A stretch of 32,552 nucleotides of DNA, from positions 1-32,552 of IMG/VR virus record IMGVR_UViG_3300006735_000115. One strand, given 5' to 3'. Both the position numbers and the translations under genes were made by a program. The DNA is from a virus. Taxonomy: Duplodnaviria > Caudoviricetes. This document shows positions 1 through 32,552 of this stretch, one piece after another. The notes below the pieces were generated by a model, which was not told where the DNA came from, made no database searches, and saw only the letters and a program-made list of their open reading frames with translations. Positions within the stretch are counted from its first letter, which is position 1. Each line of letters opens with the position of its first letter.

Positions 1-384
1 CCCCACCGACGAGAACGGGTCTTCATTCTTGGCTTGGCCGACAGCCACGGCAGGGGACTCGAAGGCATCGGGCAGGAAGACGACGACGACAGGGGTGATG
101 AACGACGGAACGACCTTGACGGATGCGGCGAGGATGTGGCCGACCGCAACGGCGAGGGACTGGAAGGACGGAGACGGTTCTGCGAACGTACCCACCAATG
201 GCCTTCTGGGCAGGGCTGCCCCCAGAGACCCGACGAGCCGGCCAGGTGTGTTGAATCCGGACTGGGTCGAACTTCTGATGGGCTTCCCGACAGGGTGGAC
301 AGACTGCGAGCATTAGGAAACGGCGTGGTCCCGCAGCAGGCGGCTCACGCATTTGCAACTCTTTACAAGGAACTGGAAGCATGA
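1..384 (+). CDS. C5 cytosine DNA methyltransferase, C-terminal part (5' truncated; main/alpha frame)
   Basis: Frame open from base 1 reads PHRRERVFILG (motif VIII, xRxR) and ends RVDRLRALGNGVVPQQA (motif X). Confidence 0.85.
   Translation, partial: PHRRERVFILGLADSHGRGLEGIGQEDDDDRGDERRNDLDGCGEDVADRNGEGLEGRRRFCERTHQWPSGQGCPQRPDEPARCVESGLGRTSDGLPDRVDRLRALGNGVVPQQAAHAFATLYKELEA
2..316 (+). CDS. Overlapping alternative-frame polypeptide carrying MTase motif IX (beta-type subunit); start uncertain (TTG at 29 or upstream of the window)
   Basis: Two WPTATA repeats and LNPDWVELLMGFPTGWT in the +1 frame, nested in the MTase gene. Confidence 0.65.
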   Translation, partial: PTDENGSSFLAWPTATAGDSKASGRKTTTTGVMNDGTTLTDAARMWPTATARDWKDGDGSANVPTNGLLGRAAPRDPTSRPGVLNPDWVELLMGFPTGWTDCEH

Positions 385-554
385 GACAGCCAAGACTCGA
401 CATGGAAGATCACCACACGCGGGAGATGAATGACCGTGCTGATCTGCGGAGGTACGGCCCCATCAACGTGGATGAGGCACGGGAGGCCGACCTCGAGCGG
501 ACGGCTCGCTACAACGCGATGATGGAGAAGAAAGAGGAGGAAGGGGATGCTTGA
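381..554 (+). CDS. Hypothetical protein (57 aa)
   Basis: ATGA overlap with the MTase stop; open frame MRQPRLDMEDHH...EEGDA fills the gap to the next gene. Confidence 0.6.
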   Translation: MRQPRLDMEDHHTREMNDRADLRRYGPINVDEAREADLERTARYNAMMEKKEEEGDA

Positions 555-1353
555 CGGGGCCTTCACCTCCCCAAAGCTCAGAAGGTTGGCGGCAATCCTT
601 GACGTGCCGTGGCCTCATGCCATAGGGCTGGCAGGGCTCCTGTGGCGATTCACGGCGAAGCACGCTCCGTCAGGGGAGATCGGGCGTCATGACGACGAGG
701 AGATCGCTGCGGCTCTTGAATGGCCCTACGAGACCGATGTTCTGATCGAAGCCTTGGTCAGGTGTCGTCTCCTCGACCGAATAAACGGTGGAGCTAGGCT
801 CCTGACCCACGACTGGCCCGACCATGCCCCTCGCTACGTTCTCGCCACACTGAAGCGTCGAGGTCAGGACTACAGCCCTCACTACATGGAGACTGTAGAC
901 AAGACTACAGATGAGCCAGCAGTCAAGACTACCTCTTCCTCCTCCTCTGCCTCTACCTCTACCTCTGCCATCACCTCTGCCTCTCCCCCTGCCTTGTCTG
1001 CTGCAAGGGAGATGTCTGGCTTCTGTGAACACATCTGGGATCTGTGGGTTCCAGGCCGCAAGACGGGAAAAAAGGAGGCGTTCAAAGCGATCGAGAAATC
1101 GATCCGCACCATTGCAAGGGAGTTCGATGTGGAACTGGGAGAGGCTGCTCTTGAGATCGCGGAAAGGACTAGGAGAGACGCCACCAGATATGTGGATCAG
1201 CTCAGGACGAAACAAACGGAACTCAAGTTCATCCCGCAGGGGGTGACATACTTCAGGAAGGAACGATGGCTTGATGACGACATCGAAGAAGATCCAACGC
1301 CAACCACAGCAGACATTGCTGACCAAGACCTCCAGCGAATCCGAACCAGCTAG
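547..1353 (+). CDS. Phage replication initiator / replisome organiser-like protein
   Basis: N-terminal winged-helix-like region (PKLRRLA..GLLW..HDWPDH), central low-complexity S/T/A linker, C-terminal FIPQGVTYFRKERWLDD typical of phage O-like initiators; upstream GGAGG. Confidence 0.65.
   Translation: MLDGAFTSPKLRRLAAILDVPWPHAIGLAGLLWRFTAKHAPSGEIGRHDDEEIAAALEWPYETDVLIEALVRCRLLDRINGGARLLTHDWPDHAPRYVLATLKRRGQDYSPHYMETVDKTTDEPAVKTTSSSSSASTSTSAITSASPPALSAAREMSGFCEHIWDLWVPGRKTGKKEAFKAIEKSIRTIAREFDVELGEAALEIAERTRRDATRYVDQLRTKQTELKFIPQGVTYFRKERWLDDDIEEDPTPTTADIADQDLQRIRTS
868..985. repeat. Short direct/inverted repeats and CCTCT-periodic tract inside the initiator gene (possible origin iterons)
   Basis: GACTACAG 868, CACTACAT 880, inverted CTGTAG 893, CAAGACTAC 900 and 924, then CCTCT(A/G) hexamer repeats 932-985. 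Confidence 0.4.
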
Positions 1354-1840
1354 TTGGGAAGCCAACTATCGAATGCTTCGCGGTCTGTTCCCCAAATGGG
1401 AGCCAACGGACGAACAGCTCAAAGAGGTGTGGTTCAAGTGCTTCGACAAGCCTGATGGTTTGGGCCGAGACCAAGTCAGTCAGCTTTTGCTCAGGGAGGC
1501 AATCGTCGAAGCTAGGCAAGTCCATTCATACAAGGATCCTGACTTCGATCGGATCTCACGCATCTACCGAACCAAGCGCACGGAATCGCTGATTGAAAGA
1601 GACAAGATCGCCACCAAGACGGAGACGCAAATCGAGATGGCTGCGCTTGAACGAGAACACAAGTCAAGGATTCAGCGGATTGATCGGTGGAGCCAGCCGC
1701 GAAAAGAAGCCGCTATTGCTCGAGCAAAGCACAGGGTTCCGTCCTTGAGGAAACAAACGGAGAAGGACCACCATGAGTGGTCTTCATTCTGCACGGGCAT
1801 GGTGATCGCAGCAGATGAGGAGATCTTCCTTGAGAAGTAA
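1271..1840 (+). CDS. Hypothetical protein, possibly helicase loader / P-like partner; start uncertain (could be 1373)
   Basis: Helical ORF directly after the initiator; call is positional only. Confidence 0.45.
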   Translation: MMTTSKKIQRQPQQTLLTKTSSESEPASWEANYRMLRGLFPKWEPTDEQLKEVWFKCFDKPDGLGRDQVSQLLLREAIVEARQVHSYKDPDFDRISRIYRTKRTESLIERDKIATKTETQIEMAALEREHKSRIQRIDRWSQPRKEAAIARAKHRVPSLRKQTEKDHHEWSSFCTGMVIAADEEIFLEK

Positions 1841-2267
1841 GACGAAAAGGATCAGCGGAGCCAAGTACGAGCCCACGATCTTTCTTGTGCGCGGAGCTCC
1901 AGGTTCTGGCAAGAGTCGCTTGGCTTGGATGATCGCTCCTTCAGCTTGCTACTCAGCAGATGACTATTTTGAACTGAAGGCGAAAGAACTGTCATCTACC
2001 TATGAAGATGTTTGGAGTCGTGATCTGCTTGCCAAAGCGCATGAACACTGCTTCGGCAAGGTCGGCGGGGCGATCGCCGCAAGGTGCGAGAGGATTGCAG
2101 TCCATAACACCTTCACGACAATCAAGGAACTCGAGCGGTATCGAGAACTGGCCCGAACAAACGGATACGTTTGCAACGTGATCCGCATGGAGAACGATTT
2201 CGGCAACGTGCATGGCGTGCCTCGCGGCAAGGTCATTGCAATGCGCGACAGAATGGAGGCGTGCTGA
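1815..2267 (+). CDS. P-loop kinase (AAA_33 / polynucleotide-kinase-like)
   Basis: Walker A GAPGSGKS, SADDYF, AH..C, IAVHNTF and NVHGVP motifs. Confidence 0.85.
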   Translation: MRRSSLRSKTKRISGAKYEPTIFLVRGAPGSGKSRLAWMIAPSACYSADDYFELKAKELSSTYEDVWSRDLLAKAHEHCFGKVGGAIAARCERIAVHNTFTTIKELERYRELARTNGYVCNVIRMENDFGNVHGVPRGKVIAMRDRMEAC

Positions 2268-2551
2268 TGGAACCTGCTCTCAATGGATTGCGAGGTGGGC
2301 GAATGGATGTCCAAGTTTTGAAGGGTAGGGATGGGGGTCCATCTGAAGCCAGAGTCTCAGGCAAGTGCGTCGTAACTGGACAGTTCTGGTCAGTTCGCTG
2401 CGAGGCTGTTCCTCTGGTTGTATATATGAAGAAGATCGCAGAGGACGACGCGCCAAAGATTCAGGATGTTTTTCCTAACATGCCAGCCGACGCGAGAGAA
2501 TGGCTCCTCTCAGGTATTTCACCAGAGGGCTGGAAACGGATGTTCCGATGA
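2267..2551 (+). CDS. Phage hypothetical protein
   Basis: TGATG coupling at 2265-2269; C-terminal IQDVFPNMPADAREWLLSGISPEGW. Confidence 0.6.
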   Translation: MEPALNGLRGGRMDVQVLKGRDGGPSEARVSGKCVVTGQFWSVRCEAVPLVVYMKKIAEDDAPKIQDVFPNMPADAREWLLSGISPEGWKRMFR

Positions 2552-2880
2552 CCAATAGCAGAGAGAAGGGGAAAAGGGGTGAGAGGGAGTTCGCGGAGGT
2601 CTTGAGAGGTATGGGCATATCCGCTAGGCGATCGCAGCAGTACGCAGGGAACGAAGGAACGGCAGATCTCAAGACTGATGTTCCTGGTCTGCATGTGGAA
2701 GTGAAGAGGAGGACTCGCATCGGTGCAGTCCGCTTCATGGAGCAGGCAGAACGCGACTGTCTCTCTGATGATCTTCCCATCGTCGCGCTCCGAGAGGACA
2801 GAGGGGAATGGCTGATCCTCGTCCGCGCCAAGGAAATCCCGAAGCTGATCGAGAAGCTCGGAGACGCTCAAGAGATGTGA
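2548..2880 (+). CDS. Holliday junction resolvase (Hjc-like PD-(D/E)xK nuclease)
   Basis: NSREKGKRGERE...RRSQQYAG...ADL...HVEVKR motifs. Confidence 0.85.
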   Translation: MTNSREKGKRGEREFAEVLRGMGISARRSQQYAGNEGTADLKTDVPGLHVEVKRRTRIGAVRFMEQAERDCLSDDLPIVALREDRGEWLILVRAKEIPKLIEKLGDAQEM

Positions 2881-3389
2881 ATGACTGTCTCGGCTACCTG
2901 TACGAATTGGTCGCCAAGTATCGAAAACAAACGGGGTTAGACAAGTTTGAGTTCGAGGAAGTTCTCTCTGTCGCATACATAGAAGCGGAGCAGTTGCTCC
3001 GCGAAAAGTACGATCCGGAAAAGGCGACTGTCACCACATTCCTGTCGTCATTCTTGTATGGCCGAGTTTCATACCGGCTGTTGAGAAGCACGGGGATGAG
3101 GAAAAGGCTGGACGGCTGGAAAAAACCCAGCCAAATCACCCCCCCGCAAAGCATCCCATACGCAGAGCATCCCCTCGAAGCTGTCCAGCTTGAGGATCTC
3201 ATCAACTCGCTGCCTGAGAAGCTCCAGGAAACGGCTAGGAGAGTCGCCCAAGGCGACGACTTGGGGCATGTCGTCACTGGATATGACGAGGCATCTTTCG
3301 AGTCTGTAAATGACGGATGGATTCTTGAGGTACTCGTTGATGAGGTTCGCGAGGAGTTCGTCCAAGCACTGAAGCCACGAACACAATGA
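2877..3389 (+). CDS. Sigma-factor-like transcriptional regulator
   Basis: GTGA overlap; KYDPEKATVTTFL resembles sigma region 2 and LINSLPEKLQE resembles the start of region 4. Confidence 0.55.
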   Translation: MNDCLGYLYELVAKYRKQTGLDKFEFEEVLSVAYIEAEQLLREKYDPEKATVTTFLSSFLYGRVSYRLLRSTGMRKRLDGWKKPSQITPPQSIPYAEHPLEAVQLEDLINSLPEKLQETARRVAQGDDLGHVVTGYDEASFESVNDGWILEVLVDEVREEFVQALKPRTQ

Positions 3390-3652
3390 ACCAGAACAAA
3401 CAACAAACGGTCGGCATGGCCCTTCAGGCCGCGCAGCTGATCACTCTCCTGATTGGTGTCGCCAGCATTTTCTTGATGGTGGGCAGAAAAGACCAGAGGC
3501 TTGACCAGAACACGCTCGAGATCGGCGAGCTTCGGGACATTGCGCAGGACTTGGTCAGGACTTCTGTTGAGTCCACATCAACGAATCGAGACCAAGACAG
3601 GCAGCTCAATGATCTCCGTGCAAGGCTCATGAACTTGGAGGCACAGCGATGA
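3386..3652 (+). CDS. Single-pass membrane protein with coiled coil (holin/spanin-like)
   Basis: Hydrophobic LITLLIGVASIFLMVG followed by a heptad-rich tail. Confidence 0.55.
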   Translation: MNQNKQQTVGMALQAAQLITLLIGVASIFLMVGRKDQRLDQNTLEIGELRDIAQDLVRTSVESTSTNRDQDRQLNDLRARLMNLEAQR

Positions 3653-4176
3653 AAGACCTTTTTCTCAAGAACCGAAAAGCCGCGATCCTGATCTCGGTAG
3701 CGGTGGGGTTCATGCTGATCACCTCGATCCTCTCGGCTTGCCAAGTCGAGGATCTGATCAAGGTCGATGTCCCCAAATCCGTGGCAGAAGCCATACAAAC
3801 GGAGGAGAGGGTCTCTGTGTCTGACTCGTCAGAGGTCTGGAGCGAATGGATCGCTTGGGTCGATCGGCAGAGTGCGAGACTGGAGGCCGAGATAGGCCAA
3901 GCTCAGGAGCGAGCTGCGGTCATCAGATCCCTGACCGAGATGGGGATCTCCGTGGGCCAAGATGCCGCCAGCACCCTTCCAGGCGGGGCATTGATCTCAA
4001 CCGGCTTGGCCCTCATGGGTGGCCTGTTCCTCAAGCGTCCAGGCGACAGGAAGCGTGAGCAGCTCGAAAAGGAAGCGAGCTACAACGCTGGCTTGGATCA
4101 GGGCCGTCAGATCGCTTCTGCTGTCCGTGCTGGCTTGGAGGCGATGAGAGCCCAAGATGACGACACAAACGGCTGA
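3649..4176 (+). CDS. Predicted lipoprotein with a second hydrophobic segment (candidate unimolecular spanin)
   Basis: Basic N-terminus, hydrophobic stretch, lipobox LSAC; later GGALISTGLALMGGLFL followed by KRPGDRKR. Confidence 0.5.
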   Translation: MKDLFLKNRKAAILISVAVGFMLITSILSACQVEDLIKVDVPKSVAEAIQTEERVSVSDSSEVWSEWIAWVDRQSARLEAEIGQAQERAAVIRSLTEMGISVGQDAASTLPGGALISTGLALMGGLFLKRPGDRKREQLEKEASYNAGLDQGRQIASAVRAGLEAMRAQDDDTNG

Positions 4177-4234
4177 GGCTCGCCCTGAGCGTCTCTCGGC
4201 GATGCCCTACCGTCAATTGATCGGAGGTTGATCG

Positions 4235-5113
4235 GTGAAGCAACGCTGGCAAGTCTCACAGACCTCTACCGGATGCTACCGCGTGGACCTCAATGCAAGT
4301 GGTCCTCAGTGGCGGCAGTCCTTCCTCCTCAGCTCAGATCGGCACCACGACAACGCTCACAGTGACTGGAACCTCGAGGCTGTTCACCTCGAGCAGGCTA
4401 GGGAGCGAGCGGCTGGAATCATCGACATCGGTGACCTCGCGTGTGCCATGCAGGGCAAGTGGGATCGGCGGGCTGACCTCAGCCAATGCAGGCCAGAGCA
4501 TCAACAGGGGAGATACCTCGACAGCTTGGTGGAAACGGCTGCGGAGTTCTATGAGCCGTGGTCAGACCTCTTTGTCCTCATGTCGCCAGGAAACCATGAG
4601 AAGTCAATCCTGAAGAGGCATGAGACTGACCTGACTGACAGGCTGGCTGAGCGATTCAGGGTGATGGGCTCGCAAGTGGTGACTGGTGCCTATGGCGGGT
4701 TCATCAGGTTCTCGGTCGCTCTACCCTGCGGGAAGTCCTTGTCTCGGGTCATGTACTACCACCACGGTCATGGCGGTGGAGGGTTGATGACCCACGGCGT
4801 ACTCAACACTCGACGCAAGCAGTCATACCTTCCGAACGCTGACATTGTCTGGTCGGGTCACACTCATGACTCATGGCAGGTCAGGCTTGTGAAGATGGGG
4901 TTGACCAGCGGTGGGGCCATCAGGCTTGATGATGTCCATCACGTTTCGACTCCAGGCTACAAGGATGAAATGACTTGTATGGATGGGTGGCATGTCGAGA
5001 GGGGAGGGCCACCCAAGCCGCTGGGGGCGGCGTGGCTTCATCTGTCGCTCGAGGACCGGCAGAAGCCCAACAGGCACCGACGCATTCGGATCGACATTGA
5101 GGAGGCCAGATGA
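4235..5113 (+). CDS. Calcineurin-like metallophosphoesterase
   Basis: DxH (SDRHHD), GD (IGDL), GNHE, HHGHG and GHTH motifs in canonical order. Confidence 0.9.
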   Translation: MKQRWQVSQTSTGCYRVDLNASGPQWRQSFLLSSDRHHDNAHSDWNLEAVHLEQARERAAGIIDIGDLACAMQGKWDRRADLSQCRPEHQQGRYLDSLVETAAEFYEPWSDLFVLMSPGNHEKSILKRHETDLTDRLAERFRVMGSQVVTGAYGGFIRFSVALPCGKSLSRVMYYHHGHGGGGLMTHGVLNTRRKQSYLPNADIVWSGHTHDSWQVRLVKMGLTSGGAIRLDDVHHVSTPGYKDEMTCMDGWHVERGGPPKPLGAAWLHLSLEDRQKPNRHRRIRIDIEEAR

Positions 5114-5388
5114 GTCGTGAGGTGCCTAGGGATGTGGCGATCGCCATGCGCGACTCGGTCGCCCAGCTCGTCGAAAACGGTGGAGCGGAGGCTGTGCTGA
5201 TCTGCTTCACCCGCCACAAGCGAGGGCAGACCGAAACCTTTGCTGTCCCCTATGGGAACCTGCATTGTGTTCGTGGTCTGGCTGAATATGCCTATGGCAA
5301 GATGTGCGAAGGCATTGACGAGGAAGAGCTAGATGATGATGATGACGGCGATGATGATGATGACAGCCAAGAAGGTGACCCAGAATGA
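5110..5388 (+). CDS. Hypothetical protein with poly-Asp tail
   Basis: ATGA-coupled at both ends, GGAGG RBS. Confidence 0.7.
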   Translation: MSREVPRDVAIAMRDSVAQLVENGGAEAVLICFTRHKRGQTETFAVPYGNLHCVRGLAEYAYGKMCEGIDEEELDDDDDGDDDDDSQEGDPE

Positions 5389-5732
5389 GTGAAGACGAAT
5401 ACAAGCGAAGCGAGCTCGGTCGGTTCGGGGCTGGAAACAAGGGAGGTCCTGGCCGCAAGTTAGGAACCAAGGTTCCCAGCATGAAGGCCGCACTTGAGCG
5501 AGCCATCATCGACACACTGCGAGAGGAGGGGGAAGATGCCAGATCTGTCTTGGACGCCTTGGCACAAACGGCTCTCCACCTTGCTAGAGAGGGTGACTTC
5601 AAGTTCTGGAAAGAGATCATGGATCGGATCGATGGGCCAGTGACGCAGAAGGTCGAGCAGGACCAGACGATCAAGGTCGAGCGAGTTCCAACGCGAGCCC
5701 TCGAAGAGGACCACGAAGATGGACAGGATTAG
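5385..5732 (+). CDS. terS: Putative terminase small subunit
   Basis: N-terminal GRFGAGNKGGPGR motif and C-terminal A..GD....KEIMDRIDG.V.QKVE typical of small terminase-like (DUF5681-type) proteins. Confidence 0.65.
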   Translation: MSEDEYKRSELGRFGAGNKGGPGRKLGTKVPSMKAALERAIIDTLREEGEDARSVLDALAQTALHLAREGDFKFWKEIMDRIDGPVTQKVEQDQTIKVERVPTRALEEDHEDGQD

Positions 5733-5955
5733 CAGCTTGACGAATAGCCGTGTGCCACTGAACTGCGATTTGAATGCGCATGACCCTCGCGAGATTCTCA
5801 ATGCGGTCAAAGGCTCCGCTGTTGGCATCCAGTTGGTTTGTGCCAACAAGCTCAGCAAGATTGATGAGCATGACCTGAATTGCTTTCTGAGCAAGATTCA
5901 CGATCTATCAACCAACCTTGTGGAACGATTGGAGGCTCGAGATGGCAATCAATAG
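5719..5955 (+). CDS. Hypothetical protein
   Basis: Coupled ORF with upstream GAGGA. Confidence 0.55.
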   Translation: MDRISSLTNSRVPLNCDLNAHDPREILNAVKGSAVGIQLVCANKLSKIDEHDLNCFLSKIHDLSTNLVERLEARDGNQ

Positions 5956-6295
5956 GTTCCCAAAGTCCACGACAGTCTCAGGCTTCTATACCGGCCAGAT
6001 CGAGACGGTGTCTGACAAGGTGTATACCGTCGATCCCTCGACTGATCACGCTCTGACCATCACTTCGGTATTTGCCAAGACTGGGAGCGGAACGGTTGCT
6101 TGGCTGCTCAAGCAGGGCAGCAGCAATGTCGCGGTCATGTCGCTGAGTTCTAGTACGGGGGTCTATGGGTCGGCGATTTCAAACGCATCGGTGGCAGCAG
6201 GCGAAACGATCACGATGACCACGTCGAGCAACTCGTCAGGCACAGATTTGGTTTTCCGTATCGGATACGAGTACGAGGTTGATCTGGATGAGTAG
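5942..6295 (+). CDS. Ser/Thr-rich beta-type protein, possibly virion structural
   Basis: GGAGG RBS before ATG 5942; composition resembles small beta-sandwich virion proteins. Confidence 0.6.
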   Translation: MAINRFPKSTTVSGFYTGQIETVSDKVYTVDPSTDHALTITSVFAKTGSGTVAWLLKQGSSNVAVMSLSSSTGVYGSAISNASVAAGETITMTTSSNSSGTDLVFRIGYEYEVDLDE

Positions 6296-6725
6296 GTGGA
6301 ACTTCCTGCCTGCGCCTGTCGCAACCGACACGATCACTTGGACGCTGGTCCTGGGAACAGATCGCGGCAACAGATTTGTTCCTTCTTCCTATTCAGAAGA
6401 TGGGACTGGGGCAGGAGACTGGACTGAATACCCGCACGGGTCAATCCGAACGAACGGCGCGGACACCTATATCGAGTTCCTCGTCAGGATCGACACAGGC
6501 GGCACCTACTCCAACAACGGCGACTTCACGACCAACGCCACGATCTCGGACAGCCGGTTCCTCCATGAATCGACTGAGATGAGTTACTCGTCGCTCACGA
6601 TCGTGGAGGCCGGAGGAGCGTCCGGAACCATCCTTCGGTTCCGATTCAACGCTTCGGATACGTCCTCGTTTTATGACGCCTTCGCAACGGGCGACACCCT
6701 CACCATCGGATTGACTTACTCATGA
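6288..6725 (+). CDS. Thr/Gly-rich hypothetical protein, possibly virion structural
   Basis: Overlapping start, beta-rich composition. Confidence 0.6.
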   Translation: MSRWNFLPAPVATDTITWTLVLGTDRGNRFVPSSYSEDGTGAGDWTEYPHGSIRTNGADTYIEFLVRIDTGGTYSNNGDFTTNATISDSRFLHESTEMSYSSLTIVEAGGASGTILRFRFNASDTSSFYDAFATGDTLTIGLTYS

Positions 6726-6949
6726 GCAACCTAGACACGCTGGCGTTCTACGCCGCCATCGCCAAGCATCTCTCTGGAATCTCGAGCAACATCACGGCCC
6801 TCGCTGATGTGTACAAGAACCTGTCTCCTAGGTCATCCCTAGACGAAGACCTGATTGATGTCTTGGCGTCTAAGGCTGACGAGATGAAGGCCGCTGCTCT
6901 TGCCCTGAAGTCGGTCGAATACGACCCTGAAGATACGGAGTCACCATGA
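6722..6949 (+). CDS. Hypothetical helical protein
   Basis: ATGA-coupled at both ends. Confidence 0.6.
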   Translation: MSNLDTLAFYAAIAKHLSGISSNITALADVYKNLSPRSSLDEDLIDVLASKADEMKAAALALKSVEYDPEDTESP

Positions 6950-7578
6950 TCAAATACCTCTCCGCTCTGCTTGTCTCGACGATCGTCCTAGCTGATGATC
7001 CTTGCAGTCCTCGCTTGGTTCCGATGGTCACCACGCGGATTCCTGTCTTTGATTCCGAAGGCGAGCCGACCGAGACACTTCAGACCATCTCAATCGCAGA
7101 AACGGACACAAGGAGCCTGATCGTTGACTACCTGACGCCGCAGGACACAAGCGTGGCTGGTCAGTTTTCAATGGTCGGCCAGATTGAGGCGGCCAACCTC
7201 TCAAGCGTGGCGAGGCGGATCAAATACAGGCAATCAATCAGGATTGACGAGGGCATGATGCCTATCTTCCAAGAGGGGTCTAGCCTGTGCTGGGATCCGG
7301 AAAAAAGGACGATCATCGCGGACTACCAGATGCCTGTCGGTCCAGGCGAAAACGTCACGCAAGAAATCACATGGACTGTCAACCTTCGCCTTGAAGGGCT
7401 GCTTTCGGATATCAATGGGGACGGATGGGTCGATGCGATTGACCAAGGGATTCTTCTCGGCGACTGGGGAAGTAGCAACCCGCGATCAGATCTCAACTTT
7501 GACGGGGTGGTCAACGGGGAGGACTTGGGAATCCTGTTCAGCCAGTGGTCTGAATCTTCTGACGATGAGGAGTCATGA
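6946..7578 (+). CDS. Secreted-type protein with C-terminal dockerin-like double Ca-binding repeat
   Basis: Signal-peptide-like MIKYLSALLVSTIVLA; DINGDGWVDAIDQGILLGDWG...DLNFDGVVNGEDLGILFSQW. Confidence 0.8.
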   Translation: MIKYLSALLVSTIVLADDPCSPRLVPMVTTRIPVFDSEGEPTETLQTISIAETDTRSLIVDYLTPQDTSVAGQFSMVGQIEAANLSSVARRIKYRQSIRIDEGMMPIFQEGSSLCWDPEKRTIIADYQMPVGPGENVTQEITWTVNLRLEGLLSDINGDGWVDAIDQGILLGDWGSSNPRSDLNFDGVVNGEDLGILFSQWSESSDDEES

Positions 7579-7716
7579 ATGGAACCGTCGATCCTGCCCC
7601 TGCTCGAGAACAACGTGACCCCCTTGATTGTGTGGGTCTTGGTTTACTTCACGATGGTGAAGGGGATCAGGCGTGATCTTCAAGAGATCAAAGACAAGCT
7701 CAAAGACCTTGAGTGA
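7579..7716 (+). CDS. Small single-TM protein (45 aa, holin-like); not in the ORF track
   Basis: MEPSILPLLENNVTPLIVWVLVYFTMVKGIRRDLQEIKDKLKDLE; GAGGAG upstream; fills the gap before terL. Confidence 0.6.
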   Translation: MEPSILPLLENNVTPLIVWVLVYFTMVKGIRRDLQEIKDKLKDLE

Positions 7717-7719
7717 CCC

Positions 7720-8904
7720 ATGAACATACAAGTTGCTCCTATCGAGGAGGCTCTGCATACGGGCCAGCTTCGTGTTCTTGGCGAGTCAGCTAGGTTCAAC
7801 GTCTTGGAGTGTGGCCGTCGATTCGGCAAGACGCACCTCGGCGTCCAGCTCGCTATGGAGAAGGCGATCGACGGCGATGAGGTTGGCTGGTTCGCTCCAA
7901 GCTATCGATACTTAGCGGATCCTTGGCGAGATCTTGAGCAATCCCTGAACAGGATCACCCATCGAATCGACCGTGTGGAGAAGAGGTTCGAGCTGATGAC
8001 TGGGGGCTCCATTGACTTCTGGAGCCTTGACTCGGTCGATGCAGGTCGTGGCCGTCGATATGACCGAGTCATCATCGACGAAGCTGGGATAGTTAAGGAC
8101 TTGGGGCCAGCTTGGCAGGAGACGATTCGCCCAACCCTTGCGGACAAACGGGGAGATGCTTGGTTCCTTGGCACGCCGAAGGGGCGGTCATTCTTCCATC
8201 GCTGCTTCGAGCGCGGGCAGATTGGTGACGAGGGCTGGAGGTCTTGGAGGCTTCCGACGACCTCGAACCCCACCATTCCCAAGTCCGAGATCGAGGCCGC
8301 GAAGCGTGAGTTGCCCCAGCATGTCTTTGACCAAGAGTTCATGGGCATCCCAGCCGACGACGGCGGCAACCCCTTCGGATTGGATTCGATCCAAGCCTGT
8401 ACCATCCCGCTGAGTACAGATCCGCCAAAGGCTTTCGGGATCGACTTGGCGAAGAGCGTGGACTGGACTGTGGTATGTGGCCTCGACCAAGATGGTAGGG
8501 TTTGCCTTTTGGAACGATGGCAATCTCCCTGGTCGGAAACGGAGATCAGGATCGAGAGATTGATCGGCGAGGCCCCTGTGCTGATTGACTCGACAGGTGT
8601 GGGTGACCCAATCGTCGAGGGCCTTCAGCGAAAGTCTCCAAGGATTGAAGGATTCAAGTTCTCGCAGACATCAAAGCAGCAGCTCATGGAGGGCTTGGCG
8701 TCGGCTTTTCAGACTAGGAGAGTCGGCATTCCAGACGGATGGCTTCGCACAGAATGTGAGACTTTCGAGTTTGAATATACGAGGACTGGGGTTCGCTATG
8801 AGGCTCCGTCAGGGATGCACGATGACGGAGTCTGTGCGTTGGCCCTCGCGGTGCGGTGTCTCGAGACGCTTGCAAAGTCCAACTTTGACTTCAGGATCAT
8901 CTGA
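7720..8904 (+). CDS. terL: Terminase large subunit
   Basis: Walker A GRRFGKT, Walker B VIIDEA, GTPKG coupling motif, nuclease GIDLAK...D and HDD motifs. Confidence 0.95.
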   Translation: MNIQVAPIEEALHTGQLRVLGESARFNVLECGRRFGKTHLGVQLAMEKAIDGDEVGWFAPSYRYLADPWRDLEQSLNRITHRIDRVEKRFELMTGGSIDFWSLDSVDAGRGRRYDRVIIDEAGIVKDLGPAWQETIRPTLADKRGDAWFLGTPKGRSFFHRCFERGQIGDEGWRSWRLPTTSNPTIPKSEIEAAKRELPQHVFDQEFMGIPADDGGNPFGLDSIQACTIPLSTDPPKAFGIDLAKSVDWTVVCGLDQDGRVCLLERWQSPWSETEIRIERLIGEAPVLIDSTGVGDPIVEGLQRKSPRIEGFKFSQTSKQQLMEGLASAFQTRRVGIPDGWLRTECETFEFEYTRTGVRYEAPSGMHDDGVCALALAVRCLETLAKSNFDFRII

Positions 8905-8906
8905 CT

Positions 8907-11900
8907 ATGCCGATCGGTGACTTGTTCGGACTTCTCCGACAAAAGAAGCAGACCAGCACAGACAAGTATCTCGCTTCGAGCGTGAACATTGTCAGCACTG
9001 GCGAGAAGGGGCAGCTTCGGCCCCCCTTCAGCCAGCAGCGCGGAATCAGCGCATTCCATTCTTGGGTATACGCTGCTGCAACAATCAACGCCAACGCTGT
9101 CGCCTCTGTCCCGCTGCGCCTTTACAAGAAGGCCGACAAACGGACCAGGCAAAAGACTCGTGGCGTCCCGCTTCGCACCAAGGCGTACCTGCTCGGAGAT
9201 GGCCCTGGCGACCAGCGGCCTTCAATGTCGGTGCTTCGCAAGGTCGCAGACTTTGGCGATGAAGTCGAAGAGATCACGGGTGACGACCCGATCCTCAACC
9301 TCTTGTCTACAGCCAACCCATATCTCAACGGCTTTGACCTGACGGTTCTTCGGATTCTGTACGGCGAGCTGACGGGAAATGCTTATCTGCATCCGATCAT
9401 TGACGACGCGACAGATCTGCCTTCTGAGCTTTGGCCTCTTGCTCCGAACTATGTTGAGGTGGTCCCGTGTGACGAAAACTTCGTCAAGGGGTATGTCTAC
9501 GGCATCGACACATCGAAGAAGCAGACCTTCGAGCCAGATGAAGTCATCCACTTTAAGCGCCCAAACCCTGGAAATTACTACTACGGGATGGGCAAAGTGG
9601 AAGCGGCTTTTGGTGCGGTCATGTCCAATGAGGCACTGCACCAGATGGACCTCTCGACCTTTGCCAACTCGGCTAGGCCCGACTACGCAGTGGTGGTGAA
9701 GGGAACGCCTACTGGTGACCAGCTTGACCGTTTCCAGAGCCAAGTCGAGGAGCGTCTGAAGGGGACTAGGAAAGACGGCAACTTCATCGCTGTCTCTGGT
9801 GATGTCCAGTTCACCCCTCTGAACTTCCCCCCCAAGGATCTGGCAGGTCGCGAGGATGTGGTCGAAGAGATTGCGGCAATCTTTGGCGTGCCTGTGACGA
9901 TGCTGAAAGCTAACGACCCGAACCTCGCAAGTGCCAAGGCGGGCTTTAGTCAGTGGCGTGAAGGTTCAGTCCTGCCCCTGTGCCGGATGGACGAACAGGA
10001 GCTCAACCAGACTCTGCTTCCATTGTTTGGTGCGGAAGATGACTACTTCCTAGCCTACGACAACCCCGTGCCGAAGGACGAAACCTTCGACCTTCAGCAG
10101 CGTCAAACGGCTGTAGCTGGTGGTTGGCGAACTCCAAACGAAGCGAGGCAGGAAGAGGGACGTGAACCAATTGAAGACGAGATGGCGGACAAGCTCCTCC
10201 ATGCTGGTCAGCCTCTTGGTGGAATGGGGGCTGGTGGAATCATGCCGCCCTTTGGTGGCGGACTGCCAGGTTTACCGGCTCCTCCTGTTGAAGAAGCCCA
10301 AGAAGCGACTCCAGAGCAGCCAGTGGCCGAAGGCACTCCGTCGCAGGATGGCACCACCGCCCCTGTTCCTGCTGATCCGACTGCAAACCTCAACGGTGCG
10401 CAGATTCAGAGTGTCATCGCCATCTTGGACGGTGTTGCTGCGGGAACCATTGCCCAAACTGCTGCTGTCGAGCTGATCATGGCGACAGGCGTGACTCGAG
10501 TGAGCGCGCAGCGAATGGTCGGTGACCAAGACGATGCCAAGCCAGAGGCTCAGGCCGAAGCGGAGATCGAGGAAGCCATCGAGCCGATGTCTGAAGAGCA
10601 GAAGTCGGCAGTGAACATGGCGACTGTGGCCGATGTCAGTATGGCTCTTCGGGGCGGATACCTGACCAAATGGGAAGCAACCAAGACCTTGCAAGCTGCG
10701 GGCATGACTCGCAAGCATGCGGAGCGACTTGTGAAGCTGGAGGTCAAGAAGGCTAACGTGCTGAGGACCGAAGGCGACCTGTACGAAACCAAGGAGGAAG
10801 CTGAGCGGATTGCTGAGATACTCGGATGCGAAGGTCACCACACGCACGATGTCAACGGTCGAACGATGTATATGCCATGCGGTGAAATGTCTGACTACAC
10901 CGAGCTGACTGGCGAAGAGCATTCAGGCGACGATGACCTAGACCTTGTCGATGCCAAGGCCGTGGCGGACATTGATCTCAAGCCGTCCGAGACTATGTCC
11001 GATCTTGCCGATCGTGGTCTCAAGCTACGGGAGGAACACGGCAGAGGCGGCACCGAGATCGGCGTTGCTCGAGCCAGAGACATCAAGAACCGAGACAACC
11101 TCTCGCCGGAAACGGTTGGCCGCATGGTCAACTTCTTCTCAAGGCATCGCGTCGATCTTGACGCACCAGCCGCGAAGCCAAGCCACAAGGAATATCCATC
11201 AGCGGGTGTCATTGCTTGGCTGCTTTGGGGCGGCGACCCAGCAGACCCTGAAGGCGGCGGACATGCTTGGGCAAAGGAAAAGCTGAGTCTGATCGAACGC
11301 GAACGCGACGGACAGAAGGGCGGTGGGGTCACTGGCCTGATCCCAAAAATCTGGGGCAGTCATGTGACTGCCAAGGCAAGAGCTGCTCTTGGAAGAGTTA
11401 TCCTTGAGAAGGCTGACGACTGTGGTACTGGTGCAGGCGGTTTCAAGCCAGGAAACGACTGTGCTGAAGGTCACGGGCGACCTCCAAAGCCCGAAAACAT
11501 TGGCGATCTTAAGGATTCCCTCAAAGACAAGTATCCACTTGAAAAGCTCTCGCTATACGAGAGAGGCGACCATATTGAGCTGATGAACATTGAAGTCGAA
11601 GACGACGCCCAAGGGCAAGGCGTCGGCACTGACGCAATGGATGAAATCAAGGACTACGCACAGGATGCGGGAAAGCCCATAGTTCTGACTGCGGAGGCAA
11701 GTTCTGGAAGCAGGGAGGACTTGAACAGGTTCTATGAATCTCTCGGTTTTGAATCCGTCGAGAGCGGAGGGAGTCGAGACTATTCCCTCCCCGCTCATAC
11801 GCACATCTGGAAACCAGAAGAAAGCAAGGACAAGCCGAAGACTGAGACGCCTGAGTTCAAGGAGTGGATCGGCCAATCAGTAGAACAAGACGACGGCAAG

Positions 11901-13802
11901 CCTCGAGTTTTGTATCACGGAACAGCGGGCGTGTTTGACGAGTTCTCTGAAGGTGTCACATGGGTCTCAGAGGAAGAGGACCACGCCCAACTGTATGCAG
12001 ACGCCGCCGAATCGATGAGCGGGAACCAAGGTGGTGTAATTCCCCTCTATGTACGATCAGAGCGGCCTGTCAAGGTTTCGGATCGACCGAAGAACGTGAA
12101 ATTGGACACGCTTGCCAACGAATTGCTGGCATCGGCTCGCAAGGACAAGAACACCTTCGACATCAAGGAAGCAAGGGAAAGCCTAGACAAGTTCCGACGA
12201 GGGTGGGAGTCGTCTGGTTCCGACGCAAAGCAGGAAAGACCAAGGCACGAATGGTGGTTCGACGAGGGACGAGCTAACGCTAACGAGAAGAACTTCGCCA
12301 AGCTGGTTCAGTCTCTCGGTTACGACTCAGTCGAATACTACGAGACGATTGGCGGGTATCGAGGGATGCCTGAGAGAAAGATTCGCACTGTTGGCGTCTT
12401 TGATTCCAATCAGCTCAAGTCTTCGAGTGACAATGATGGCAACTTCAGCCGCGACAGCGGAGACATCACCAAGTCAGCCGACAACTGCGGGACCGGAGCC
12501 GGTGGGTTCCAGGCTGGCAACGACTGCGCTGAGGGGCATGGCAGGCCAGAGGCTGGAACTGAAAAGGTCCGAACTGGAGAGGTGACGCAAGAAGAACGAG
12601 ATGCCTACGACAAGTTTGCCAAGCGGAATGAGGTTGACGACCAAGGCAGGACTTCGGCCAAAGCATGGAAAGACGGCGACGACTGGACAAGTCCCGACGG
12701 TTTGACCTATGCACACGACGAAACAAACGAGGAAATAGGCACGGGCGGAATGGGCCAGAGGCTTTTTGACTTTTGCGATCAAGGCGAAGAGATGATTCTC
12801 CGTCCTGATGCGAACAATGATATTGACCTTGGTTTCAACCAGGAAATCATGGACAACTTTGAGACAGACGCCAGAGATCTTTCTGACGAAGACACAAAGC
12901 TGATCGAGGGATTCACTGCCCACGAATACCAAAACATCAATTCAGTCATGAGGAAGGGGAGCGTCCCTTGGGTCGCACAGACAGAGGAGGCTTTCGCTCG
13001 GGTGGAAGAATTGGCTTGGGATGCCGGAGCGTTGTCGTCAAGTTTTGACATCGATCAAATGAGTGATTCTGAGGTTGTTGAGTTCGCGACGGTCAATCAG
13101 GAGTTCACCGAAAAAATCCACGAGGCGTCTAAGGATTTGAGGACGGGCGTTGACACGATCGAAACTCAGGCCATAGGTTCAAGTTTTGTATACACGGCAG
13201 GCAATCGGTATCGAGGGATGGGGGACGCTAAGGAGTACGCCAGTGGGATCGAAGATTCTGCATATGCCTTGAGTTTGGAAAACGCGAAAAACAATCCAAG
13301 CGAATATCGGGAATCTCTCAGCAATCTTCTCTACAACATGGAAGAGTTTGATCGCCCTTTCAGTTTGGGCATCGAAGAAATCGAAAGTGGATATCAAGAT
13401 GCTGGCAGAAGGATTGACAACTTGGTTGACGCGCCGCTCCGTGCAGATGGAAAGCCGATGACTGTGTATCGAGCGAACAGCACAAAGGGAGTCGGAAGCA
13501 AGCGTCTATATGACGCAATCAACTCCGGAGTCAAAACCTACAAGCTGGACGGCGTTGCATCTGCCTCTACCGATGGGATGTTCGCATCAGATTGGAGTCA
13601 CGGAGACCATCAGGTGGTCATGAGGATGAAGGTAACGAATGGATTATTCGTCGGTCCTATTTCCTCAAACCCCAGAGAGTCCGAGGTGATTCTTCCAAGA
13701 GGAACCGAGTTTAAGATCAACAGCGTTGAAAGGCTCAGCTCGCAAAGCCTTGACGAAAGTCATGGGACCGTCATCGTTGTTGACATGGAGGCAATCCAAT
13801 GA
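8907..13802 (+). CDS. Portal protein (HK97 type) fused to a DUF3721-like domain, an unnamed head-associated domain, a GNAT, an ART-PolyVal-like domain and a VIP2-type ADP-ribosyltransferase
   Basis: Portal motifs in the first ~430 aa (WVYAA, LTGNAY, EVIHFK, YYGMG, TPNEAR); GCEGHH..YMPC; AWLLWGGD; QGQGVG..FYESLGF; YHGT..VFDSNQLKS; VYR..SAS..ESEVILPRG. Confidence 0.9.
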   Translation: MPIGDLFGLLRQKKQTSTDKYLASSVNIVSTGEKGQLRPPFSQQRGISAFHSWVYAAATINANAVASVPLRLYKKADKRTRQKTRGVPLRTKAYLLGDGPGDQRPSMSVLRKVADFGDEVEEITGDDPILNLLSTANPYLNGFDLTVLRILYGELTGNAYLHPIIDDATDLPSELWPLAPNYVEVVPCDENFVKGYVYGIDTSKKQTFEPDEVIHFKRPNPGNYYYGMGKVEAAFGAVMSNEALHQMDLSTFANSARPDYAVVVKGTPTGDQLDRFQSQVEERLKGTRKDGNFIAVSGDVQFTPLNFPPKDLAGREDVVEEIAAIFGVPVTMLKANDPNLASAKAGFSQWREGSVLPLCRMDEQELNQTLLPLFGAEDDYFLAYDNPVPKDETFDLQQRQTAVAGGWRTPNEARQEEGREPIEDEMADKLLHAGQPLGGMGAGGIMPPFGGGLPGLPAPPVEEAQEATPEQPVAEGTPSQDGTTAPVPADPTANLNGAQIQSVIAILDGVAAGTIAQTAAVELIMATGVTRVSAQRMVGDQDDAKPEAQAEAEIEEAIEPMSEEQKSAVNMATVADVSMALRGGYLTKWEATKTLQAAGMTRKHAERLVKLEVKKANVLRTEGDLYETKEEAERIAEILGCEGHHTHDVNGRTMYMPCGEMSDYTELTGEEHSGDDDLDLVDAKAVADIDLKPSETMSDLADRGLKLREEHGRGGTEIGVARARDIKNRDNLSPETVGRMVNFFSRHRVDLDAPAAKPSHKEYPSAGVIAWLLWGGDPADPEGGGHAWAKEKLSLIERERDGQKGGGVTGLIPKIWGSHVTAKARAALGRVILEKADDCGTGAGGFKPGNDCAEGHGRPPKPENIGDLKDSLKDKYPLEKLSLYERGDHIELMNIEVEDDAQGQGVGTDAMDEIKDYAQDAGKPIVLTAEASSGSREDLNRFYESLGFESVESGGSRDYSLPAHTHIWKPEESKDKPKTETPEFKEWIGQSVEQDDGKPRVLYHGTAGVFDEFSEGVTWVSEEEDHAQLYADAAESMSGNQGGVIPLYVRSERPVKVSDRPKNVKLDTLANELLASARKDKNTFDIKEARESLDKFRRGWESSGSDAKQERPRHEWWFDEGRANANEKNFAKLVQSLGYDSVEYYETIGGYRGMPERKIRTVGVFDSNQLKSSSDNDGNFSRDSGDITKSADNCGTGAGGFQAGNDCAEGHGRPEAGTEKVRTGEVTQEERDAYDKFAKRNEVDDQGRTSAKAWKDGDDWTSPDGLTYAHDETNEEIGTGGMGQRLFDFCDQGEEMILRPDANNDIDLGFNQEIMDNFETDARDLSDEDTKLIEGFTAHEYQNINSVMRKGSVPWVAQTEEAFARVEELAWDAGALSSSFDIDQMSDSEVVEFATVNQEFTEKIHEASKDLRTGVDTIETQAIGSSFVYTAGNRYRGMGDAKEYASGIEDSAYALSLENAKNNPSEYRESLSNLLYNMEEFDRPFSLGIEEIESGYQDAGRRIDNLVDAPLRADGKPMTVYRANSTKGVGSKRLYDAINSGVKTYKLDGVASASTDGMFASDWSHGDHQVVMRMKVTNGLFVGPISSNPRESEVILPRGTEFKINSVERLSSQSLDESHGTVIVVDMEAIQ
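11409..11483 (+). repeat. Coding repeat copy 1 (KADDCGTGAGGFKPGNDCAEGHGRP)
   Basis: Precedes the GNAT domain. Confidence 0.95.
12471..12548 (+). repeat. Coding repeat copy 2 (KSADNCGTGAGGFQAGNDCAEGHGRP)
   Basis: Precedes the first VIP2-type ART block. Confidence 0.95.
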
Positions 13803-15109
13803 GCAGCAGATTCGACGAAGACATGCCAATCATTGCGGTTGATGACAGAGAGTTCAAGGCGACAGACGACACCTCAAAAAAGTCAAAGGCTGACAACTGC
13901 GGGACCGGAGCTGGTGGCTTTCAGCCTGGCAATGACTGCGCTGAGGGGCATGGGCGTCCTCCTTCTGATCGAAGAAGTGGGCCGGTCACCCGCGAAGAAC
14001 AAATGGCATTCTCCGATTTCTCGATTGGAATGCGACGGACTTGGAATCAAAACCGAAACGACCCAAGTCAAATCACAAGAGACGCAGACGGCAACGAGTA
14101 CGAAGAGCATGAGGTCGAGAGCGGTGACAGTATTGGGGGCTTCGACACGCGAATGGGTGGACAGGAGCTGATGTTAGAGATTCAAGGCGATTTGACGCCT
14201 CGAGAAAAGGAAGACCTGAATGCTTGGTCAAGAAACGGGGAGACAGTCGTTGACTTTTTTCGTGAAGGAGAGAGCCGTCTTGACAGAGCAGACAAGAGTG
14301 CGAAAGAGTTCCAAGATGTCCTTGATGATGCTTTCGATGACAGAGTTCTGAATGGAATCGATTCAAAAACCGACGCTGTGAATGTTGCTCAAAACGTCAT
14401 ATATGCGTCGAACATGCTTGACGGGCATCTTCGTACAGCGGACAGCGTCCTAAAAGGTCAGATTCCCAAGACCGAAACTGGGGATTTAGTGATTGCTGAT
14501 GATCGAATCACTGAAGTTCTGGAAAGCGTAAAAGAATACGACCAAAAGACCAGGGACTTGAGAAGACTGATCGACCAGCCCGCAAATACGACGACCGAAG
14601 AAATCGTCAAGAGGGTTCGGGAACTCAAGAAGATGCAGCCTGAAGCACTTGGACCTTTGAAAAGTTTTTTCAAAGAAGTGCATGATCTTGAAGGTGACTA
14701 TATCGATCGCTTGTCCAATAGCCTGGACAAGCCAATTCGGTCGGACGGAAAACCCGTGACGGTCTGGCGCGGCGTACGAGTGACCAACGCTGGAGCGAAG
14801 AGGCTATATGACGACATCATCAAGGGAGACGACCGCTTCGAGTTCACTTCTGTCAACTCTGCGAGCCTTTCGTCTAGCGTTGCGGCAGATTTTTCGAGAG
14901 CCAACTCATCCTCTGAGGGACCAGCAATCGTCTTCAAGATTACGGCAAGGAAAGGCGTAGCCATCGGAACGCACTCGCAGTACGAAGAAGAGTCAGAGAT
15001 TCTGCTGCCGCCTCGGTCAAACGCCCGCATCACAAGCAAAAAATTGGTGTTCAACGAAGAGGCTGAAAAGCCTGTCCTGTATGTCGAAATGGAGATGGAA
15101 GATGAATGA
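13799..15109 (+). CDS. VIP2/Alt-type mono-ADP-ribosyltransferase with N-terminal CGTGAGG repeat
   Basis: R-S-E triad: VTVWRG, NSASL, EESEILLP; paralogous to the C-terminus of the portal fusion. Confidence 0.85.
   Translation: MSSRFDEDMPIIAVDDREFKATDDTSKKSKADNCGTGAGGFQPGNDCAEGHGRPPSDRRSGPVTREEQMAFSDFSIGMRRTWNQNRNDPSQITRDADGNEYEEHEVESGDSIGGFDTRMGGQELMLEIQGDLTPREKEDLNAWSRNGETVVDFFREGESRLDRADKSAKEFQDVLDDAFDDRVLNGIDSKTDAVNVAQNVIYASNMLDGHLRTADSVLKGQIPKTETGDLVIADDRITEVLESVKEYDQKTRDLRRLIDQPANTTTEEIVKRVRELKKMQPEALGPLKSFFKEVHDLEGDYIDRLSNSLDKPIRSDGKPVTVWRGVRVTNAGAKRLYDDIIKGDDRFEFTSVNSASLSSSVAADFSRANSSSEGPAIVFKITARKGVAIGTHSQYEEESEILLPPRSNARITSKKLVFNEEAEKPVLYVEMEMEDE
13886..13960 (+). repeat. Coding repeat copy 3 (KADNCGTGAGGFQPGNDCAEGHGRP)
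   Basis: Shares two 20-nt identical blocks with copy 2 (GACAACTGCGGGACCGGAGC; GACTGCGCTGAGGGGCATGG). Confidence 0.95.
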
Positions 15110-16481
15110 CAAGCCTGAGCCAAGGGACGACTTCCCAAACTCCTTCGATATGATCCCGATCTACAAGGCCGAGGGTGACAGCGATTCCAGCACACCCGCA
15201 AAGCCAAGCGAGCGAGTCACGGGTTCAGACCAGAACCCCGAAGGCAGTGCTTCCGGTTCGCGTGGTGGCATCGAGATATCTGCCGCCCAGGCCAAAGCAC
15301 TTGAGAAAAAGCGTGACGACCACAACGAAAAGCATGGCGACAAAGAGGGGAAGAAGGTCAACCTTGGAATGCTGAAGGCGGTGTATCGCCGTGGAGCTGG
15401 TGCTTTCTCCACCTCGCACCGGCCAGGCATGACCAGACAGCAGTGGTCTATGGCTCGAGTCAATGCGTTCCTGTACCTCGTACGCAATGGCAAGCCAGAA
15501 AATGCGAAGTACACGACCGACTACGACCTGCTGCCGAAAGGCCATCCCAAGAAGTCGGACAAGAAATCAGGCGAGGAGCCAGTTGCCAAGACCTACGAAT
15601 GGCCGGAGGAGACTAGGAAGCACCGGCTGATGATCGAGGGTTTGGATGATGACCTCATCAGGTACAAGGCCGAGATCCCTGCCGACGATGGTGGCGATGC
15701 TGACCAAAACATCCGAAAGCGTGAGCGTCGAACGCCAGCTCAGAGAATTGAGTCAGCAGCCAGGCAAGCCCAGGAGGATGTCGCCAGGGTCATCCAGGCC
15801 GAGGTCAAGGTCCGGTCCAAGACCATTGAGCTGACCTCCAAGCTCAGGGCGAAGGAGATGCTCAGAAAGCTGGTGGGTCCAAAGAAAAGCCTCCTGGACA
15901 GTCTTGTGAAGGCATACCAGGACGCTGTCCAGGGCGGCGGTGTCGCGGGTCTCAGTCGAATCAACGACCTTCTTCTTCGTGAAGGAATCCGCAACGTCGC
16001 AGCCGTTGACGTTCGCAAGATCCTGTCCGAATCAATCAAGGAGCGAGCTGCATTCATTGCAGAGTCGTTGATTGATGAATCAGTCGCAAACTTTGCCAAT
16101 TCGGTCGAAGTTGGTGAAAGCGTTGACCAGATCGCTAGGCGAATCCAAACGTCTCGAGACCTGAGCCCCTCTCGTGCCAGGACTATCGCCAGGACCGAGT
16201 CGGCAGCGTCGTATCACGACGGCCAGATCGCCGCATGGAAAGAAGTCGGATATGTCACCAAGAAGCACTTCTTGGCGGCTGGCGGAGCTTGTGAGTTTTG
16301 CGAAGCAGTTGAAAACGAGTATGGGATGGGAAAGAAGTCGATCCCGATTGACCAGCCTTTCGTGAAGGCCGGTTCGACAATAGTTTCACAGAGCGGTAGA
16401 ACTCTCACCGCCGGTATAGATATGCAGGGAACAGTACATCCAAATTGCAGATGTGACTTTCTAGCAGCGGAGCCCGAATGA
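15102..16481 (+). CDS. MuF / SPP1 gp7-like minor head protein with an extra N-terminal domain
   Basis: RARTIARTE, CxxC and HPNCRC MuF motifs; N-terminal VYRRGAGAFSTSHRPG..QQW..ARVNAF domain. Confidence 0.85.
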   Translation: MNDKPEPRDDFPNSFDMIPIYKAEGDSDSSTPAKPSERVTGSDQNPEGSASGSRGGIEISAAQAKALEKKRDDHNEKHGDKEGKKVNLGMLKAVYRRGAGAFSTSHRPGMTRQQWSMARVNAFLYLVRNGKPENAKYTTDYDLLPKGHPKKSDKKSGEEPVAKTYEWPEETRKHRLMIEGLDDDLIRYKAEIPADDGGDADQNIRKRERRTPAQRIESAARQAQEDVARVIQAEVKVRSKTIELTSKLRAKEMLRKLVGPKKSLLDSLVKAYQDAVQGGGVAGLSRINDLLLREGIRNVAAVDVRKILSESIKERAAFIAESLIDESVANFANSVEVGESVDQIARRIQTSRDLSPSRARTIARTESAASYHDGQIAAWKEVGYVTKKHFLAAGGACEFCEAVENEYGMGKKSIPIDQPFVKAGSTIVSQSGRTLTAGIDMQGTVHPNCRCDFLAAEPE

Positions 16482-17077
16482 TGCAGACCAAGACCCTTGA
16501 CGCCAGCCTTGAGTCGGACGGGATCAAGGTTGATGCCGTGATCTCGACCGAGAGCATTGATCGGGACGGCGAAGTCCTGATTGCTCAAGGCATGGATTCG
16601 AGTGAGTACGACGACAATCCTGTCGTCTTCTATAACCACGATTATGCTCAGCCGATCGGACAGGTCACGAACCTGCGAAGAGGCAAGGACAAGGTTGAGG
16701 CCACCATCAAGTTCGCCAAGAGGCCCGACGATTTCCAAGGCTCATATTTCCCTGAGTTCGTCGAATCCTTGGTCCAGCAAGGCATCGTCAAAGGCATCAG
16801 CGTCGGGTTTGTGCCAAAGCCTGGCGGCGTCCGAAAGGCGTCAGCCAAGGATCGAGAATCCTACGGCGACGATGTCCAGCAGGTCTATTCACAGTGGAAG
16901 CTGCTTGAGGTCTCGGTGGCCCCTCTCCCCGCTAACGGTCGAGCTTTGGTCTCTGCTGTGCGGAAGGGGTTAGTTGACCAAGCTGAAGCCAAGAAGTGGA
17001 TAGGCTGCGAAGCCAGCAGTGCGAAGCACGTGATTGAGGTCCAAGTTCCAAAGCGTGGCCTTATGGACAAGTTTTGA
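16478..17077 (+). CDS. Prohead maturation protease (HK97 family)
   Basis: DRDGE, NPVVFYNHD..PIG, GISVGF and LLEVSVAPLPAN motifs. Confidence 0.93.
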   Translation: MMQTKTLDASLESDGIKVDAVISTESIDRDGEVLIAQGMDSSEYDDNPVVFYNHDYAQPIGQVTNLRRGKDKVEATIKFAKRPDDFQGSYFPEFVESLVQQGIVKGISVGFVPKPGGVRKASAKDRESYGDDVQQVYSQWKLLEVSVAPLPANGRALVSAVRKGLVDQAEAKKWIGCEASSAKHVIEVQVPKRGLMDKF

Positions 17078-17188
17078 GTATTTAGTGATCAAGGAGCCTG
17101 AGCGCAGAGGCGAAAGGTCTGGAGCGAGAGGCACAGCGGAAGATCACATTTTTCCTATTCAACGAACACAACAAACGGGAACAATCCC

Positions 17189-18625
17189 ATGCGAATCGTG
17201 ACTCTCGCGGAGGCCCAAGCGGACCTCCAGAACATTGCCAACCAAGTCGGCTCCAGTCGTTTCATCAAGGCCAAGGGCCTTTACCTCGACAAGGTCATGG
17301 TCACTGCCGAAGACGGCAAGCCCATGTCTGCTGAAGATCTTGAGGTCCATGTGGCCCCCAAGGCGATGCAGGAAGAAGAGGAAGAAATGAAGACGATGGA
17401 GGAAGACGAGGACAAGGAAGACAAGATGGAGGAAGAGGAGGAAGAGGAAAAGCGTACATACAAGGGACTGAGCCACCGCAAGGCTCGACAAAAGGCTTTT
17501 GCTGCCCCGATGGTTGGAAAGGGCCGGAACCACTACAGTGGCCGTGTCAAGAACTTCAAGGACAACCACAACGGTGACGCTGTGGACAAGGCCCTCGCGT
17601 TCGGTCACTGGCTCAACGCACAGATGGGGCACCGCAAGAGCCTCGCCTTCTGCGAGCGGAATGACCTGCACCTCAAGGCGCACACCGAAGGCGTCAACAG
17701 TGCTGGCGGCTTCCTCGTCCCTGAAGTCTTTGAGACTGAACTGATCAGCCTTCGGGAAGAGTTCGGCGTGGCGCGAGCCAACTGCCGGATTCGTCCGATG
17801 ACCACTGACGTTCACCGCATCCCGCGACGGTCGGCGACCCTGACCCCGTACTTTGTCGGTGAGGCCAGTGCGATCACTGAAAGCACCCAGACCTTTGAGC
17901 AGGTCTCGCTCGTCGCTAAGAAGCTCGCCTGTATCACGACCATCTCGTCCGAGCTTGATGAGGATGCGTTCCTCAACATCAGTGATGACGTTGCGGGTGA
18001 AATCGCCTACGCCTTTGCCAAGCGCGAAGACGAGTGCCTGTTCCTTGGTGACGGCACCTCGACCTACGGCGGAATTGTTGGTCTTGCCGACTCGATGGGT
18101 ACGGCTGGCTCTGTTGATACCACCGAACTCAACACCACCGTCGGTGATGTCGCGTCGGCCGACGCCATCGCTGACCTCACCAAGCTCATGGCTCTGCTTC
18201 CGCAGTACGCCGACAACGCTCGCACTGCCTGGTACATGCACAAGTCGGTGTTCCACGCCTACGCCGAACGCGCTTCTCGCCTGCAAGGTGGCAACGACTT
18301 CCAGCAGACCCTTGGTGGCAAGTATGTCCCGACTCTGTTCGGATATCCGGTCCACTTCTCGCAGGTTCTCCCGAACAGCACTGACCACACCGACGAAAAG
18401 AAGCTGCTTTACTTCGGCGACCTTTCCCTGGCTGCCTCGTTCGGCGATCGTCGTTCGACCACCATCCAGGTCTCGGAACATGCCACGATCAACAGCGGCA
18501 ACGTCTTCGAGCAGGACGAGATCGCCATCCGTGGAACCGAGCGGTTCGATATCAACTGTCACGACACTGGTGATGGCAACGACGCCGGACCGATTGTGGC
18601 CCTCCTCATCAAGGACGAAAGCTGA
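17189..18625 (+). CDS. Major capsid protein (HK97 fold) with N-terminal acidic scaffold/delta region
   Basis: KAHTEGVNSAGGFLVPE, KKLA...SSEL, LFGDG-like, TLFGYPV and YFGDLS motifs; lies after the protease. Confidence 0.95.
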   Translation: MRIVTLAEAQADLQNIANQVGSSRFIKAKGLYLDKVMVTAEDGKPMSAEDLEVHVAPKAMQEEEEEMKTMEEDEDKEDKMEEEEEEEKRTYKGLSHRKARQKAFAAPMVGKGRNHYSGRVKNFKDNHNGDAVDKALAFGHWLNAQMGHRKSLAFCERNDLHLKAHTEGVNSAGGFLVPEVFETELISLREEFGVARANCRIRPMTTDVHRIPRRSATLTPYFVGEASAITESTQTFEQVSLVAKKLACITTISSELDEDAFLNISDDVAGEIAYAFAKREDECLFLGDGTSTYGGIVGLADSMGTAGSVDTTELNTTVGDVASADAIADLTKLMALLPQYADNARTAWYMHKSVFHAYAERASRLQGGNDFQQTLGGKYVPTLFGYPVHFSQVLPNSTDHTDEKKLLYFGDLSLAASFGDRRSTTIQVSEHATINSGNVFEQDEIAIRGTERFDINCHDTGDGNDAGPIVALLIKDES

Positions 18626-18646
18626 TTCAGCTAAGGAACCACTTTC

Positions 18647-19099
18647 ATGATTCACTCACAAAACACAAAGTTCGTTAACGTCTTGGACCCAGTCTCGCTT
18701 TCGGCTGCTCCGGTCGCGATGGACAACTCGATTGACACCGCAGGCTACGATTACTGCACAATCATCTTTTCGATGGGCTCGATCAATGGTGCCTTCTCGG
18801 AGCTCCATCTCGAGCAAGCGGATGACAATTCTACTTTCGTCACGACTGGCGTGGCAGGATTTGACTTCTCTGGCGGCATCGAGTCCGATGGGACTACGGC
18901 AGCGCTTCCTGCTGGCACTGACGATGACAAGATGATGGTCTTTGAAGTTGATCTTCGTGGCCTAAAGCGATACCTTCGCGTCGAGGCCACTTCGGCCGGT
19001 TCGGCTAACTTGACTTCTTGCGTTGCGATTCTGTCGCGAGCAAGCGAGACCTCGAACGTCCCAGCCGATCGCGGCTGCTTGGGTATCATCACCGGCTGA
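18647..19099 (+). CDS. Putative capsid decoration/cement protein (paralogue 1)
   Basis: Directly after MCP with AAGGA RBS; IDTAGY..., LEQADD and KRYLRV jelly-roll-like motifs. Confidence 0.7.
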   Translation: MIHSQNTKFVNVLDPVSLSAAPVAMDNSIDTAGYDYCTIIFSMGSINGAFSELHLEQADDNSTFVTTGVAGFDFSGGIESDGTTAALPAGTDDDKMMVFEVDLRGLKRYLRVEATSAGSANLTSCVAILSRASETSNVPADRGCLGIITG

Positions 19100-19114
19100 G
19101 AACCTTTCTTTTTG

Positions 19115-19145
19115 GACCCTTGCCCCCCCTTGGGGGGCAGGGGTC
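19115..19145 (+). terminator. Strong GC hairpin after the capsid/decoration genes (terminator or mRNA stabiliser)
   Basis: GACCCTTGCCCCCC-CTT-GGGGGGCAGGGGTC, 14-bp stem with one G-U pair; weak downstream U tract. Confidence 0.6.
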
Positions 19146-19158
19146 TATTGCTGAGGAA

Positions 19159-19674
19159 ATGATGCGACGTTCACAAAACTACCACTTCCGTCCTGCGTTT
19201 CTTGGTGACTGCGGCACTTCTAGTGTTTCTTCAGTCATCGACACCCAAGGTTATGTTGAATGTGTCTGGCTGATTAACTTTGACTGTGCATCTTGGCCCG
19301 ATGACACCGTGACAGACTCAATCACTGGCTTGCTCATCACCGGATCGGATAATTCTGACGGCACGACAGGCGCGGAGACTCTGTATAGCGCAGGAGGAAC
19401 AAAGGTGACATCCGGTGCTACTTCAACGCTACCTGGCGACAAGGACATGCGGGTCATCTCGATTCGGCTAGATCCTTCATTGCCAAAACGGCGATATCAA
19501 CGGCTGACGATGGCATGTAATCAAGCGTCATCGTCTTCGGTCAAGATGTTCGCAGTGTGCGCCCTTCAGCACAACGGGCAGTATGCAATGACCAACGAAT
19601 TGTGTGCAGGCACCAATGGCGAGGCAGTCATCGGCCGAGTTCCTACCACACCTGGAGGCACGTTTGTCCAATGA
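19159..19674 (+). CDS. Putative decoration protein (paralogue 2)
   Basis: SQN.., VIDTQGY.EC, LPG.DKD, KRRYQRL and AVCAL align by eye with 18647-19099; GAGGA RBS. Confidence 0.65.
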   Translation: MMRRSQNYHFRPAFLGDCGTSSVSSVIDTQGYVECVWLINFDCASWPDDTVTDSITGLLITGSDNSDGTTGAETLYSAGGTKVTSGATSTLPGDKDMRVISIRLDPSLPKRRYQRLTMACNQASSSSVKMFAVCALQHNGQYAMTNELCAGTNGEAVIGRVPTTPGGTFVQ

Positions 19675-20168
19675 GGCAGTACCTACAATTCAGATGCGTC
19701 CAAGGTCGCAAGCCGCAGGCAGGAAACGCCGGATCATTCAACATCGTCGAACTCGACAAGTACGAAGAAGTCATCATGGTCATGGGCTACAACGCAAGCT
19801 CTGACCCTGGCCGTCCTTTTGGTTTGTCCAACGGCACGAACACCCTCGCCGACAGAGCCATGTTCTGTCAATTTGACGAGGGCAATCTGGGGTCGGCAGT
19901 TGCCAACACTGCGGTAACCGTCGAGGGTACGACGTGTGCCAATCTAAGCACAGGGAACAGTCTGCGAGTCGCCTACCTTGATTCGAGGATATCGACTGGG
20001 GTTGCTACGTCAGAGGGTGAAGGTTCACCGGCTTTGCGGACAGCATGTTTTGGCCTTTGCTTCTTGCCAAACACATACGATGAACTTGATCCAGAGGACA
20101 ACGCATGGTCCAACGCTGTGCCTGGCGATGCCCTCTCTGAAGTTGGCGAAGTGGTCAGGATTGACTGA
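19671..20168 (+). CDS. Putative decoration protein (diverged paralogue 3) / structural protein
   Basis: Similar size and layout (Q..F, VELDKYEEV, terminal C..L.F segment, GEVV); weaker similarity. Confidence 0.5.
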   Translation: MRQYLQFRCVQGRKPQAGNAGSFNIVELDKYEEVIMVMGYNASSDPGRPFGLSNGTNTLADRAMFCQFDEGNLGSAVANTAVTVEGTTCANLSTGNSLRVAYLDSRISTGVATSEGEGSPALRTACFGLCFLPNTYDELDPEDNAWSNAVPGDALSEVGEVVRID

Positions 20169-21037
20169 TGGCAGTAAGCACACACGCATTGACAACCTTG
20201 GCGGGGCTAAAGGCTTGGCTTGGAATTACCGTATCGACCTATGACTCAGTCCTTGAGGCGTCAATCGATAGGGCTACGTCAATGATCGAGAGCTATACCG
20301 GAAGGAAGCTCAAGGCCCGCGATTTTTACGAGTGGCACAATGGAGACGGCAGCAAGACGGTCTTGCTCGATCAGTACCCGATAGTGAGGATGTATCGAGT
20401 CGGCTACGGTCACCAGACGGCCTTCACGATTGAAAGCAGTGTTTCGACAGACCTCGAGCTCACCTTCATGGTTGACAGTGACGAGGCGCATCTTCGCAGG
20501 ATTGAGCAAGGCGGAACTCTCGCGGAGAGTACGTTCGATCTGACGAGCTCTTCGTACAACAACACATCCAAGCTGGCCTCAGCAATCACAGCCTTGACGG
20601 GCTTCACTGCCAACCTGACGACCAATGTGCCATCTAGGAATCTGCACAGGATCGGCGGCATCGACCTGATCAGAAATGGGCCAGTCCACATCTCATATGT
20701 TTCCGAAGCTGACGGCGAGTACCGGCTTGATCATGAGCGAGGCATCGTCTACATGCGAGACGTGAACACCCATCGAGGGTTTGGTTCTGGCGAAAGCGGC
20801 AGGTTCCCTCGAGTTCGTCAAAGTGTCCTGATTCACTACAAGGCTGGATTTTCTACTGTTCCTGATGACCTCGAGCGTGCCTGTATTGAGATCGCTGCGG
20901 AGATGTATCAGTCACGCTTATCGGAGAGAAATGTGACAAGCGAGACCTTGGGTGATTACACCTACAGCAAAGAAAGCCAAGTCAGCATGTTGGAGAAGCG
21001 TGCTTTTCTTCTTGACCAATACCGAGACATTCGTTGA
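20168..21037 (+). CDS. Head-tail connector (gp6/gp15-like) with internal insertion
   Basis: LTTLAGLKAWLGI, IESYTGRKL, YKAGFSTVPDDLERAC and SETLGDYTYS motifs. Confidence 0.85.
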   Translation: MAVSTHALTTLAGLKAWLGITVSTYDSVLEASIDRATSMIESYTGRKLKARDFYEWHNGDGSKTVLLDQYPIVRMYRVGYGHQTAFTIESSVSTDLELTFMVDSDEAHLRRIEQGGTLAESTFDLTSSSYNNTSKLASAITALTGFTANLTTNVPSRNLHRIGGIDLIRNGPVHISYVSEADGEYRLDHERGIVYMRDVNTHRGFGSGESGRFPRVRQSVLIHYKAGFSTVPDDLERACIEIAAEMYQSRLSERNVTSETLGDYTYSKESQVSMLEKRAFLLDQYRDIR

Positions 21038-21381
21038 GCGTTTCCACGTTGATTGACAAGTACGGTCAATCCGTTTCTCATGGAACGGTCAGCAATTCCA
21101 CCGATGCTGTTGGCGGAACCGTCGAGTCTTGGACCTATGCCACAGCGGAGACCGCGCTTGTGCAGATCGAGGGAGGGACTGATTCGGTTGTTGGTGGAAG
21201 CGAAGCTAGGGGAAGAACCGCTGTCTTCTTTTTCCCTTCAGGAAAATCTATTTCGTACAACGACCGGATCAGGTACGCAGGGGCTGACTTTGAAGTCCGC
21301 TCAGTAAAGATCCCCCATGAGCGGCCTACAACTGACCGGCTTTCTTACGTCATCGTTCGTGCCGAGCAGGTTCTGACATGA
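21034..21381 (+). CDS. Head closure / head-tail adaptor (gp16-like)
   Basis: DAVGG...W and DRIRY.G..FEV motifs; synteny. Confidence 0.75.
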   Translation: MSVSTLIDKYGQSVSHGTVSNSTDAVGGTVESWTYATAETALVQIEGGTDSVVGGSEARGRTAVFFFPSGKSISYNDRIRYAGADFEVRSVKIPHERPTTDRLSYVIVRAEQVLT

Positions 21382-21914
21382 GCAAATCAGCAAAGGTCAC
21401 AACCAACTTCAGGCCAGCACAAACCGCCGATCAGGTCACAGATCGGATGGCGGATCTAGTCAACGAGATCCAGAGGACGCTTCAGAAAAATATGAAGCTC
21501 CGGATCAACGACAAGTATCCGCCAGCTTCGGTCAGTCCCAACCCACCGCACAAACGAACCGGAAACTTGGGCCGATCCATCTTGACTGACAGGGTCCGAA
21601 AGTTTGGATCCAGGAAAAGGGTCGGCCTTGTCCGGATTGACGCTCCGTATGCCAGGCCGCTTGAGTTCGGCGCAAGTCTTCCAGGCGGTCAGCCCTACTT
21701 CTACCACAAGAAGGAAGGGCGAATTGTCTACGTCAAGAGGTCAAAGCGAGGCCAAAGAAAATACAAGCTCACAAAGCCTGGAGTGCTGGAACCACGGCCC
21801 TTTGTTGAACCGTCAGTCAGAGAGGTCCGGAAGCAGATTCCTCGCAAGGTCAGGGACTTTGTTGTCAACGTCCGCCGATCCATACGGACTTCGGCGTCGA
21901 GGAGGCTGGCATGA
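21378..21914 (+). CDS. Neck protein (HK97 gp10-like)
   Basis: RTGNLGRSI, APYARPLEFG and PRPFVEPS motifs. Confidence 0.8.
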   Translation: MSKSAKVTTNFRPAQTADQVTDRMADLVNEIQRTLQKNMKLRINDKYPPASVSPNPPHKRTGNLGRSILTDRVRKFGSRKRVGLVRIDAPYARPLEFGASLPGGQPYFYHKKEGRIVYVKRSKRGQRKYKLTKPGVLEPRPFVEPSVREVRKQIPRKVRDFVVNVRRSIRTSASRRLA

Positions 21915-22315
21915 CTGTCGAGTTGATGAAGGCAATCTATACAAAGTTGACCACCACAAACGCATTCAAGACTGCGGTTGGCAGTCGAATCTTTGCTGTC
22001 CAAGCACCTTCTGAGACGGCTTTCCCTGTTTGCATTTACAACTTGGAAGAGGTCAACACCCAGCGTTTCTTTGACGGTAGAGTCCAGCAACGCGGCATCA
22101 TCGCGATCGGCATTTTTGACAAGTCCGACAGTGGTGCGGATTCGATAGTAGATAAGGAGAAGCTGCTTTTCGCGCTCTTGGATGAGGCGTCTGTGTCGGT
22201 GACGGACCATGACAGGGGATTCATTCGTGGCATGACCAGAGGTACTCCTTCAATCGAGGGCGAGCTTCTACAACTGGAATCGACGTTTGAAATAGTTTCA
22301 ACGTCATCAACTTGA
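21911..22315 (+). CDS. Tail terminator / tail completion protein (DUF3168-like)
   Basis: KAIYTKL...VGSRIF..QAP....P...Y motif; synteny. Confidence 0.8.
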   Translation: MTVELMKAIYTKLTTTNAFKTAVGSRIFAVQAPSETAFPVCIYNLEEVNTQRFFDGRVQQRGIIAIGIFDKSDSGADSIVDKEKLLFALLDEASVSVTDHDRGFIRGMTRGTPSIEGELLQLESTFEIVSTSST

Positions 22316-22327
22316 CGGGATACATTC

Positions 22328-22759
22328 ATGGGAACGACAGTCGCAATTGGATCTGATGGAAGTTGCACGCTGCCATCTGGATATGCCGCGCAACTCAACA
22401 CTTGGTCTGCCAGCGTGACTAGGCAGACGAGCGTCGTGACGGGGTTCGGCGATGTAGGCACCTCAAGGGTTGCCTCGAAAATCTTTGACATCACAGGATC
22501 GGCGGGTGGTTTTCCGTCCTATGACGCTTCCAACACAAGCCCGATTTCAACCTTCGCAGGGGCAAGCGGGCCAAATGGTGGCGAAGTCGTTCTCCTTGTG
22601 AATGGGAGCGATGGCGGTAGTGACGAGTGTTCTTTCACTTTCAACGCGGTATTCAGTTCGATCGCTCTTGCATCCACGCAAGACGGCGAGGCGACGGTCG
22701 CCTTCAACTTTGAGCTTGCTGCGAGTGCGGCTCCCGTGTTCACTTGGTTTGAAACTTGA
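22328..22759 (+). CDS. Putative tail tube protein (paralogue A)
   Basis: Position after terminator; GSDG..., W, DITGSAGG and FNFE beta-rich layout. Confidence 0.7.
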   Translation: MGTTVAIGSDGSCTLPSGYAAQLNTWSASVTRQTSVVTGFGDVGTSRVASKIFDITGSAGGFPSYDASNTSPISTFAGASGPNGGEVVLLVNGSDGGSDECSFTFNAVFSSIALASTQDGEATVAFNFELAASAAPVFTWFET

Positions 22760-22774
22760 TTCTGGAGGCGACTG

Positions 22775-23227
22775 ATGCCTGAGACTGTAGCAGTAGGATC
22801 AGATGGTAGTGCATCGATGGGGACTGGCTTCAACGCAGCCCTCAACACTTGGAGTGCCACGCTGACGCGATCGACGCATGTCATCACTCAGTTCGCGCAG
22901 ACCAGCCTTGCGCACAATCGGCGGGCTTCTGGCGTCCTTGACATCACAGGATCGGCTGGCGGTTTCCCCTTGTATGACGACGGTTCCGACACCGATGGTG
23001 ACAACGCCATCTCTCCGATCAAGCACAGCAGCACGGCCTTGGATGATCGTGGTGGCGGCACTGTGGTCCTGTATGTGGTCGAGCCGTCTGCGACGCGCTG
23101 CTCGCTGACTTTTGCCGCAGTGTTCAGTTCGTTCGCGTTTGGCGTCAGCCAAGACGGTGATTCGACGGTACAGTTCAACTTTGAAATGAATCAGGCAACT
23201 GCGCCCATCGTGGCTTGGGATACTTGA
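22775..23227 (+). CDS. Putative tail tube protein (paralogue B)
   Basis: Full-length similarity to 22328-22759; GGAGG RBS. Confidence 0.7.
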   Translation: MPETVAVGSDGSASMGTGFNAALNTWSATLTRSTHVITQFAQTSLAHNRRASGVLDITGSAGGFPLYDDGSDTDGDNAISPIKHSSTALDDRGGGTVVLYVVEPSATRCSLTFAAVFSSFAFGVSQDGDSTVQFNFEMNQATAPIVAWDT

Positions 23228-23229
23228 AC

Positions 23230-23487
23230 ATGAAAAGCAGGGAAGAAATGATCCAGATGGGGCTTCTTGTCCCCAAGAGTACGGACTGGTCGGTTGAGTT
23301 CGTGTTTCTGGATGGTACGTCACGCAAGGTCAGGGTTTCGCCTGGCACGCTTGCCGAGGACGAAGCTGTGTCTAGGGCCTGCAATCATGCGAAGGTTTTC
23401 GATCGAAGCGTTGTCAAGACGATCACCGCGCGGCGCGTGGACAAAAGCCTGAAGATCGCACCCTTCGGAATGATTCAGAAAGGATAG
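23230..23487 (+). CDS. Hypothetical protein
   Basis: ORF fills the gap between tail tube B and the chaperone. Confidence 0.6.
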   Translation: MKSREEMIQMGLLVPKSTDWSVEFVFLDGTSRKVRVSPGTLAEDEAVSRACNHAKVFDRSVVKTITARRVDKSLKIAPFGMIQKG

Positions 23488-23489
23488 GA

Positions 23490-23894
23490 ATGGGAACATC
23501 AGTTGTCAGCGTCAAGGGGTCGGTTCTTAGCGTCCCCGCTTTGTCGGTTTCTTCGATGATCGAGATGTCTCGTGTGGTTTGGGAGGAGTCAAGGCGCGAC
23601 ATCATGCGTGACCTTCATGATGTGGATGCAAGCGAGCAGACCAAGCTCGAGGCATTGCGTCAACATCGAGAAATCAAGGACCAGCCAGTCAATGTCATCC
23701 GCTGGGCTCTGACCCCCCCTGGCGCGTTGGCTGTCATTGAGCGTGCATTTGGTTCGATGCCTGAGCAGCTCAAAGACGAACCAGCAGAGTCGGTTATTAG
23801 GGTTGCGATGGCTGCCTGTGGCATTGACTGGGACGAGATGACCACGGAAAAGAGAGCCGAGGGAAAGGGCGAGCAAAGCAGCGAGACCTCGTAG
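23490..23894 (+). CDS. Tail assembly chaperone (gpG equivalent)
   Basis: Lies upstream of the tape measure; carries in-frame G GGA AAG near its 3' end. Confidence 0.8.
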   Translation: MGTSVVSVKGSVLSVPALSVSSMIEMSRVVWEESRRDIMRDLHDVDASEQTKLEALRQHREIKDQPVNVIRWALTPPGALAVIERAFGSMPEQLKDEPAESVIRVAMAACGIDWDEMTTEKRAEGKGEQSSETS

Positions 23895-24079
23895 AGGAAG
23901 CTGCTTGGTTGGCTCGCCTGTTGCCAGGCGTCGGCAACCCGATGAATCTCCCGATTGACGAGTTCAACGCTTATCTCCAGAAGTTGCCTGGAATCTTGGA
24001 AGCTGAACATGGTAAGTCATCAGAAGCTCACGACAACCGTGCCTTCGTTGAGGCGGAGATGAGAAAATTGCATGGCTAG
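23861..24079 (+). CDS. -1 frameshift extension of the tail chaperone (gpT equivalent); not in the ORF track
   Basis: Slippery heptamer GGGAAAG at 23861-23867; the -1 frame is open (GRAKQRDLVEEAAWLARLLPGVGNPMNLPIDEF...KLHG) to TAG 24077-24079, overlapping the TMP start. Confidence 0.85.
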   Translation, partial: GKGRAKQRDLVEEAAWLARLLPGVGNPMNLPIDEFNAYLQKLPGILEAEHGKSSEAHDNRAFVEAEMRKLHG

Positions 24080-25322
24080 TGATTACAACATCATCGTCGA
24101 GGTCATGGCTCAGACCGAGCAGTTCGTGAAGAACCTGCGCGCTGTCGAGTCAGAGATCCAAAGCACCGCCGACAGGTCTGTCGCGATCGTTGAGAAAGCT
24201 AGTCAGCGAGTCAACACAATCACCGCACGATCGACGGAAACGATGATCGCAGAGCAGCGGGCAATTTCAGCCGAGACCAACGCTTCCGTACAGCGTGACT
24301 TGGCGAACATGGGCAAGGCGATTGACAAGCAGAAGCCAGCAATCGCTCGCAAGGGTGCAGAAATGGGTACGGCCCTCATGCGTCAGATGGGCAACCGGAT
24401 CGCGGCGGGGGCTTCTGTTGGTTTGATACTTGGGGCAATCGACGGCGCAATGCAAGAAGCCATTGCCAAAATGAAGGGTCACGGCGAGGACTCGGGGGTC
24501 GGCTTCCTTGCGGGGTTTGGCGAGTTCGTGACCAACAACTTCCGAAAGCTACCAATCTTCGGCAGCCTGATGGACACGGTTGGCGGCGCGTTCGGTGCGT
24601 TTGGATTTGAAGCGCAACAGGCCGAGAGAGCCAAGCAGCAAGAACGATCAGCGCAATTGTCTGGTAGGGCCAGGAAGCAGGAGATGCTTCGCTTGGCAAT
24701 CTTGGAAGCACAAACTGCGGAATACGAAGCGGGACACGAAGCGACCAGGAGAGCGGCGCAAGAAGTCGAGAGGATGATGCGGGACGCCGCTGCTGGTGCC
24801 AAGATGATCGCGGACAATCGTCGCGACATGGTGGACAACGTACGAAGCGCACAAGTCAGACTCTTCAGGATTGAAAACGAAGGCAACGACGAAGCAATCA
24901 AGGCGATGGAACGAGAGCTGGAGCTCTTCGAGCAAAACCTTGACTTTGAGCGCCGAATCACAGAGGCAAGGCAAGAAGGTCGTAACTTGTTAGCGGAGGA
25001 ACTCGAGCAACACCGCGAAGCGTTGGAGCTGCTGACGCAGCAAGCACACGCTGCGGAAGATCGCAACGAAAAGCTCAGGGAAGCGAGGGAGGTTGGCGAT
25101 GCCTATCTCGAGCTTGAGGAAGCTATCGCTGACGCGCAGCTCAAGGCCAGCCAAGCAACTTCGAGCTTCTCCACTGCTGGCGGCAGCTTTGTGACAAAGG
25201 CTTCTGTTGGAGGCTTGAACGAGCAGAAGATGATGAACAAGATTTCACAGAAGTCTCAGGACATTTTGCTTGAGATCGAAGGGAACACACGAAACATCTT
25301 TTCTGGGGTAGACCTTGCCTGA
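24072..25322 (+). CDS. Tape measure protein (short, 416 aa)
   Basis: Follows G/GT; helical Ala/Glu/Gln-rich with Gly-rich hydrophobic segments; N-terminal I.VEV.A.T.QF. Confidence 0.8.
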   Translation: MASDYNIIVEVMAQTEQFVKNLRAVESEIQSTADRSVAIVEKASQRVNTITARSTETMIAEQRAISAETNASVQRDLANMGKAIDKQKPAIARKGAEMGTALMRQMGNRIAAGASVGLILGAIDGAMQEAIAKMKGHGEDSGVGFLAGFGEFVTNNFRKLPIFGSLMDTVGGAFGAFGFEAQQAERAKQQERSAQLSGRARKQEMLRLAILEAQTAEYEAGHEATRRAAQEVERMMRDAAAGAKMIADNRRDMVDNVRSAQVRLFRIENEGNDEAIKAMERELELFEQNLDFERRITEARQEGRNLLAEELEQHREALELLTQQAHAAEDRNEKLREAREVGDAYLELEEAIADAQLKASQATSSFSTAGGSFVTKASVGGLNEQKMMNKISQKSQDILLEIEGNTRNIFSGVDLA

Positions 25323-26130
25323 GTTCCTAGAATCATTTGAATCAAGATCGATCCAGACCAGTGGTGGACGTGGATCTGGCACGCGGGTCTTTCATGTCTC
25401 TGGGTATTCAAACGTCGCCGACGTATTCAACGCTTTGGGGACATCAGACGGAAGCGGCAACATCCTCCCTCAAAAAGGGGATGCACATCCTGAGCTGCCT
25501 GGGCTTGTGGCAAAGGACTTCAATCTTTCCTTGGTCAAGGGTCACACTGATCTGTGGAAGCTGGTCTGGCAGTATGAAGTCATAAGCCGAGGCTTCCCGT
25601 CTTACCCTGAGCAGCCAACCCCGCAGGTGTTGCCGAATGAAATCTCCTATGTCGAGATCAGTGCCGAGATCCGTGCAGAGTTTTTCTTGGCTTGGAGATC
25701 AGAGCCGACCATTCCGGCCTTGGGTGACCCAGAAAATGACCAGAACATCGAAGGTGACCCTGCTGACGCGGCGGGAATCCCGACGAGCCTGCAAAGAAAC
25801 ATCCAAGAGCTGACAGTCACTGAGACCGTCAATGTTCCGAACTTGGCAGCGTATCGATCTGCAAGGTTCACCAGAAACGCATCCGACTTTTTCGGAAGCC
25901 CCGCAGGCAGCTTGTTGTATCGTGGTGCGTCAATACGTCGGACTGGTGTCGATGTCTACCAAGTCGCGCATTCTTTTGTTGAGGACGGTTTCTTTCACTT
26001 GCAGCAGCAGCCGCTTCTTGAGCCGCCAAACATGACGCCGAAGCTCAAGGATGGTGTGGCTGAAACCGTGTTCTTTGTTCAGCCCTTCACAAACAAGACA
26101 AACTTCAACTCAATCAGCACCAACTTCTAG
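25315..26130 (+). CDS. Putative distal tail / tail tip protein
   Basis: Directly after TMP; beta-rich; call is positional. Confidence 0.55.
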   Translation: MPEFLESFESRSIQTSGGRGSGTRVFHVSGYSNVADVFNALGTSDGSGNILPQKGDAHPELPGLVAKDFNLSLVKGHTDLWKLVWQYEVISRGFPSYPEQPTPQVLPNEISYVEISAEIRAEFFLAWRSEPTIPALGDPENDQNIEGDPADAAGIPTSLQRNIQELTVTETVNVPNLAAYRSARFTRNASDFFGSPAGSLLYRGASIRRTGVDVYQVAHSFVEDGFFHLQQQPLLEPPNMTPKLKDGVAETVFFVQPFTNKTNFNSISTNF

Positions 26131-26138
26131 GCGACGAC

Positions 26139-26519
26139 ATGGCAAACGAAATCAATTTCAACGGATCGATCAACATACGCAAAGGCAACCTTGTTGAATC
26201 GTTCACGCCTGGATCGATCACCATCGACTTGGCGTCTGACAAAGGCGACGGCGGTGTCCAGGAAGTCTGTAATTTGGCAACATGCGCGCATGGCGAGGCG
26301 ATCGGCGTCACCGATGTATCGCTTGGAGGCGTATTCTTCTTTCGCAATCTTGACACTACCAACTACGTTGAAATTGGCACTCAGGTGAGCGGGGTTTTCG
26401 TGCCATTCCTCAAGCTGTTGGCTGGTGAGTATTGCATTGGGAGATTGGGAACTGTCGCCCCCTATGGCAGGGCAAACTCTGGCGCGGTCAGCCTTCAGTA
26501 CCGGATCCTTAGCCCGTGA
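26139..26519 (+). CDS. Putative structural protein
   Basis: MANEI start, FFRNLD.TNYV motif, beta-rich; in tail module. Confidence 0.6.
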   Translation: MANEINFNGSINIRKGNLVESFTPGSITIDLASDKGDGGVQEVCNLATCAHGEAIGVTDVSLGGVFFFRNLDTTNYVEIGTQVSGVFVPFLKLLAGEYCIGRLGTVAPYGRANSGAVSLQYRILSP

Positions 26520-26839
26520 CCACGACGAGATACAACGTCGGAACTCTTGGCACAAGCTCTAGGACTGTCGTGCAGGCTGGTGACCTCGAGCGGATCAGCA
26601 TTGAACAGATCTGGATCTGCAACGCGGACAGCTCCAACCGGACGGTCACGCTTGCCCACATACCTTCTGGGGACGATTCGGCGGAATCCAACTTCGTTCT
26701 TTTGGACGCGATGACAATCAAGGCCGGTCAGACCCAAGTCATTGACGCGCGGATCTACCTCGAGCCAGGAGATCGTCTGGTCTCGTCAGCAAGTGCAGCG
26801 GGGCAGTTAGTCGTGACTATGTACGGGAGAAAAAGATGA
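26516..26839 (+). CDS. Putative structural protein (small beta-sandwich)
   Basis: I.ICN.D and LEPGDRL pattern common in small virion proteins. Confidence 0.6.
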   Translation: MTTTRYNVGTLGTSSRTVVQAGDLERISIEQIWICNADSSNRTVTLAHIPSGDDSAESNFVLLDAMTIKAGQTQVIDARIYLEPGDRLVSSASAAGQLVVTMYGRKR

Positions 26840-27753
26840 CCGACCTTCCCCGCTACCACAAGGGCGGTCTAGGCCCTGTCGATTTTCAGACGCTCAATGA
26901 GGCGTTCCGGCGGCTGGATGCGCTCAGGCCGCTGATTGAGACGGCGGGAATCAAGCAAGAGGGCGGCAAGTTCTCGCCCAGCATCACGGTCGTTGACGCT
27001 GCACCAATACCAGAGGAAGAGCTACCCGAAGGCGTGCCAGCCAACACGACGCTTTTCGCTTGGCGTGAGGTCTTGGTCAGGGGAGAGGAAACCGAAGAAC
27101 CAAATACTTTGGTCAATACGAATGACGACGACTTCCAAGAAATAGATACGAGGTCACAGTATCGATCAGGTCCGACCGATCCAGACAAAGACAAGGACGA
27201 GAAAGACCCTGTCCTTCCTACTGGATACGGGGTCTCGATTGACGAAAACTTTCAGGGCGGTGTCTGCATTCTTGTTGACTACACGCGATCTGACACGACC
27301 CGTGTGCATTTGCTTTGCCCGCTGGCACCATCGACCAGAACCTTTTTGGCGTTGGTTGTTGGAACGACTTCGGAACCCGCAAACTTTGATGTCAACCAGT
27401 GCGAGAAGAAGATTCTTGGCGACGGCTCGACAATCAAGGCAACGGCATACACATGTTTCCCTTTGCAGGCGTACCAAGACGGTTCATCGACAAAGCCCAA
27501 GTTTTGCAAGAAGGGGCCGATTGTTGTATACGACTTTTCTTCTTCAAACGTGAACGAGCCATCGGAGGGAGGCGAAGGCGAACCAACCTATGAGGAGCTT
27601 TTTCTTCAGGAGGGCAACGTCATCCCTGTCCATGCGGGAACATTTGGCCCTGGACTTGTCTTTCACTTCACTGGTTGGCTGCCAAGGCTCAACGTGATAT
27701 GTCCGGAAAAAGAGGGTGCTGTCAGGCGCACGGCTTTGAGGGTGTATCGATGA
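26836..27753 (+). CDS. Hypothetical tail-region protein
   Basis: ATGA-coupled 305-aa ORF. Confidence 0.6.
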   Translation: MTDLPRYHKGGLGPVDFQTLNEAFRRLDALRPLIETAGIKQEGGKFSPSITVVDAAPIPEEELPEGVPANTTLFAWREVLVRGEETEEPNTLVNTNDDDFQEIDTRSQYRSGPTDPDKDKDEKDPVLPTGYGVSIDENFQGGVCILVDYTRSDTTRVHLLCPLAPSTRTFLALVVGTTSEPANFDVNQCEKKILGDGSTIKATAYTCFPLQAYQDGSSTKPKFCKKGPIVVYDFSSSNVNEPSEGGEGEPTYEELFLQEGNVIPVHAGTFGPGLVFHFTGWLPRLNVICPEKEGAVRRTALRVYR

Positions 27754-28661
27754 CAAGTGAAGAATGCTGCTGTGATGAAGAAGATCCGCCTGACGATCCT
27801 GATGGACCAATCATTGATTCCGGTTGCTGTGAGAGTCACAATCCAAGGCTTGATTTTCAATTCAATTGTGAGCTGCGGCTGGCTTGGCGACGGCGTGCAA
27901 GATTTGAATGCTCCGACGAAGTCAATCAGGGATCTGTCGTCGCCTTTCTGAATGGGATTCTCAGCTGGGACTTGGTCGATGATGTAATGACGTGGACAGG
28001 ATCATCCACTTGGACCTCAATCTGGAGATGCAACTGGACATGTCCAGGAGTGGACTGTGAAGGTGACGACTGTTATGAATCATGCCCCTGCGGCGCGGAG
28101 CTACGGGTAGATGGTTCTGAGGAGTTCAATCCTCTTGTTGAGCTTAGGCTTATCCAAGGACCAATAGGGGAGCAGTTCGGCCTTCCGTGGCAGCAATGTA
28201 TTCCACAAGACGAGAGAGACGATGAGGACGCTTGCTGGTTTGTTCTTAGCTACCGGCTGGAAGCCGGAAGGGTTGGCCCTTCCTGTGACTATGTATTCAC
28301 CACTAGCTGCGACGAGCCATCTTCCGGATGGCCTTACGAGCAAGGCGGCCAGACCGAATCAAAGAGGTATGTCGGATCGGGCGTGACTGTCTTCAAGATC
28401 GATCGGGATCAATCGGGGTTCTGTTCGATTGGCGACAAGTTTGAGATATTTGGAATGAGTTCGCAGCCGCTAGATTTTGGGCCGAGTCTGCCAGTGCTTG
28501 ACCCGTACATTGACGAGACGGGGCTGTGCTTCCCGCCAAGTTCTTTCTCACGCTCTTGGTCTGATCGATATGACGACCCGAATGGGTGTTCCTTTTCGTT
28601 GATTGAAGGCGAGGACCAAGTGACTCTTGACCTCGACATTGTGGGGAATTGGTATGAGTGA
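27750..28661 (+). CDS. Cys-rich acidic tail-region protein
   Basis: 20 Cys in 303 aa, N-terminal CCC; ATGA-coupled. Confidence 0.65.
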   Translation: MTSEECCCDEEDPPDDPDGPIIDSGCCESHNPRLDFQFNCELRLAWRRRARFECSDEVNQGSVVAFLNGILSWDLVDDVMTWTGSSTWTSIWRCNWTCPGVDCEGDDCYESCPCGAELRVDGSEEFNPLVELRLIQGPIGEQFGLPWQQCIPQDERDDEDACWFVLSYRLEAGRVGPSCDYVFTTSCDEPSSGWPYEQGGQTESKRYVGSGVTVFKIDRDQSGFCSIGDKFEIFGMSSQPLDFGPSLPVLDPYIDETGLCFPPSSFSRSWSDRYDDPNGCSFSLIEGEDQVTLDLDIVGNWYE

Positions 28662-28908
28662 ATGCTTTTTCTATGGCGATGACGGCAGCTGTGGCTTGGG
28701 GCAATATGGCGGAGCCCCAAATGAAGAAGACTGCAAGTCGTGTATGCACTACAGCGGGAAGTCGAGAGGTTTGGGGGACAAGGTCTCGAACGTGATTGAG
28801 GCTGTCGGCATGAAGAAGGTTCTTTCGAGAGTGAAAGGCAATGACTGTGGGTGTGGCAAAAGACGAGCCGCACTCAATCGAATGTTCCCCAGCAAGGAAA
28901 AACCCTGA
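28654..28908 (+). CDS. Small Cys-rich phage protein
   Basis: GLGD.V..VI...G and DCGCGKRRAALN motif. Confidence 0.7.
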   Translation: MSECFFYGDDGSCGLGQYGGAPNEEDCKSCMHYSGKSRGLGDKVSNVIEAVGMKKVLSRVKGNDCGCGKRRAALNRMFPSKEKP

Positions 28909-30311
28909 TGGCTGTTTCATACAACAATCTTCTTCATCGTCTCGGCAGGATCTTCCAGTTTGGAAAGGATGTCCGAACTTTCCAGGGTACGACAATTCAG
29001 ACCGAGTTTGAGACGGTCATGTCCAAATACACCGACGCAACGAGAGACCTCGCTGGAAACATCATCAGGAATCTCGAGTCAAGGAAGCAGCAGGCCGGTT
29101 CTATCGTCGTTGATCTTGTGACAGATGCGCGGACGACCCTTGTCGAGATGATGGATACGGATCAGGGTTTGGCAGAACTCACTCCGACCAAAGCAATCGA
29201 CGAGCTGATCCGTCAACTTGATGCGGCCAGTCAGACTGTGGATCGTCCATCTGCCGGATACGTCACCCTGCCCACTGGAAACAAGGGGACGGCGACCAGC
29301 GGAAACACTGGAAATGGCCTTCTGTTGCTTTCCGACATGGCACCCCTCGGTTACTTGGGAACGTCCGAGGTCTTTGATTACCCTTCAATCAGGACAGAGA
29401 GGGTCTTGGCGCGCTGCCTGAAGGATTCGACGAGCAGATCGGTCCAAGCCGGTGCTGAGGTCTTTTCGATCTCTGGCGAGCGCGCAGTCGATCGGCAGAG
29501 CTACGAGTGGCCCAAGGGATCTGGAACATCCGGAACCATCACGGCGGCATCGCCAAAGATCGACGGCGGTAGTTCGCCTGGCCAGAACGTGTGTTCAAAC
29601 TCTGACTTCGAGGACTTCACTTCAAACGCTCCTGACAGATGGACGATCGTCGCAGGTTCCGCTGGTACGCACATCGATGATTCGACGAGCTGCTACGTCG
29701 GAACGAACTGCCTCGAGTTCACTGGTGACGGATCAACGAATCCAAACATCAAGCAGACTCTGAACACCACGACCGGAACAAGGGGGCGAATCAATCCTGA
29801 CCGACCTTATACGATCACTGCGGCAATCAAGTACGCGACGGCGGCACCGACTGCTTCTCTTTTGATTTCTGTCCGGAACTCCAGCGGGACAATTCTCCAC
29901 GACTCGATTGTTGGGCGAGCCATGCAGCTCTCAGTCGCTAGTGGTGACATTGGCACCTCCTACGCCTTGTTCAGTGCGGTCGTGTTCTCTCCGGTGAGTG
30001 TTCCGAAGGGTTCCTATGTTGACATCCGGTTCAGTGCCAACGTCGCAAACACCAGTCAGGTGTTCGTGGACTCGCTCGTCATTGCTGAGATGTCACGACT
30101 GAAGCGTGGCGGCTTGGCGTATCAGATTGTTCCAGGATCGACCGACTACGCGATCCGTGACGAGTTCACGGCATCGATCACAAACAACTGCGCATCTGGC
30201 GACGGCGAGATTGCGCTGGAGTTCGATCGGTTCTTCAACACTGAGCAGTCTGGACTTGTGCTTCCTTCTGGAACATCTCCAACGCTCGCAGACGCTACGT
30301 TCATCACCTAA
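28908..30311 (+). CDS. Virion structural protein with a carbohydrate-binding-module-like domain (possible receptor binding)
   Basis: NVCSNSDFEDFT..PDRW...G.NCLEF...IKQ motif resembling CBM4/9-type domains; last gene of the late operon. Confidence 0.6.
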   Translation: MAVSYNNLLHRLGRIFQFGKDVRTFQGTTIQTEFETVMSKYTDATRDLAGNIIRNLESRKQQAGSIVVDLVTDARTTLVEMMDTDQGLAELTPTKAIDELIRQLDAASQTVDRPSAGYVTLPTGNKGTATSGNTGNGLLLLSDMAPLGYLGTSEVFDYPSIRTERVLARCLKDSTSRSVQAGAEVFSISGERAVDRQSYEWPKGSGTSGTITAASPKIDGGSSPGQNVCSNSDFEDFTSNAPDRWTIVAGSAGTHIDDSTSCYVGTNCLEFTGDGSTNPNIKQTLNTTTGTRGRINPDRPYTITAAIKYATAAPTASLLISVRNSSGTILHDSIVGRAMQLSVASGDIGTSYALFSAVVFSPVSVPKGSYVDIRFSANVANTSQVFVDSLVIAEMSRLKRGGLAYQIVPGSTDYAIRDEFTASITNNCASGDGEIALEFDRFFNTEQSGLVLPSGTSPTLADATFIT

Positions 30312-30336
30312 GAACACAGGTCTTCTTCCTTCCTGA

Positions 30337-30376
30337 GAACCCCCCTCTTGGCAACAAGATGGGGGGTTCCCTTTAT
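30337..30376 (+). terminator. Rho-independent terminator ending the late operon
   Basis: GAACCCCCCTCTTG-GCAA-CAAGA(T)GGGGGGTTC hairpin with a GNRA loop, followed by a T/A-rich tail. Confidence 0.75.
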
Positions 30377-30413
30377 ATATGCACCCTTTTCCACACTTTT
30401 CCACTGAATGGGG

Positions 30414-30441
30414 TTGCATGTGGCGGAGTGTGGGGTATTGT
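30414..30441 (+). promoter_or_regulatory. Putative sigma70 promoter for the downstream small genes
   Basis: TTGCAT (30414-30419), 16-nt spacer, TATTGT (30436-30441); AAGGA RBS before ATG 30467. Confidence 0.45.
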
Positions 30442-30466
30442 GGTTGTAGAAGAAAGGAAGAACCAC

Positions 30467-30925
30467 ATGAAGAAGCGAAACACTGACATTCGCAACCTGT
30501 CTGGCGACATCGTCACGGCCATCCTTTACGACGATATTCCAGTCGAAGGCAGCACCCTCGAAGACCATCTCCACATTGAGATCCATACCGAGAAGTACCG
30601 TGATCAGCTGCGCTTCGGCTATTACCTGAACATCGGCAACTGCGAGTATCAGAGCCGTGACCTCGCCATGCTGGAGTGCTTGCTTCGCGAGTTCGCGGAG
30701 TCGGATGGTCGGCCACGCGCCAGTCTCCCCGAAGACATGGCGACCTCTTACGCGCTCAACGATAGCGGCAATCCTGCACGCATCGAGATTGTCGAGGGCG
30801 GTGGTCGCATCCGAGTGGAACAGACGTTCTACGCCATCGATGACCAAGGCGACACGATCGACGGTCCGTTCGACAACAAGCAGGACGCGATCGACGCCAC
30901 CAAGGAAGCAAAGGAGAACCGATGA
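30467..30925 (+). CDS. Hypothetical early-type protein
   Basis: RBS AAGGA; ORF-track frame trimmed to ATG 30467. Confidence 0.7.
   Translation: MKKRNTDIRNLSGDIVTAILYDDIPVEGSTLEDHLHIEIHTEKYRDQLRFGYYLNIGNCEYQSRDLAMLECLLREFAESDGRPRASLPEDMATSYALNDSGNPARIEIVEGGGRIRVEQTFYAIDDQGDTIDGPFDNKQDAIDATKEAKENR
30905..30925 (+). repeat. 21-bp direct repeat, copy 1
   Basis: GAAGCAAAGGAGAACCGATGA. Confidence 0.95.
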
Positions 30926-31116
30926 GGAGAACCGAAAAAGTCTGCTGGACAACTTGGAACGCTTCTGGATACATGATCTATACGAGCCGCGCCCACATCA
31001 TCGATCCTGAGCGTGACACCCACACTTTGTGTGGCCGCTTCATCCCCAACACACACGAGAACGGCGAGATGAGTGATGGAATATGCAAACGATGCGAAGC
31101 AAAGGAGAACCGATGA
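30922..31116 (+). CDS. Small putative Zn-binding protein
   Basis: AH...TLCG...ICKRC; AAGGAG RBS. Confidence 0.7.
   Translation: MRRTEKVCWTTWNASGYMIYTSRAHIIDPERDTHTLCGRFIPNTHENGEMSDGICKRCEAKENR
31096..31116 (+). repeat. 21-bp direct repeat, copy 2
   Basis: GAAGCAAAGGAGAACCGATGA, identical to copy 1. Confidence 0.95.
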
Positions 31117-31622
31117 ACAAGCGAATCACAGTCAAGAATGTCAAGACGTTTGCGGGACACGATGGACTAGGTTGGCAGTGCAGCGTCTACCTTGACGGGA
31201 AGAAGCTGTCAGGCCAGTGCGTAGATGATGGGTGGGGCGGCGGTCTTGTCTTCAACGGAAACACCAAGCCCGTGGACTATGACGCGCTGAACGAGGCTTG
31301 TATGCAAGAGAATCCTGAAATTGTGGAGTCTGTGAATGTGCAACCTTTCGAGTTCGTCATTCCTGCTCTCGTCAACAAGTTTCTTCAGGAGAAGCACATC
31401 ATGCGTCAGACCAAGAAGGAGGTCTGGTTCACGCTTGAGGGTGAAGACCCTTCGACTGTTCGCACGTTCAAGCGACGGGTGAAGGTCTCCGATCCGCAGT
31501 CTCACATGGAGGAACACGCGATCATCGACGCCATCGTCAAGGTCGGACTCCGAGAGAAGAAGGCGGTCACGTCCATCCTTGGCATCCGTCACGCAACCAA
31601 GAGGAAGGAACTTGCAGCATGA
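31113..31622 (+). CDS. Phage hypothetical protein
   Basis: AAGGAG RBS; VKNVKTF.G.DG...VYLDGKK...DDGWGG. Confidence 0.7.
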   Translation: MNKRITVKNVKTFAGHDGLGWQCSVYLDGKKLSGQCVDDGWGGGLVFNGNTKPVDYDALNEACMQENPEIVESVNVQPFEFVIPALVNKFLQEKHIMRQTKKEVWFTLEGEDPSTVRTFKRRVKVSDPQSHMEEHAIIDAIVKVGLREKKAVTSILGIRHATKRKELAA

Positions 31623-31846
31623 AAATCATCAAGATATTCAAGCGGGGATGGTGGCCTGATCACAACTGGTTTCCATTCAAGGGGAAGGACAAGTGCAGAA
31701 CGATCAGGAAGATCGAACACCCAACCCGAGCGATCGCTGTCCAGATGGCGAAAGAAGTCTGTGCTGAGATGGACATGAAGCGCACGAAGCACGAGCGGGA
31801 AGCAGACGTTCGTTATGAGTGGACGTTCTTGCAGGAAGGAGAATGA
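31619..31846 (+). CDS. Hypothetical protein
   Basis: ATGA-coupled, AAGGA RBS. Confidence 0.6.
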   Translation: MKIIKIFKRGWWPDHNWFPFKGKDKCRTIRKIEHPTRAIAVQMAKEVCAEMDMKRTKHEREADVRYEWTFLQEGE

Positions 31847-31847
31847 C

Positions 31848-32072
31848 ATGAGAGGCAACCGAGACCGACAGTTCAACGATGGGCGTACGCTGATCCGTCA
31901 GCACTTCTCCGTCCCGAACAATTGCTGGTTCGTCTGGCGAGATGACAGCGGGCATGTTTCAAAGCAGATGCTCACGACCCACCAGACAAAGGCGGAGGCA
32001 GATCAGGAGTTTGCCAGGCGTTGCAGGTTTCTCGAAGCCTGCAACAGCAAATCAAATCGAAAGGAAGACTGA
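31848..32072 (+). CDS. Hypothetical protein
   Basis: AAGGAG RBS before ATG 31848. Confidence 0.6.
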   Translation: MRGNRDRQFNDGRTLIRQHFSVPNNCWFVWRDDSGHVSKQMLTTHQTKAEADQEFARRCRFLEACNSKSNRKED

Positions 32073-32548
32073 TGATAGACCATGACCGAATCAGGATAAT
32101 AGTGGAGCGCGATTTCTTCAGGCGAATGAACCAACTTGGGGGAACGCTCTATATGTACAGCATTCAAGGCACACAGCCCTATGAGGATCTCGTCATCGAG
32201 GTTCACAATGAACTGACGGATCAGCAGATCGACGATGGTGCCGAGATCATGCAGTGGTGGCTTGTCTCCGACGCGATTGGAGAGCGAATGAAGGACACTG
32301 GGTTTCTCGTTATGGAAACCGTAGACGGTTGGTTCTACGGTCGAACCACTGCGGGGACCGGACTGGAGGATGATGTCCAGCGGTTGCTGCTGAAGGAGGC
32401 TTCGATGGCAGCATCGAAAGCACGGTGGGGGTTGCAGAAAAAGGGGCAGGAAGCTCAATCGGAGTCCGCGTATCCAGACCGATACCCAGATGGGGGCAGC
32501 CACGAAGATCCTCTCCACGACGAAACGATGGGCGGCTCCGAATGCTGA
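32072..32548 (+). CDS. Phage hypothetical protein
   Basis: TGATG coupling, AAGGA RBS; EIMQWWLVS...YGRTT.G motif. Confidence 0.65.
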   Translation: MIDHDRIRIIVERDFFRRMNQLGGTLYMYSIQGTQPYEDLVIEVHNELTDQQIDDGAEIMQWWLVSDAIGERMKDTGFLVMETVDGWFYGRTTAGTGLEDDVQRLLLKEASMAASKARWGLQKKGQEAQSESAYPDRYPDGGSHEDPLHDETMGGSEC

Positions 32549-32552
32549 ACAG

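What the first reader, a model, noticed from the sequence alone, without database searches (positions are those of the whole stretch)
8907..16481. Portal-fused, multi-enzyme effector cassette (GNAT + three ADP-ribosyltransferase-type domains) between portal and MuF
Seen: a 1631-aa ORF whose first ~430 aa are an HK97 portal. It continues in frame into small head-associated domains, a GNAT (~11530-11815), a YHGT-type ART-PolyVal-like domain (~11840-12470) and an R-S-E ART (core ~13456-13799). A second R-S-E ART gene and then MuF follow, all with overlapping stop/start codons. Established: portals are normally ~400-550 aa dodecamers; MuF-fused toxins and phage polyvalent proteins carry such domains; T4 Alt is a virion-delivered ART. 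Inference: the effectors are tethered to the portal rather than to MuF, so each prohead could receive up to 12 copies of an acetylation/ADP-ribosylation toolkit for injection (host takeover or anti-defence).
Basis: partly seen in the sequence, partly recalled or inferred. Interest (0 to 1): 0.92.

Follow-up and report, generated by a model that had tools for sequence, protein, structure and literature searches.

The report
Phage portal carrying cut-apart enzyme cargo
A marine phage encodes its portal protein as one 1,631-residue chain that also holds an acetyltransferase-like and two ADP-ribosyltransferase-like domains, with each cargo unit starting at the same short two-cysteine peptide just after a likely cutting site for the head protease, so the enzymes are probably cut free inside the head and would then be injected to act on the host.

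Summary
One 1,631-aa frame joins an HK97 portal, small head modules, an AcrVA5-like GNAT, an ART-PolyVal domain and an R-S-E ART; a second R-S-E ART gene, MuF, protease and capsid follow. Other assemblies carry the same kind of fusion.

Portal-fused effectors are already in print, and lasting tethering is unlikely. The same K|A sits at the predicted capsid maturation site. The residue before the tag follows the lineage: K in 32 of 33 contexts in this clade, R in 48 of 55 other HK97-type, L/F in 29 of 29 in one lambda-portal group. Close relatives swap cargo right at the tag.

Best reading: a polyprotein that the prohead protease likely cuts into free enzymes inside the head. No cut, packaging or activity is measured. 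The scan found this kind of tag before on other genomes; my literature searches found no description. New here: tag variants nearly match the N-terminal peptide of the clade's small-terminase-like protein, a lead to DNA binding.

The parts
5385..5732 (+). Small-terminase-like protein (DUF5681) whose N-terminal R-x-x-x-G-R-F-G-x-G-N peptide resembles variants of the cargo tag
   Evidence: PF18932 E 1.9e-4, below cut-off; motif comparison; the terminase role rests on its position and on recalled knowledge of DUF5681
7720..8904 (+). Terminase large subunit
   Evidence: phrog_2 E 2.5e-38
8907..13802 (+). ORF1, portal polyprotein, 1,631 aa, 178.6 kDa
8907..10199 (+). HK97-type portal domain (aa 1-431)
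   Evidence: PF04860 E 4e-49; TIGR01537 118.2 bits, cut-off 112.05
10200..10604 (+). Gly/Pro-rich linker and a small unit, up to the first K|S after the portal (K566); predicted end of the mature portal
   Evidence: sequence; the cut is inferred
10605..11411 (+). Three small non-enzymatic units, each starting after K|S or K|A: aa 567-615, a DUF3721-like unit (616-684) and an unnamed widespread phage unit (685-835, phrog_2859 region)
11409..11485 (+). Candidate cut site K835|A and tag copy 1 (Cys to Cys 11421-11462)
   Evidence: repeat family D1
11496..11813 (+). GNAT acetyltransferase domain, closest solved structure AcrVA5
   Evidence: PF00583 E 1.3e-6; 6IUF by sequence E 4.9e-5, Foldseek E 6e-4, Z 10.0, rmsd 2.8, 93 aligned
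11889..12446 (+). ART-PolyVal domain; H1004 and D1140 present, T1018 where the clade's strand-2 tyrosine is expected
   Evidence: PF18760 E 1.2e-14; alignment A2; diphtheria-toxin/PARP-like fold Z 6-7
12471..12550 (+). Candidate cut site K1189|S and tag copy 2 (Cys to Cys 12486-12527)
12474..13799 (+). Cargo unit 2: Alt/VIP2-type R-S-E ART with a long helical insert; R1522, S1552, E1591/E1593
   Evidence: (pLDDT 86)
13799..15109 (+). ORF2: 30-residue leader, K30|A, tag copy 3 (13898-13939), second R-S-E ART (R324, S354, E398/E400)
15102..16481 (+). ORF3: leader, K|A, DUF5824 unit, K|A, MuF at the C-terminus with nothing fused behind it (longest frame starts at 15081)
   Evidence: PF19141 E 2e-9, PF04233 E 4e-7
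16478..17077 (+). HK97-family (S78) prohead protease, the proposed processing enzyme; H54 and S108 in the expected motifs
   Evidence: PF04586 E 1e-8; TIGR01543 E 2e-10, below cut-off; residue positions, catalytic motifs recalled
17189..18625 (+). Major capsid protein with N-terminal scaffold region and predicted maturation site K163|A (17675-17680)
   Evidence: PF05065 from aa 173; the HK97 site is K103/S104 (PMC10275583)

Best explanation
The portal gene encodes a chain of units that each start after a lysine site like the capsid's predicted maturation site, so the phage's own prohead protease likely cuts the chain inside the prohead into a short portal, small peptides and two free enzyme units, which would then leave with the DNA and modify host targets. 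Steps: (1) shown: one frame, the domains, K|A or K|S at unit starts, a tag at the head of each enzyme unit, units swapped between relatives at the tag; (2) inferred: the portal ring carries up to 12 copies of the chain into the prohead, while ORF2 and ORF3 enter through their N-terminal leaders, like T4 capsid-targeting sequences; (3) inferred: cleavage at K566, K615, K684, K835 and K1189 frees a 39-kDa GNAT + ART-PolyVal unit and a 49-kDa R-S-E ART, and cleavage at K30 of ORF2 frees a 45-kDa ART, each with the tag at its new N-terminus; (4) inferred, weakest: the tag holds the freed unit on the packaged DNA so that it is ejected with it, and the enzymes acetylate and ADP-ribosylate host defence or transcription proteins early in infection.
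For: Site at unit starts, in 101 loci with portals at least 50% identical: K[AS] precedes the unnamed unit in 38 of 39 distinct contexts (background 0.084), DUF5824 in 12 of 12 (0.172) and the tag in 23 of 33 (0.084); with the wider class K[ASDNG], chosen after looking, the tag count is 33 of 33 (0.135). R[AS] gives 0 of 39, 3 of 12 and 1 of 33. A set found by the portal alone agrees: 31 of 120 listed homologues are tagged, and 27 of 27 distinct contexts have K. Match to the capsid site: 16 of 16 capsids with K have K before the tag; 26 of 33 with R have R. By portal family: K 32 of 33, R 48 of 55, L or F 29 of 29 (last count read from the list). Smaller groups show L-x-E, A and A-N, and in three of them the same pattern is enriched in the locus's own protease or scaffold gene. 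Modularity: L144 is 91% identical over aa 1-859 and then changes cargo right behind the tag; L141 carries this window's GNAT + ART-PolyVal unit at 92% identity as its second unit. Tag copies differ almost only at synonymous sites: 16 of 17, 7 of 8 and 15 of 17 changed codons. Precedent: T4 gp21 and SPN3US gp245 cut capsid and internal proteins, Alt and (SPN3US) the portal among them, at one short motif. HK97 cuts at K103/S104. R-S-E residues are invariant in 20 aligned sequences.
Against: No cleavage, packaging, ejection or enzyme activity is measured, and the capsid site is itself predicted. K|A or K|S is short and also occurs inside domains (6 of 12 such sites in ORF1 lie within the portal or the enzyme units), so the site list rests on position. 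The K-versus-R match is one switch on the capsid tree, so the Fisher values overstate it, and the contexts are related by descent. Seven of 33 R capsids do not match (4 K, 3 neither). DUF3721 has K[AS] upstream in only 11 of 22 contexts. The enrichment patterns were chosen by eye, and the E, A and N groups hold 3, 1 and 2 contexts. No K[AS] separates GNAT from ART-PolyVal. The ART-PolyVal lacks the clade's strand-2 tyrosine and may be inactive or altered. What the tag binds is unknown.
Confidence: 0.65

Rival explanations
1. The chain is cut as proposed, but the enzymes act in the cell that builds the phage, late in infection, for example against defences that sense portal or terminase, and are not injected.
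For: PMC9503650 names this alternative for head-linked ARTs (passage). The genes are late genes. The tail looks non-contractile with a 416-aa tape-measure-like protein (read by eye), so 39-49 kDa folded units would have to unfold to pass.
Against: The sites follow the prohead protease, which acts inside the prohead. T4 ejects Alt, and foreign proteins fused to its targeting sequence, into the host.
Confidence: 0.15
2. One reading: the enzymes stay covalently tethered to the portal, up to 12 per head.
For: The frame is continuous. By rough arithmetic 12 copies of the extension would fill only a few percent of a T=7 head (inference). No cut is shown.
Against: Lineage-matched sites at unit starts. 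The same units occur as separate genes behind the same site and tag. A tethered domain cannot leave the capsid.
Confidence: 0.1
3. The tag is only a recombination boundary or neutral linker that eases cassette shuffling, with no binding role.
For: Similarity to L144 and L141 breaks at the tag. Both models leave the tag unstructured (pLDDT under 50).
Against: The three copies are only 66-77% alike in DNA to the reference copy while the protein is kept. Both cysteines stay in variants that change the residues between them, though the search patterns required them. The tag crosses portal families.
Confidence: 0.08
4. The long frame is a misassembly or a read-through artefact.
For: No single contig from the laid runs spans the whole stretch and no raw reads were laid.
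Against: Overlapping contigs from two studies, L054, P0014 and P0015. The shortest of 53 complete relatives is already 589 aa.
Confidence: 0.02

Closest known systems
Phage polyvalent proteins and portal- or MuF-fused effectors (Iyer et al. 2017, PMC5512222; PMC9503650)
   Same: Several unrelated conflict domains in one head-linked chain. GNAT beside the H-Y-D-type ART, as that paper describes. Fusions of PBECR, 2H, InPase, Nudix and ART to portal are mentioned there.
   Different: No metallopeptidase domain is found here; processing is assigned to the separate prohead protease. R-S-E ARTs, which that paper says are absent from genuine polyvalent proteins, sit in the same chain. The passages read mention no repeated site-plus-tag junction. 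The paper's FTP supplement was not seen.
T4 Alt and internal proteins with capsid-targeting sequences cut by gp21; SPN3US gp245 substrates (PMC9026906, PMC10052503)
   Same: Head-packaged R-S-E ART. One short protease motif shared by capsid and cargo. A removable N-terminal leader, as predicted for ORF2 and ORF3.
   Different: T4 cargo proteins are separate gene products cut after Glu. Here the cargo is largely on the portal chain, the protease is of the HK97 family with predicted Lys sites, and a conserved tag lies behind the cut.
MuF polymorphic toxins (Jamet et al. 2017, PMC5576092)
   Same: Variable enzyme cassettes, ARTs included, in the portal-MuF region.
   Different: The enzymes lie in front of MuF, on the portal chain or on their own gene. 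MuF ends its protein, and the next gene is the protease, not a small immunity gene (that feature is recalled).
Enzymatic anti-CRISPR proteins AcrVA5 (acetyltransferase) and AcrIF11 (ART) (PMC13131331)
   Same: The GNAT's best sequence and fold match is AcrVA5. The ART-PolyVal model also aligns to 6KYF, AcrIF11 (Z 6.7, rmsd 4.3, 121 aligned).
   Different: Identity is 28-29% and 20%. These Acr proteins are small free proteins. No target is known here, and the AcrIF11 match is tied with diphtheria-toxin and PARP folds.

Membership tests
HK97-family portal | Score above the TIGR01537 / PF04860 cut-off, between terminase and protease genes | tested here: met
Phage polyvalent proteins | Two or more unrelated conflict domains in one chain | tested here: met
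   GNAT, ART-PolyVal, R-S-E ART
Phage polyvalent proteins | Encoded with a portal-terminase packaging system | tested here: met
Phage polyvalent proteins | Packaged and injected with the DNA | not testable with these tools
   needs virion proteomics
ART-PolyVal (Tox-ART-HYD2 clade) | Profile match above cut-off and diphtheria-toxin/PARP-like fold | tested here: met
   55.7 bits vs 31.2; Z 6-7, middling, model region about pLDDT 60-85
ART-PolyVal (Tox-ART-HYD2 clade) | H-Y-D active-site triad (PMC5512222 section 9) | tested here: not met
   H1004 and D1140 present; T1018 aligns with the tyrosine of several relatives
Alt/VIP2 R-S-E ART | R, S and E-x-E in the catalytic strands | tested here: met
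   ORF1 R1522, S1552, E1591/E1593; ORF2 R324, S354, E398/E400; R, S and the second E invariant in 20 sequences
Alt/VIP2 R-S-E ART | Profile or fold match | tested here: met
   ORF1 PF03496 above cut-off; profile finds solved R-S-E ARTs down to E 4e-15; model matches viral ARTs. ORF2 alone is just below the Pfam cut-off.
Alt/VIP2 R-S-E ART | ADP-ribosylation of host RNA polymerase or other proteins | not testable with these tools
   needs an NAD+ transfer assay
AcrVA5-like GNAT | Minimal GNAT fold closest to AcrVA5 | tested here: met
   Z 10.0, rmsd 2.8, 93 aligned, 28% identity
AcrVA5-like GNAT | Acetylates Cas12a or Cas2 | not testable with these tools
   host and target unknown
MuF polymorphic toxin | MuF domain with a C-terminal toxin extension | tested here: not met
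   MuF match ends at aa 460 of 466
Prohead-protease-processed internal proteins (T4 type) | Cargo shares a short motif with the capsid maturation site, and a protease gene is present | tested here: met
   sequence only; capsid site predicted
Prohead-protease-processed internal proteins (T4 type) | Cleavage shown in virions | not testable with these tools
   no isolate: best annotated phage portals are under 30% identical
DUF5681 small-terminase-type peptide (for the tag) | Detectable homology of the tag to the DUF5681 N-terminal motif | tested here: inconclusive
   Variants share 10 of 11 residues with a relative's motif, and the nearest Atlas cluster is 19% DUF5681 at score 0.75, a lead only. 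The tag profile does not rank these proteins among its top 45 non-tag hits, and none of 70 tags matches PF18932.

The most novel reading that the evidence does not exclude
Tailed phages of several portal families share a portable loading cassette: the lineage's own head-protease site, then a cysteine-closed peptide derived from the small-terminase N-terminal motif, then any enzyme. The portal carries the chain into the prohead, the protease frees the units, and the tag clips each enzyme onto the packaged genome so that it is injected with the DNA. That would be an undescribed general signal for protein delivery by phages.
Probability: 0.2. Interest if true: 0.85.

Novelty: new variant of a known kind. 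Interest (0 to 1): 0.6.

Why it matters
How small HK97-type phages load and release injected enzymes is largely unknown outside T4 and the giant phages. This locus gives exact predictions: five cut positions in the portal chain, the masses of the products, and a 14-residue tag whose role can be tested by point mutation. If right, proteins annotated as 'portal' in many uncultured phages hide swappable anti-host enzymes. The tag would then be a search handle for new anti-defence proteins: most tagged units have no Pfam match (26 of 88 had one). It would also offer a way to load proteins into phage heads.

Tried and rejected
MuF-toxin membership was rejected: MuF is C-terminal with nothing behind it. 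Misassembly was rejected. The Fisher test on capsid clusters (P 8e-9, 4e-4 and 0.055 at 90, 70 and 55% clustering) was set aside because the tree shows one K/R switch.

The tag has no Pfam family: 1 of 70 members had a chance-level hit. It has no match among solved structures at E up to 10. In annotated phage records it gave only two weak tape-measure hits. The ART-PolyVal alignment found no solved relative by sequence. A third head motif that I recalled (P-R-V-P type) had no match in the loci.

The host was not identified: prophage portals beside the tag are about 30% identical or less, and no phylum-wide genome search was run. The tag's prevalence among 1.84 billion protein representatives was not measured. 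The unit-2 model was compared with predicted viral structures only, not with solved ones. No complex was predicted, since the open pairs are enzyme with substrate or peptide with DNA.

Literature searches without a description of the tag or of protease-cut portal chains: 0 papers for the motif letters; judged from listings.
Full report
1. Observation. The window is a 32,552-base virus record with terminase, portal, MuF, protease, capsid and head-tail genes in HK97 order. The two runs that hold most of the stretch are marine metagenomes. ORF1 (8907-13802, 1,631 aa) has a portal domain, a DUF3721-like unit, a GNAT, an ART-PolyVal domain and an R-S-E ART. ORF2 (13799-15109) is a second R-S-E ART. 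ORF3 has DUF5824 and MuF. Contigs from two studies cover the frame in pieces without gaps, and a diverged contig keeps it from 11466 to 15790; no piece spans everything and no raw reads were laid. Two other proteins, 90-91% identical in the portal, also run from portal to ART.

2. The enzymes. The GNAT's nearest solved relative is 6IUF by sequence (E 4.9e-5), by Foldseek and among 48,161 chains (Z 10.0, rmsd 2.8, 93 aligned). 6IUF is the anti-CRISPR acetyltransferase AcrVA5. The ART-PolyVal part of the model (mean pLDDT 70 for the whole unit) aligns at Z 6-7 to a cyanophage pre-ejectosome protein, diphtheria-toxin homologues, AcrIF11 and PARPs. These are tied, middling scores. The clade's triad is H-Y-D; this copy has H1004, T1018 and D1140, so its activity is uncertain. 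The last unit folds well (pLDDT 86), matches viral ARTs and keeps R, S and E, invariant in 20 aligned sequences. ORF2 keeps them too. No activity or target is shown.

3. A 77-nt repeat occurs three times. It codes for K-[A/S], two to four residues, and a 14-residue tag, C-G-T-G-A-G-G-F-x-x-G-N-x-C, at the head of both enzyme units of ORF1 and of ORF2. The copies differ almost only at synonymous sites. An exact pattern found 144 stretches in 28 of 64 parts of the viral collection, about 280 estimated in all. In 36 of 36 loci that I picked from the first 75 for context, the tagged frame is fused to or lies beside portal, MuF, protease or capsid genes (read from the table). Of 88 tagged units scanned, 26 had a Pfam match, mostly ART, ART-PolyVal, GNAT, PARP-like or zeta-toxin domains. 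The 8 matches in prokaryote genomes are titled Singulisphaera (2), Pirellulaceae, Isosphaeraceae, Lentisphaerae, Opitutaceae, an archaeon and Janthinobacterium. A planctomycete-type host is plausible but not shown.

4. The clade's default is a portal chain. Among 53 distinct complete portal frames at least 50% identical, the shortest is 589 aa, 30 include MuF and 17 carry a tag (some loci were fetched by the tag, so that share is inflated). Among homologues found by the portal alone, 31 of the 120 listed (of 376 found) are tagged. The window's three genes read as this chain with enzyme units inserted and split into separate frames. Units move as blocks. L144 is 91% identical over aa 1-859 and changes cargo right behind the tag. 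L141 holds this window's GNAT + ART-PolyVal unit as its second unit at 92% identity.

5. The sites follow the protease lineage. HK97 removes its scaffold at K103/S104. The matching position of this capsid reads K163|A. In 101 related loci, K[AS] precedes the unnamed unit in 38 of 39 contexts, DUF5824 in 12 of 12, the tag in 23 of 33 and DUF3721 in 11 of 22, against backgrounds of 0.08-0.17; R[AS] is not enriched. Of 81 loci with both capsid site and tag, 49 distinct capsids were treed. All 16 with K have K before the tag; 26 of 33 with R have R, 4 have K and 3 neither. The K capsids form one branch, so this is one evolutionary event. Other portal families add separate cases: L or F in 29 of 29 contexts in one lambda-portal group, and small groups with L-x-E, A and A-N. 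The small units switch their upstream residue in the same way (read by eye). In L222, whose portal I read as Mu-type by eye, units start after A-N and carry three different head motifs, this tag among them. These patterns were chosen after looking, so their shuffle values are optimistic.

6. Mechanism. Shown: frame, domains, sites, tag, swaps. Inferred: the portal ring brings the chain into the prohead (that the portal C-terminus faces inward is recalled). The protease at 16478-17077 cuts it into a 61-kDa portal, 5-16 kDa pieces and 39 and 49 kDa enzyme units, and ORF2 gives a 45-kDa unit. Stand-alone tagged genes have short leaders, often with a hydrophobic stretch, before the site, like T4 capsid-targeting sequences. 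T4 and SPN3US proteases cut capsid and internal proteins at one motif, and T4 ejects Alt. Late action in the producer cell remains a rival.

7. What the tag may do. Both models leave it unstructured. Variants read C-G-R-D-E-G-G-R-F-G-x-G-N-x-C, 10 of 11 inner residues like the N-terminal motif of a relative's DUF5681 small-terminase-like protein; the window's own copy is at 5385-5732. Ten of 11 distinct non-tag frames with the core G-[RGTKQ]-F-x-x-G-N are such proteins, while shuffles give 1.2. The Atlas's nearest cluster to the tag is partly DUF5681, at a score that is a lead only. Against this, the tag profile does not retrieve these proteins and no tag matches PF18932. DNA binding is my preferred guess; it rests on the recalled role of small terminases and is untested.

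8. Known and new. Portal-fused effectors, ARTs among them, are stated in PMC5512222 (passages and section 9 read; FTP supplement not seen, and it may list such architectures) and in PMC9503650 (passages). PMC5576092, PMC10052503, PMC9026906, PMC13131331 and PMC10275583 were read as passages only; no supplements were opened. The search for the motif letters returned 0 papers. Searches listed none that describes the tag or protease-cut portal chains, judged from titles and abstract starts; the library lacks most subscription papers. This scan's earlier notes describe two-cysteine tags behind probable cut sites on other genomes. My reading was on record before I saw them, their letters are hidden, and they are not counted as support. 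A look-up for the link to small terminase returned nothing.

9. Verdict. The feature is real. With the cut sites and tag it is a new variant of head-cargo systems, joining polyvalent-type fusion to T4-type processing in a small HK97-type phage. Interest 0.6. All steps after the sequence are inferred.

Noticed in passing
window 6946-7578: Gene before the terminase with a dockerin-like repeat (PF00404, E 3.7e-4, below cut-off). Such repeats are recalled as common in Phycisphaerae; a relative's portal chain (P0079) also lists PF00404.
   Followed up: no
window 10959-11411: Unnamed unit (phrog_2859 region) found 176 times in the fetched loci, on portal, protease and cargo chains of several portal families, with no Pfam family. 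Its role is unknown.
   Followed up: partly
L222:4392-16041: Two very long head-region proteins (2,411 and over 1,420 aa) in a contig titled as an archaeal MAG. Units start after A-N and carry three different head motifs; they include ART-PolyVal copies and, by eye, a topoisomerase-like domain.
   Followed up: partly
L007, L013, L022, L029, L044, L058, L066, L068: A group whose tag is preceded by glycine and often lacks the lineage's arginine site, in a gene between protease and capsid. It is the main exception to the site rule.
   Followed up: no
L002, L017, L036, L042, L065, L072 (capsid region): Two adjacent genes both match the capsid family PF05065, one weakly and one strongly.
   Followed up: no
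window 22328-23227: Two similar tandem genes that look like tail-tube paralogues, followed by a short (416 aa) tape-measure-like gene at 24072-25322; no family matches.
   Followed up: no
window 17189-17680: The capsid scaffold region has an acidic run with a threefold 30-nt repeat and 7 K[AS] sites against 2.7 in shuffles, as expected if it is cut into pieces.
   Followed up: partly
window 11889-12446 vs PDB 9k3a: The best fold match of the ART-PolyVal model is a region of a cyanophage A4 pre-ejectosome protein (Z 7.2, rmsd 3.9, 129 aligned), which hints at an ART-like domain in a solved ejection protein.
   Followed up: no
window 4235-5113 and 1815-2267: A metallophosphoesterase-like gene and a small P-loop kinase-like gene upstream of the packaging genes.
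   Followed up: no

Follow-up and report, generated by a model that had tools for sequence, protein, structure and literature searches.

A short peptide repeated in a phage portal polyprotein heads enzyme modules, and its coding DNA marks the junctions of exchanged cassettes

For few phages is it known how the enzymes packaged in the head are selected, set free and ejected. Conserved motifs in front of variable cargo are familiar from the polymorphic toxins of bacterial secretion systems, in which the junction motifs VENN of CdiA and DPxG of Rhs head one C-terminal toxin that is accompanied by an immunity gene. In phages, ART-PolyVal, ART, GNAT, 2H and Nudix domains have been described as fusions to portal, MuF or protease proteins, and packaging and injection of such enzymes were proposed; the accessible text of these papers mentions neither a repeated peptide tag nor a protease code between modules, and it describes no exchange of cassettes bounded by tags (PMC5512222, PMC9503650, PMC5576092, PMC3482391). 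According to the accessible part of a report on T4, gp21 processes the internal proteins and Alt, including an ADP-ribosyltransferase. The T4 CTS (~10 aa, before the cut) is a short reusable signal on diverse cargo that is removed, and foreign proteins carrying only this removable CTS are delivered by T4 (PMC9026906). The Dar system of P1 likewise has internal head proteins that are cut by the prohead protease and co-ejected with the DNA. DarA and Hdf are folded domains bound to capsid and DNA, and no short tag is described for them in the accessible part of that report (PMC12810830).

The window, by which the whole stretch of 32,552 nucleotides analysed here is meant, comes from the genome of a tailed phage and encodes terminase, portal and MuF proteins, an S78 protease and an HK97-fold capsid protein. 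All features described below lie on its plus strand, and a slash within a motif marks the residue boundary in question. A probable small terminase (DUF5681, 5385..5732; E = 2e-4, below the Pfam cut-off) and a large terminase (7720..8904; phrog_2, E = 2.5e-38) precede a portal polyprotein of 1631 aa (8907..13802), in which the modules are ordered portal, DUF3721, module X, tag 1, GNAT, ART-PolyVal, tag 2 and ART-1. The HK97-type portal domain (9264..10160; PF04860, E = 4e-49) is followed by two modules without a tag, namely DUF3721, which starts shortly after a Lys (VKK/ANV; 10782..10889), and module X, which belongs to phrog_2859 of unknown function and starts after DAK/A (10962..11312). Behind tag 1 lie a GNAT acetyltransferase (11559..11750; PF00583, E = 1e-6) and an ART-PolyVal (11889..12446; PF18760, E = 1e-14), and behind tag 2 lies ART-1 with its R, SxS and ExE motifs (12549..13802; PF03496, E = 1e-10). 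The stand-alone ART-2 gene (13799..15109; PF01129, E = 1e-4, just under the cut-off) encodes a protein of 436 aa that consists of a 30-aa pre-peptide, tag 3 at residue 34 and an ART paralogous to ART-1 (26% identical). Directly 3' of ART-2 comes the gene of an untagged DUF5824 + MuF protein (15081..16481), then that of the S78 prohead protease (16478..17077; PF04586, E = 1e-8), the predicted cutting enzyme, and that of the HK97-fold major capsid protein (17189..18625) with a predicted maturation site at K163/A164. As in the polyvalent, MuF- and portal-fused effectors described before, enzyme domains are here fused to head proteins: the portal ORF combines several conflict-related enzyme domains (GNAT, ART-PolyVal and ART), and the enzyme cargos of the window lie within, or are fused to, the portal-terminase head module.

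An initial annotation of this DNA had reported three copies of a 25-aa Cys-Gly repeat at 11409, 12471 and 13886. All three were confirmed, and these coordinates are those of the Lys codons that precede each copy. Together with these predicted cut sites (11409-11411, 12471-12473 and 13886-13888), the tags occupy 11409..11483, 12471..12548 and 13886..13960, and their Cys-to-Cys spans are 11421-11462, 12486-12527 and 13898-13939. The placement was also as annotated, with copies 1 and 2 in the portal ORF before GNAT plus ART-PolyVal and before the ART, respectively, and copy 3 in ART-2. That every effector module is tagged held for three modules, but the ART-PolyVal, with KPK/T in front, has no tag of its own and shares one with GNAT. 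The missing tag of this module speaks against a general delivery role.

The copies belong to a 77-nt repeat family (D1), and the tag pattern had no match in 100 shuffles of the window. Copies 2 and 3 contain the two identical 20-nt blocks that had been described (12480-12499 = 13892-13911 and 12522-12541 = 13934-13953), and the sequence downstream is indeed more diverged: 15 of the 23 tag codons are common to both copies (9.0 expected, p = 0.008), whereas in the remainder of the ART-1 and ART-2 paralogues only 36 of 100 are. Contigs from public sequencing runs span copy 1 (two runs) and copy 2 (one run), one of these runs being possibly the source sample. Because they bridge copies 1 and 2, the order of modules in the polyprotein is unlikely to be an assembly artefact.

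A partial scan of IMG/VR with a degenerate pattern yielded 144 stretches, out of an estimated total of ~280, with 128 distinct tag contexts. A 20-position profile retrieved 388 protein-cluster representatives with the tag (E <= 0.001), with up to six canonical copies per chain, and added variants such as CGIGxxGF and CGANAPGGGGF; since the DNA pattern had fixed core residues, the profile matches give the fairer view of the core. Across the family, this core is [DN]CGTGAGGFxxGNxC, about 15 aa, followed by a Gly-rich spacer. The repeats annotated at 25 aa are therefore real, but only ~15 aa of them belong to the family core, and the His tail is local. The supposedly invariant His is so in the lineage of the window, whereas the xxxHG tail occurs in only 11 of 300 tags across the family. 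The suggested Cys2-His metal knuckle was rejected on these grounds, as there is no other conserved Cys or His and Cys-free tags occupy the same slot.

The tags were found in portal, MuF or protease extensions or in adjoining genes. A domain scan of 54 of the 56 representative ORFs (two short ones were left out) showed a head domain in 30, which is a portal of HK97 or lambda type in 26, S78 in three and MuF in one. The neighbours of the remaining tag ORFs are mostly head genes, including one Mu-type module, and the same tag thus serves HK97-, lambda- and Mu-type heads. At least 100 residues follow the tag in 321 of 336 cases. Among the tagged cargos that could be named (96 of 150 proteins scanned) are ARTs, ART-PolyVal, GNAT, zeta-toxin-like kinase, PARP-like, topoisomerase I, Nudix, 2H, DRAT-like and oxidoreductase proteins, and many others are without a match; large portions of the long tagged proteins are mostly without a Pfam match. 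The view of the tag as a reusable signal was borne out, in that it is tied to enzymatic cargo in head modules across relatives. One homologue lies outside a head module. This homologue is one of eight tagged contigs in GTDB, six of which are titled Planctomycetota, Verrucomicrobiota or Lentisphaerae; head genes were confirmed in four, three are short or unconfirmed, and L298 has its tagged gene without any head gene within 6 kb, an observation against a head-delivery reading. Among 140 DNA versions of the tag, synonymous codons are used freely while the residues are fixed, and since synonymous sites vary freely, selection acts on the peptide.

The residue in front of the tag was compared with the cut residue of each lineage. 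The end of the capsid N-terminal domain is a Lys in some lineages (HLK/AHTEG in the window) and an Arg in others, and this end-of-domain residue we take, on the model of HK97, to be the maturation cut. Flanked loci were grouped into 28 clusters, of which 16 were classed and 12 were unclassable. Six Lys and seven Arg clusters came from the capsid alignment (L295 being ambiguous), and one cluster each of Leu/Phe, Glu and Ala was classed by eye, not blind, from protease or capsid boundaries. Positions -2 to -5 of the first Cys contain the residue of the own class, itself predicted from an alignment position, in 12/13 Lys, 17/23 Arg, 13/13 Leu/Phe, 1/1 Glu and 1/1 Ala contexts. The cluster score was 13.67 of 16 vs 6.81 when permuted (p = 5e-6), and 10.67 of 13 for the Lys and Arg clusters alone (exact p = 0.005); control windows that were shifted scored 3.39 and 7.61. 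The rule fails in L027, in L299 and in five of the six contexts from the L005 cluster, in which a basic stretch lies in between. Within one protein, the tags concur on Lys vs Arg in 156 of 173 pairs (92 permuted; 72 proteins), an agreement that is partly inherited through duplication. Where two tag types occur in one protein, the candidate residue is common to them in 15 of 15 cases vs 9.9 permuted, on a lenient measure.

In most lineages, the tag begins 1-5 residues after the predicted cut. As the preceding residue tracks the predicted cut residue of the lineage, the tag would be the new N-terminus of the released cargo rather than a removable loading leader. This covariation goes beyond what the initial annotation had noted, as do the match of a whole cassette to a relative and the interchange of tags described below. 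In most lineages shown, module X also starts after the predicted cut residue of its own lineage; since it stands behind the same residue, the cut code applies to modules in general, and only some of them have a tag in addition. A candidate Asn class is seen in L293, L296 and many profile-matched proteins.

The DNA of the tag was found to delimit exchange. Within the portal lineage of the window, 23 of 83 loci are tagged and carry 45 cargos in 28 families (loci not dereplicated). In the 45 loci with the whole span visible, the distance from portal to protease grows with the number of tags: 33 of 34 tagless relatives have 1.1-2.6 kb, the five loci with one tag 2.4-3.5 kb and the six loci with three to five tags 6.0-7.4 kb; the sole tagless relative with a long spacer has what by eye are fibre-like genes there (L353). 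The tag-to-tag cassette 11418..12541 of the window, with GNAT and ART-PolyVal, has its counterpart in slot two of the relative L303 (5035-6158) at 92.8% identity, compared with 72-78% for the backbone, and ART-1 corresponds to a gene of its own in L303 and L046. Both tags of the portal ORF are chimeric. The 5' part of tag 1 resembles tag 1 of L303 and the 3' part resembles tag 2 of L303, with the switch at ~11433-11441, and the switch in tag 2 lies between 12501 and 12539. At all four junctions examined, which were hand-picked (two in the window, two in relatives), the switch falls inside the tag. L330 and L333 have a 94% identical tag-to-tag block in common, and a contig of another study matches 11466-15790 at ~93%, beginning at tag 1. 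Over eight tagged loci, 16 of 53 alignment ends fall in tags vs 3.1 expected, a figure inflated by the tendency of alignments to continue through conserved tags. The junctions of the exchanged cassettes lie within the tags, and the annotated notion of a recombination handle was supported, the tag DNA being a crossover point for cargo exchange. With synonymous sites free, the simplest account of this exchange is homologous recombination of the ordinary kind among recent copies. The tags exemplify a specific way in which the domains of polyvalent proteins can be shuffled.

Set against the described systems, the tag is like the T4 CTS in being a short reusable signal on diverse cargo, which includes an ADP-ribosyltransferase and is predicted to be processed by the head protease. 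However, whereas the CTS, in the accessible text on T4, stands before the protease site and is removed, the tag follows the predicted cut residue, would be retained by the cargo and recurs within polyproteins. With the junction motifs of polymorphic toxins, it has in common that a conserved motif stands before variable cargo and is also the crossover point; those motifs belong to bacterial secretion systems, whereas the tags form an in-frame array in a phage head gene. The tag system works like a polyvalent cargo array with a junction in the style of polymorphic toxins, and not like the T4 CTS.

It is moderately probable that the tag heads enzyme modules, becomes their N-terminus after the protease cut and acts as a handle by which the freed enzyme is delivered to the host, while its DNA serves as a cassette junction. 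Cargo would reach the procapsid either as part of a portal, MuF or protease fusion or with a short pre-peptide in front, as the architecture and the published proposals on MuF and portal fusions suggest. The prohead protease would then very probably cut after the residue of the lineage, Lys in the window. During ejection, the exposed tag might engage a conserved partner, a step whose chances we put slightly below even. Crossovers between tag copies would, with high probability, add, delete, reorder and fuse cassettes in frame. A delivery handle is favoured because the cargo would keep the tag, because several head types have it in common, and because in the window it heads enzymes, whereas portal, MuF, DUF3721 and module X are without it. 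Ejection does not in general require a tag that is kept, since T4, going by the accessible text, delivers proteins with only a removable CTS.

The initial annotation had favoured an address for capsid loading. An address that binds procapsid or scaffold, with cutting merely removing a spacer, would suit the presence of the tag on stand-alone cargo genes whose pre-peptides look mutually unrelated, the several tags that lie <=12 residues from the predicted protein start, and L298, which may be a satellite loading its cargo into the head of a helper. Such an address of the T4 type has nevertheless become less likely: the tag lies downstream of the predicted cut, the majority of copies belong to fusions with portal, MuF or protease, for which an address is superfluous, one tag serves three types of head, and the T4 address, in the accessible part of its description, precedes the cut and is removed (PMC9026906). 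The short distance between predicted cut and tag could also mean that the protease recognises the tag as the downstream half of its site, the sole effect being faster cutting before bulky cargo. This is improbable, as the capsid protein, module X and DUF3721 follow the same residue without a tag, unrelated tags occupy the same slot, and the tag is constant across proteases of five predicted specificities.

A hook related to the DUF5681 motif, for which DNA binding is our assumption, would tether cargo to the packaged DNA and would be one concrete form of the delivery handle, the cargo leaving with the genome; DNA is the sole partner common to all head types. The small-terminase N-terminal motif RxxxGRFxxGN..GPGR is loosely like the tags, and in the small terminases of the lineage (11 local sequences compared) it reads RDxxG[RK]FxxGNxGGPGR, which overlaps the YDP tag described below and the FxxGN..GxGRP end of the local Cys tag. 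However, the hhalign probability against this motif is only 7-9% for the Cys tag, which is weak, and 44% for YDP, and the tags are not basic (mean net charge -0.6 and -0.8 vs +3 for the terminase motif), which makes the hook a rather improbable form. Hardly probable at all is that the tag is a mere linker, retained as a handle for recombination, or that a site-specific recombinase targets it. The junctions inside the tag fit this reading, as do the 264 of 506 codons in common between tags of one locus (213 expected; pairs not independent), but residues stay fixed while synonymous positions vary freely, copies 1 and 2 have only 5 of 21 codons in common, the tag is kept in single-copy genomes, and its 140 versions lack the conservation at the DNA level of a site-specific recombination site.

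For the candidate disulfide loop or Cys-bridged dimer, AlphaFold2 on the tag alignment gave a mean pLDDT of 66 and no regular secondary structure. A Foldseek search against the PDB returned no matches, the ESM Atlas gave no usable feature match (all structure rows at TM <= 0.32), and a model of the tag dimer with zinc scored 0.03, which is readable neither way. As a universal tag partner, module X was rejected, being missing from 8 of 27 long tag loci, and so was MuF, which was not found among the scanned neighbours in several lineages. The three copies matched no Pfam family at E <= 1, the tag profile no solved-structure sequence at E <= 10, and a 30-aa tag piece no entry among 50,697 phage records in tblastn, where so short a query has low sensitivity; the ART-PolyVal region had nine matches in phage records, all below 60% identity. 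No RNA holder was among those listed. A literature search of main texts, for the most part of papers free of subscription, found no description of the tag, and the strings CGTGAGGF and CPTGEGGG occurred in no papers.

Since the tag marks the start of each cargo, it indexes many unannotated candidate anti-host or anti-defence proteins. It also makes the long-standing question of delivery approachable through mutation of 15 residues and, should it prove to be a delivery signal, would help to equip laboratory phages with protein cargo.

The Cys tag is not the only occupant of its slot, as some orthologous cargos bear this tag and others an unrelated one, YDPxQxRDxxG[KR]W. A scan for the YDP motif yielded 170 distinct contexts, three contigs had an ORF in which the two tags occur together, and a YDP-tagged homologue exists for 14 of 139 Cys-tag cargos. 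The two tags being interchangeable, the slot matters more than the cysteines. Tentatively, and with less confidence than an even chance, tailed phages with HK97-, lambda- and Mu-type heads may share interchangeable N-terminal ejection signals, which the prohead protease would unmask and whose coding sequence would act as a system of recombination cassettes; the signals would be CGTGAGGFxxGNxC, YDPxQxRDxxG[KR]W, HPRxxxGxF, CGxxFIxxxxC and CPTGxGGGIDNSC. If this were true, the portal gene would contain a plug-and-play effector array, which satellites may exploit as well. In single loci, the mixing of tags takes several forms: L030 has the Cys tag once and the YDP tag four times, all four cargos of L039 have a YDP-tagged homologue at 45-69% identity, and three tag types are mixed in L296.

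Module X, the phrog_2859 module that lies untagged in the portal polyprotein (window 10962–11312), was found repeatedly in most lineages, where it occurs in portal, protease and stand-alone genes, with or without the tag. Its start is usually situated directly behind the inferred cut residue, i.e., the residue after which the prohead protease of each lineage presumably cuts. In locus L296 (2392–12040; the record title names an archaeal MAG), three tag types are present in two tagged chains of 2411 aa and 753 aa. Most of these tags are preceded by an Ala/Gly/Pro-Asn boundary, which suggests that the head protease of this lineage may be Asn-specific.

Two adjacent genes in L298 (4453–8664, minus strand) have an N-terminal leader in common; it is followed by the Cys tag in one gene and by a Cys-free GFQKGN variant in the other. 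The pair is adjoined by primase-like genes, and no head genes were found in the 12 kb around it. L298 may represent a satellite, which would load cargo into the capsid of a helper.

The cargo after the first tag of P0013, a protein from the profile search, is a pyridine nucleotide-disulphide oxidoreductase. Between portal and MuF, L353 (6419–10065) carries two fibre-like or collagen-like genes in place of tagged cargo, and a collagen-repeat gene is at a similar position in L050. Arg-lineage phages (L002, L018, L036, L042 and L065) have a tandem pair of capsid-family genes 3' of the protease.

In the window, 18647–20168 and 22328–23227 hold several small paralogue-like genes 3' of the capsid gene and two adjacent genes that have 86-nt (D2) and 45-nt (D10) repeats in common, the latter two probably being duplicated tail-tube genes. 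Immediately upstream of the large terminase, a secreted-looking protein (window 6946–7578) has a dockerin-like end (Pfam E-value 4e-4). Since such repeats are common in Phycisphaerae, this end hints at a host from that group.
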